A DNA stretch of 64,000 nucleotides. It comes from Squalus acanthias (lineage: Eukaryota). A model generated the notes under the pieces. The model was not told the origin of the DNA and ran no database searches. It saw nothing but the letters and a program-made list of their open reading frames with translations. The stretch spans positions 128,342,001 to 128,406,000 of the forward strand of contig CM059431.1 of the NCBI GenBank assembly GCA_030390025.1, in the 5' to 3' direction. Of the stretch, positions 1-64,000 are shown one piece after another. Both the position numbers and the translations under genes were made by a program. Within the stretch, counting starts at the first letter, position 1. The number at the start of each line of letters is the position of its first letter.

Positions 1-324
1 TATCTGAAATGTTTCAGTAGCGATTACTGCAGCTCAGAATGACTATTTGGAGGGATTTTCTTTTTTTGATTTAAGCCTAGGAAGCATTGAACTTGCTTTT
101 GACTGCCAGCAGGAGTATGAAACCACTGGAATATTTTGAACCTCCTCCGCACTCCCCTTCACAGCTGCAGGTATGACATTTGCTCTGAGCATATCTAAAT
201 AATTCATTGTCATGGAGGAAAAGATGGAAGAGCAGGAGAGGATGGAAGAAGGGAGAGTGAGGCATCATTTAAGGAGGATGCACTCAACAAGAAATGAGTT
301 CCAGCTCAAAGAATATACAGGCAG

Positions 325-577
325 CATAGAAGCATAGAATCATACAACAAGGTAGGCCATTCGGCCCATTGTGCCTGTGCCGGCTCTTTGAAAGCTATCC
401 AATTAGTCGCACTCCTCTGCTCTTTCCCCATGGCCCTGTAAATTTTTCTTTTTCAAGTATATATGCAATTCCCTTTTCAAAATTACAATTGAATCAGCTT
501 CCACCACCCTTTCAGGCAGTGCACTCCAGATCATACTAACTCACGGAGTAAAAATAATTCTCCTCATCTCCCCTCTG
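325..577 (-). mobile_element. CR1 LINE 3' fragment
   Basis: catagaa-type tail plus CR1 3'UTR and ORF2 end, similar to the copies at 658 and 62752. Confidence 0.8.
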
Positions 578-657
578 AGAGATGAGGAGAAATTGGAAAC
601 ATATGTCCTATGAAGGTTGAGGAGATGTGCATTAGAAGAGTGTACTTCACAAAAGAG

Positions 658-3165
658 TCATAGTCATAGATAGAGTCATAGAGTTATACAGCACAGAAAG
701 AAGCCCTTCGGCCCATCGTGTCCGCGCCGGCCATCAAGCCCTATCTATTCTAATCCCATTTTCCAGCACTTGGTCCGTAGCCTTGTATGCTATGGCGTTT
801 CAAGTGCTCATCTAAATGCTTCTTGAATGTTATAAGGGTTCCTGCCTCTACCACCCTTTCAGGCAGTGAGTTCCAGATTCCAACCACCCTCTGGGTGAAA
901 AAGTTTTTCCTCAAATCCCCTCTAAACCGTCTGCCCCTCACCTTGAAACTATGCCCCCTGGTTATTGACCCCTCTACTAAGAGGAAAAGTTCCTTTCTAT
1001 CTACCCTCTCTATGGCCCTCATAATTTTGTACACCTCAATCAGATGCCCCCTCAGCCTCCACTGCTCTAACGAAAACAACCCCAGCCTGTCCAGTCTCTC
1101 TTCATAGCTGAAGCACTCCAGCCCAGGTAACATCCTGATTAATCTCCTCTGCACCCCCGCCAATGCAATCACATCCTTCCTACAGTGTGGCGACCAGAAC
1201 TGCACACAGTATTCCAGCTGTGGCCTAACTAGCATTTTGTACAGCTCCATCATAACCTCCCTGCTCTTATATTCTATGCCTCGGCTAATGAAGGCAAGTA
1301 TCCCATATGCCTTTTTAACCACCTTATCTACCTGTCCTGCTGCCTTCAGGGATCTATGTACATGCACACCACGGTCCCTCTGATCCTCTGTCATCCCTAG
1401 GATCCTACCATTCATGGTGTATTTCCTTGCCTTGTTAGTCCTCCCAAAATGCATCACCTCACACTTTTCAGGGTTAAATTCCATTTGCCACTGTTCTGCC
1501 CATCTGACCAACCCGTCTATATTGTCCTGTAGCCTGAGTCTTCCCTCCTCGCCATTTACCACCCCACCAATTTTTGTGTCATCTGCGAACGTACTGATCA
1601 TACCTCATACATTCATATCTAAATCATTAATGTACACTACCAACAGCAAAGGACCCAGTACCAATCCCTGCAGTACACCACTGGACACAGGCTTCCAGTC
1701 ACAAAAACAACCTTCATCCATCACCCTCTGCCTCCTGCCACTAAGCCCCTTTTGGATCCAATGTGCCAATTTGCCCTGGATCCCATGGGCTTTTGCCTTC
1801 TTGTCCAGTCTCCCATGCGGGACTTTGTCAAAAGCCTTACTGAAGTCCATGTAGACTACATCAACTGCACTACCCTCATCCACACACCTAGTCACCCCCT
1901 CGAAAAATTCAATTATGTTGGTTAGACATGATCTCCCCCTGACAAAGCCATGCTGACTATTCTTGATTAATCCTTGCCTCTCCAAGTGGAGACCAATTCT
2001 GTCCCTCAGAATTTTTCCAATAATTTCCCTACCACTGATGTTACGCTCACTGGCCTGTAATTCCCTGGTTTATCCCTACTACCCTTCTTGAATAATGGTA
2101 CTACGTTAGCTGTCCTCCAGTCCTCTGGCATCTCCCCTGTGGCCAGAGAGGTTCTGAAAATTTGTGTCAGAGCCCCTGCAATCTCCTCCCTTGCCTCACA
2201 CAGCAGCCTAGGATACATCTCGTCTGGGCCTGGGGATTTATCCACTTTTAAACCTACTAAAACCGTTAGTACCTCCTCCCTCTCAATACTAATTTGTTCA
2301 AGTATATCACAATCCCCCTGCCTGATTTCTATGCCTAAATCGCCCTTCTCCATAGTGAACACAGATGCAAAATATTCATTTAAAACCTCACCTACATCTT
2401 CCGGCTCTACACACAGATTGCCACGTTGGTCCCTAATGGGCCCTACTCTTTCCCTGGTTATCCTCTTGCCCTTAATATACTTATAAAACACCTTGGGATT
2501 TTCCTTTATTTTCCCGCCAGTGTTTTTTCATGCCCCCTCTTCGCTCTCCTAATTTCTTTTTTAAGTACCCCCCTGCACTTTCTATACTCCTCTAGGGCTT
2601 CCACTGTTTTTAGTCCTTTGTATCTGCCGAAAGCCTCCCTTTTTTTCCTAATCCATTCTTGTATATCCCTTGACATCCAGGGTTCCCTGGGCTTGTTGGT
2701 CCTCTACGGGAACATGTTGACATTGTACTCTCTCTATTTCCTTTCTGAAAGACTCCCACTGCTCTGATGTGGATTTTCCGACAAGTAGCTTATCCCAATC
2801 CACTTTGGCCAGATCCTGCCTTATCATATTAAAATCGGCCTTCCCCCAATTTAGAACTTTTATTTCCGGTCCATCTATGTCCTTTTCCATGACTGCCTTA
2901 AATCTCACCGAATTATGGTCACTGTCATCAAAATGCTCTCCTACTGACACTTCTACCACTTGCCCGGCTACATTCCCTAGAATTAGGTCCAGTACCGCCC
3001 CCTCTCTTGTAGGACTTTCTACATGCTGGCTCATAAAGCTTTCCTGGATGCACTTTAAGAATTCCGCACCCTCTAAGTCTTTCACACTCTGACTATCCCA
3101 GTTAATATTGGGGAAGTTGAAATTGCCCTACTATTATTACCCTATTATTTCTGCACTTCTCTGAG
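658..3165 (-). mobile_element. 5'-truncated CR1 LINE, ORF2 (part of endonuclease + RT) with stops and frameshifts
   Basis: ORFs 750-1601 (FADD...RKNFFTQRVV..WN.LP), 1605-1985 (QHGF, DFSKAFDKV), 2006-2491 (KSPGPD, NYRPVS), 2648-3085 (LDL, SDHN); catagag tail; GAG at both junctions. Confidence 0.95.
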
Positions 3166-6005
3166 ACACTAGGGGAGCTATGCCAGCTTCTATATGAGGA
3201 CCTGGAGCCATGGTCATCTGTTGGGACAGCTCTGTCTGTGGTTATGAAGGTCACTATTCTACTTAATTTTTATGTAACTGGGTCATTTCAGACAGCCATA
3301 GAGGACCTGTTTAATATTAACCTAACGTGCCTTCCGGTCATTGTAAGGTCACTGATAATTTTCTGCAAAACTGTGGAATTCATCCAGTTTGGCATCACAA
3401 CAAGGCAGTGGCGCGATATGGGGTTGCTAGCATTCCCAAGATGCAGGATGCAAGAGATGGCACTCATGTCACTTTGTGAGTTTGGAATATGAATTCCCTC
3501 AATTAGTTCAACAGAAAGGGCTTCCTCCTGCTGAATGTCCAGAATGTATGTGACAACACACAAAGCAACAGGGGTGGAGAAATTCGGTATCTTAGCGCCT
3601 CCAGTTAGCGCCTGGCAGGGGCACTAATGGGGCACTAAGGCAATAGCGCCGCAGCAAGGCAAATCAAGCGACACGCTCCAAATCCAACACCGCCGTAGCG
3701 CTGCTGCAACGAGTTAGCACCAGGGACTTCAGCACCAGGCAGATCGTGACATCAGTGAGCATACAACACTCACTGGGTGCCCGATCTGCTAAATTGATTA
3801 TCGCCCCCTGCCTTAGCGCCAGTGGATCCTTCCAGTCTGCAATAGGAGACATAGCTAACATTTCGCATTTCGCCGTCCATCGCTGCATCCGGAGACCACA
3901 GATGCTCGCCACAGTAGGAGAAGTGACTACATTTCCTTCCCCATCACTAGGGAGAAGCAGGACAAGCATGCATGTGGCTTTGCCAGGATAGCGGGATTCC
4001 CCATGGTGCAGGGCGTCATTGATTGCACCCACATGGATTTGCGGGCACCGCATAACAATCCTGAGATCTTCTGTAACCGCAAAGGTTACCACTCACTTAA
4101 TGTGCATTTGGTGTGCAACTGAAGACAGCGAATCCTCAATGTGAATGCCCGCTATCTTGGCAGCAGCCACGATGCCTTCATCCTGCGCCAGACCGGTGTG
4201 ACAGCACTCTACCAGTCACTAAATCAAGCTTGAGGCTGGCTGGTCGGAGACAAGGGCTATCCGCTCTCTACCTGGCTCATAACTCCCCTCCGTTACCCAA
4301 ACACTCCTGCCCAGCATTCATATAATGAGAGTCATGCCGCCACCAGGAACATCATCGAGCAGATCATCAGGATACTCAAGCAATGGTTCCGCTGCCTTGA
4401 CCACTCGGGAGGAGACCTCCAGTACTCGGCTGAGCGGGAGTCCCATTTCGTCGTTGTCTGCTGCATGTTCCACAATTTGGCCATCATGAAGGCCCAGCCC
4501 TTGCCACCAGGGATTGCGGGACCACCTCAGGAGGAGGAAGTAGGAGAGGAGGAGGACGAGCAGAAAGAGGAAGAAGAGGAAGACTAGGAGAATGAGGATG
4601 AGGAGGAGGAGGGGGAGGAGGAGGAGGAGGAACAGGAGCGAGGGAGGAGGCAGCCACTCAATCGGCCTCATCAGACTACAGTTCTTGTAAATTCAACCCC
4701 AGATCCCCGTTGCTCACCACATCCCCATCATTCCATCCCTGTCGCAGGCCATTTCACAGCACAAAGCTGAAATGCAACACACCACAAAATAATCCAAACT
4801 GAATTAATAAATTTATCAATAAACAGCTAACACATATTTACAACAACAATATTAACTATTCACCCTTGTGCAATCCCTTAGTGCTTCTTGTTACTGTGCC
4901 TTTGCCTATTCTAGTGCTCCTACGAAGTGTTGGCCCCACTAGTGGCTGCAGCATGGCTGCTGGAAGGCTGCTGAGAGTCCATGCGGGAGACTTCAGATGA
5001 TCTTGCACGACGGCCTCGACCAGCTCTGTGCCTGGAAGACCCAGCTGTAGACTGCACCACCTCAGCATGGGCGGCAGCAGTCTGGGCTGGCTGGATGACA
5101 GGCAGTGACAAGGGCAATGGCGGAGTGGCAGTGGTGGGATCAGGAATGTTGTCATCCTGAGGTTACTGCTCCACTGACCCACTGCCACTCCTCCGGGGCA
5201 GAAGCTCAGCATCCCTAGCAATCTGTTGGAGCACAGATTTCTGGCCTACTGCGAAACTGTGAAAGCCCCGTTCGACAGTGGTAGACACAGCCACGATGGC
5301 AGCAGTCAGAGCTTGCGTGGCATCAAGCTGAGACTGCATGAGAGCAGTCTGAGATTGGATGCCACCAAGCATAGACTGCATTACAGCACTAAGATATTGC
5401 ATCGCTTCCGCCTGTGCTGCAATGGAAGCTGCCAAATCACCCATCACATGCGGCATCAGGTCTGGGTCACCACGGTCTCTCTGGGAGTCTACCATCCTTT
5501 CCAGACTGCAAATGATGGGCTCCATGGTGTGCGCAGAGCTCTGTGCAATGTTGGAGGCAGACTCCTCCACGCTCATTATCATTGCCAAGAGGCTCTCGGG
5601 CACCCTTGCCATTGCACCTATCATCTCCGTGTGCATGCCCGTCACCCTTCTTCTAAAGGCCTACCCATCGAGGTCCTCATCTGAGTCCTGTGCAGCAGAA
5701 CTTGCGCGAACTTGCCCTCCGGGGAGCAGGCCCCCGAGCTACCCTTTCCCCCTGGCCTTGCTGCAGACCACTCGTCCCCGGTGCATCACCCTGTGCAGAT
5801 CCCACTACTATACTAGCCTCTAAAGAACACGTCGTGCCAGTATCTGAGCTGGTACCTGTGGGTGAGACATGCAGTGAAGTAGTGTCTTCTTCCTCCTCCT
5901 CTTCTTCCACCTCGCTCTCAAAGGTCCCCTCAGGGACAGGCTGCTCAGGTGCTTGCTCATTATCTGAAAGCATAAAGGCACAATAGGCGGGTTAATGTGA
6001 GGGGA

Positions 6006-7110
6006 TGTGAAGGAATAAGCCATATAACCTATTCAGAAAAATACACCATTCTATGAAAGAATTCTGGCCTTATTAAAACATGACAAACTGGGTCTGGAAA
6101 TCTAGAAACCTAACTATGAAAAAGCTGTGATAGTTGTTGACACTGAATCAATAACCTTATTGAAACAGAAGGTTAATGGCTCCCGACAGTCTGAATTTTT
6201 GGAATCAAACAAAGGTTCACCCTGTACAAGGTGTTCTAATTTACACTTCGTAAAGAAGCACAAACATCTGCCTTCGTAAAAATGACATCAAGTAAAATGC
6301 ACCTGCCGTTACACCGTTTTTTATGGTAAATTTAGAACACCTAGAGAAGAGACATAATTCTGTAATGCTACCAGCTGAGGTGACTGTAAGAACTGTAGGG
6401 GTCAGCAGAAAAATGACTAGAGATAATTAGCTTACATCAGCAGAAAACCTTAAAGGAAATACCACTGGAAAAGGGTATAAATATTGAACTCTCAAATGGG
6501 ATAGTAGACTCGCTTTAAAGGGGCAAGGCAATTCTCGGCTTCAGAGGCAGCTCTGTAAGTCTACAACTCTTTGTACCTCGGGTATCAAAGGTATTTGATT
6601 TTGGTGGATATCCTGTAGAAAACCAAGAACTGTAAAACTGTAGCGAAGTTAAGATTTAAGAATAAGGTTCTCTGATAATAGAATTGCAAACTTTCTCTTT
6701 TTGGAACTGTTAATGTTGCGATTGACTCACCAACTGTAAATTACATGTCGGTTCTTCAATAAAACTATATATTTTTAGAATTGTCTCACATAAGACTTCT
6801 GTATCAAACTCGCAAACTCAATCTCTGTACACTCTTTGGTGAGGAGTTGCAGAATTCTGGGGGAGTTTTCCAGACCCTTATAATATCCGGAATGTTACAG
6901 TCTAGCTAAACTTATTAAAAGTGCTATCTGGAGGACGGTAACATTTTCAGGTTGTTCCTTTCCTTTAGGGAGAGATAGTCCGGACCTTTAGACCCAATTA
7001 AGCGTCTTTAGGATTCGGCTACCTCAAACTTTAGTTGAAAGTGAACGTCTGAGGAATACGCCTGATCCGGGGTAGCCCTAAAGGGGCTAGGACTAGTAAT
7101 TATCCCTTCT
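6006..7110 (+). mobile_element. Solo LTR (~1.1 kb)
   Basis: Ends tgtgaaggaataa / ttatcccttct; GGGA on both sides (6002-6005, 7111-7114); TATAAA ~6475; AATAAA 6758; interrupts a Harbinger intron that is uninterrupted in the related copy near 32810. Confidence 0.7.
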
Positions 7111-7675
7111 GGGAGGGGGGCAGGAAGGGAGAAATGCATGCATACAGCATGATTAGCTGGAAAGTGCGAAAGGCTTGTGGGGTGAGGGGGAAGTGGGATT
7201 TGAGAAGAAGGAGTAGGGATGAACATAGTGCTGTTGTCCCCAAGGGGATCAATGTTGCCGATGGCCACGGCACCCACCACCTGGCGCCCAATAATCTCCA
7301 TCCATCTAATATGATATCAAGAAATCAACTAATCACCCTTATGCATTCCCTTAGTGACTGTCTTGTGTGTGCCTTTGCCTATCCTACTGATGCTACCCCA
7401 CTGGCTGCAGCATGGCTGGTGGAAGGTTGCTGACTTTCAGTGGGAGACATTGCAAATGGCCTTGCTGGTTGACCTTGAGGAGCTGGTGGCTGGCAGTGGC
7501 AAATCAATCTTCTTCTTCTTCTTCTTTTCTTCTTCACTCTCTTCTCCCTCTTCTTGGCCAAGCACTGGCTGGGCAGGCTGTAATTCTTGGGTGTGTGAAA
7601 TGAGGAAGGCATAAGGATGGAGTTGTGGTGAGGGGAGGGCGGGAAAGCAGGAGATGTGTGCCAGAAGGAGGGTAA

Positions 7676-8113
7676 TAGAACATAGAACATAGAACAGTAC
7701 AGCACAGTACAGGCCCTTCGGCCCTCGATGTTGTGCCGAGCATTGTCCGAAACCAAGATCAAGCTATCCCACTCCCTATCACTCTGGTGTGCTCCATGTG
7801 CTTATCCAATAACCGCTTGAAAGTTCCTAAAGTGTCCGACTCCACTATCACAGCAGGCAGTCCATTCCACACCCCAACCACTCTCTGAGTAAAGAATCTA
7901 CCTCGGACATCCCTTCTATATCTCCCCCCATGCACCTTATAGTTATGCCCCCTTGTAACTGCTTCCTCTACCCGAGGAAATAGTCTCTGAACATCCACTC
8001 TATCTATCCCCCTCATCATCTTATAAACCTCTATTAAGTCGCCTCTCATCCTCCTCCGCTCCAAAGAGAAAAGCCCCAACTCCCTCAATCTTTCCTCATA
8101 AGACCTCCCCCAG
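7676..8113 (-). mobile_element. CR1 3' fragment
   Basis: (atagaac)n tail; ORF 7759-8088 LFSLERRRMRGDLIE...FFTQRVV. Confidence 0.9.
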
Positions 8114-10092
8114 CATCTTGTATCCTTTCAGCCCCGTCACTGGCCAAGGGCTCAACCATGCCCCTGCTAAGAATGGCCAGCACCATCTCCTCCAAGGGAG
8201 TGAGGTGAGGCTAGGAATTTGAGATGTGCCTCGTGATTGGTACAGATTGTTGGTAGGTGAGTGATTGGGGGTGGGAGTCATGCATTGAGCAGTGTGTGAG
8301 GCTAGTGATGCAGTTGGCAAGAGACGACTTTTGAAGATGCATTCACTGAACTTGACCAGTGGTCTGAGGTCATGAAGCTTCTTTGGGCACTGGAGCCAGG
8401 TCATGGGGGCAACACTGCTGGCAGTGACGGCCTCGATGATGTTGTTCCACATCGTTCTTTCTGGGGGACCTCCTGGCCCCTGTGGGTAGAGGATTTAACT
8501 TGCAGCGCTGACCCCCTGCAAAAAGCTGGAGTGTTGCGTGCGAGAACCTGGATACCCCTTCCCTGGCTTGCTGAGCCATTTGTGTTAGTGCTGAAGTACT
8601 TTTACCATTTTTTGGGGTGCGGAAGACAATTCAGCATTATCTGTTTAATTCATAGCCTTTTAAATTGCCCACAATTCATTGCGAACTTCATAGCCTCGCT
8701 CCCAGAGGCTGTAAGAGGCTGCACCGCCACTCCTGGATGGGAACTGTGAATCGGATGCCTCCACTAACGCCACCAGGAGGGCATTACATGGAAAGTTAGC
8801 GTTGCGCTACATTCCTCAAGCAACCAGCGTGAATTTTTGCCCGGTAGCACTGCGGCCATTTTCGGCGGCCGTTAACTCGAGTTGCCGGTGATATTGGCAA
8901 CTCTGGTGGAGGCCACAAATTTTTCCCCCAATGCACCCCTACCCCCAAACTAAGCCATCTAAAAAGGCCTGGACATGGACATTCTTGGAAGTTGCCACAA
9001 GCTGCTTTGGAGGCAGAGCAATATGGAGAAGAGCATCAGAAAGACCTTCACTTCAAGGACTCCTCAATGACTGCTGCAAGGGGCATCAGAGCACAACTGA
9101 TCAGTAAAGTGTTCTCATCTATTAAACACAGTAACCATTGCCTTACCTCATTCTCTCTCACCTTTGAATAAAGAACAAATCCTTCAACACTGGACCCATC
9201 AAAGAATACCACAATACATTGGACCTCATTGCCCCTACATGAGCATGCCAATAATAATAATTTGACTGAATAACACAGAATGAATAAATGCACCCTTTCT
9301 TATTTGACTGTGACTTCCATGAATGACAAAGCATGACATGTGCACATTCTCCTTTAATACAAGAGACTCAAAGTGAACAGAAGTCAGATTACTCTTTTCT
9401 CACACTGTGCTCTCCCTGGGTGTCTAAACATGAACTTTCTTTCTCTTTTTCTGTGCTTATCTGAGATGCAGCCTAAGGGCCAGAATCATAAGAGGTGGTT
9501 GGTTGCTTTGGTGTTACAAAAGGCTCATGGACTGAAGTGACCTTCTTCTTATAGCTGCCTGCTCCTGGGAAGCAGTGGCTGCTGACTACATCTCTGGAGC
9601 TTGTGTCCGTGCAGTGTGGTGTCGTTTCCTACATGGCACTGGTATAGTGCTCTTGAGCAGATAGGCCAGAGGCTTGATGTGCAGCTGTCACCATTCCACT
9701 GTTCCCTGGATCTATGCATCCACTGATCAATAGGATTGCTAGGCTATTAGCAGCTAGCAGATCCTGAATGCCCTGCAAGATAATGGACTGCATTGCAGCC
9801 TTAAGTGGGTACACAAGATCCTGTCTAAGCTCTTCCCTACTGCTACAAGAGCTGCAGTACGTGCTTCTGTGGATGTGGAGGCACTGACTCATCTCTATCA
9901 GCTTCTGAGTCCGAGCTTTCTCAGAAGATTCCAATAAAGTTGGCATATGCAAGGCGGAGACTCTTGGAGACATCCACAGCCTACAACATACGGTTTTCAA
10001 AAAGCCTTTGATAAAATGTTGTGCAAAATACTGTGATGTAAGATTGCATCGTGTGGGATTCATGGGCAGATCTTAGGTTGGTCAGAGAATTA

Positions 10093-11488
10093 TTTTTTTT
10101 ATTCGTTCCTGGGTTGTGGACGGCGCTGGCAAGACCAGCATTTATTGCCCATCCCTAATTGCCCTTGAGAAGGTGGTGGTGAGCCGTCTTCTTGAACCAC
10201 TGCAGACCATGTGGTGAAGGTACTCCCACAGTGCTGTTAGGGGGGAGTTCCAGGATTTTGACCCAGTGGCGATGACGGAACGGCGATAAATTTCCAAGTC
10301 AGGATGGTGTGTGACTTGGAGGGGAACTTGGAGCTGGTGGTGTTGCCAAAGAAGTCTTGGAGAGTTGCTGCAATGCATCTTGTAGATGGTACACACTGCA
10401 GCCACGGTACGCCGGTGGTGGAGGGAGTGAATGTTTAAGGTGGTGGATGGGGTGTCAATCAAGTGGGCTGCTTTGTCCTGGATGGTGTCGAGCTTCTTGA
10501 GTGTTGTTGGAGTTGCACTCATCCAGGCAAGTGGAGTGTATTCCATCACACTCCTGAATTGTGCCTTGTAGATGGTGGAAGAGCTTTGGGGAGTCAGGAG
10601 GTGCAGAAACTGAACACTGAGCAATCATTAGCACACATCCCCATTCTGACCTTATGATGGAGGGAAGTTCTTTGCACGCGCTGCAGAATACCGAGCCTCT
10701 GACCTGCTCTTGTTGCCACATTATTTATGGGCCTGGTCCAGTTAAGTTTCTGGTCAATGGTGACCCCCCAGGATGTTGCTGATAATTCGGTGATGGTAAT
10801 GCCATTGAATGTCAAGGGGCGGTGGTTAGACACTCGTTTGTTGGAGATAATCATTGCTTGGCACTTGTGTGGCGCGAATATTAATTGCCACTTATCACCC
10901 AAGCCTGAATGTCATCCAGGTCTTGTTGCATGCGGGCATGGATTGCTCCATTATCTGAGGAGTTGCGAATGGCACTGAACATTGTGCAGTCATCAGCGAA
11001 CATCCCCACTTCTGACCTTATGATGGAGGGAAGGTCATTGATGAAGCAGCTGAAGATGTTTGGGCCTAGGACACTGCCCTGAGGAACTCCTGCAGCGGTG
11101 TCCTGGGGCTATGATGATTGACCACCAACCACTACAACCATCTTCCTTTATGCTAGGTATGACTCCAGCCAGTGGAGAGTTTTCCCCCGATTCCCATTGA
11201 CTTCAGTTTTACTAGGGCTCCTTGATGCCACACTCGGTCAAATGCTGCCTTGATGTCAAGGACAGTCACTCTCACCTCACCTCTGGAATTCAGCTCTTTT
11301 GTCCATGATTGGACCAAGGCTGTAATGAGGTCTGGAGCTGAGTGGTCCTGGCGGAACCCAAACTGGGCATCAGTGAGCAGGTTATTGGTAAGTAAGTGCT
11401 GCTTGATAGCACTGTCGTCGACAATTTCCATCACTTTGCTGATGATTGAGAGTAGACTGATGAGGCGGTAATTGGTCGTATTGGATTG
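10093..11488 (-). mobile_element. Divergent CR1/L2-group LINE (distinct family), 5'-truncated RT
   Basis: QFGFRQDHSAPDL, LDIKAAFDRVWH, FADD, YKAQFRSVMEY motifs; A-rich tail. Confidence 0.85.
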
Positions 11489-11628
11489 GTAGCATTCACA
11501 TAGACAGAGTAGTTATTAATGGTAGCAACTCTGGATCAGGGCTGTTCACTAGAAGCGTCGCACAATGGTTAGTGGTGGATCATTGCTCTTCACCATCTTT
11601 ATTAATGATCATGATGAAGGCATCAGTA

Positions 11629-14600
11629 GATAGAAACATAGAAACATAGAAGATAGGAGCAGGAGTAGGCCATTCGGCCCCTCGAGCCTGCTCCGCCATT
11701 CGATGAGATCATGGCTGATCATGCAAACTCAGTACCCTGTACCTGCCTTCTCCCCATATCCCTTGATACCTTTAGCTTTAAGAAATATATCTAACTCATT
11801 CTTGGATATATTTAATGACTTGGCCTCAACTACCTTCTGTGGTAGAGAATTCCACAGGTTCACCACTCTCTGGGTGAAGAAATTCTTCCTCATTTCTGTC
11901 CTAAATGGCTTACCCGTTATCCTTAGATTATGACCCCTGGTTCTGGACTCTCCGAACATCAGGAACATTCTTCCTGCATCTAGTTTGTCCAGACCTGTCA
12001 GAATTTTATATGTTTCGATGAGATCCCCTCTCATTCTTCTATACTGCAGCGAGTATAAGCCCAATCGACCCAATCTCTCCTCATATGTCATTCCTGCCAT
12101 CCCAGGTATCAGCCTTGTGAATCTTCGCTGAACTCCTTCCATGGCAAGAACATCCTTCCTCAGATAAGGCGACCAAAACTGCACACAGTACTCAAGGAGT
12201 GGTCTCACCAAGGCCCTGTACAACTGCAGCAGGACATCCCTGTTCCTATACTCAAACCCTTTCGCTATGAAGGCCAACATACCATTTGCCTTCTTCACCG
12301 CCTGCTGCACCTGCATGCTTACTTTCAGCGACTGGTGCACAAGGACACCTAGGTCTCGTTGCACTTCCCCTTCTCCCAATCTATTGCCATTCAGATAATA
12401 GTCTGCCTTTCTGTTTTTGACACCAAAGTGGATAACCTCGCACTAATCCAATTTATATTGCATCTGCCACGCTTCTGCCCACTCACCCAACCTGTCCAAA
12501 TCATCCTGGAGTTTCTTGGTATCCTCCTCGCAGCACACACACCCACCCAGCTTTGTGTCATCTGCAAACTTGGAGATATTACATCTAGTTCCCTTATCTA
12601 GATCATTAATGTATATTGTGAATAGCTGGGGTCCAAGGACCGATCCCTGCGGTACCCCACTAGTCACTGCTTGCCACTCGGAAAAAGACCCATTAATTCC
12701 TACTCTCTGCTTTCTGTCCGCCAACCAGTTCTCTATCCAAGTCAATACCTTGCCCCCAATCCCATGTGCCTTAACTTTACACGCTAATCTCTTATGCGGG
12801 ACCTTATCGAAAGCCTTTTGAAAGTCCAAATACACCACATATACTGGTTCTCCCTTATCTATTTTCCCAGTTACATCCTCAAAAAATTCCAGTAGATTAG
12901 TCAAGCACGATTTACCTTTTGTAAATCCATGTAGACTTTGTCCGATCCAGTCACTGTTTTTCAAGTGCTCAGCTATTACATCCTTTATAATGGACTCTAG
13001 CATTTTCCCCAATACCGATGTCAGGCTTACCGGTCTGTAATTCCCCGCTTTCTCTCTACCACCCTTTTTGAATAGTGGGGAAACATTGGCTACCCTCCAA
13101 TCCATGGGTACAGTTCCAGATTCCATCGAATGTTGGAAGATGACCAGCAATGCATCTACTATTTCTAGGGCCACTTCCTTAAGTACCCTAGGATGTAGAT
13201 TATCAGGCCCTGGGGATTTATCGGCCTTCAATCCTGTCAATTTCCCTAACACCATTTCCCTGCAAATACTGATTTCTTTCAGTTCCTCCCTTTCATCAGA
13301 CCCTATGTTCTCCAACATCTCTGGGAGATTATTTGTGTCCTCCTTTGTGAAGACAGAACCAAAATATGCATTTAATTGGTCTGCCATTTCTTTGTTCCCA
13401 TTATAACTTCCCCCGCTTCTGATTGCAAGGGACCTACACTTGATTTCACTAATCTTTTTCTCTTCACATATCTATAAAAGCTCTTACAGTCAGTTTTTAT
13501 GTTGCCAGCAAGCTTACTTTCATATTCTATTTTCCCCTTCTTAATTAATCCCATTGTCCTCCTTTGTTGAATCCTAAACTGCTCCCAATCCTCAGGGCTA
13601 CCGCTTTTTCTGGCCAATTTATATGCCCTCTCCTTGGATCTTATGCTATCCCTAATTTCCCTTGTTAGCCACGGTTGAGTCACCCTTTTTGTTTTATTCT
13701 TATGCCACACTGGGATGAACAAATTCTGTATTTCATCCATGCAGTCTTTGAATGTTTGCCATTGCCTATCCACCATCAACCCCTTGAGTGACATTCCCCA
13801 ATCAATCCTACCCAATTCGCGCCTCATACCATCGTAGTTTCCTTTATTTAAATTCAGGACCCTAGTCTCTGATTCAACGACTTCACTCTCCATCCTAATA
13901 AGAATTCTATCATATTATGATCACTCTGACCCAAGGGGCCTCGTACAACAAGATTGCTAATTAATCCTTTCTCGTTACATAATACCCAGTCTAAGATGGC
14001 CTGATCTCTGATTGGTTCCTCGACATATTGTTCCAGAAAACCATCTCGTAAACATTCTAGGAATTCCTCCTCCACAGTATTTTTACTAATTTGGTTAGCC
14101 CAATCTATATGTAAATTAAAGTCACCCATGATGACTGCTGTGCCCTTACTGCATGCTTCTCTAATTTCCCTTTTAATGCCGTCCCCAACCTCCGTATTAC
14201 TGTTTGGAGGTCTATATACCACTCCCACTAACGTTTTCTGCCCTTTGTTATTTCTCAGTTCTACCCATACAGATTCCGCATCATCAGAGCTAATATCCTT
14301 CCTTTCAATTGTGTTAATCCCCTCTTTAACCAGCAATGCTACCCCACCTCCCTTTCTTTTTTGCCTATCTTTCCTAAATATTGAATAACCCTGGATGTTG
14401 AGTTCCCAGCCTTGGCCACCCTGGAGCCATGTTTCTGTAATCCCAATCAAATCGTATTAATTTACCTCTATTTGCGCAGCTAATTCATCCACCTTGTTCC
14501 GAATGCTCCTTGCATTAAGACACAAAGCCTTCAGGCTTGTTTTTTTAACGCTCTCAGACCTATATGAATTATTATTTACTGTGACCATGTTTGATTTAAA

Positions 14601-15996
14601 CCGTTGAGTTCTTTGCCTTCTACTTTTGTTTTTCTCCTTCCTGTCTTTAGCATTTATCCTTGTTTCCCTTTCCTCTGTCTCCCTGCTCAGGTTCCCAACC
14701 CCCTGCCACTTTAGTTTAAACCCTCCCCAACAGCACTAGCAAACACTCCCCCAAGGACATCGGTCCCGGCCCTGCCCAGGTGCAGACCATCCCGTTTGTA
14801 CTGGTCCCACCTCCCCCAGAACCGGTTCCAATGTCCAAGGAATTTGAATCCCTCCCCCTTGCACCATTTCTCTAGCCACGTATTCATTTGAAATATCCTC
14901 CTATTTCTACTCTGACTAGCACGTGGCACTGGTAGCAATCCTGAGATTACTACCTTTGAGGTCCTCTTTTTTAATTTACCTCCTAACTCCCTATATTCTG
15001 CTTTTAGGACCTCATCCCGTTTTTTACCTATATCGTTGATGCCTATGTGCACCACGACAACTGGCTGCTCGCCCTCCCCCTCCAAAATGTTCTGTAGCCG
15101 CTCCGAGACGTCCTTGACCCTTGCACCAGGGAGGCAACACACCATTCTGGAGTCTCAATTGCGGCCGCAGAAACGCCTATCTATTCCCCTTACAAATGAT
15201 CCCCCTATCACTATAGCCCTTCCAAACTTTTTCCTACCAGCCTGTGCAGCAGAGCCACCCATGGTGTCAGGAAGTTGGCTGCTGCTGCCTTCCCCTGATA
15301 AGTCATCCCCCCCAACAGCATCCAAAAAGGTATATCTGTCTGAGAGGGGGATGGCCACAGGGTACCCCTGCACTACCTGCCTGCACCTCTTACTCTGCCT
15401 GGTGGTCACCCATTCACTTCCTGCCTGTACACCCTTTACCTGCGGTGTGACCAACTCGCTAAACGTGTTATCCACGACGTTCTCAGCATCGCGAATGCTC
15501 CAATATGCATCCATCCGCAGCTCCAGCGCCGCAATGCGGTCCGTCAGTAGCTGCAGCTGGATACATTTCCCACACACATGGTCGTCAGGGATACAGGAAG
15601 CATCCCTGATTTCCTACATATTGCAGGAGGAGCATATCACGGCGCTGAGCTCTCCTGACATGACTTACCCTTTAATTAATTAATTAAAATTAAACTAATT
15701 GAATCCCACCAATTTCACTTCAATTAAATGATATACTCAAGGGCCCTTGCTTAACAGCAGTCCCCACAGAGACTCTAGAAACTATAAACCACAGAATTTA
15801 AGTTTGGAAAAAAGGAGAAAAAGAGAAATACTCACCAACCAATCACTTACCTGCTTTCTGGTGACGTCACACTTTGATTATTTTTTACTTCTCTCTCTCC
15901 CGCTCTTGGGGCTCAGATTGGTAAGCCTACCTGGTCGCCGCCGCCTCTTTTATCAGCTCCGCCTCGCTACAGCCGCTCCACCCAGGCCCGCCGCCT
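11629..15996 (-). mobile_element. Full-length CR1 LINE with a few disabling mutations
   Basis: GC-rich 5'UTR; ORF1 ~15661-14711 (CxxC, CGKC, SGNH-esterase-like VVHIGIND and DGLHL; two in-frame stops); ORF2 APE (ITETWL, GDFN, SDH) + RT (FADD) to 11729 with frameshifts; (catagaaa)n tail. Confidence 0.95.
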
Positions 15997-16006
15997 CAAT
16001 CTATAA

Positions 16007-17760
16007 GGCTGCGATTTCGCCATCGGATGCGAGATCGCGGCAGGAGAGGTCGTTGTCGAGTCCCAGTCCGGCTCCCGGCTCCAGCCACTTTCTGAAAAGG
16101 ATTTTACGTTAATTGGGCTTGTTAAGCCTGCCCTGCGCGTTTCCCAGCCAATTAAAAGGAAGCGGATCTGATGACGTCATTTGATGATGCTTCATCAGCT
16201 GCTTTCATTAAAGGGGCCATGTTAAAATTTATTTTGATATTTGTGCTGTCAGTGTTCTACAGCATTGAGGTGCTGCAAACACTGACAAGCACTGCACAGA
16301 GGTGCACGGCTGCACCCAGGCTCTCCCATGACACCCTCCATATGCTTATGGAGGGAGTCACAGCACGCAGGGAGGTTCTCTTCCCTTCCAAGGGTGGAAG
16401 AGACCTCCCCAGGACACCAATGCAGCCTGGTTGCACATTGCACAGGAGGGAAAAAGCAAGGATGTCATCAGGAGGACCAGGCTGCAGTGGCACAATCCTT
16501 TCAATGATCTCAGTAGATCACGAAACGTTACTGCAACGCCACACTCAGCCTCATCCTGCTGTGCCACTCATCACATCCCCATCACTCTGCCTTCCCTACC
16601 ATATTCCTACACATCCTTACTCAAACCAACTTACCTTGCACCTCCACCCATCCCTCTCTATCTACATTATCACTTCCCCATCTCACTAACCACCCCTCCC
16701 ACTCACCCTCATCCTAGTCCAATCATACCAACTACCAATACACAAGGGTAGGCACTTGGATGCTTTATGCAATGTTCATGTAAATTTTCTGTTACAGTGT
16801 TGTCAAGCATTGAAATCTTTATTTTCAACCCTTTCCCTTATTGGATAGATCTGTGCTCACCTTTAGAAGTGTCTTCGTGAGTTCCAGTGAATGTTGAGAC
16901 ATAACTTCCCCCACCCCCTCCCCCCGCCAATTGTGATGAGTGTGAAAGGAATGGCTTGAACATTGTAGGATGCTTTATGGTGCTGGTGTGGGGTGGTGTC
17001 AACCTGGCGCATCATGTGGCAGCCAGGGTGTACAGCGTCAAATGAAGTAAATCTGACCATGGTGATGCCATCGCTGGCCTCCCGGGCAGCAATGTTGTCG
17101 GGTGCTGATGCCCTGTCTCCTGTGCAGCATCAGGTGATTGCAGAGAATGTTGGTGTTGTTGTTGGTGCTGCTGGTGTTGAGATTCAGCGGACCAAGGTGA
17201 GATTTTTTCAAGGACACCGATGTTGCTGGAATAGATGGCAGCTGAAGTTGAGATGACAGAAGCGATCTGTCAATGGGGAGAGTGCTTGCTCCAAGGAGGT
17301 GACAGTGGATAGAAAGATTACTCCAAACACTTCCAGGCTGCATAAAGCTCAAAATTGCCTTCCAAGTCCTGAAGGCTAAAGCTTCTGACATTGGAAAGGG
17401 ACCAGCTGTGAAATGGTAGCTTTTATACCACTTATGCAGCTGTGACCTATTCACAGCAAAGGGGAGACATAGAGAACCCGGCCTACTTACATGAGAAGAT
17501 CTCCGAACGACGTGAACCTTGCTAAAAAAGTGGTATAATATAAATAGGCTGGCAGAGTAGTCATTAACAAGCATTTAACTATCTTAAATGCCTCCCCCAT
17601 CGCTTGGTGTCAGGTTTGTTCTGAAATCGCAGACCCGACACTTTGGAAACTTACATGGAAGCGGGTTCGGAGCGGGCTCCCAACCCCATGTCAATCATTT
17701 TGATTTTGACAGTGGTCCCGCCCCCGAACCCGCCCTCTGAGCCCCGGCAAAATTCAGCCC
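16007..17760 (+). mobile_element. Non-autonomous Harbinger derivative
   Basis: TIRs ggctgcgatttcgcc / ggcaaaattcagccc; TAA TSD (16004-16006, 17761-17763); Myb remnant AAPRLSHDTL..LMEGV..RREVLFP. Confidence 0.85.
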
Positions 17761-19259
17761 TAAGTTAGCAGATGACACGAAGATATGTGTGGGAGCTAGG
17801 ACGTTAAATTTAAAAAAATAGTTTGCAGGCAGATTTAGACAAGGTGAGGGAATGGGCCCAAGTCTGCCAGATGTCTTTCAATATAGACAAGTGGAGTGTG
17901 ATGCATTTGAGCAGGGACAATTCCAAGCTTGTATACACAGTGCAAGGTTACACGCTCAAGGCTGCTGAGTGGGAGAAGGACATGAGAGTTGTAATTCATG
18001 AATTATTGAAAGTCCATGGCAAACATCCCAAAGCTGTTGCAAAACCAGATAGAATGTTAAGATGTATAGTGGGACAATGAAATATAAAATTGGAAATACA
18101 ATCCCCACCTTATACTGTGTCCAGTTTTAGTCCCCTCACATGGTGGGCAATATTGGTGTCCTGGAAAAGGTTCAGACGAGGACCACCTAATTAATATATA
18201 GTTTAAGTGCCCTCATGGATAGACTGGATAGACTATCTGGTCTTGTGCCTTTTTGTATATTTATTTGTTCATAAGGGGTTGTCAGGGTCTGCATGCAAGT
18301 AATTACTGTTAGGGGAGATGGCGACCCATACTTTAAAATTCGAGGTAAGTGCCCCCTTAACCAGAGTGCAGTTTGAAGGGTAAGTCATATTTGCTCTTAA
18401 TTTTAGAGCATGAAGAGTATGCTTGTGCCCAGGGTATTCAAAGAAGAAAAGCAAAAGCGGCTGTTGTGTTATCAGGTCATGAACTTCTTGCAGGATTGGT
18501 CTGCAGTTCTAGGGTGAGAGTTGAGATTCAGTGCCAATGCCACTTCCCTCCACATGTCACAAGACGCATTTTTTTCAGGTTTCTTCCCAGAGGTCTGGCT
18601 CTCCTTTGTTCTATATCATGGAGCAAGTATTCAGAGGACAGCCTCACTGAAATTTTGTGCTCCTTTTATGTTCCTCCTTACACTGTCCTTCTCCCTTTTT
18701 ATGGTTGTCTGCGCCAGATGCTCCTAGAAAGACAACACTGAAAAGTGGGACAAAATCGCACATGATTCTTCCATTACAGCTACCTGACAATGAACTGACT
18801 GAGCTAAGCACTTTCCGACTTATCTATTGCTCTCTCAGACTGCAGCTTGACTTTCTAAAGGCTGTATTCTAATTTCTAAGCATCCTTAGCACGGTACTCC
18901 CATTTTACGTTGGATTGCACGTAGAAAGCTGCCAATGGATATTTAAATGAGCTGATCCCACAAATTTTGGCAGATTCAGCGCTGATCATCGCCGGGCAGA
19001 AGTCCTGAGACATTTGCGCAAATCTGGTGCAACTCACCCCGTGAAATTTCAGGGTCACGTTTTGTTTTGTTTGCTGATGTATAGCTAGCCTGAAGAATGT
19101 GTGAGACAGGACTGTCACAACATTTCCATCCTCCCTAGCTGATGATCTCAGTATAGCTGAGACTAGGGTAGATTTCATCTTGTAACTAATTCTAATGAAA
19201 TCGTAAAATCCACAAGTTGGGGTCTGGAATGCTCTACCTGACAAGGCGGTGGAAGCTTC

Positions 19260-20402
19260 TGTAAGTGGTTTTGATCCTAGCCCAATTGTTAGACGGACGG
19301 TTTGAATCGCCCCCGCCTTACGAAAGTTCTATACCCGGGAATTATTATTCAGAGTGTAAATGAAATAAGTCACGGACAGGAATGCTTCGGTGAAAAATCG
19401 TACTTATATTTATTTGGCCTAACATACACTGGCTAAAACATGCACTACTAAACAAAATGACTGTCTCTGTAGAGAATAAAAATCCAGGTTACAAACAACA
19501 TACATACAGTACCCAACTGGGGACTATGACAAGCAGTAATTCCCTTGTTGCTATGATGGACTCTAATTCCACCCCTACCAACGAATTACCCAGTTGCATA
19601 AGCCCCTTCGCCTGGCTGAACCAAACGAAGCTCCCACCCCGGAATAGCCCAAAAGCTTCACTTCTGAGAAAAACTCTGAGCCCTCTGGTTACCAGCTTGG
19701 GACACTCAAGACTAGGCTTACCACCACACACAGTCGGTCTCGATCGCTCCGCTTAGCTGCTTCTTCCTCTGGTACTTCTTCTTGTTAGGTCGATCTTGGT
19801 GCAGCGAGAGCGAGAGAGAGAGAGAGATGGTGGGAAAGGATCTATCTTTATAGGAGTCTCGCTACCCCTATCTTTCCCGCCAATCTTTAAAATCCTTTTG
19901 TTTCTAAGCACTCCGGTGCTTAATCAGTGATGGGTCATCCTCAGACCCATGAGTATTTCGTGATTGGACTAATGGCCCTAAGTCTGGGACATATTTCGGT
20001 CTTTGTGTTGGGAAAAACTGGCTCCTCTCTGGCTGGCTAGGCTGGTGGGTTCATTGTTCTGCTTCTCTTCTGAGATGGAGGTGAGAAGTGCTTTTGCATA
20101 TTAGAGTGGTTTTCTAACAGGTTCAAGTTCAACGGGTGCCTCAGGGTCCTCAGCCCCTTTGTCAATGGCCCCCCTTCCTTTTTCCAGGACTGTCGGGCGA
20201 ACCCATTCATTCGGGATGACTGACAGTTCTTTTGTCACAGCCAACTGCCATGTGTTCTCTGGAGTTTTAACAAACCAGTTTTTCACATATCTGCACAGGG
20301 TGATCCCATCACAGGGAAAATACCCTCAGAAAAATCCCATAAAGTCCACAAAATATTCTCGACTGAGTCCATTCTTCAAACAGAGATTTTGCGATCTCTT
20401 CA
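19260..20402 (-). mobile_element. Solo LTR (1143 bp)
   Basis: On minus reads TGAAGAG...CTTACA; TATAAAA ~19846-19852; AATAAA ~19410; flanks cttc/ctgc (4 bp, one mismatch). Confidence 0.75.
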
Positions 20403-20411
20403 CTGCTTCCA

Positions 20412-21479
20412 TAGATAAATGGGAGGGAAAGTAGTGAGTGAGGAGGACATAAAAAACCTGCAAGGGGACATAGACAGGCTAAGTAAGTGGGCAGAGATTT
20501 GGCAGATGGAATACAACACTGGAAAGTGTGAGGTGATGCACTTTGGCAGGAAAAATCCTAGAGCAATTTATTATCTTAATGGCAAGAAACTGGAGAGTAC
20601 TGAAGTGCAAAGGGATCTGGGGGTCCTGGTGCACGAAACTCAAAAGGTTAGTATGCAGGTGCAGCAAGTGATTAAGAAGGCAAATGGAATGTTGGCTTTC
20701 ATTGCTAGGGGGATAGAATATAAAAATAGGGAGGTATTGCTTCAGTTGTACAAGGTATTGGTGAGACCGCACCTGGAATACTGCATACAGTTTTGGTGTC
20801 CTTACTTAAGGAAAGACATCTTTGCTCTCGAGGCAGTGCAAAAAAGGTTCACTCGGTTAATCCCGGGGATGAGGGGGTGGTCATATGAGGAGAGGTTGGG
20901 TAGATTGGGACTCTACTCATTGGAGTTCAGAAGAATGAGAGGCGATCTTATTGAAACATATAAGATTGTGAAGGGGTTGGATCGGGTGGATGCGGGGAGG
21001 ATGTTCCCGATGACGGGTGAGACTAGAACTAGGGGACATAGTCTTAGAATAAGGGGCTGCTCTTTCAAAACTGAGATGAGGAGGAACTACTTCACTCAGA
21101 GGGTGGTAGGTCCATGGAATATGCTGCCACAAAAAGCTGTAGAAGCTACAACATTAATTAAATTTAAAACAGAAATAGACAGTTTCCTAGAAGTAAAGGG
21201 CATTAAGGGTTACGGGGAGCGGGCAGGAATTTGGACATGAGTCTAGGTTCGGATCGGTCATGGCCCTGTGGGTAGTGGAGCGGCCCCAGGGACCGTGTAG
21301 CCTGATTCTGCTCCTATTTCGTGTGTGCAATTCTGTTAGTTGCAGGAGATGGTTCTGTGATAGATAGTAGATTGGCGGTTAGGATCAGATCAGCCATGAT
21401 CTTATTGAATGGCGGAGCAGGCTCGAGGGGCCGATTGGCCTACTCCTGCTCCTATTTCTTATGTTCTTATGTTCTTATG
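20412..21479 (+). mobile_element. Young 5'-truncated CR1 with uninterrupted ORF2 C-terminus
   Basis: 273-aa ORF 20419-21240; (ttcttatg)n tail. Confidence 0.95.
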
Positions 21480-21879
21480 ATACTTGAGGATGAGGAACTT
21501 ACAGGGTTACGGACAAAAAGCGGGGACGTGGGACTAATCACGACTGCTCTTTCAAAGAGCCAGCACAGGCACGATGGGCCGAATGGCCTCCTTCTGTTCT
21601 GTAAGTGTCTATGAACTACGTAGGATCTTGATTTCTATATTGAAATTGTCTTCGTCCGACCTGCTCAAGCATTTACAGACCCGTCTGAATATTACATTAG
21701 GCAAGCCTTAGGGCATCAATGGGGCAGCCAATCTGCCTCTCCGATTTTCAAGTGCTGGCCAGCTTTTTTTTAGGTACAGAACAGGTGGCCATGTATTGAA
21801 TTCCTCCCCCATAGTGTCTATCACAAGATGAAATTAAGGAACACTTAAAAATACATTACTTCAGGATTGGAGTCTATAA

Positions 21880-22190
21880 TCAAAGCTGACATGTCAGTGC
21901 AGTACTGAGGGAATGCTGTACTGTCAGAAGTACCGTCTTTCAGATAAGATGTTAAACCATGGTCCCACCTGCCCTCTCAAATGGATGCGAAAGATTCAAT
22001 GGCACTATTTGAAGAAGAACAGGGGAGTTCTCACTGTGTCTTGGCAAGCATTTATCCTTCAACTAACACTGCAAAATCTGAACAGTTCTGACGAAGGGTT
22101 CGACCCGAAACGTTGCCTGACCTGCTGAGTGTTTCCAGCACTTTCTGTTGTTACTGCAAAAACACAGATTATCTGGTTGTTTAACACATT
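21880..22190 (+). mobile_element. Deu-domain SINE (SacSINE1/AmnSINE-like)
   Basis: cagtgcagtactgaggga...ggcactatttgaagaaga..caggggagttctc core, recognised from memory; shared with the copies at 27720 and 28822. Confidence 0.7.
22077..22152 (+). mobile_element. Short Penelope-derived element with hammerhead motif
   Basis: CTGACGA-A-gggt(tcg)accc-GAAA-cgtt; 9-bp TSD actgcaaaa (22068-22076, 22153-22161). Confidence 0.75.
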
Positions 22191-22357
22191 GTGTTGTAAT
22201 GCATAGTGAACTGCAGTGATGAATAATTGAATTTTATAATGTATTTTATATCATCTAAAGTGGTTGTTTTTGGTATTTCCTTCATCATATTACTTAAAGC
22301 TAGTTATAAATCGCTAGAACAAATACAGATGTAAGAACAAATTAACTGTGAGAACAA

Positions 22358-22498
22358 CAGTTCTGATGAAAGGTCATCGACCTGAAACGTTAACTCTGCT
22401 TCTCTCTCCACAGATGCTGCCTGACCAGCTGAGTATTTCCAGCATTTTCTGTTTTTATTTCAGATTTCCAGCATCTGCTGTATTTTGCTTCTGTTTTG
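22358..22498 (+). mobile_element. Short Penelope-derived element with hammerhead motif
   Basis: CTGATGA-A-aggtc(atc)gacct-GAAA-cgtt; 11-bp TSD tgtgagaacaa (22347-22357, 22499-22509). Confidence 0.8.
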
Positions 22499-22697
22499 TG
22501 TGAGAACAAATGCTTGTGCTCTCTGCTTTATCATTTTAACTAGAGATTTTTCTCTGATGTAAAAACAAATGAATAAAACATTTATACTATCAGACAAGGA
22601 CCCAAAAAAATTGGTAGCCCTAACTAGAAAGGAAGTTCTTTTTATAAACTATCTTGGAGGAAAAGAACCAATTAACACTGAAATTCTGTAAGTTTAA

Positions 22698-22852
22698 TTA
22701 CAGAATCCTTGAAGCAGATAACAAGGAAGGGAGACAGATCCTCTTGAATGTCTGAATAAAATTATCCCTCATCGGTGAAAGAGTAAGAATTGGAATGTAG
22801 ACATCTTCCCCAAGGAAATCGTTGTTATCAACAAATGGGACATGAGTTACGC
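22698..22852 (-). CDS. Candidate terminal coding exon of an unidentified host gene
   Basis: Pyrimidine-rich acceptor ...tttcactgcag, then (G)VTHVPFVDNNDFLGEDVYIPILTLSPMRDNFIQTFKRICLPSLLSASRIL-TAA, in non-repetitive DNA. Confidence 0.4.
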
Positions 22853-22900
22853 CTGCAGTGAAACTAATTGAAATTAAAGGAAGAGTGATGTAAAAAGACT

Positions 22901-23065
22901 GGGGAGAATTTTGACTTTGTGCGATAGTGTAAAATGGCTGTTAATTAATCGGCAGCCCGCTTCACATCCCTCCCGATGGAAATGAAAACTGGGAGAGCTG
23001 TTTAAAGGGTGGCCAAACCTATATGCCGCGTTTTACACTGTTATCGAATGTCAAAATTACTCCCA
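22901..23065. mobile_element. Palindromic MITE (Harbinger-like ends)
   Basis: gggagaattttgac...gtgtaaaa / ttttacac...gtcaaaattactccc. Confidence 0.7.
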
Positions 23066-23454
23066 GTGACTTTTTGGGCTGTAGTGGAACTCGAATCCAA
23101 ACCAACAGTTAGCCCCCCAATGCTCCTTGCCGCTGGAGTACCGAAGGGAATTTACATCCTAATCCGGGGAGTCCCCCAACACCAGAAGGTTTACCAACCA
23201 AAAATATTGTCCCAGCTCGAAAGAGGTGACTAAATGCTGATTAAATTCTGACAGGCATGCTAACCAAGTAAATGAGCTTTAATCAATCATTTTGGTGAGA
23301 CTAAATTAATATGTTGCTTTACAAGATTTTGTGGGCTAGTGTGGTTGCTTCTGGGTCTGAACTAAGATCAAAGCTGAGAGTTAAGCTTTCACATCTGAGG
23401 TTATAAATTTAACCATTTCATACCCTTGGTGTGTTGGTGATTATTTATTTAATT

Positions 23455-24590
23455 ATTTATTATTCATTCAAGGGATGTGGGCGTCGCTACAAGGCCAGTA
23501 TTTATTGCCCTTGAGAAGCTGGTGGTGAGCCGCCTTCTTGAGCTGCTGCAGTCCGTGTCCTGAAGGTACTCCCACAGTGCTGTTAGGGAGGGAGTTCCAG
23601 GATTTTGACCCAGCGACAATAAAGGAACAGCGATATAATTCCAAGTCTCTCTGATACCAACATTTATTAATCTCTCAACTTTTAAAAATATTCAGCTTTT
23701 TCATTCTTCCTACCAAAGGGGATAATTTCACTCTTCCCCACATTATACTCCATCTGCCACCTTCTTGCCCAATCACTTCACTGGTCTATATCCTTTTGCA
23801 GCCTCTTTGTGTCCTTCTCACAGCTTACTTTTCCACCTAGCTTTGTAAAAGATGGTGGGATTGCATGAGGACATAGACAGATTAGTCATCAGATTGGTGG
23901 CAGGTACAGTATAACGCAGAGAAATTAAAGTTGTACGTATCGGGAAAAGGAACAGTGAACGGAGGTATACCATAAATTATACGATTCTTGGAGGAACAAA
24001 GAGATCAGCACAGGTAGAAAAGGTCATAAAAAGGGAAACAGGATTCTGGATTTTATACATAGAGGCAACGAATATAAAAGCAAGGAAGTGAAGTCGAGTT
24101 TGACATTGATTAGGCCACAGTTGGAGTATTGCATGCAGTTTTCAGCACCCTGCTGTAGAAAAGATATTAGACTACGGAACAGATACAATGAACATTCACT
24201 AGGATGATAACTGGAATGAGAAGATACAGTTATGAAGATGTTGAAGATTTTTAACTGGAACAGGGAAGGTTGATGGGGAGTACAATAAAGGTTTACAAAA
24301 TTATGAGAGCTTTTGAGAGGATAAATAGTGAAAACTCATTTCCATTGGATGCCAAATTGGTCACAATATGCTTATCATTATCACTGGAAGAATGAAGGGG
24401 AGGTCAGAAGAATTCTTTTCACACAAAATGGAATGCTGGCTATTGAGGCAGACAGCATAATATCATTTAAATGTTAAGTTTTCAAAAAAGATACAGAGAA
24501 AGGTAAGGGAAATTAAAGTAGAAAACTCCAGTTGAAGAGTTAGTACTGGAAGAGGCATGATGGTTCGAATAGTCTCCAACTGTGCTGTCA
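23455..24590. mobile_element. Three decayed LINE fragments (divergent family on -, CR1 on -, CR1 on +)
   Basis: Similarity to 10093-10300 and to the CR1 RT C-terminal sequences elsewhere in the window. Confidence 0.7.
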
Positions 24591-24801
24591 ATTCTGATTC
24601 ACAGGCCAATAATTACTCTCACCAGCTCACCATCAGTGTTGCTCCACCTGCCTATTTTCTCTTCAACACATCCGCTAAGACAAGAATATGCAAGCTTTTT
24701 GTTTTCATGGGCTGTTTAGGTGCATATCACGCGAGCCAAGTGTAAACCAATCTTCTCATTAATTTGCATATATTTTAAGCGACTGAAACTTAAAGATCTT
24801 A

Positions 24802-25074
24802 GGGGGGTGATGGGTGAACGGAACTTGGTGCGAGTTAGGACACGGGCAGCCAAGTTTTGGATGACCTCAAGTTTACGTAGAGTAGAATGTGGGAGGCCAG
24901 CCGGGAGTTTGTTGGAATAGTCAAGTCTAGAGGTAACAAAGGCATGGATGAGGGTTTCAGGGGCGGATGAGCTGAGGCAAGGGCGAAGATGGTATCTCAT
25001 CCTTTTTTCAAATCCCTCCATGGCCTCGCCCCTTCCAATCTCTGTAATCTCCTTCAGCCCCACAACCCCCCGAG
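24802..25074. mobile_element. L2 fragments in opposite orientations
   Basis: 24802-24992 is the reverse complement of ~25825-26010; 24995-25074 matches ~26068-26148 directly. Confidence 0.75.
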
Positions 25075-25809
25075 TTGGGGCGCTAAATTTTGAAAGCTGG
25101 AAAAATTAGCGCCAGCTGCTAACCATTCTCAGCTTTCGGTAAATTCAGTGTTAGTGCTCCAGGAAGGAATTGGAGCGTGAAATCAAATGCTACCACTTCC
25201 CTTCTGGAGCGCTAAACTAAGCAGGGAGGGCGGTAGAGGTGCAGCGCGGCACAATGACCACTGCAGTGCTACCGGGGTCCGAGGACTCCTTCCCTCCATT
25301 AAAGAGAATGGCCAGTGCTGCAGGCTCTGCATTTCAACCATCTCCATTGTCGCCGACGGCAGCCAGGATCCTCGACGATCAGCCCCAAGCACTCTAACAG
25401 AGTGCAGTGCTGATCAATCGCGCCATTTAAAAATGTTCAAAATGCACCCTAAAGGAAGGAAACACATTTCCACTGAAAACCAGCGGCCTTACTTTTAATT
25501 AGCGCTCCCGAAGCGTCCGGCCTCCCGAACAACGCCTCCTGCAGCTGTCGGTGTTATCGGCCGATGATGCTGCAGGGGGTGGAACTGAATTTCGGGACCG
25601 GGATGCTACCGGGGCACAGCGCAGCCGGATGATGTCGTGATCTCTGGGTGCAGGAGAGTGTGGTGCTAGGGGTTACCGCCGCCGCAAACCGCCAAGTGAA
25701 TTTCGCGGGCGGTGGTAATATCGCTGCGCCCGGGCGGTAAGTCATTAGCGCCCCGTTATCGCCCCCGGAGGCGCTAACAGGAAGCGCAAAGGAGGCGAAT
25801 TTCTAGCCC
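25075..25809 (-). mobile_element. GC-rich Harbinger-type MITE
   Basis: Rich in tagcgc/gcgcta; end gaatttctagccc; reverse-related to 40599-41358. Confidence 0.7.
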
Positions 25810-25819
25810 TTGGTGTAAC

Positions 25820-26470
25820 ATCACCCGTCTCCGCCCTTGCCTCAGCTCATCCGCTGCTGAAACCCTCATTCATGCCTTTGTTACCTCTAGACTTGACTAT
25901 TCCAACGCACTCCTGGCTGGCCTCCAACATTCTACTCTACGTAAACTTGAGGTCATCCATAACTTGGCTGACCGTGTCCTAACTCGCACCAAGTCCCGTT
26001 CGCCCATCACCCCTGTGCTCGCTGACCTGCATTGGCTCCCGGTTAAGCAGCGCCTCGATTTCAAAATTCGCATCCTTGTTTTCAAATCCCTCCATTGCCT
26101 CGCCCCTTCCTATCTCTGGAATCTCCTTCAGCCCCACAACCCCCCGAGATATCTGCGCTCCTCTAATTCTGCCCTCTTGAGCATCCCTGATTACAATCGC
26201 TCAACCATTGGTGGCCGTGCCTTCTGTTGCCTAGGCCCTAAGCTCTGGAATTCCCTGCCTAAACCTCTCCGCCTCGCTACCTCTCTTTCCTCCTTTAAGA
26301 CGCTCCTTAAAACCTACCTCTTTGACCAAGCTTTTGGTCATCTGCCCTAATTTATCCTTATGTGGCTCGGTTTCAAATATTTTGTCTTGTAATACTCCGG
26401 TGCAGCGTCTTGGGACTTTTTACTATGTTAAAGGCGCTATATAAATACAAGTTGTTGTTGTTGTTGTTGT
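25820..26470 (+). mobile_element. L2 LINE 3' end
   Basis: LIHAFVTSRLDY, ITPVLADLHWLPV, WNSLP, FKTLLKTYLF; (ttg)n tail. Confidence 0.9.
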
Positions 26471-27719
26471 TTCGACCTAGGATTTATTCACCAATAATGA
26501 AGCAACATTACTAACAACAACCCTTTGTAAACTTTGAACAAGAAAGAGAGGTAAAAAATAGAATTGAGTTGCCTTGCAGCAAGTTTGGATGTCTAAATGC
26601 TAAGGGAACGACTGTATTTATCACCATGTTCATAATATTTTAAGAGACAATTTTGCTGCCCTACACCTGGACTCTAGTCCTGAACTCACCCGTATTTACG
26701 TCATTAAGCTAAGTCCAATGCACGCCAGGCGATGGTTCGTCCCTTAGTAGGGCTCTACGCCTGAAAATGCTGCCACTAGTACAGACCTGTGAGGCCTTCA
26801 GCAATGGTAATGGTCATCAGCTTTGAGGTTTTCTGCCTGATGATCAAGAAACATGAGCCAGAAGTCCTCTAGCATCAACCCCTGCCCTGCTGTGCCTGGA
26901 AGAGAAAAGAAATGACCTTTTCTGGCCCTCTGGTCTTTGTTTTCTGCCCTTCTGCGATCCAACCATGACTGAACTTTACTTGCACCGACTGCGGGTGTAA
27001 GCACTCTGCCCCCGACCTGCCTGGGGAAAGACAGAAATCTCCGCTGTTATGGGTCACCGACCCCTTTTCCTCTACTTTACACTTGGGAATTGTGCGTGCT
27101 TCAGATGAATTGGAGATGAAAATCAGTCACTTCTTGTCTGTCAACCAGTTTTACCATTCAGTGCTATAATTAAGTAGAGTCCATCTCCCTCTGTAAGTGA
27201 ACTATCTTTGTGTTCATCTTTGGAAGGATTCCTTTCCCTAGAAGTATAATCAAAATAATGTAAATTTTTGCTTATGTCTGAATAGATAGAAAATCATGAC
27301 AGGCATGCATGAATTTCCAATAAATTTACCTTAATATATATTAAGGACAGCCTCAGCAGTGCCTCACAAGAGCAGAGACAATGGGATTGAAACAATGATT
27401 TCTGATATTATTAAAGAACATGTTAATCTGTCCGTATGAGATTTATTTGTCTGCTATTTAACATAGGTATTAACTTATTTACCCTTAAACTGGTTAGCAC
27501 CTTTATTAAACTAGCAGGCAAAGGACCCTGCAGGCACTCTCTAGGATTGACACTTCACAATACACTGTTTGTATAGAATTAAACTGGAGCACCAACTGAC
27601 AGGACTATTGATCCAACAGAATATTTATGGACTTCTACCATCGAAGCCTGTGACATTTAAAAATTATTGATATTTTACTAAATCCCATGTAAATGTCAGG
27701 AAAAAATATTCCTAAGATG

Positions 27720-28110
27720 AAAAAAAGTAAGGGAGACTTGAATTTATATAGCGCCTTTTACAATCTCAGGATGTCTCAAAGTGCTTTACAGCCAATGAAG
27801 TAATTTTGAAGCGTAGTCACTGTAGTAATGTAGAAAACGCGGCAACCAAATTGCCCACAATAAAGTCCCATAAACGGCAATGTTCTAATGAACAGATAAT
27901 CTGTTTAGTGTTGTTCATTGAGGGATAAATATTGGCCAGGACACTAAGTATAGTGCCCTGCCTTTCTTCAATAGTGCTATGGGATCTTTTACAATCACCT
28001 TAGAGTGCAGACGGGGCTTCGGTTTAACGTCTTATGCAAAAGACAGAACCTCCGACAGTGTAGCACTCCCTTAGTACTGAACTGGAGTGCCAGCCTAGAT
28101 TGTGTGCTCT
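27720..28110 (-). mobile_element. Deu-domain SINE
   Basis: Reverse complement of the 21880 core; L2-like tail atttatatagcgcctt. Confidence 0.7.
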
Positions 28111-28384
28111 AGATTTCCACGACCCTTTGTGTGAAAAAGTGATTCCAGATTTCACTCCCAAATGGCCTAGCTCTAATTTTAATATGATGCCCCTTTGTTC
28201 TGGATTCCCCTACCAGAGGAAATAGTTTCTATGTATCTACCCTATAGATTCACTTAATGATTTTAAATCCCTCTTTTAGATCACCTCTCAACCTTCGAAA
28301 CTCAAGGCAAGTTTATGCAACCTGTCCTCATAAGTTAACCCTTTAAGCCTTTGTATCTGCAATGTAAACCTTCCAAGACCAATA

Positions 28385-28643
28385 TAGGAATCCCTCCCCA
28401 ACCGCGGGGGATACGTCCCTGAAAACCCTTGTGATTAGTAAAACCGTGGTTGGCAAATTCACTATAAACACAATAAAAAAGAATATAAATAGCATAAAGA
28501 TCATGTTTTTTACCTTATTCCTAAATTAAAAACCGCGGATACGCGAATTTCACTGCCGCGGTTGACAAAAATTGTCGCAGAGTGGAAACCGTGTATACAT
28601 GAAATCCGCGTCTGGCAAACCCATGGTTGGGGAGGGATCCCTG
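28385..28643. mobile_element. Tc1/mariner-pogo (Tigger-like) MITE inside a CR1 fragment
   Basis: TIRs taggaatccctccccaacc / ggttggggagggatccctg; TA on both sides. Confidence 0.75.
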
Positions 28644-28821
28644 TATATCTTCCCTGCAGTTCGGTGCCCAAAACTTAACGCAATACTCCAGATGGAGTCT
28701 GCCCAAGGCTCTGTACAACTAAAGTATCACGTTCTCACTTTTAAATTCTAATCCTTTTGAGACAAAAGCCAACATTCATTAGCTTTTTTGATTAGTTTTT
28801 GTACCGGTGCACTAGCTTTTA

Positions 28822-29135
28822 AAGAAAAAAGAAAGACTTGCATTTATATAGCGCCTTTCACGACCACCGGACATCTCAAAGTGCTTTACAGACAATGATG
28901 TACTTTTGAAGTGTAGTCACTGTTATAATGTGGGAAACGCAGCATCCAATTTGCATACAGCAAGCTCCCACAAACAGCAATGTGATACTGACCAGATAAT
29001 CTGTTTTTGTTATGTTGATTGAGGGATAAATATTGGCCAGGACACCGGGGATAACTCCCCTACTCTTCTTCGAAATAGTGCCATGGGATCTTTTCCGTCC
29101 ACCTGTGAGGGCAGACAGGGCCTCGGTTTAACAAC
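28822..29135 (-). mobile_element. Deu-domain SINE
   Basis: Highly similar to 27720-28110. Confidence 0.75.
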
Positions 29136-29569
29136 TGACACTGTAGTGATTTATGTACATGGACACCCAAATCACTTTGCTCCTCCACTGCTCCTAGTCT
29201 CTCATCATTAAGAAAATATTCCGATTTGTCTTTCTCTGATCCAAAGTGGATGACCTCACATTTCCCCATATTGAACTCCATCTGCCATCATTTTGCCAAG
29301 TCACTGGCTGGAATTTTTACCTTTGAGTCGGGTCGGGTGTGTGTGGGCTGCGGAGTGGGTCGCCATTACGAACGTTTAATCAGCGTGGTCTCCACTGTGC
29401 GTTTAACTGAATTAGATCAATTGAATGAGTCATTCGGGTTCCCCGCCAATTACCTGGACCGAGTCGGATGACGTCACCAATGATTCGCCTTCAGCTCAGA
29501 TATTTAAAGGAGCCTTGCACACATCCCAGTTGAAGGTTGTTGTAGGAGGCTCACAGGTGGTTCAGCAAG

Positions 29570-32500
29570 GAGGTGGTCACAGAGCTTTGCCACCTCCTGC
29601 AGCCAGAGCTCCAGCCTCAGATCAGGACCAGGACGTCTCTCTCAGTGGCAGTGAAGGTCACAGTCGCTCTCAATTTCTACGCTAGCGGCTCCTTCCAGGC
29701 TTCAACAGGGGATATTACAAACATCTCCCAGTTTGCTGTCCATTGCTGCATCCAGGAGGTGACAAACGTTCTGTACAGAAGGAGAAGGGAGTACATCTCA
29801 TTCCTCTTGACCAGAGAGAAACAGGATGAATGCGTATGTGGCTTTTCAAGGATAGCGGGCCTTCCCCATGGTTCATGGCGCCATTGACTGCACCCACATG
29901 GCATTGCGGGCACCTCATCACAATGCAGAGGTCTTCCGTAACCACAAAGACTACCACTCTCTGAACATTCAGTTGGTGTGTGACCACAGACAGCGCATCC
30001 TCGCCGTCAATTCCCACTATCCTGCCAGCAGCCACAATGCATGCTCGGAGACAAGGGTTATCCACTCACCACCTGGCTGATGACACCCCTCCGCAACCCC
30101 AAAACTCCTGCTCAGCACGCATACAATGACAGCCATAGTGCCACCAGGAACCTGATCGAACAGACTATCGGCGTGCTAAAGCAATGGTTCCGCTGCCTTG
30201 ACCACTCTGGAGGAGCCCTGCAGTACTCCCCAATCGAGTCTCCCATTTCATTGTTGTGTGCTGCATGCTATACAACCTGGCCATTCTGAGGGCCCAGCCA
30301 TTGCCACCAAGGATTGCAGGTCCACCTCAGTAGGAGGAAGAATGACAGGAGAAGGAGGAAGCGGAGGAGGAGGATGAAGAGGAGGAGGAGTAGCAGCAAC
30401 GTAGGGGGGAGCCACTCAATGTTGCTTCTGCAAGGGCCGTTCATGATCGTCTCATTAGACAGCGCTTCCAATAAATGAGACAGCACATGGTCTTTGTGCA
30501 GAACAGCCACATCATTACATCCAGCTCGCAGCCTCTATCACCAGGCAAAGGTCAAATGAGAAACATCACAAAATGTGCTACGTCGAATTAACTATTTATT
30601 ATTGTGCACAACTCTCTCTTATCAAACACAACCAATAATAAACAAACACAACAATTTATCAACAAACACAACTCTTTCTTAGCAAGCTGAACTATTTGTT
30701 ACCAAATTCAACAATATATTTACAAACACATCAAATTATTTACATACACTCCCCCCTATTTGCTAATACCGTATTATTTACTCACCCTTCCTCAATGATT
30801 TCCCTCCCTTTTGGAATTCTCCCATCCCAACTCTACTGCTCCTCCGTAATGTGGCCCCAGTAACTGCAGCAAGGCTGATGGAAGGCTGCTGAGTCTGGGA
30901 GCCAGAGACTGCAGATGGCCTTGCAGGACGCCCTTGACCAGCTCTGGGCCTGGAAGGCCCGGCTGCAGACTGCACAAACTCAGCATGGACGGCAGCAATC
31001 TGGGCTGGCTGGGTTACAGACTGTGGCAAGTGCAATGGTGGAGTGGTAGTGGTGGGAGCAGGAATGCTGCCATCCTGAGAGAGAAAAATGAGAAGTCGCA
31101 CAACACCAGGTTATAGTCCAACGGATTTATTTAAAATTACAAGCTTTCGGAGCTGTCGCCCCTTCCTCAGGTAGAGTTACTGTGAGACAATCTACCAGAA
31201 TTCACAGAATATAAACACAGAGAAAATGCGATTCAATCTTTCCTTACATCAAAGACACAGTAAGAGCACAGCCAAGACAATGAGATGTGTCCCAGGGGGT
31301 CCAACGAGTCAAAACACCTGCTGGCTGCATATCCTCTCCATTTGGGTTTGTTTCTTGTGTTTGTTTCTTGTGTTTGTTTTTTTAAAAAGCTGGAAAGACC
31401 GGCAACGATGTCAAGTCACGTTCTGTATCGTGACATGAACCCGATATCCCGATTGAGGCCGTCCTCATGAGTGCAATACTTGGCTATCAGTTTCTGCTCG
31501 ATGATTTTGCGTTGTCGTGTATCCCGAAGGCCGCCTTGGAGAACGCTAACCCGCAGATCCGAGGCTGAATGCCCTTGACTGCTGAAGTGTTCCTCGACTG
31601 GGAGGCAACACACCTGCCTGGCGATTGTTGCGCGGTGTCCGTTCATACATTGTCTCAGTGTCTGCATGGTCTCGCCGATGTACCATGCAGACACTGAGAC
31701 AACGTATGAACGGACACCGCACAACAATCGCCAGGCAGGAGGGTTGCCTCCCAGTCGGGGAACACTTCAGCAGTCAAGGGCATTCAGCCTCGGATCTGCG
31801 GGTTAGCGTTCTCCAAGGCGGCCTTCGGGATACACGACAACGCAAAATCATCGAGCAGAAACTGATAGCCAAGTTCCGCACTCATGAGGACGGCCTTAAT
31901 CGGGATATCGGGTTCATGTCACGATACAGAACATGACTTGACATCGTTGCCGGTCTTTCCAGCTTTTTAAAAAAACAAACACAAGAAACAAACACAAGAA
32001 ACAAACCCAAATGGAGAGGATATGCAGCCAGCAGGTGTTTTGACACGTTGGACCCCCTGGAACACATCCCATTGTCTTGGCTGTGTTCTTAGTGTGTCTT
32101 TGATGTAGGGAAAGATTGAATCGCATTTTCTCTGTGTTTATATTCTGTGAATTCTGGTAGATTGTCTCACAGTAACTCTACCTGAGGAAGGGGCGACAGC
32201 TCCGAAAGCTGTAATTTTAAATAAATCTGTTGGATTATAACCTGGTGTTGTGCGACTTCTCATTTTTGTCCACCCCAGTCCAACGCCGGCATCTCCACAT
32301 CATGACCATCCTGAGAGAGGACATCACCTTCCTGCTCGACCGACACACTGCCACTCCCCCGGGGCAGAACCACAGCATCCGGAGCAATCTGCTCGAGCAC
32401 AGATTGCTGACCTGCTGCGGCACCGTGCGATTCCCGGTGGACTGTGGGCGACCCAACGATGATGGCAGCAGTCAGCACTTGCGTGGCATCAATCTGAGAT

Positions 32501-33925
32501 TGCATGAGAGCAGTCTGAGATTGGATGCCAGCAACCACTGAATCCATTGCAGCAATAAGCCGTTGCATTGCTTCGGCCTGTGCTGAAATAGCTGCTGCCA
32601 CCTCACCCATGTCACGTGGCATGAGGTCTGGGTCACCCACATCAGACCCATTTCCTAGGCTCCCCTCCAGCGACCGCATAGCCCCATTATCGGATGTCTC
32701 GCACTCGGGAGACACAGGCAGTGAGGCTCTGGCTTGTTCTTCCTCCTCCTCTCCCGCGTCGCTGCCACCGGGAGGCTGAGGGACAGGCTGGTCAGATGGT
32801 GGCTGATTATCTGAAAGCAAAAAGGCATAAGAGTATGGGGAGGGGGGCAGGAAGGGAGCAAGGAATGGAGGCAGTATGCTTAGATGGAGAGTGGGAAGGG
32901 CTTGTGGTGTGAGGGGGAAGTGGTATGAGAGAGGAGGGAGAGGTGATGAACATACCATTGTTGTCCCCAAGGGGGTCGATGTCTCTGACTGCCACAGCAC
33001 CCACAACCTTGGCCATGATGATGCGCACTCACTCCTCCAGCTGTGTGAGGGGGTGCAACTCCGCCTGATCTCCTCCCGTGCGTTGCTGCTCCCTCCTGTT
33101 AGGAGCAAGTTGGCCTGCAAGAAAAATGGCAGCGTGTGAGTGAGTGTGCAGCCATGTGTTTGGCAGATGTGCCTACCATAGTTGAATAGCTGTTAATGTA
33201 TGCAAGGTGTGAGATGTGGATGTGACTTTTAGTAGGTGGGCATAGTTGGTGGGTGCGTGTTTTGGGGATTTGGCGGTTTATACCGTCTGTGCACAGAGTG
33301 AGGTTGAGATGGTGGGATGTAAAGGTTTCTGAAACATGTACTCACCCTGACCACCTGAGTGAGGTCATTGAACTTCTTGCGGCAATGGGTGGGAGTCCTG
33401 TGGACCAGGCTTCTGGCCGAGACGTACTGGGCGACCTCCCTCCACATCCTCCTGAAGTCCTGTGGCAATGGCCTCCTGCCAGAGTCCGGGAAGAGCACTG
33501 CCCGTCGGATTTCCACAGCCACGACCAGAGCCTCCAATGCCTGGTCACTGAACCGGCGAGCTCTCTCCCTGGGCCTCTGATCAGCCATGAGATCCTTCAA
33601 GGATGGTTTGCAGCTCCTTGCAGGCCCAGGTCACAAGCAGCAATGATCAGAGTGAGGCTGTGCAGCATGATTGAACCTACCCTTTAAGAACTGGAAGGCG
33701 CCAGTCTGTCTGAGGACTTGTAATTGACAACGCCGGAACTTGAGTAGTGCACTGAGGTAGCGCCCCGCTCCCCGACGTTAGTGCCCGAAGAGGAGTGTGT
33801 AGCGCTTGATTTAGCGCTCCACTTCCCTCTTGGGGCACTAAAACTGAATTTTGTGGTCGCCGGCGCTAAATAGCGCCGGGCACTAAAGTCAGCGCCTCAA
33901 AATGGTCGATACCGAATTTCCCCCC
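29570..33925 (+). mobile_element. Inner Harbinger, left end lost: transposase on + (29573-30475), Myb gene on - (33600-30778)
   Basis: [51 protein letters not shown]...CRKKFNDL; right end gataccgaatttccccc matches the TIR at 3571. Confidence 0.85.
31084..32305. mobile_element. Penelope-like element 3' end (GIY-YIG endonuclease C-terminus) as an inverted duplication
   Basis: WYIGET..TLRQRMNGHR...PVGEHF...EQKLI...GLN on both strands; 14-bp TSD ccatcctgagagag (31070-31083, 32306-32319). Confidence 0.92.
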
Positions 33926-35504
33926 AAAGAACCGTTAGTGGCCCTCCAATATACACGTATTGACGCCAGCAGAGGAGGAGGCGCTTGGAATGGCAGAGCT
34001 GCTGGTGGTGGGAGACGGAGAGAGGGGGACCTCCCAGCAACCTGGTGACAGAATTAAATATCCCACATGGAATACAACAGTTACTCATGGTGACTGATGT
34101 CAGCAGCCAGGGAAATATCATCATGTACATAATGGTAACGTTACATACTCTTATCCTAAGACTTCTAATTCATGTCATTACTCCCACAGGTCCATCAATT
34201 GCCCCCCCCCCCCCCACTGTCCAGCCGGAGGAGGAAGACGACTCCTCAGAAGAGGCTCCACTCACTGAGGGTGCACCGTCAGCAGACCCAAGTACAGCCA
34301 GCACCAGCGCAGATACGCGCACCTCGGTGGGTCCTGTGCGAGATAGAGTAGTGTTGTCACCCGCTGTCTCTCACATCACAAGTGAGCAAGAGCAGGTGGT
34401 GTTGACAGGGACAGCAGTGGCGAGTCCTCGCCAGAGGGTGCAGGATGCACCAAGCTCTGCTCAGCTGGATGCAGATGCTGAACCTCGGGGGCCATCGACA
34501 AAGAGGTTGATCTTGGAGGAGCAGCAACAAATGCGCGAGGCTCTGGCAGCTTTTCCAGCCGCGATGTACATGATTGTAGAGAAAATGGAGAGTCCATCGC
34601 CAACATGAGCACCACCATTTCGCAGGTGATGGCAACGATGTGCTGTTCCATGGAAAGGATAACCACTTACATGGAGCTGCAAATTGGCCACTCAAATGAG
34701 AACATGCTTGCTTTGAGCAACAGCTTGCAGACTCTCATTGACCTCATCTCTGGAAGGGATAGCAACGTAGACTTGGGTGTTCATGGCCCCACTGCTGTGC
34801 AGCAAGGTGCTGTCCAACTCCTTGCTAGCAGGGAAGTGCAGGTGGCCCTTGAAAGGGATGATGGTGAGAGGGAACATGGAAGTGGGAGCTCTGCTGAAAG
34901 CGCTCTCACTTCTCCCCCGTTGCCTCACCCACATTGAGAGCCCCACATGCTGCCTCAGATTCCGATGGCCGAGTCTGCCCCTTCACAGTTGCAGGAGGAG
35001 CCGTCTTTGGCGGGGCCCTCACAGGCTCCAAAACCCAGAGGACATCCGCCAAAAGTGTCTAAGCAGTCACAGCACCTCTGCTGAAGCCACAGGGGATGCA
35101 CCTTGTAGAAGCACTCGGAAAAGAAAAATGACGCAATCGTAGATGCACAAGTGTATGCACATGAGTGTATGAACAACTGTTAGTGTTCAGTTTCAGTTCT
35201 ATTTATGACACAGATAAAGTTATTTCTAAGCATCACTTTCTGTCTTGTCCATTTTTGCCTGCTACCTGGGAAGTGGCCTTGTCAGTTGGAGTGAAGTGAG
35301 ACATTACTTAACCTCGAGCAATGGGTGTGTGTGTGACAGGAATGGTTTGGTCATTTTAGGACTGCTTCGTAGTGTTAGTGGGGTGGGGGGAAGTTGGTAC
35401 AACATCTGGGAGTCATATGGGTGCACTGGTGCAAATTAACTAAATCGTGCCATTATGCGTCCATCCCGGGCCTCCCTGGCAGCAATGTGTGCCACTGCTG
35501 GTAC

Positions 35505-38500
35505 CATCTCCACCTCAGGTTCCACCTCCTCCTCCTCCTCGTGTTCCACCTGCTCCTCCTCCTCGTGTTCCACCTCCTCCTCCTCCTCGTGTTCCTCCTC
35601 CTCCTCCTCGTGTTCCACCTCCTCCTCCTCCTCGTGTTCCACCTCCTCCTCCTCGTGTTCCACCTCCTCCTCCTCGTGTTCCACCTCCTGCTCCTCGTTT
35701 TCCACCTGCTCCTCCTCCTCGTGTTCCACCTCCTCCTCCTCGTGTTCCTCCTCCTCCTCCTCCCCGTGTTCCACCTCCTCCTCCTCGTGTTCCACCTCCT
35801 CCTCTTCCTCGTGTTCCACCACCTCCTCCTCCTCGTGTTCCACCTCCTCCTCCTCCTCGTGTTCCACCACCTCCTCCTCCTCGTGTTCCACCTCCTCCTC
35901 CTCGTGTTCCACCTGCTCCTCCTCCTCGTGTTCCACCTCCTCCTCCTCCTCGTGTTCCACCTCCTCCTCCTCGTGTTCCACCTCCTCCTCCTCGTGTTCC
36001 TCCTCCTCCACCTCAGGTTCCACCTCCTCCTCCTCCTCGTGTTCCACCTGCTCCTCCTCCTCGTGTTCCACCTCCTCCTCCTCCCCGTGTTCCACCTCCT
36101 CCTCCTCCTCGTGTTCCACCTCCTCCTCCTCGTGTTCCACCTCCTCCTCCTCGTGTTCCTCCTCCTCCACCTCAGGTTCCACCTCCTCCTCCTCCTCGTG
36201 TTCCACCTGCTCCTCCTCCTCGTGTTCCACCTCCTCCTCCTCCCCGTGTTCCACCTCCTCCTCCTCCTCGTGTTCCACCTCCTCCTCCTCCTCGTGTTCC
36301 ACCACCTCCTCCTCCTCGTGTTCCACCTCCTCCTCCTCGTGTTCCACCTGCTCCTCCTCCTCGTGTTCCACCTCCTCCTCCTCCTCGTGTTCCACCTCCT
36401 CCTCCTCGTGTTCCACCTCCTCCTCCTCGTGTTCCTCCTCCTCCACCTCAGGTTCCACCTCCTCCTCCTCCTCGTGTTCCACCTGCTCCTCCTCCTCGTG
36501 TTCCACCTCCTCCTCCTCCCCGTGTTCCACCTCCTCCTCTTCCTCGTGTTCCACCACCTCCTCCTCCTCGTGTTCCACCTCCTCCTCCTCCTCGTGTTCC
36601 ACCACCTCCTCCTCCTCGTGTTCCACCTCCTCCTCCTCGTGTTCCACCTGCTCCTCCTCCTCGTGTTCCACCTCCTCCTCCTCCTCGTGTTCCACCTCCT
36701 CCTCCTCGTGTTCCACCTCCTCCTCCTCGTGTTCCTCCTCCTCCACCTCAGGTTCCACCTCCTCCTCCTCCTCGTGTTCCACCTGCTCCTCCTCCTCGTG
36801 TTCCACCTCCTCCTCCTCCCCGTGTTCCACCTCCTCCTCCTCCTCGTGTTCCACCTCCTCCTCCTCCCCGTGTTCCACCTCCTCCTCCTCCCCGTGTTCC
36901 ACCTCCTCCTCCTCCCCGTGTTCCACCTGCTCCTCCTCGTGTTCCTCATCCTCGTGTTCCACCTCCTCCTCCTCCTCGTGTTCCACCTGCTCCTCCTCCT
37001 CGTGTTCCACCTCCTCCTCCTCCTCGTGTTCCACCTCCTCCTCCTCGTGTTCCACCTCCTCCTCCTCGTGTTCCTCCTCCTCCACCTCAGGTTCCACCTC
37101 CTCCTCCTCCTCGTGTTCCACCTGCTCCTCCTCCTCGTGTTCCACCTCCTCCTCCTCCCCGTGTTCCACCTCCTCCTCCTCCCCGTGTTCCACCTGCTCC
37201 TCCTCGTGTTCCTCATCCTCGTGTTCCACCTCCTCCTCCTCCTCGTGTTCCACCTGCTCCTCCTCCTCGTGTTCCACCTCCTCCTCCTCCTCGTGTTCCA
37301 CCTCCTCCTCCTCGTGTTCCACCTCCTCCTCCTCGTGTTCCTCCTCCTCCACCTCAGGTTCCACCTCCTCCTCCTCCTCGTGTTCCACCTGCTCCTCCTC
37401 CTCGTGTTCCACCTCCTCCTCCTCCCCGTGTTCCACCTCCTCCTCCTCCCCGTGTTCCACCTGCTCCTCCTCGTGTTCCACCTCCTCCTCCTCGTGTTCC
37501 ACCTCCTCCTCATCCTCGTGTTCCACCTCCTCCTCCTCCTCGTTTTCCACCTGCTCCTCCTCCTCGTGTTCCACCTCCTCCTCCTCGTGTTCATCCTCCT
37601 CCTCCTCCCCGTGTTCCACCTCCTCATCCTCGTGTTCCACCTCCTCCTCCTCCTCGTGTTCCACCTCCTCCTCCTCCTCGTGTTCCACCTCCTCATCCTC
37701 GTGTTCCACCTCCTCCTCCTCCTCGTGTTCCACCTCCTCCTCCTCCTCGTGTTCCACCTCCTCCTCCTCGTGTTCCACCTCCTCCTCCTCGTGTTCCACC
37801 TCCTCCTCCTCGTGTTCCACCTCCTCCTCCTCGTGTTCCACCTGCTCCTCCTCCTCGTGTTCCACCTCCTCCTCCTCGTGTTCCACCTCCTCCTCCTCGT
37901 GTTCCACCTCCTCCTCCTCGTGTTCCACCTCCTCCTCCTCCTCGTTTTCCACCTGCTCCTCCTCCTCGTGTTCCACCTCCTCCTCCTCGTGTTCCACCTC
38001 CTCCTCTTCCCCGTGTTCCACCTCCTCCTCCTCGTGTTCCACCTCCTCCTCTTCCTCGTGTTCCACCTCCTCCTCTTCCCCGTGTTCCACCTCCTCCTCC
38101 TCGTGTTCCTCCTCCTCCTCCTCCTCGTGTTCCACCTCCTCCTCCTCCCCGTGTTCCACCTCCTCCTCTTCCTCGTGTTCCACCACCTCCTCCTCCTCGT
38201 GTTCCACCTCCTCCTCCTCGTGTTCCACCTCCTCCTCCTCCTCGTGTTCCACCTCCTCCTCCTCCTCGTGTTCCACCTCCTCCTCCTCCTCGTGTTCCAC
38301 CTCCTCCTCCTCCTCGTGTTCCACCTCCTCCTCCTCCTCGTGTTCCACCTGCTCCTCCTCCTCGTGTTCCACCTCTTCCTCCTCCTCGTGTTCCACCTCC
38401 TCCTCCTCCTCGTGTTCCACCTCTTCCTCCTCCTCGTGTTCCACCTCCTCCTCCTCGTGTTCCACCTCCTCCTCCTCGTGTTCCACCTCCTCCTCCTCGT

Positions 38501-38730
38501 GTTCCACCTCCTCCTCCTCGTGTTCCACCTGCTCCCCCTCCTCGTGTTCCACCTACTCCCCCTCCTCGTGTTCCACCTCCTCCCCCTCGTGTTCCTCCTC
38601 CTCCTCGTGTTCCACCTCCTCCTCCTTGTGTTCCACCTCCTCCTCCTCGTGTTCCACCTGCTCCCCCTCCTCGTGTTCCACCTCCTCCTCCTCGTGTTCC
38701 ACCTGCTCCTCCTCTTCCTCTTCCTGCTCC
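35505..38730. repeat. Minisatellite of mostly 18/21-bp units tcgtgttccacc(tcc)n
   Basis: Directly visible; unit lengths are multiples of 3; higher-order duplications. Confidence 0.98.
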
Positions 38731-40598
38731 TCTGAAGAGGCTGTGCGCTCTGCGCCTTGTTCCTCCTGAAGCTCCAATCCTCACTGCTGCGCTATGTTGT
38801 GCAGCGCCCAACACACGACTGTGATTCTGGAGACCCTGACTGGTGCATACTGAAGGGCTCCTCCAGATCTGTCAAGGCACCTGAAGTGCATCTTCTGCAT
38901 GCCGATTGCTTACTCTATGACACATCTGGTCATCATGTGGCTTTCATTTTCGTGCTCCTCGGCCTCATTCCTTGGTCTCCTCAAGGGTGTCATGAACCAC
39001 ATCTTCAGTGGATAGCCCTTTTATCCAAGCAGGCAGCCGGTAAGTCTGTTCAGAGGTGCGAAGAGCTGAGGGAGGGTGGACTGGCACAGGACGAAAGAGT
39101 CATGACAACTCCCTGGGAATCTGGCGCACACATTGCATGATGATCTTTTTGTGATTGCAGATGAGCTGCACATTGAGGGAGTGGAAGCCCTTACTGTTCA
39201 CGAACACTCCTGGGTGATCTGGCAGTGCCTTGATGACCACATGTGTGCAGTCGATGACGCCCTGCACTGTGGGAAGCCAGCCAGATCCCCAAAGCCGAGC
39301 GCCCGCTCAGTCAAACTGGCTTCATCAGTGACATATTGTACATAAGTGGCTAACTTGTGAAACATGACATTGGTCACGAGGGTGATGCATTTGTGGGCGG
39401 CCGACTGTGAGATCCTGCAAATGTCTGCTGCAGATCCCTGGAAGGAGCCTGAGGTGAAAAAGTTGAGGGCAGTGGTGACTTTGATACCACTGTTAAGGCG
39501 TGTCCACCAGGTCCTCTGGGCAACAGGTCTTCTTCCAGCAAGCTACAAATGTCTGCTACAACCTGGCACGATAGCCTGAGCCTCCTGAAGCCCGGCTGTT
39601 CAGTCATGTCCAGGATCTCATCCTCTGCCTGTATACTCTGTAGAGGGGGTATTGCCTCCTGCGAGGTGCACCCCTGTGCTCATTCCCTCTCTCCTGTGGA
39701 GCATCAGGTTGGTGAGGAGAAGGCTGCTGGTGTTGTTGCTGCTGGTGTGGCTGGTGCTGTTGGTGTGGCTGGTGCTGTTGGTGCTGGGGCTCATCTTGGT
39801 CCGAATCTGAGGTCCAAGGTGAGACAGCATATGCGGCACCCATGCTGATCTGATAGATGCCAGGTAAAGTGGAGATCAGAGGCACAATCCTCCAATGTAG
39901 TGAGAGTGACTTGCAATGTGGTGAGAGTGGATTCTGAGGTTGCAGAAATCACCTGCAAACTCCTAAAGCAAAATCTCTGCACAAAATGGTGTCAGCAAGA
40001 GCCTTTCCCTTAGACAAGGAAGCAGGGGTAAGGTGTGAGTATGTGTGTGCTTTTCCAGCTGTCACTTAATGAAGTAGCACAATTGCCACTGAGCTCCCGC
40101 CTCCCCTTCACAGGCGAGCTGCACGAAGCCTGTGAATCCTGTCCACAAGCAGTAAAGTATGAATCCTCACATTAAAAACCCTCTTAAGAGTCTCTCAATG
40201 AGCAGTCAAGTATTTCAATAAGGTCGCCCGCCTCTCCCAAGTGATTCTATGGCATGCTTTGAAACGCGCCCCAGTTAAATGCGGAAGTTGTCGGGATGAA
40301 GGCAGGTTCCGGACGCGCTGTCAATTTCAGCGCTTTTAACTGCCGACACACTCCCAAACCCACACTCTCTGCAATGTGAAAATTCCGGCCACTTAGTCTA
40401 TCTATGTACCTTTGTAAAGTTTTGCTCTCATCCATACAACTTAATGTGCCTGCTAACTTAGTGTTATCTGCAAACCTTGATATAAAACTCTCTATTGCTT
40501 CATCCGTCGTTAATATATATGGTGAAAGGCTCAGGCCCCAGTACAGATTCATGGGGAACAACACTCATCACATCCAGCCAATCAGAAAATGAAACCTT

Positions 40599-41500
40599 TG
40601 GGGGAGAAATTGGCCTCCTTTGTGCCTCCCGTTAGCGCCTCCGGGGGGCGATAACGGGGCGCTAAGGGCTTACCGACCAGTCATGGCGAAATTACCGACG
40701 TCCGCAAACTTCTATGGCGGGTTAGCGCTGGCGCTAAAACTTACCGCCTCGATCTCCTGCGCCCCGGAGAGCGTGACGTTATCTGGTGCGCAGCGCCCTG
40801 TTATCGCCCTGGATGTAAAATTCGCTTCTGTCCCCTGCAGCATCGCCGGGCGTCAACAACAGTAGCTGCAGGAGGCGTTGTCACCTCAGCTGGCCACCTG
40901 GGGAGTGCTAATTAAAGGCATTGGTGGGCAGGTAGGCCAAAATTTAATAATGTCCCCAGTGTGCTGTATTTTAATATTTTCCAGTCCGCGATTGATCAGC
41001 CCTGCACTCTATTAGAGTGCTTGGGGCTGCTATGTGCATATCGCAGGTGCCATTGATGACCATTCCCAGCCTTAGCCTTCAATGACCGCAGCATTGGCCC
41101 TTCCCTTTAAGGGGGGGAAGGAGCCTGTAAAACCGGCAGCACTGGACGGAACACTGTGCAGCGCTCTGCCGCTACCGCCCCTCTCGCTCCCTTTAGCGCT
41201 CTAAGGTAAGTGGTAGCGCTGGATTTAGAGCTCCACTTCCCTCTTGGAGCGCTAAACCGGAGGTTCCCGTCGGAATCAATTATGTAGCACCCGGCGATAC
41301 TTTAGCGCTCCCGCAAAAGTTATCGCCCCAAATGGGGCGCTACGCAATTTCTAGCCCCATGTCTCTACTCGCGTAGCGCCCCGTTTGGGGTGATAACTTT
41401 TGCGGGAGTGCAGAAGTATTGGCGGGCACTACACCATTGATTCCGATGGGAACTTCCGGTTTAGCGCTCCAAGAGGGAAGTGGAGTGCCAATTTCTCCCC
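40599..41500. mobile_element. GC-rich Harbinger-type MITE with a terminal inverted duplication
   Basis: ggggagaaattg / caatttctcccc ends; internal end caatttctagcccc at ~41345-41358. Confidence 0.75.
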
Positions 41501-42744
41501 ATTTGTCTCCTACCTCCCAACCTATTACCAACCCATGTCACAAGTTAACCTCCAATTCTTTGTGCTCTCATTTTTGCTAATATTCTCTTGTGCAGAACTT
41601 TGTCAAATGCCTGGAAGAACTAGGTCAAGCGAGAGTGGTAAAGATAAACATTCTCCCTCCATTGCTGTATCTTTTCTAGCTGCGTCCATTTTTGTGCCTT
41701 GTGACACCATAAAAGTGCCTCCATTTTATTCGAATTGTGAGCAGTCTGTGTGTAATGTTACTGTTTGCTGATGCTGAGGTTCAAATAGACATGAGCCCTG
41801 AATTTGCTGGGGCGAGGCATCTTGTGGTGTGTGGCGTTAGTTAGACTTTTCCCTGCACATTTAATCTCCCAAAAATTTTGCAACTTGCTGGTAGTTTGAG
41901 TTTAAAATGGCTTCTGAACGATAGGGCCAGCCATCTATGAAAAAGTCTAACCACATGGCATTATAAGTATGTGAAGACAGACCCGATTAACTCAGTTAGG
42001 GAGTGTCACTGAGAGGTGAGTGATGTGTATCTTTTGAAATGACCTAAAACTAACTTCAAAAAGTCACTAAAATGTAAAAAATACTTTTTAAAAAAACCAG
42101 CAGAAAGTAATTAATAGTTTTTTAAAAGCAGTGGGAAGTAATTAATAGCATACACTTCTTCAGAGAAAAAACAAAGATGTCTGAAGAAAATTTAAATGAA
42201 AGGAAGGGGGCACACAACTTCACAGACGAAGACCTTCTGGGGAATGAGAGGTCCAGGGCACCATGCAAAGTCAGCATGTTGGCATGGAAGAAAGTGGTAC
42301 AGGCGCTCACCGCGAATTTGACAGTCCCATGGACAGCAGAGTAGTGTCGAAAAATTTTTAATGATCTAACCAGAGCTGCAAAGGTTGGTTCAGATTATTA
42401 GACATTTTCAAATTTAGATTCTTTTTAAATGCCATTCATTTCTGATTCACTCAATGAAATAGCCAAAGCTTATATATGAGTAGTCAGAGTTCAATCGAAT
42501 GCTAATTGGTCGTAAAATTCAGTTGCCACGTGAGACAGCCCTCACTAAGTGCTTTTAAATATCTCGCGGGGATGGGGTGCGGGGGAGGTGGGGAGAGGAG
42601 GTTGCATGCCATGAGGAGGTGGGGGAGGGGCAGCTGAAGTGTCGTAGTCACTCCTGTCTCCACACTGCCTCTTGAGGATGCTAACGTGGATGGGGTGCTT
42701 GACTGCGACGAATCTCACCTCATCCCCCCTGGGATGAAACCATT

Positions 42745-43572
42745 GTCTTTGGTCCCCACCACAAACTCCAGTCTCTAGCCACTGACTCCATCCCTCTCCC
42801 TAACATCTGTCTGAGGCTGAACCACACTGTTCGCAACCTTGGTGTCATATTTGACCCTGAAATGAGCTTTCAACCACATATGTGCGGCATAACTAAGACC
42901 GCCTATTTCAATCTCTGTAACGTCACCCATCTCTGCCCTTGCTTCAGCTCATCCACTGCTGAAACCCTCATCCATGCATTTGTTACCTCTAGACCTGACT
43001 ATTCCAACGCACTCCTGGCTGGCCTTCCACGTTCTACCCTACGTAAACTTGAGGCCATCCAAAACTCAGCTGCCCGTGTCCTAACTCGCACCAAGTCCCA
43101 TTCACCCATCACCCCTGTGCTCACTGACCTACATTGGCTCCCAGTTAAGCAACGCCTTGATTTCAAAATTCTCATCCTTGTTTTCAAACCCTCCATGGCC
43201 TCACCCCTCCCTATCTCTGTAATCTCCTTCAGCCACACAACCCCACCCCCCCACCCCAAGATATCTGCACTCCTCTAATTCTGCCCTCTTGAGCATCCCT
43301 GATTATAATCGTTCAACCATTGATGGCCGTGCCTTCTGTTGCCTCGGCCCTAAGCTCTGGAATTCCCTCCCTAAACCTCTCTGCCTCTCTACTTCTCTTT
43401 CTTCCTTTAAGACGCTCCTTAAAGCTTACCTCTTTGACCAAGCTTTTGGTCATCTGGCCTAATTTCTCCTTATGTGGCTCGGTTTCAGTTATAACACTCT
43501 TGTGAAGGGTCTTGGGATGTTTTACTACATTAAAGGCGCTATATAAATACAAGTTGTTGTTGTTGTTGTTGT
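42745..43572 (+). mobile_element. L2 LINE 3' end
   Basis: ORF 42862-43278 (LHWLPV); (ttg)n tail. Confidence 0.9.
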
Positions 43573-44943
43573 TGGGAGTACACCCCCCCCCCCGCCCCCG
43601 CTCTCCAACTCTTGGCCCCACTTGCTCTGCGTGAGACACTCACGACTCCCCTCTCACAGGCAGCCGCCAAGCTGCTGCCACGGGGCATATGAGAGGAGAC
43701 TCACAGCCTGAGCCCGACCTGCCAGGGATGGGTGAGGGACCACTGGGAGGTGGGGGAGATGCGTCCCGATCCCCTGTAAGATGGGATAGATATTGGGCCC
43801 AGCTTGATAATGACTGGGAGAAGGACTTCAGGAGTCCAGAAATGAGAAGCAGGTTGATTGCGGAACATGGCAAGTACCTGGAATTTCTTGAGCAGGAGAT
43901 TAAGTCCCTGGGCAGACCTTTGGGCAGGATTTGGGTAACTTTGGGCAGAAACTTGACCAGATTGGGCAGAACGTGGTATCCTTTGCAAACTTATTCCACG
44001 TGCAGTTGAAGGGTACGTAGCGAGTATGGCTGTACTGGAGCTGATGCCCATGTGGCCCCGCCCCTCCTGTACAGGTTTCCACCAAGGACACAGTCCAGGC
44101 CCACCAGTACCCGGCTGCTGGGGATGAGCCAGCAGCTGCCCCTCCACAGGACCCAGCTGCCAGTACTCACAATGCAACTTCTCCCCATGTCCCCTCGGAG
44201 CAACATCAGCAACCCTGCTCCCTACTCCCTGATCCTGAGTCCACCTCCTCCCGTTCATTCTCACTCACAGTGACCCGCAGGCACGCCCGTGAGGGTACAA
44301 TTCTGCTAAATTTGTTGCTTTTGTTCTTGTCCTTTTGTTGTTGTTGTGTTATTTATTGATATTTATAATTTTCTTTTAATTGCTACTATTATAATTGTTG
44401 TTGTTGCTGCTGTTCTTAAATGATTCAGTCAGAAGTCATTTGCAACTGTTTGAAAGATTGAAAAAATGTAATAATTTCAACATGTTTACAATACAACTGT
44501 TGTCAAAGCAGAAAATGACTGACTACCTCAATTTCTCTTTAAACTGTTGCACTGACTACCTCAATTGTTGTTTAAACTGTTGCAATAAAAGTTATACTGC
44601 TTGATTTTCAATCTTGCCTGTCCTGTGTGCTGTCCACGTGGGGGGGGGGGGGCTGGGGGGGGTGGTGGTGTTGCGGGGAGGGGAGGAGGGATCTTGCCAC
44701 TTTCATTATTGTCCAAATGATTGAGCCACCAGCTGCTCTCTCGCCACCCTGCCCGCTGCAGCCGTGGCTTCCTCAGCGGGGGTCACGACCCATGGCCCCA
44801 GCAACATCCTAGTTCGGATCTTCCAGAATCGTCCATTTCCACCGGTATTGCATCCAACAGGTTACGGGTCAATCCTTCCTACAGGGCACAGCATACCACC
44901 ACAATCCTCGCTACTTTGCTAGGTGAGTACTGCAAAGTACCCC

Positions 44944-45715
44944 TGTAAGATTAGGATCACAGGTCACACACAGGTTACCCAAAGGGTCTTAGGAGTTGTA
45001 AGATTTTTTTATTAAAGAGCTACAGTTTTAAAGCATAATCAGATATTACATGTGGTTTAAGCTAAGTCTAATAGGCATACAACCCATGACAGTAGAGAGC
45101 GATCTCCGACTCCCGAATCGGAATGCCACGACTGGACGGACGGTTGGTTAGCGTGGAGGTCTCGGGTCAGCGGGTCTCTGCAGTCAGAAACAGCAGTCAC
45201 TTCTGTTGATTCGTCCCTCGAGCTGTTGGAGGTGTTCGGCATAAACCAGCATTGATCCACCTCAGAGGCTAAACTTAGTCAAGGTGTTAGGCCTGAGCCA
45301 GCATTGATTTCCACCTCGAAGTAGCCTTCACCCCTCGCTCTCTGATTCCCCCTCTCAGTCCTCTATATTTATTTCGGTGGGCTGTGATCTATCTAGTGTC
45401 AATCATCTATAATGCAAGTGTGGTGCGGGAAGAAATGTCTCACTGTCCTTTTCTGCATGGCTGATGAGGCCTTTCTCTTATCTTTCTGAGGAATGTTTTG
45501 TTATGTTTCTTTAAGGACATTTTATGACCTCGCGGCTCCCTTTTGTCTGGCTATGGTGTTTTCTTGCATTTTACGATCTTCTTATCACTTCCATTTGTCT
45601 TTCGGTGTTTGTTATTTGACCTTGCTGGCCCATCAGCCATTTGTTCCTGACTGCTTTTTAATTTCTGTTCTAAGAATTAAAACCCCAACTTTGAATCTAC
45701 CAGCTATTTCTTACA
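44944..45715 (-). mobile_element. 3' LTR of endogenous retrovirus 1 (772 bp)
   Basis: TGTAAG...CTTACA ends; polypurine tract AAAGAAGGGA at 45718-45727 on minus; AATAAA ~45008-45013 on minus. Confidence 0.9.
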
Positions 45716-45753
45716 ATTCCCTTCTTTGAGAAGGAAATATCCTTATTGACTTC

Positions 45754-47940
45754 TCACAACTTACTCCTAACTACTCTATCTAGTTCTAAGTTATTGGCTC
45801 GTTTCCCTATCCTTTTGATTAGGTGCCGCCGCAGGTAGCATATCAGTATTACCAAGACTATCAGTATGGATCCTTGGCCTATTACTAAGAATAAGCTCAG
45901 CATTCTTAACCAGGGAGTTTGGCTAACATTGTAGACTGATTCATACCACTTCCGTTCCCCTAGCTTTTGGGTTTCTGATTCCATCTCCTCATTCTGCTGG
46001 GTCATTTTGACTAGGTGAGTTTCCGAGGTGCTCGTCCTGTCTAAGATCAATTTGAGGTTTAAGGACAATGGGTGGCCGAACTGGGTTACGGCCTCGAGCG
46101 CTTCGTTCTGCATGGAGATGTTAACTCTGAGTTCTGTGATGTTGTGAGCTGAGGCGGGGAGTAGGACCTGACCCCCTATTATGGCTGTTTGGGTCGGCTT
46201 AAAGCAGAATGTAGGGCTCTGGATGTGACATTCCTGATTCCCATGTTTCATCGTCCCGGCATTGGTGGTGACACAGTACTTCCCCATCTGCAGGTACGTA
46301 TATTTTGCGCTACTGGCCCCCACCGTTGAACGCTTATGTCGCACGTGGGCGACTCTGGGTCCAGGGTGAAGCCACAGGCTGGCTTTCCCGGGTTCCTTAC
46401 ATCACATCGGCACAAATAGGCCCCTCCTCGATCGGAGCAGCACTCGGTGTTTGGGCTATCCCACGTTTGATCTTGGTTGATCAGAATCGGGTGGGGAGTT
46501 AGTTTCATATGATGTGTGGATATCCTGGTCCATGGTCCCTATGGATTCCACTTTAAACACTTCCCATTCGCCTTCTGCCTGTAGGTGAGGTAGCCACAAG
46601 ACCACCGGTACTACACTTCCCTGTACTCCTTCCCTTTAACTAGCTAAGATAACCCGTGCTGCCGGGCTCCTCTGGTATAATTGTGCCCAGCGAACCATCT
46701 ACTAATCAGGCTGTCGTTTATGAAGGATGGAATTTGATTGTTTCCTATATCTCTAAGTCCGTTTGTTATCTGACTAAGCATATAACTCCCATACGCAGAA
46801 CAGACTATAGCCCGGGAAATGTTCTTCTCTGCCTCCCCCTTATCCTGGATGATTTTATTAACTGTTTTTTCTATTTGCTGGATCACCTTTACCTCGCCTC
46901 TGTCAAGAGATTCTGGGATAGTTCTTGGATCACGTCCTGCCCTTCTTTGTTTGTTCCTAATAGAATCCCTTTTAGTTGCATCCTCATTGCCACATTGTGT
47001 TCCCACATGTTCTCTACATTGACCCGATTCCAGGCAGCTGTCCCTGCCGCTGCCCCTATTCCGATCCACTCCCCCAATCCCCTTCTCGTTCTTTGTTTCC
47101 TCCTGGCTTTGGTCATGTTTGCTTTCGCTATTACCTCTTTCTCGTCCCACGATCCCCAGTTATCCTGTGCCTGGTTCTTTGCTAAGAAATCTCTTACCGT
47201 TTTTCCCACAAGCTGATTGAAGTAGGTACGGTATCCTGTTGGGCACAGCCTCCGCGGGAGAGGGATGTTCCTGAAGTGGAGTAGAACGGGCACTATCTCA
47301 TAACTCACATGGTTGTGCAGCTTCTTATAGGTGCAGGTGACCACTTACCCATTCCTTGTCCCTTTCTCTAGCAGTGGGCATTTCCTCACTCTGGTGCTGC
47401 TTGTTTCCTGGCTCATGCCTCTTTCCTCTTTATGTATCTCAATCTGTTGGACCCTTCCCTGCCTGCTACCTGGATGGTCCAGGGGGCCTGCATTAAGACA
47501 TCCTATCATCCCTCTGTGCCTGTTGCTCAGCTTTGGCCAGTTTAGTGTGTCCTGGTTTTGCCCAGGTAGGGGATTCCGACGCTCTTTGGGGTGATCCTAA
47601 CTGAATCCTTGAACCCGAATCCCAGGTCTCCATCGCTCCCCCTTCCCAGTTGGAGTCTTGGTGTTACACTAATTTGATCTTTAATACACTGACATGCTAC
47701 CTTTAGCGCCGCCCCCTCCTGTGATCGTACTACAGGGGGTCCGTCGTCATAGGGCCTCTCCCAGCCGCAGTAATTACAATAGAAAGTCATATTACACCCA
47801 TCCTCGGGAATAGTCCAAGTGTTGTCCTCTGTGGACTCGTTAGTTGGTCGTAGGACCAATCCTTGTCTCACGATGATGTTCATCGGATGGATGATACCGA
47901 TGATTGCTGCCACTTCTATCAGAATCTTGAGTGGAGCCAT
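45754..47940 (-). pseudogene. env: env of retrovirus 1: signal peptide, Ig-like domain, furin site, fusion peptide, Cys-rich region, TM (frameshifted)
   Basis: MAPLKILIEVAAIIGII; RKQRTRR|GLGEWIGIGAAAGTAAW; ECCSDRGGAYLCRCD...CGF...C; WLRMLSLFLVIGQGSILIVLVILICYL; lies between integrase and PPT/LTR. Confidence 0.85.
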
Positions 47941-47976
47941 CCTGTGTCGTGACCTACAACAGAAAATGTGGAGTAT

Positions 47977-49056
47977 TTATTCTTTCACAGTTTTCAACTG
48001 ATTAATGTGGTACCACCTGGGCCTCTTCCTCCCCCTCTTATCCGGGATCTGGACTAAGTTTACCGCGGGGCTGGCTCGGTCTGTGATCGGGCAGGGTCCC
48101 ACCCATTTAGGTTCGAAGGCATGTTCCCTTCTCAGGTAATTTAGGACCATAACCACATCCCCAATCTGATACTCGAAAGGCCGAACCTTTTTGTCAAAGT
48201 ACTTTTTTATCTGTTGTTGGCTTTTCCCGATCTGCTGGGCCAGGAACTCATTTGTTTTCTGAATATGTTCTATCATTGATTCTAACCACCTCTGGTTGGC
48301 CGCCCCCTGCAGGAGTGGGGTGAGAGATGGAGTGAGGAGGTGGGCCAGCGTTCTCATTAGACGCCCCGTCATAGCCTGGAGAGGTGAAATACCCCTGGTG
48401 ATATGTGGGGTTGCTCTCATCGCCATCAGGCACATGGGCAGCATGTTAGCCCATTGTGTGGGGTGGTCTGTACAAAACTTGTTCAACATAGTTTTAAGGG
48501 TTGGGTTCCCCCTTTCCACCACTCCTGATGATTGTGGGTGGTGTGCTATGTGTAGTTTGTGGGGGATTTCCAGGAGTCTCTGGAGTTCAGTGAAGACTTT
48601 CCCGGTGAACTGTGAACCTTGGTCGCTATCCAGCTGGATCAGGATTCCCCACCCGCAGACCACCTCGCACAATAGCAGTTTTGCTGCCGTGAGAGCGGTG
48701 TTGACTCTGCAGGGGAAGGCCTCAATCCATTTTGTGAATTTGTCTATCAGGACCAGACAGTACTTGTAGCCCAGGGGCGCCGTGGCTAGAGGGCCTATAA
48801 AGTCAATGTGGACATGTGTCCAAGGCCTGTTTGGTGGTGGCGGCCGTCGTAGTAGTGCCCTATTAGAGTGATTGCCTGGGTTATGCTGAAGACACGCAAG
48901 ACACCTGTGGACCCTGTTTTCAAAATCCTCGTTACAACCGGGGTACCAGGCCGTGGTGGACAGTTTCCCCAGGGTGATCGTTGCAGAATAATGCCCCCCC
49001 ACCGGGTGGGCGTGTAGTAGATCGAACAGTTCATCTCCCATAGATGGGGGAAACAC
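47977..49056 (-). CDS. pol: Retroviral integrase of retrovirus 1 (uninterrupted 359 aa; rest of pol missing)
   Basis: H-x5-H...CLAC zinc finger; HIDFIGP, DSDQG and VVERGN DDE triad; KWVGP motif. Confidence 0.92.
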   Translation of the reverse strand: MFPPSMGDELFDLLHAHPVGGHYSATITLGKLSTTAWYPGCNEDFENRVHRCLACLQHNPGNHSNRALLRRPPPPNRPWTHVHIDFIGPLATAPLGYKYCLVLIDKFTKWIEAFPCRVNTALTAAKLLLCEVVCGWGILIQLDSDQGSQFTGKVFTELQRLLEIPHKLHIAHHPQSSGVVERGNPTLKTMLNKFCTDHPTQWANMLPMCLMAMRATPHITRGISPLQAMTGRLMRTLAHLLTPSLTPLLQGAANQRWLESMIEHIQKTNEFLAQQIGKSQQQIKKYFDKKVRPFEYQIGDVVMVLNYLRREHAFEPKWVGPCPITDRASPAVNLVQIPDKRGRKRPRWYHINQLKTVKE

Positions 49057-52000
49057 AGGTTACGGAATAACCTGTCCAGGCACCGGAAGCATGATTTCAG
49101 CACTCCTATTGTCCACTCCACCATTTGGCGCATGCACACGTATGCACAGTTGTACTGCTCCTGTGCTGCACTATTGATCCTGCAGTAGGGTGTCATCAGC
49201 CAAATCTTTAGCGGGTAGGCCTTGTCACCTAAGATCCATCGAGAGCCTTGCTGCACTTTGGAGAAGGCATCGTGTAAGTTTGAGTACCAAACAACGAAGG
49301 CATCATGAACACTTCCCCAGTGATCTACAGTGACAGTCATGATCCACAGTTGGGCATTGCAAAGGATCATCACATTGAACAAATGGTACCATTTCCTGTT
49401 GATGTATGTCACAGGTGTATCATTGGGTGTCTTCAATGGCACGTGGGTTCCACCGACAGCCCCCTGTACTTTGGGGAAGCTAGTAATCTGTAGAATGCGA
49501 TGGACTTCCCCCTTTGCCACACCGGGGACATGTTTCAGGTGAGTGAGTCAGATGCCCTGTGGAATATGGCATCCGTGACCTGTTGAATGCAGACTCTCGC
49601 AGTGCTGTGGATGATGTTGCACATGTCACTGTTGCCTTCCTGAAATGACCCGCATGCATAAAATTTGAGGCCTGTAGTTACTCTCAAGGCCACTGATAAA
49701 GCCCACCGGGAGGTAGAACATGGCTGAAGGTCCTCTTGTAATAATTCACTTAGGCAGCCGATTGCTTCCTTACTAAAGCATAGCCTCCTTGCACACAGTT
49801 CTTCCGATATCATCTTGAAAGACATCCTCTCACTGTAGACTCTCTGAGGTGGATAATAGTTCCTCCTGGTGAGCCTTCAGGCATATGCCTAACTCTCCAT
49901 CGTTGATCCCTGCGTTCCCCTTCCATGCTGTCCAGTAAAAGCAGAAGCACTGGAATGCCAAGTAGATAAGGCATTTTTATCCCTCTTCTGTGTTTCACAG
50001 GCCTCTTTAAGCACTTGCAGGACTGTTGACGGCACAGTAATTTGAAAACATATGATCTTCCTGCAAAGAATCCCACAGCTGAAATGCTCCCCTTGTGTGA
50101 ATCCAGGCTCAAGTAACATATGAGATCATAAATCACGCTCTTGACAGGGTACTTGCATCACTTCAGACCAGCCCTAAATATCTGTGGCAGGTTTAGTTTA
50201 TATTTATGGCACAAATTCAGCAACTTATTGACATTCAGTGAACGGTGAGACTGAGGGCGAGCTGCCGTTTTCATGAAGCTAACAGCGGATTGGCGCAAAT
50301 CGTCTAGCAAATTGTGGCCACAAGTTACTGCATGATTGGTAACGTTACATCGGTCAAACGTAATACAACCGGTACAATTTCCTATCGCATGTTGGAAAAC
50401 ACCAGCTGGTATTTTGACTGGGTGACCAAGCTGCTCTTTGGAGCCATTGTTACCTCGGGACATGTATTGTGCTATCCCTCTAGTGTCCTTTGCTCACTTT
50501 TATGTTTACCCTAGTAGTGTTCATGTTGGCACGATTCAGATCCTGACACTGGTATCGTCCTTCATGGCCTTGGTGTACATTTGGGAACCTCAGTTCCCAT
50601 CTGGGGCACTCGGGGTCCCCTAATTTTGTTATATCCATGTATGGCATTCCGACAAGCCTTGTTGATTTATGACGATCCTTCGAAACGCCTAAGTCTGTCT
50701 CATTTATTTTCAACAGATTCTCGCTCTTTCCTTCTTTTCCTGCTGTGACCCAAGCTGCTTTCTGCTTTTCTCTCCTTTCCACAAGCAGCCATTGTCCACT
50801 TTCCTTCCTTTGGTATGTGTATCGAAGAATCGGGGATATCCATTTCTGACTATCACAGTTCCATTTTCTATTTCTCTCCCTTCAGCTTCCATTGTCACAC
50901 TTGGGCTTGGTATGTCTCCGCTCACCAGGACGAGTTGCACAATTACCATCATTATTATAGTTATTAATTTGACAGACCTTCTCCACCATGTCCTTCCCTT
51001 TTCCATGGTGGCTTTTCCTAAAATCAAGAGAGTACCGTTACCCATCAGTTCTGTCTCTGGTACTGTGGACTGTCTTAAGATGATTGATATGATGCCAGCT
51101 GGTTAACTTTCTGTTCTTTTTGCCTGGATACTGGATTAGGTATACGGCTGCACTTGCTTTGTCCATAATGAGAAATGGTCCTTTCCATTTAGGTACAAAT
51201 GCATGTGCTTTTGTCCCATAGTGCAGTACCATTACCGTGTCTCCAATTTCATACTCAAATGGTCTGACCTTTTTGTCAAAATATTTCTTAATCTTTCTTT
51301 TTGAATGGCCTAATTTTTTGGCCACAAATTCATTTCTGTTTCGTACATGCTCAATCACTTTTGTCAACCATACTTCTCCTACTGTTCCCTGCATGGTGAG
51401 AGTTATCGATGCTTGTGGCACTAACAGGTGCCCTAAGCTTCTCAGTCAGCATCCTGACATTGCTTGATAAGAAGAATATTTTGGTGGTGCTGTGGGGTGT
51501 TTCTCTAATTGCCATTAAGCACATAGCTAACATAATTGGCCATTTGTTCGGGTTTTCGGAACAAAACTTTTTACTATTGTTTTCAAAGTCTGATTCCCGC
51601 TGTCCACTACCTCTGAAGATTGTGAATGATGCCCTTGGCCTTTTGTAAATCTTTAAAAATTCTTCTGATAAATGCGCCCCTGATTGCTATCAATCTGTAA
51701 CGGCATTCTCCACCTTGACATCACCTCACACAGTAAGTACGTGCTGCAGTGATGGCGGTATTACTTTGACATGGGAAGTCCTCCGCAATTTGTAAATTTG
51801 TCGATGATAACTAAATAGTACTGGTACCCCAACCCAGATTTAAGGAGGGGACCAATAACGTCAAACTGGATTTGAGTCCAGTCTGACGACGGTGCAGATT
51901 TTGGTAAAACTCTGTTAGTTAATGTGCATAGGAGGGTTACTTTGCAAGCAGGGTAAGTATGACTGGCATAACTGAGTATTATCCCACAGCATGTTAGGCC

Positions 52001-52479
52001 ATCCTACCACATGGACAATCTTATCGATGATAGTGGAGACAGAGTAATGTCCCACTGCAAAATGCAAGTGGAATAGGTGGAAAAATTCACTTGCCCATTC
52101 TGGTGCGATGGATAGCACAGGGAGTTTTCCCTTATCTGGTTTGAGTCAGAGTAGTCCCTTCCATCCACTCGGTTGGGGATGGAAGGGGGCAACCTTGGTC
52201 ATGTCATGCCATGACTATTTCATAGGGCTCCCATTGCTGTAGGTCATTTACGGTTATTTGATTGACAATAGTAATCACACTACTCACAGTGGTGTTCGCA
52301 GCAGGTTCCCAGTGGGTACCATCCGGTGCTGCATGCTTGGCTTGCTTATCGGCAAGTGAGTTTGGCTGGGAGTGGGCCTTTACCTTCCCCACATAGCAAG
52401 GGGTAGTGCAACTACTGAGAGCCAACCAAAAATGCTGTATTAGGCTGGCTAATGGTTTACCATCCGTAGAACAAAATAT

Positions 52480-53940
52480 GATTTTCCCAAACTCTCCCAA
52501 TTCAGGAATAATTCCCTTAGATTGGAAAATTGCCAACTTCATTCCACTATTTAAGAAGGGCACGAGAGATAAACTAGGAATTTATAGGCCTATTAGTCTA
52601 ATGTCTGTTGTGGGGAAGTTACTAGAATTTATTATTAGGGATAAAGTGACTGAGCGCTCAGACAAATGTAAACTGATAGGAGAGAGTCAGCATGGATTTG
52701 TAAAGAGTAAGTCATGTCTAACAAATCTAGTTGAATTTGGTGAGATACCTAATGAGGTACATAAGGGAGTGTTTATAATTGTTATTTATTTGGACTTCCA
52801 GAAGATAAGGTTCCACATAAGAAACTGTTAACAAAAATGAGAGCACATGGAATTGGAGGCAACCTATTGACATGGGTAGGGAATTGATTAGGAGATAGGA
52901 GACAGAGAGTAGGGATAATGGGTATGTATTCAAATTGGCAGGATGTGACTAGTGGTATCCCCAGGGATCTGTACTTGGGCCTCAGCTTTTCACTACATGT
53001 ATAAATGACATAGATGAAGGAATAGAGAGCTGTATATCCAAGTTTGCTGATGACACCAAGTTAGGTGCACGGTAAATAGTGTAGATGGCAGCAGAAAGTT
53101 GCAAAGGGACACTGCTAGATTAAGTGAATAGGCAAAACTGTAACAGATGGAGTTCAGTGTGGCGAAATGTTAGGTCATCCACTTTGGACCTAAGAAAGAT
53201 AGATCAGTGTATTTTCTAAATGGTGAGAAGCTAGGAACTGTGGAGGAGCAGAGAGATTTAGGGGTCCAAGTACAGAATTCACTAAAATATAGTGGACAGG
53301 TACTCAGAATAATTAAAAAGGCTAATGGAATGTTGGCCTTTATCTCAAGTGGGCTGGAATGCAAAGGGTGGAAGTTATGTTACAGTTATATAAAGCTCTG
53401 GTTAGACCCCATTTAGAGTATTGTGTTCAGTTCTTGGCACCGCAACTCAGGAATGATATATTGGCTCTGGAGGGAGTGCAGCGAAGATTCACCAGAATAA
53501 TACCAGGACTGAAGTGTTAAATTATGAGACAGGTTGCATAGACTAGACTTGTATTCCCTTGAATATAGAAGATTAAGGGGTGATCTAATTGAGGTGTTTA
53601 TAATTAAAGCAGTTGATAGGGTAGACAGGGAGAAACTATTTCCTCTGGTGGGGGAGTCCAGAACAAGGAGGCATAAGCTTAAAATTACAGCTAGGCCATT
53701 TAGTGGTGATGTAAGGAAGCACTTCTTCACAGAAAGGGTAGTGGAACTCTCTCCCCCAAAAAGCTGTTGAGGTTTATTGAAAATTTTAAAACTAAGATTG
53801 ATAGATTTTTCTTAGGTAAGGATGTTAAGGGTTTTGGAACCAAGGCGGGTAGATAGAGTTAAGATACAGATCAGCCATGATCTAATTGAATGGCAAAACA
53901 GGCTCAAGGGACAGAATAGCTGACTCCTGTTCCTATGTTT
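52480..53940 (+). mobile_element. CR1 RT fragment inserted in the RNase H of virus 2
   Basis: DWKIAN..PLFKKG, QHGF, FADD; CR1 3'UTR. Confidence 0.9.
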
Positions 53941-54187
53941 GTAGAATATAAAGCAGCATCATTACCATGCTGACAATATACATACTGTCTGACCAGACAT
54001 TAAAAGTGCGTATTAAGCTGAGTGAGGTGTTAATTTAAAGGAGAGGACCTTATTTTGAAGGCAAACAGCGAACCCTGTATGAGGTTGGCTGTTAATATGA
54101 TAGGAGGGTCCATCAATGTACACATTCATAGATCTGGTTATTTCTTTGGACTGAACTAGTGGGGTGTTGAATTGGAATATGGGCAGT

Positions 54188-55207
54188 TGAAAGGATTAGC
54201 AAAATTTCATGTGTTCCCCCCCCCCCCCCAAAGATTTTTGTTGTTGGACTTATTCATTTCAAACCCTGGTCAGACTGAGTTTTAAAATCCAGGGCATAAA
54301 ATGGCCGCGGTCAGACCTCGTGACCGAGAGCCTGGCAGTTTCATTTCAGATGCTGGGAAGCCATCAGCTTGTGTATTCCGATGTCTGCAACAGGAAGTTA
54401 CAGGACCTTTCCTTATGCATTACAATCAGGTCTATGCATAAGGCTTTCAAGGTGTTTGCTCAAATAATCAGCGGGGACATTGAGACGGGGCTGGGCCCAT
54501 CAACAGAACTGTTCTGGACAATCATCCAACCTGTCGAACAATAGGGTGGCAGTTGAAGAACTATTACCGGCCATCTAACATGATGGGCCGAGACCAGTAC
54601 CTTTTGTTAAAATTCATCATGCCCAGATCAGACAATAGAAATGAGCTGATCGGTAGGAAGATTAGGGCGACCAGAGCGGGTATAACTGGGAAGACCCAGC
54701 CATTTTTCTCTCTCTCTGCCTGGACCCTCGGTTCGCTCTGTCTGCTGGCCAGCAGCCCAGAAAAGAAGACTACCAGAAACGCCACGTGTCGACGGCAGAA
54801 ACAGAGCACAGGGCCAGGTTTTTCCATCCATTTCAACGGTGAGCTTTATCTTTCTTCTGGCTGTCGCAAGACAATATTAGTTAGGCATAAGGGTGGGGAT
54901 TAATGGGGATATTGCTATAATTGTAATTTTAGGATTTTCCCTCGATGTGTCCGTTCTCTTCCCATGCTAAGTGCAAAACCGTCTTCATATGATACTGTTT
55001 CTCTGTAGTTTTACTTCTGTAAATAAACATTGGTTTTCCTCGCACCAATCCACCGGTCTGTTCATTTGTCCTTATTGCCGCTCGATAAGTCCTGGGCTCA
55101 GAACTAATAATAAGGGGTAGCGATTCGCAACCGCACAGCGGGCAGGCAAGTCCAGGAAAACATAACTGGCTGACCTACAAATAAGCCCGAGACAAAAACC
55201 CCTTACA
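54188..55207 (+). mobile_element. Solo LTR (1020 bp) inserted in the pol of virus 2
   Basis: TGAAAGG...CCTTACA; perfect 4-bp TSD CAGT (54184-54187, 55208-55211); TATAA ~54681; AATAAA 55022. Confidence 0.88.
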
Positions 55208-57404
55208 CAGTGGAAATGTGTGTGTGTCCGCTGAATACCGTAGCTGGGCTGGCAACAAGGTTGTCCTTTTTGGGGAGATATCCAAATGTCTACCTTGCAT
55301 CTAAAATGTCCAGTGGCTGAGTCTTGCCGACGATACCAGTGCATACCCTGGTCACATTAACAAGTTCAAGGGGTATGTGGTGAGTGGAGGACCAGCTCCT
55401 GAAGCCCAGTGATAAAGGTGAAGTACTTTATTGCCCAGAAAGTGGCTAATAAGTAGTGCTCGCATGCATTGTACATTTTCTCTATGCCTTTGAGAATACA
55501 TGAAGCAAAAGCAATTGGTGCAAGAGCTGCCTAGCTCTGGTCTCTGTTCTGTAGCCACAATGTCAAGGTGGAAAGGTTGTGGGGGTTTAGGGGAAACCAA
55601 GCAGGTAGCTTGCATACCCCCACACTTGATCTGTTGCACAGCCTTGGTGTGTTCTCCTGTCCATTTATCCTTCATCCGATCGTTGGCGACCTGTACCTTT
55701 AAGAGATCGTACAGTGCTTTAGCAACTTTCTCAAAATGTGGGATACGTGATCTTTGGTCGCAGGCAAGCCTCAAAAGGAATCTCAAAGCAGTCTGTGATG
55801 TTTGCAGAGGAAGCCTCTGGATGATGTCCAATTTACGCTGATCAGGGCTTCGTCCCTCTGGTGACAGAGTCATGCCAAGAAAAGTAATGCTAAACCTCCC
55901 TTGCCTCTACTCTTATCCTGAGTCAGCCATGGTCCTTCTACTGCTGCTACACATTTGCGCTTTTCCTTTTCCAGTGTTCTTTCCGGGGAAGTCAATTCCC
56001 ATGCGCTTACGACCGTTTCAATAATGGTCCATCATAGTGGAAATTTGTGGATTGAAATTCCACTTGCCCTCCACAGAGGCGCACTCACTGACTTAGAAAC
56101 ATAGCTTTAAAAGGTACATCATTGGTGGTGGGTTGCACCACCTGGGGTGCAGGACCCTCTCCGACAACCTCCAGTGCTGTAGCAACCTGGTTTGCCGCGT
56201 TATTCAATTTAATTCCAAAATTGTACACAGTCGGGTTGCAAATGCCTGTGGGCGTTCCGATATGTCCTGCTGCATTTTGCCGATATATCCCAGCAGTTTG
56301 TCATATTCTATTCCTAGAACTGTCAGTATGGTGCATTGCCAGGCTTGACCTGTAATGGACGGTATAGGCCCATGCAAATTGGCCAGTATGGCCTATTTCA
56401 CAGATGGCATACAGGCGGCCAACAATACCTGACACTGGTCTTGATTGGGATGCTGAGTCATAAAATTTAACTACCTCTGCATATCATTTGCGGGTTCAGA
56501 AGCCATATCAATGGCTCCCCATTCCGCTGCTAGAGTCCTGGCCTCATTACCATTGAGGAGTTTGGTTTGTTGTGAATATCCTGTTCTAACTGGCAGAACT
56601 GCGTTATTATAACTGTCTGAGTGGGTTACTACTGCCACTGGTTGGCCATTCTCTACAGGGGTGCCGATGGTTTGACAGAATAGGGGCTGCCCAGTGCTTG
56701 GTATGGGGGTGACTTGTCATCACCATAATAATGAGCTGCATCATAATCCAGGGCATCCCAATCTATGTCATTGCCATCATCCCCTAGCCGGATCATCAAA
56801 CTTCCTGCTACCCGTCACGTGTAGTTAGTCCTCAATTTTTCCTTATGCTTTTTACAGATTTTCCGTTTTACAGACTTTATGATTTTTTGTATTTGTGGGT
56901 GGCTTTTGTAGAGTGACCCTCAATCCAGCTCGCATATCTTTAAAACGTTGCTATTGTCTGGTTAATTTTTCTCTCAGTTGCTTATTTTCTTGTTCAGTGA
57001 CCACCATTCCAATGCATTGAGCTGTGGTCATTCCTAGCTGGCACTGTAACTCCATTAATTTTATTTTGCAACATATCACATCTGATTTCCTACTCTTTGG
57101 TTTCTCCTCTAGCCTGGCACAACTGATTTTCCTTTTTCTGTCAGTTGCCTTTTCTGTTTATCTGTTGTTCTGATCTTTCTGCACAGAAATGTGCACCATA
57201 TATCAATAGTCACCTGGCTGGTTTAACTTTTAGTTTCCCATCTGCTACTTCTTTATCTACATATCTTCTTGATGACCTATATGGCTGGCCTCCATCCAGC
57301 TGTCATTAGGGGAGCTTAACCCTTTTCCCCTGCTTTCCCTGACAGCTTTATCTCAAAGGCTTTAGTACCCTTCATGGTCATTTTACTCTAATGAAGGTCC
57401 TTGT

Positions 57405-60400
57405 TTAGTGTACAAAATTAAAGCACATGGGATTGGGGGTAATATACTGGCACGGATTGAAAATTGGTTAACAGACAGGAAACAGAGAGTAGGAATAAAT
57501 GGGTCTTTATCGGGGTGGCAGGCAGTGACTAGTGGGGTACCGCAGGGATCAGTGCTTGGGCCCCAGCTATTCACAATATATATCAATGATTTGGATGAGG
57601 GAACCAAATGTAATATTTCCAAGTTTGCTGACGACATAAAACTAGGTGGGATTGTGAGTTGTGAGGAGGATGCAAAGAGGCTTCAAAGCGATTTAGACAA
57701 GTTGGGCTCGATTTTGCCATTGGGGTGGGCTGGGGCATGTCAGGTGGTTTTCGTGTCAGGACCCCGACTCCGATGTGAAGTGGGAAAAAAGTGCGATTTT
57801 GCCCTAATTGGGCACTTGATGTCCAGTGTGTGGGAACACCTGGCCCAATAAGTCTTTTCATACAGAAAGTCGCCTCCGATGACGTCATCAATGCTGCTGG
57901 ATTTAAGGCCTGCAAGCCGCCTTGCTTCTTCTGGAGACTTTAAACTTTATGCCCATTGTTGTGATCACTTCATTCAGCAACTATGTCCACCAGTAGACCA
58001 AAGTGTGCTCCAAGGTTCGATGAGGCCTCCCTCCAAGCTCTGGTGGAGGGAGCAAGCTCAAATAAAGAGGTGCTCTTCCCTTCCTCAGGGAGGAAAAAGC
58101 CTCCCCAACAGACTAAAGCTGTGCGGCTGCAAGTGGCCCAGGAGGTCAACTCAATCTCTGTGTGCCACAGAACCTGGCTGCAGTGCAGGAAGAGGTTTCA
58201 TGACCTTCTCCGCACAAGAAAAGTGAGTATGACTTTCTCATCACCCTCAATCAGATCCCCATCACCTCTCCTCACCAGCACTCTGCTTTGCCAACCTCTT
58301 CCTCCACATCCCACTTGACACTTACATCCCTGCACACTTACCCATTCTCTCTCTCCCTATGGTCACATTCACTTAACTATTTGACCATGCAGCCCTCACA
58401 CTCCCTATCACTGTGATGCAATGACAACAACTTACAACACACAGGGAGGGCTCTTTGTCTCCTTCTAAGCATCTATGCTATGGATTCTCTACACTCACTC
58501 CTTCATTCTCACTCAAACTCCACTTGTGTCCCTCATTGCAGGAAAAGAGTGCCCACAATAAGAGGGAAAGAGCGAGGACAGGAGGAGGGCCACCCTCAGT
58601 AGCCCAGCTCACCATCTCGGAGGAGGCGGCCCTGGAAATCGCCGGTGTCGAGGAAGATTCGCAAGTGGAGGACGGACAGGCGGGCGCATCACAGCAAGCT
58701 GGTGACAGAATAGTTTGGTATCTCTTTCATTGACATTGCATGAGTGACTGATAATGATTCTGGTGCTCTAACAGATTGACTTATGATCATCTGCACAATT
58801 CAATGTGCATGCAACCTTTACCTCACATCTCCAACTCTTTCCTTTACTCCCCCACAGGACCATCGAGAGCCCGCATCCCCACTGTCCAGGAGGAACAGCC
58901 TGAGCCTGAAGACTCCTCAGAGGAAGCTGCAACCTCTGAGGGTGCAGCGTCAGCAGAATTCAATGCACCCAGCACCTGCGCAGACACTCACACCTCGGTG
59001 GGACCTTCGCGAGATAGAGTAGTGTTGTCACCTGGTGTATCACAGCTCACAAGTGAGCATCAGCAGATGGTGGAGATAGGGACGGCAGTGGAGAGTCCTC
59101 GTCGGAGGGCGCAGGACTCTCCCAGCTCGGCTCAGCTGCATGTCGACCCTGTGCCTCCGGGTTCATCCAGAAGGAGAGCGGTGCTTGAACTCCAGGAACA
59201 GGTGCAGGAGTCTCTGGCAGGTTTTGTCTCCAGGGTCGCTGCGAGTGTGGAGCGAATGGAGGAGTCCATCGCGAACATGAGCAGAGCCTTTGTGGAGGCA
59301 TTGGCATATCACCACGGAAAGGATGGCAACCTCCGTGGAAAGGATGGCTACAGTAGAGGAGACGACGGCTACAGCCATGGAGGAGCTAAGTCGCCAGAGT
59401 GTTGAAAACATGGTCATTGTTCAGAATAGACTGACATCTCTTGAGGAGCGATGGTCAGCTATTGAGCATAGAAACCAGACCTTCATGGAAGTCCTCTGGA
59501 GTGGGACTTCCAGTGCAGAAACGGGTCCTCATGGCCCCCCTGAAGTGCAGCAAGGTGCTTTCAAGCCACTTGCTAGCTCTGAAGTGGGGCTGACCCATGA
59601 GAGGGATGTTGGTGGCAGACAACAAGGAAGTGGGGGCTCCTCTCCAAGCGCTCACATGACCATGCCAGTGCAAAGCCCTCGGTCAGAGCCGCACCAGAGT
59701 CCTCCCCCAACTGAGATGGGCGTCTCAGCCCCTGCACAGCCGTAGGAGCAGCAGACTGTTGCCGAGCCCTCACAGGCTCGCAACCCCAGAGGATGCCCGC
59801 CAAAGGTGTTGAGACAGGAACAGCAAGAAAGTGAGCAAGGGACCTCCACATCTGCTGAAGCCACAGGGGAAGCACCACGTAGGAGATCGTGTAAGAGGAA
59901 GATAAAGCACAAGTAGTCACAAGAGTAGTCACTTGGGTGTTCTGTTGTATTGTTTTTTGACAAGCCATCCTTGTAATGTTATGATAAACAGATTTGATGG
60001 CAAACTGTTGAAGTTGTGGCCTCTGTCATCCCGCAAATGGGACTTCCACATTGAGGGCTTAGGGCGACTTGCAATTGTCAGTATGGTGGTCAGAGTGATA
60101 GGAATACGCAGGTTCTTGTCCATTGTCGATGCTCTGGTAAGAAGGTGCGAGGCAAAAGTGTTTAATTGTACAGGCTAAGCAAATCTGGCCAACATGAGTA
60201 TGTCCCTTGCATCCCGGGCAGCAATGTGTTCGCGCGCTGTCACCTTCTGGCCTGTGTAGCTTCAGGTGGGTGAGCAGCAGCTTGGCACTGCTGTTGTTGC
60301 TGCTGCTGTTGGTGGTGCTGTTGTTCATGGTTCTGCTGCTGCCACGGCTGATCTTCGTCCGAATCTGATGTCCAGGACGAAAGGAAATAAATGGTTCCCA

Positions 60401-61790
60401 TGCTTCTGGTATATGCCTCAGTTGAGGAAGCGCTCAGTCAAGGTGGGGAGAGGGATTTCCCAGGAGGTCAAACTGGAGATGGGTGTCAGGCTCCAAACTT
60501 CCACATCAATGAGTATGCCTGCTAAAAGTTCCCCCAGACCTGAGACAACAAAGTTCTGCCACCTGCAAATGATCATTGGTGAAAACTCCTTTTTAATGGT
60601 GGAGCTGCAGCTGTGAGTAAGCAATCCACTTGTGAGGCCGCCAGGATTAACTGGCGTGTTCCAGAGGAGACGTGCAGGACGGGGGACATGTGTTAAAATC
60701 AGAAAGGTCTCTAAAAATGGGATTATAGAGGCAATTAACTGGTTGTTAAGGGCCTTAAGGGCCTATTCCGCCTCTTGGAGGTGGGATGGAAACGGGGTCT
60801 GAAACCCCGATTCTGGGAAAAATTGCTCGGAGGCGGGATGGAGGTGGGATCAGAGCCGCCTGCTATTTTTTGTGATTTTAGCACCTCACACGCCTCCAAT
60901 CCCGCCTCCTCAAGCCTGGCAAAATCGAGCCCATTGAGTGAGTGGGCAAATACATGGCAGATGCAGTATAACGTGGATAAATGTGAAGTTATCCACTTGG
61001 GTAGGAAAAACAGGAAGGCAGAATATTATTTAAATAGTGATAGATTGGGAAATGTTGATGTATAAAGGGTGTCCTTGTACACCAGTCACTGAAAGCAAAC
61101 ATGCAGGTGCAGCAAACAATTAGGAAGGCAAATGGTATGTTGGCCTTCATTGCAAGAGGATTTGAGTACAGGAGCAAGGATGTCTTACTACAGTTATACA
61201 GGGCCTTGGTGAGACCACACCTGGAGTGCTGTGTGCAGTTTTGATCTCCTTACCTAAGAAAGGATATACTTGTCATAGAGGGAGTGCAGCGAAGTTTTAC
61301 CAGACTGATTCCTGGGATTGCAGGACTGTCGTATGAGGAGAGATTGGGTCGACTAGGCATGTATTCACTAGAGTTTCGAAGAATGAGAGGGGAGCTCATT
61401 GAAACGTATAAAATTCTGACAGGGCTAGACAGACTGGATGCAGGGAGGATGTTTCCCCTGGCTGGGGGGGTCTAGAATGAGGGGTCACAGTCTCAGGATA
61501 CGGAGTAGGACATTAGGACTGAGATGAGAAGAAATTTCTTCACTCAGAGGGTGGTGAATCTATAGAATTCCCTACCACAGAAAGCTGTGGAGGCCAAGTC
61601 ACTGAATATATTTAAGAAGGAGATAGATAGATTTCTAGATGCAAAAGGCGTCAAGGGGTATGGGGAGAGTGCGGGAATATGGTATTGAGATAGAGGATCA
61701 GCCATGATCATATTGAATGGCGGAGCAGGCTAGAAGGGCCGAATGGCCTACTCCTGCTCCTATTTTTCTATGTTTCTATGTTTCTTATGC
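57405..61790 (+). mobile_element. CR1 RT 3' half split by a Harbinger
   Basis: [14 protein letters not shown] to 57703; resumes at 60933 (LSEWANTWQM); (tttctatg)n tail. Confidence 0.9.
57704..60932 (+). mobile_element. Non-autonomous Harbinger retaining a 3-exon Myb/SANT gene
   Basis: Perfect 16-bp TIR gggctcgattttgcca; flanks gtt/att; GT-AG exons 57983-58222, 58542-58701 and 58858-~59915; transposase largely deleted. Confidence 0.9.
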
Positions 61791-62089
61791 CCTCTCCCCT
61801 GTATTGCTTTGGTACAGTTCTCCTGCCCTGGACAGTCGAATTGATCAGTCCGACTTTCCTGAAACCTCCACTTTATGTGAACTGTTTTTATTATCTCTAA
61901 ACTACCACACAATCTCCTCCTGGCTGGCTTACCAGATTGTAAGACATTGAGAAAGAAACTAAACCAAAATGGTTGTGGTAATTAAAGAGTTTTATTTAGT
62001 ACAATACATAGCACAGTTAAAAAGTCAGGTTGCTTAACATCTAAGGCAATAGTTTTCTTTTGAGCTTTTGTGTGTTGTACCTTTAATAA

Positions 62090-62750
62090 GGATATTGTAG
62101 ATGGAATACAATGTGGAGAAGTGTGGAAATTATCCACTTTGTTAGGAAAAATAGAAAAGCAGAATATGTTTAAATTGGTGAGAGACTGGGAATTCAGAGG
62201 GATCTGGATGTCCTTGTACACGAATCACAGAAAGTTAACATGCACGTACAGCAAGCAATTAGGAAAGCAAATAGTATGTTAGCCTATATTACAAACAGAT
62301 TGGAGTAAAAGAATAGGGAAGTCTTACTACAGTTATACAGGGCCTTGGTGAGATCACACCTGGAGTACTGTGTGCAGTTTTGGTCTCCTTACCTATGGAA
62401 GGATATATTTGCCTTTGAGGGAGTGCAATGAAGGTTCATTAGACTGATTCCTGGGATGAGGGGATTGTCCTGTGGAGAGATTGAGTAGACTAGGCTTATA
62501 TTCTCTAGAGTTTAGGAGAATGAGAGGTGATCTGATTGAAATATAAAAAATTCTTAAGGGGCTTGACAGGGTAGATGCTGGGAGGATGTTTCCCATGACT
62601 GGGGAGTCTAGAACTGGCGGTCACAGTCTCAGAATAAGGGGTTGGCCATTTAGGACTAAGTTGAGGAGAAATTTCTTCACGCAAAGGGTGGAGCATCTTT
62701 GGAATTATCTACACCAGAGGGCTGTGGATACTCAGTCGATGAGTATATTC
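62090..62750 (+). mobile_element. Decayed CR1 fragment
   Basis: Similar to 60933-61620. Confidence 0.85.
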
Positions 62751-62751
62751 A

Positions 62752-63485
62752 TAGACTCATAGAATCATAGAATGGTTACAGCACAGTAGGAGGCCATTCA
62801 GCCCGTCGAGCCCGTGCCGGCTCTCTGCAAGAGCAATTCGGCTAGTCCCACACCCCCGCCCTTTTCCGTAGCCTTGCAATTTTTTTTCCTTCAGGTACAA
62901 TTCCCTTTTGAAAGCCATGATTGAATCTGCCTCCACTACCCTTTCAGGCAGTGCATTCCAGATCATAACCACTCGCAGTGTAAATTTTTTTTTCCTCATG
63001 TCGCCTTTGGATCTTCTGCCAATCACCTTAAATCTGTGTCCTCTGGTTCTCGACCCTTCCACCAATGGGAACAGTTTATCTCTATCTACTCTGTCTAGAC
63101 CCCTCACGATTTTGAACACATCTATCAAATCTCCTCTCAATCTTCTCTGCTCCAAGGAGAACAACCCCAGCTTCTCCAATCTATCCACATAACTGAAGTC
63201 CCTCATCCCTGGAACCATTCTTGTAAATCTTTCCTGCACCCTCTCTAAGGCCTTCACATCCTTCCTAAAATGTGGTGCCCAGAATTGGACACAATACTCC
63301 AGTTGTGGCTGAACCAGTGTTTTATACAGGTTCCTCATAACTTCCTTGCTTTTGTATTCTATGCCTCTATTTATAAAGCCCAGGAACCCGTATGCTTTTT
63401 TAACCGCTTTCTCAACCTGCCCTGCCACCTTCAACGATTTGTGCACATATACCCCCGGTCTCTCTGTTCCTGCACCCTCTTTCCA
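62752..63485 (-). mobile_element. CR1 3' fragment
   Basis: ORF 62757-63488; catagaat tail. Confidence 0.9.
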
Positions 63486-63840
63486 CATAATAGGCTTGTC
63501 AGCAAAGTTGAAGCCTATGGAATAAAAGGGACATTGGCAGCATGGATACGAAATTGGCTAAGTGACAGGAAACAGAGAGTAGTGGTGAACGGTTGTTTTT
63601 CAGACTGGAGGAAGATATACAGTGTTCCCCAGGGACCGGTACTAGGAGCACTGCTTTTCTTAATATTTTCAAGACTGAGAGTGATAGATTTTTGAGCACT
63701 AAGGGAATCAAGAGATATGGGGATAGGACGGGAAAGTGGACTTGATATAAATGTTCAGCCATGATCTTACTAATGGCGAAGCAAGCTCGAAAGGTCATAT
63801 GGCCTACTGCTGCTCCTATTTTTTTATGTTCTTATGTTCT
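63480..63840 (+). mobile_element. Internally deleted CR1 fragment
   Basis: WIRNWLSDRKQRVVV..PQG joined directly to the 3'UTR and tail. Confidence 0.75.
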
Positions 63841-64000
63841 CAATAGTCTTAGTAATGTCCTTCTAATGTGATGATCAACACATTCTCGTTATTTTTATTT
63901 AATACGTAACTGGTTAACCGATTAAACCACCTTGTAAATTCTCTTCAGTGAGTCTGCACGACATTATCTGGTCTTTGTCCATTGTTACTTTCACGTTTTG

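Follow-up and report, generated by a model that had tools for sequence, protein, structure and literature searches.

The env genes of two endogenous retroviruses, here virus 1 and virus 2, lie on the minus strand of the window (the whole 64,000-nt stretch of Squalus acanthias DNA analyzed), and the question they raise is whether their product carries an immunoglobulin (Ig)-like domain in front of its fusogen and what such a domain would do there. According to our analysis, the two elements are proviruses in decay that belong to a single abundant shark endogenous retrovirus (ERV) group, and both env copies are dead, with frameshifts and stops in each. The virus 1 gene (45754..47940; minus strand, like all features below) runs from an ATG at 47940 to a stop at 45754, as judged from the open reading frame (ORF) list and a three-frame translation, and tblastn with more intact copies divides it into four pieces in frames -2, -1, -3, and -2. 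Upstream lies the integrase ORF (47977..49056; Pfam rve, E 2.5e-12, and Integrase_H2C2, E 6e-10), and the provirus is truncated 5' of about 49060. Since 36 nt separate the integrase stop from the env ATG, a second glycoprotein gene has no room between the two.

Virus 1 Env begins with a hydrophobic stretch (47878..47940), read by eye in the translation and presumed to be a signal peptide, and with a Cys-rich C-x5-C-x2-C motif (47761..47805) which, in the alignments, is common to lineages L071, L034, and P0002. The predicted Ig-like domain follows directly and is split. Part one (47560..47739), aligned to the modelled domain of the shark homologue P0004, comprises the A' and B strands with a Cys pair at 47694-47686, a C strand without Trp, and a VGIPY motif, while part two (47432..47563) comprises the E strand, the F strand H-x-G-x-I-x-C (47545-47498), and the G strand. 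The two frames meet directly after '...PYLG', at a frameshift (47557..47563) where intact relatives are continuous. Against a profile made without the rows from the window, the upstream piece aligns at positions 18-111 (E 4.5e-42) and the downstream one at positions 109-170 (E 7e-28). The original prediction had pointed to VVRSQEGAALKVAC as A'/B-strand-like and to LNWPKLSNRHRGMIGC in a frame absent from the ORF track; three-frame translation places them at 47733-47692 and 47545-47498, and the frameshift at ~47563-47557 explains the absence. The single TAA that this frame was said to cross on its way to the furin site is located in frame at 47347-47345 (47345..47347), between the Ig-like domain and the F2-like segment. 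The latter extends to the fusion peptide (47030..47344), opening with YEIVPV and continuing into a predicted helix, with a furin-type site RRKQRTRR at 47104-47081 and a Gly/Ala-rich fusion peptide at 47080-47030.

Virus 2 is preserved in three frames. Frame A (50710..51045), with an ATG at 51045 found in the ORF list and the three-frame translation, encodes a hydrophobic signal-like stretch (50967-50917) and a putative B-strand Cys in GRKVDNGC (50808-50785), which matches the B strand of the profile weakly (E 0.046 among four pieces). Frame B (50480..50881) holds the predicted Ig-like domain (profile positions 77-144, E 3.5e-9; Pfam I-set, E 0.027, and V-set, E 0.14), with a C-strand Trp at 50752-50750, a VGMPY motif, the E/F motif at 50599-50546, where WELRFPNVHQGHEGRYQC is found as originally reported, and a G strand until about 50495; the frameshift that breaks the domain is placed between 50785 and 50752. 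The third frame (50325..50471) carries the linker, a TAG stop (50384-50382), and the F2-like start EIVPVV (50381-50364), and Env homology stops near 50337.

More intact copies in the genome indicate how these fragments belong together, as the signal peptide, Ig-like region, furin site, and fusion peptide share one frame in them. We collected 33 distinct stop-free segments with the E/F motif (L034 and L078 being counted as one locus), and in 17 of them the frame stays open as far as the fusion peptide, which lies 153-165 residues beyond the motif; open copies include L043, L044, and L047 (445 aa open), L071 (464 aa), and L078 (784 aa). An identical Env layout is seen in three annotated shark proteins of 739-754 aa, P0004, P0011, and P0014; P0004 bears the automatic UniRef name 'Ig-like domain-containing protein'. 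Since 17 segments are open from signal peptide to fusion peptide, the Ig-like domain belongs to the Env ORF and is not a separate gene, and the single ORF sought in intact copies by the original prediction is present. An accessory ORF ahead of Env, closed by the stop right before EIVPV, would accommodate the fact that virus 2 (TAG) and L010 (TAA) stop at exactly one shared codon. However, that codon is TAT (Tyr) in L012, L020, and L024, CAG in L004, and Tyr in other lineages, so that the two stops are regarded as decay, and the downstream Env has no start codon or signal peptide of its own. Given the 17 read-through segments and the sense codon in relatives, we consider the accessory-ORF reading refuted, with a probability close to nil. 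In alignment A4, R-x-[KR]-R followed by G-L-[GA]-E-W-x-G-I-G-A is invariant, as is the layout of F2-like segment, furin site, and fusion peptide, and class I features (signal peptide, polybasic site and fusion peptide, two heptad repeats assigned by eye, and transmembrane [TM] anchor) occur in L034/L078, P0004, P0011, and P0014.

The Ig-like character was examined in the E/F-strand motif shared by the two viruses. Searched as a regular expression in the six-frame translation of the window, it has two matches, both inside the two env genes, and none in any of 100 block shuffles of the window. The two motifs occupy the same columns in an alignment of the five or six env lineages of the genome, where their P, H, and G are nearly invariant, and on this alignment they are homologous and not just alike. 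In every lineage the F strand reads H-x-G-x-[YI]-x-[CW], the counterpart of D-x-G-x-Y-x-C in the Ig superfamily (IgSF), with H and G nearly invariant; the His variant is also seen in host multi-Ig proteins matched by the profile. P0004 has the full IgSF signature with canonical spacing, consisting of a B-strand Cys, a Trp 11-13 residues on, and an F-strand H-x-G-x-I-x-C. In P0004, the virus 1 family, L071, and P0002 the two Cys residues occupy canonical positions; in virus 2 the F-strand Cys is present and its B-strand counterpart aligns weakly, and Trp replaces the F-strand Cys in the L034 lineage. The C-strand Trp, 10-16 residues past the B-strand Cys, is present in P0004, P0011, P0014, L034, and virus 2; the virus 1 family and L071 have Phe or Leu in its place.

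The Pfam V-set/I-set comparison that had been proposed as a check turned out negative: no copy passes the cut-off, the best scores being those of virus 2 given above (I-set, on that piece only, 15 bits against a gathering cut-off of 23.7), and no Ig family matched the eight proteins searched (L034, L043, L010, L052, P0004, P0011, L071, and L073). When 1.84 billion representatives were searched with the profile, 10 matches reached E≤1e-3, among them three homologues and five multi-Ig host proteins, which align at the E/F strands only. Against PDB sequences, all 26 matches at E≤10 were IgSF proteins (best E 0.0053), and for P0004 six of nine were antibody VH domains, aligned to residues 68-145. 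The domain of L043, a member of the virus 1 family, matches that of P0004 by BLASTP (E 1e-5, 29% identity over 104 residues); the pairwise match of virus 2 to P0004 is not significant (E 0.26).

The fold was predicted with AlphaFold2 for P0004 residues 8-184 from 22 natural sequences. The model (mean pLDDT 72.0, pTM 0.62; the remaining four of the job, pLDDT 55-67) consists of one helix followed by nine strands, in agreement with the two-sheet Greek-key beta-sandwich of 7-9 strands that marks IgSF domains. Foldseek against PDB yielded 54 matches at E≤1e-3, those listed being Ig domains throughout (best, KIT D1-3, 2.8e-5). VIA-align against 48,161 chains gave VEGFR2 D3 as the best match (Z 10.7, rmsd 2.3 over 103 residues), and its best 50 rows are all Ig domains, spanning model residues 36-163; identity to all solved Ig domains there is 8-21%. 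Language-model look-alikes of P0004 are Ig, all below 0.9 and hence a lead only, and none of those of the L043 domain is Ig, the best (DDE_Tnp_4 at 0.86) being noise. Because the P0004 model matches Ig domains only, the N-terminal region of Env in both viruses is read as an Ig-like domain, as originally claimed, with the fold modelled for the homologue and transferred to the window copies through alignment. One could object that a beta-rich stretch with Cys residues resembles Ig by chance and that AlphaFold2 imposed a common fold on it: all sequence scores against Ig families are sub-threshold, the L043 model, made from 11 sequences, is poor (mean pLDDT 40.9), and middling VIA Z values are common for beta-sandwiches by the tool's own note. 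Yet the Z obtained exceeds the range of 7-8 described by the tool as usual for models without a clear match, the best 50 VIA rows are Ig over the whole domain, IgSF proteins make up nearly all matches of three independent sequence searches, and the automatic name of P0004 agrees, so we deem a chance pattern very improbable.

No other folded part of Env varies as much as the Ig-like domain. Between lineages, identity averages 31% in the Ig-like part, 40% in the F2 core, and 50% in the fusion peptide plus HRA, and dN of the Ig-like part is 0.14-0.15 versus 0.04-0.08 in the other segments (a 23-codon L061 row being left out). With a dN/dS of 0.39-0.58 over 116 codons, the domain evolved under some purifying selection. 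It is found in all five or six divergent env lineages examined and is thus old within the ERV group; the open 739-754-aa copies are 85-88% identical across three shark orders. As to its source, the domain may have been captured from the host as an IgSF exon. We were not able to identify a host donor gene, the host proteins matched by the profile being confined to the E/F strands. This, together with the low identity to solved Ig domains and a presence in all lineages that would make any capture ancient, is consistent with an old viral beta-sandwich of the Env lineage that converged on Ig features, and the IgV-like RBD-C of gamma-type Env, as presented in bioRxiv 10.1101/2024.03.17.585361, poses the same question of origin. 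On the other hand, the full signature of P0004 with its canonical spacing is typical of cellular IgSF domains, and we regard such convergence as rather unlikely, if worth keeping in view.

The scaffold behind the domain had been described as an F-like fusogen of a Loki Env. Its architecture fits an F-like protein, but the similarity to PF00523 is sub-threshold in all cases: matches were obtained for 3 of the 12 distinct pieces covering the region (E 0.026, 0.032/0.036, and 1.1), all from the L034 lineage and colinear with profile positions 248-425. PDB F0 matches at E ~0.17 were rejected as spurious, being aligned to an appended coiled-coil tag. The label 'Loki' is doubtful, because the supplement of PMC7947760 records lokiretroviruses in none of six cartilaginous-fish genomes; these six include the two species yielding P0004 and P0011. 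By RT phylogeny, lokiretroviruses are defined as the sister group to all other retroviruses.

For the function, we propose that Env is probably a single class I fusion glycoprotein with the Ig-like domain as an exposed receptor-binding module. Furin would release an N-terminal product of ~300 residues (a short cap, one I/V-set-like IgSF domain, a linker, and the F2-like strand-plus-helix segment) and a C-terminal product of ~430 residues (fusion peptide, long heptad repeat, Cys-rich globular part, second heptad repeat, and membrane anchor). The Ig-like domain would stand in for SU or an RBD, one protein serving both attachment and fusion, and its engagement of a receptor may trigger fusion, roles that, like the decoy role of the original prediction, are inferred. 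Alternatively, the domain may be real and part of Env and yet act as an apical shield or cap that keeps the trimer stable before fusion, or present a surface for immune modulation or a decoy, with attachment located elsewhere in Env or non-specific. Pneumovirus F is capable of attachment with no domain devoted to it, and the viral-structure search with the model gave nine matches at E≤1e-3, mostly Ig-like immune-evasion proteins of poxviruses, herpesviruses, and adenoviruses, although these share the Ig fold alone, at 9-17% identity. A great white shark gene model (P0002/P0012/P0013) comprising leader, Cys-rich motif, and Ig-like part only would suit a secreted or decoy form but may be a truncated ERV fragment. 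Against a shield or decoy, variable N-terminal modules are receptor binders in gamma-type RBD-C as portrayed in bioRxiv 10.1101/2024.03.17.585361, and likewise in the foamy virus RBD and coronavirus S1 as portrayed in PMC11468914, and we consider this alternative unlikely.

The shark Env matters in several respects. It points to a cartilaginous-fish ERV group where the published lokiretrovirus screen (PMC7947760) reported absence, and it is relevant to the host-gene origin of orthoretroviral Env IgV-like RBDs discussed in bioRxiv 10.1101/2024.03.17.585361. If the core is truly F-like, it would be a natural example of the F fold as a minimal scaffold for added receptor-binding modules, a notion set out in PMC11468914, the added module here being a recognizable IgSF domain. 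More tentatively, we see a possible, though not the likelier, case of an undescribed, very abundant shark retroviral lineage, missed by that screen, in which a host IgSF domain was grafted N-terminally on a paramyxovirus-F-like fusogen to give attachment and fusion in one protein. Were the graft to come from the host, it would be a third independent receptor binder for the minimal F scaffold, beside the inserted RBD of foamy viruses and the N-terminal domains of coronaviruses, and the 85-88% identity would point to recent inter-order spread or Env domestication.

The shark Env resembles paramyxo- and pneumovirus F in its F2-like segment, furin site, Gly/Ala-rich fusion peptide, long HRA, Cys-rich globular part, HRB, and TM anchor. 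We know of no Ig-like domain N-terminal to F2 in these proteins. Attachment in these viruses is the task of a second protein (HN/H/G), and the Ig-like domain II of F itself sits in F1. Lokiretrovirus Env is described as similar to paramyxo/pneumovirus F0 (PF00523) (Wang and Han 2020, PMC7947760) and has, like the shark Env, a signal peptide, RXKR-type site, fusion peptide, coiled coil, and TM anchor; in the shark Env, the similarity to PF00523 is sub-threshold. Neither an Ig-like nor a receptor-binding domain is named in the paper's Env model, and the terms 'immunoglobulin' and 'Ig-like' are absent from its main text. The best solved-structure match of the shark-family integrase is that of PFV (E 1.2e-31). 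Foamy virus Env, whose core is reported to resemble paramyxo/pneumovirus F (Fernandez et al. 2024, PMC11468914), likewise combines an F-like core with a receptor-binding module of its own and dispenses with a separate attachment protein. However, its RBD, as described there, has its own fold and forms an insertion that follows the F2-like part and precedes the furin site, behind a long leader peptide, whereas the shark module is Ig-like and N-terminal to the F2-like segment in an Env of 739-784 aa; a foamy-type insertion is absent from the shark order of signal peptide, cap, Ig-like domain, linker, F2-like segment, and furin site. The coronavirus spike, termed 'class Ib' in PMC11468914, also carries its receptor-binding modules N-terminally on an F-like scaffold, a likeness by description; its folds are other, and it is far larger. 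By description, too, the gamma-type RBD-C is an IgV-like, receptor-binding domain at the N terminus of the surface subunit, and a SIRP-like IgV RBD is one documented host-gene capture (bioRxiv 10.1101/2024.03.17.585361); these IgV RBDs belong to gamma- or alpha-type Env, in which the TM subunit is short, whereas the shark C-terminal subunit of ~430 aa is F1-sized. The novelty claimed for the architecture therefore stands for an Ig domain on this kind of Env and not for the design, given the receptor modules on F-like scaffolds treated in PMC11468914, the IgV-like RBDs treated in bioRxiv 10.1101/2024.03.17.585361, and the UniRef name of P0004. Though not described for this envelope type, an Ig-like receptor-binding design is known in principle from other viruses.

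According to our analysis, the minus strand of the window carries pieces of two related endogenous retroviruses, virus 1 and virus 2. Virus 1 retains an integrase ORF (49056-47977, minus strand; Pfam rve and Integrase_H2C2), and its env gene, which starts 36 nt past this ORF and extends from 47940 to 45754, is now split into four frame pieces. Virus 2 retains an integrase tail (51421-51038) and an env remnant of approximately the first 230 codons (51045 to about 50337), distributed over three frames. Virus 2, truncated at its 3' end, and virus 1, truncated at its 5' end, are separated by a Harbinger/PIF-type transposase, likewise on the minus strand (ORF 49520-48795, within 48795-50136; DDE_Tnp_4, E 5.5e-27). 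LINE-like reverse-transcriptase fragments at 52406-53770 (plus), 57408-57851 (plus), and 62757-63488 (minus) break up the virus 2 pol region and are found again within the window as direct repeats (D3, D5, and D7). No LTR pair around either virus stood out in the scan of positions 38000-64000. Positions 36000-39000 form a G+C-rich tandem array (GC 0.62) with a strong strand skew (GC skew -0.70), whose repeats occur every 9-15 nt in 45 registers.

The original prediction assigned an immunoglobulin (Ig)-like domain to the Env N terminus of both viruses on the basis of three peptides, all of which were recovered in place by three-frame translation. The frame that appeared to be missing in virus 1 is explained by a frameshift within the Ig-like domain, near 47563-47557, and the two domain pieces lie end to end (positions 18-111, E 4.5e-42; positions 109-170, E 7e-28) on a profile built without rows from the window. 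The single stop of virus 1 ahead of the F2-like part, so named by analogy with paramyxovirus and pneumovirus F, is indeed a TAA (47347-47345). The E/F-strand motif L-x-[FW]-P-x-[LV]-x3-H-x-G-x-[YI]-x-C was matched twice when the window was translated in six frames and never in 100 shuffles. In virus 2, a two-frame layout is present at 50710-50881, as it is in all five further places of this lineage examined (within L002 to L008, copies elsewhere in the genome). Within the Ig-like domain, the two frames share an overlap of about 30 codons, and the persistence of this layout in copies just 52 to 80% identical in protein suggests that the frameshift was already present in their common source; our data also suggest that the lineage spread without a working env.

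The Pfam search proposed for verifying the domain was not sufficient by itself, since Ig matches were obtained only on the virus 2 piece (I-set, E 0.027; V-set, E 0.14) and no Pfam Ig family was detected in intact copies or shark proteins. When a profile of the N-terminal region was run against 1.84 billion representatives, 10 matches were found at E ≤ 1e-3, namely, three true homologues (proteins P0001, P0002, and P0004), five multi-Ig host proteins, matched at their E/F strands, and two bacterial repeat proteins, matched elsewhere. Against PDB sequences, all 26 matches of the profile at E ≤ 10 were IgSF proteins, with contactin-2 as the best (E 0.0053). P0004, a 739-amino-acid protein of Chiloscyllium punctatum automatically named "Ig-like domain-containing protein" in UniRef, gave nine matches to PDB sequences; in six of them, its residues 68-145 aligned with an antibody VH domain. 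Language-model look-alikes were Ig proteins for P0004, with a score below 0.9, and non-Ig proteins for L043, a virus 1-family copy. Word-index database searches returned only P0004 and P0011 of Scyliorhinus torazame, and the closest database proteins all come from sharks; this small homologue set is silent on lokiretroviral Env in bony fishes or amphibians. L043 aligns with the P0004 domain over 104 residues (BLASTP, E 1e-5), while virus 2 is joined to it only via the profile (E 3.5e-9) and the genomic copy L010, the pairwise comparison with P0004 being not significant (E 0.26). Variation affects the hallmark residues: the virus 1 family carries Phe or Leu at the canonical Trp position, and the L034 lineage carries Trp at the F-strand Cys position.

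Our AlphaFold2 models cover the N-terminal region of Env only. Residues 8-184 of P0004, modeled from 22 natural sequences (pLDDT 72.0, pTM 0.62), are predicted to form one helix followed by nine strands, with the B-strand Cys, a Trp 11-13 residues on, and the F-strand Cys in their usual places. Foldseek found 54 PDB matches to this model at E ≤ 1e-3, those listed being all Ig domains, and VIA-align, run against 48,161 chains, placed domain D3 of VEGFR2 at the top (Z 10.7, rmsd 2.3 over 103 residues), with Ig domains making up all of the best 50 matches listed. The model of L043, built from 11 sequences, is poor (pLDDT 40.9) yet all-beta over residues 48-171. With the P0004 model matching Ig domains throughout and the window lineages aligning to the P0004 domain, the Env N terminus is predicted to adopt an Ig-like fold, as originally proposed.

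Searches of the 3.7-Gb genome (3882 contigs) with pieces of the window returned 10, 31, and 133 matches, and a later search with P0004 returned 11,726 first-look candidates. The 133 matches belong to the virus 1 N terminus and include clusters on C3 and C14. A host multigene family could be read into them, but pol/integrase lies directly upstream in all eight virus 1-family loci examined (L042 to L044, L046, L047, L049, L051, and L052), which rules out this reading and identifies these eight copies as proviruses. At C3:116.3-118.4 Mb, no fewer than eight copies of the virus 1 family are grouped within 2 Mb (L042 to L047, L049, and L050), and one integrase frameshift is common to all five C3 copies with a readable integrase start (L042, L043, L044, L047, and L049); the cluster looks like a segmental duplication of a provirus-bearing region rather than separate integrations.

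In the more intact copies, a single open frame leads from a presumed signal peptide through a short Cys-rich cap, the Ig-like region, a linker, and a conserved "...NGLVVTRT...YEIVPV..." segment to an R-x-K/R-R site followed by a Gly/Ala-rich fusion peptide; at L034/L078, two numbers for the same place, it runs on through the membrane anchor (784 amino acids). The Ig-like and probably F-like regions thus belong to one ORF, with 17 of 33 distinct stop-free segments bearing the E/F motif reaching the fusion peptide in frame. Virus 2 and L010 have a stop at one common codon just ahead of EIVPV. We considered a separate ORF, and also a stop or read-through conserved at "...R*E(I/T)VPV"; both are ruled out by TAT or CAG in four of the six copies examined; since this codon is sense in L012, L020, and L024 (TAT) and in L004 (CAG), the two stops reflect independent decay.

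The F-like nature of the remaining Env is supported by its architecture and by colinear PF00523 matches in one lineage; however, these matches are below threshold, and the four F0 chains retrieved from PDB with an eight-sequence Env profile (E 0.16-0.2) are spurious, being aligned to an engineered coiled-coil tag, so sequence proof of an F-like core was rejected. The Env core is deemed probably F-like. The "Loki" label originally given to these elements is not established. Among solved structures, the best integrase match is the foamy virus (PFV) integrase (E 1.2e-31), followed by Ty3, which leaves their phylogenetic place undecided. In the portions of the lokiretrovirus report available to us, the Env model has no such Ig-like domain, and none of six cartilaginous-fish genomes, including those of S. 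torazame and C. punctatum, is positive in the supplement (PMC7947760).

Furin-type cleavage of this Env would yield two products, an N-terminal subunit of about 300 residues, comprising the Ig-like domain together with an F2-like segment of strand plus helix, and an F1-sized C-terminal subunit of about 430 residues. Of the folded parts, the Ig-like domain varies most: mean identity between lineages is 31%, compared with 40% in the F2 core and 50% in the fusion peptide plus first heptad repeat. Its dN is the highest among the segments, the 23-codon L061 row left out, and its dN/dS between sub-lineages is 0.39-0.58, values that are descriptive since the pairs are not independent. The pol-env spacing has no space for a second glycoprotein gene. 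Variability, dN/dS, and gene layout are in keeping with a functional module that is exposed and evolves fast, for instance a receptor binder; receptor binding by the Ig-like domain, the trigger, and the receptor are inferred.

Open Env ORFs of 739-754 amino acids, 85 to 88% identical, occur in species of three shark orders, C. punctatum (P0004), S. torazame (P0011), and Heterodontus francisci (P0014), while in the genome studied here their lineage is represented solely by several stop-containing copies at 66 to 80% identity. Such identity across orders could mean that the Env was domesticated, that it was transferred from one order to another, or that sharks evolve slowly. In Carcharodon carcharias, the RefSeq gene LOC121280168 has three isoforms of 180, 193, and 253 amino acids (P0002, P0012, and P0013) containing only the leader, Cys-rich motif, and Ig-like part of such an Env, and it may be a truncated retroviral fragment or a co-opted Ig-only product.

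The observation is therefore confirmed and its interpretation is in part supported. The claim that the architecture is undescribed holds for this type of Env, for which we found no paper on an Ig-like domain, although the term-ranked search covered part of the lokiretrovirus literature and could miss one; the terms "immunoglobulin" and "Ig-like" are absent from the available text of PMC7947760, PMC9040795, PMC13709493, and 10.1101/2023.10.26.564294. It does not hold more broadly, given the precedents in print. According to the part of the literature accessible to us, receptor modules on F-like scaffolds are known from foamy virus Env, with an inserted receptor-binding domain, and from coronavirus spike, with N-terminal modules (PMC11468914), while IgV-like N-terminal receptor-binding domains have been described for orthoretroviral Env, one being documented as captured from a host SIRP-like gene (bioRxiv 10.1101/2024.03.17.585361). 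The shark Env resembles the former, but its module is of the IgSF type; it resembles the latter, but its Ig-like domain is carried by a probably F-like Env. The present case joins both ideas, with an IgSF-type module at the N terminus of a probably F-like Env.
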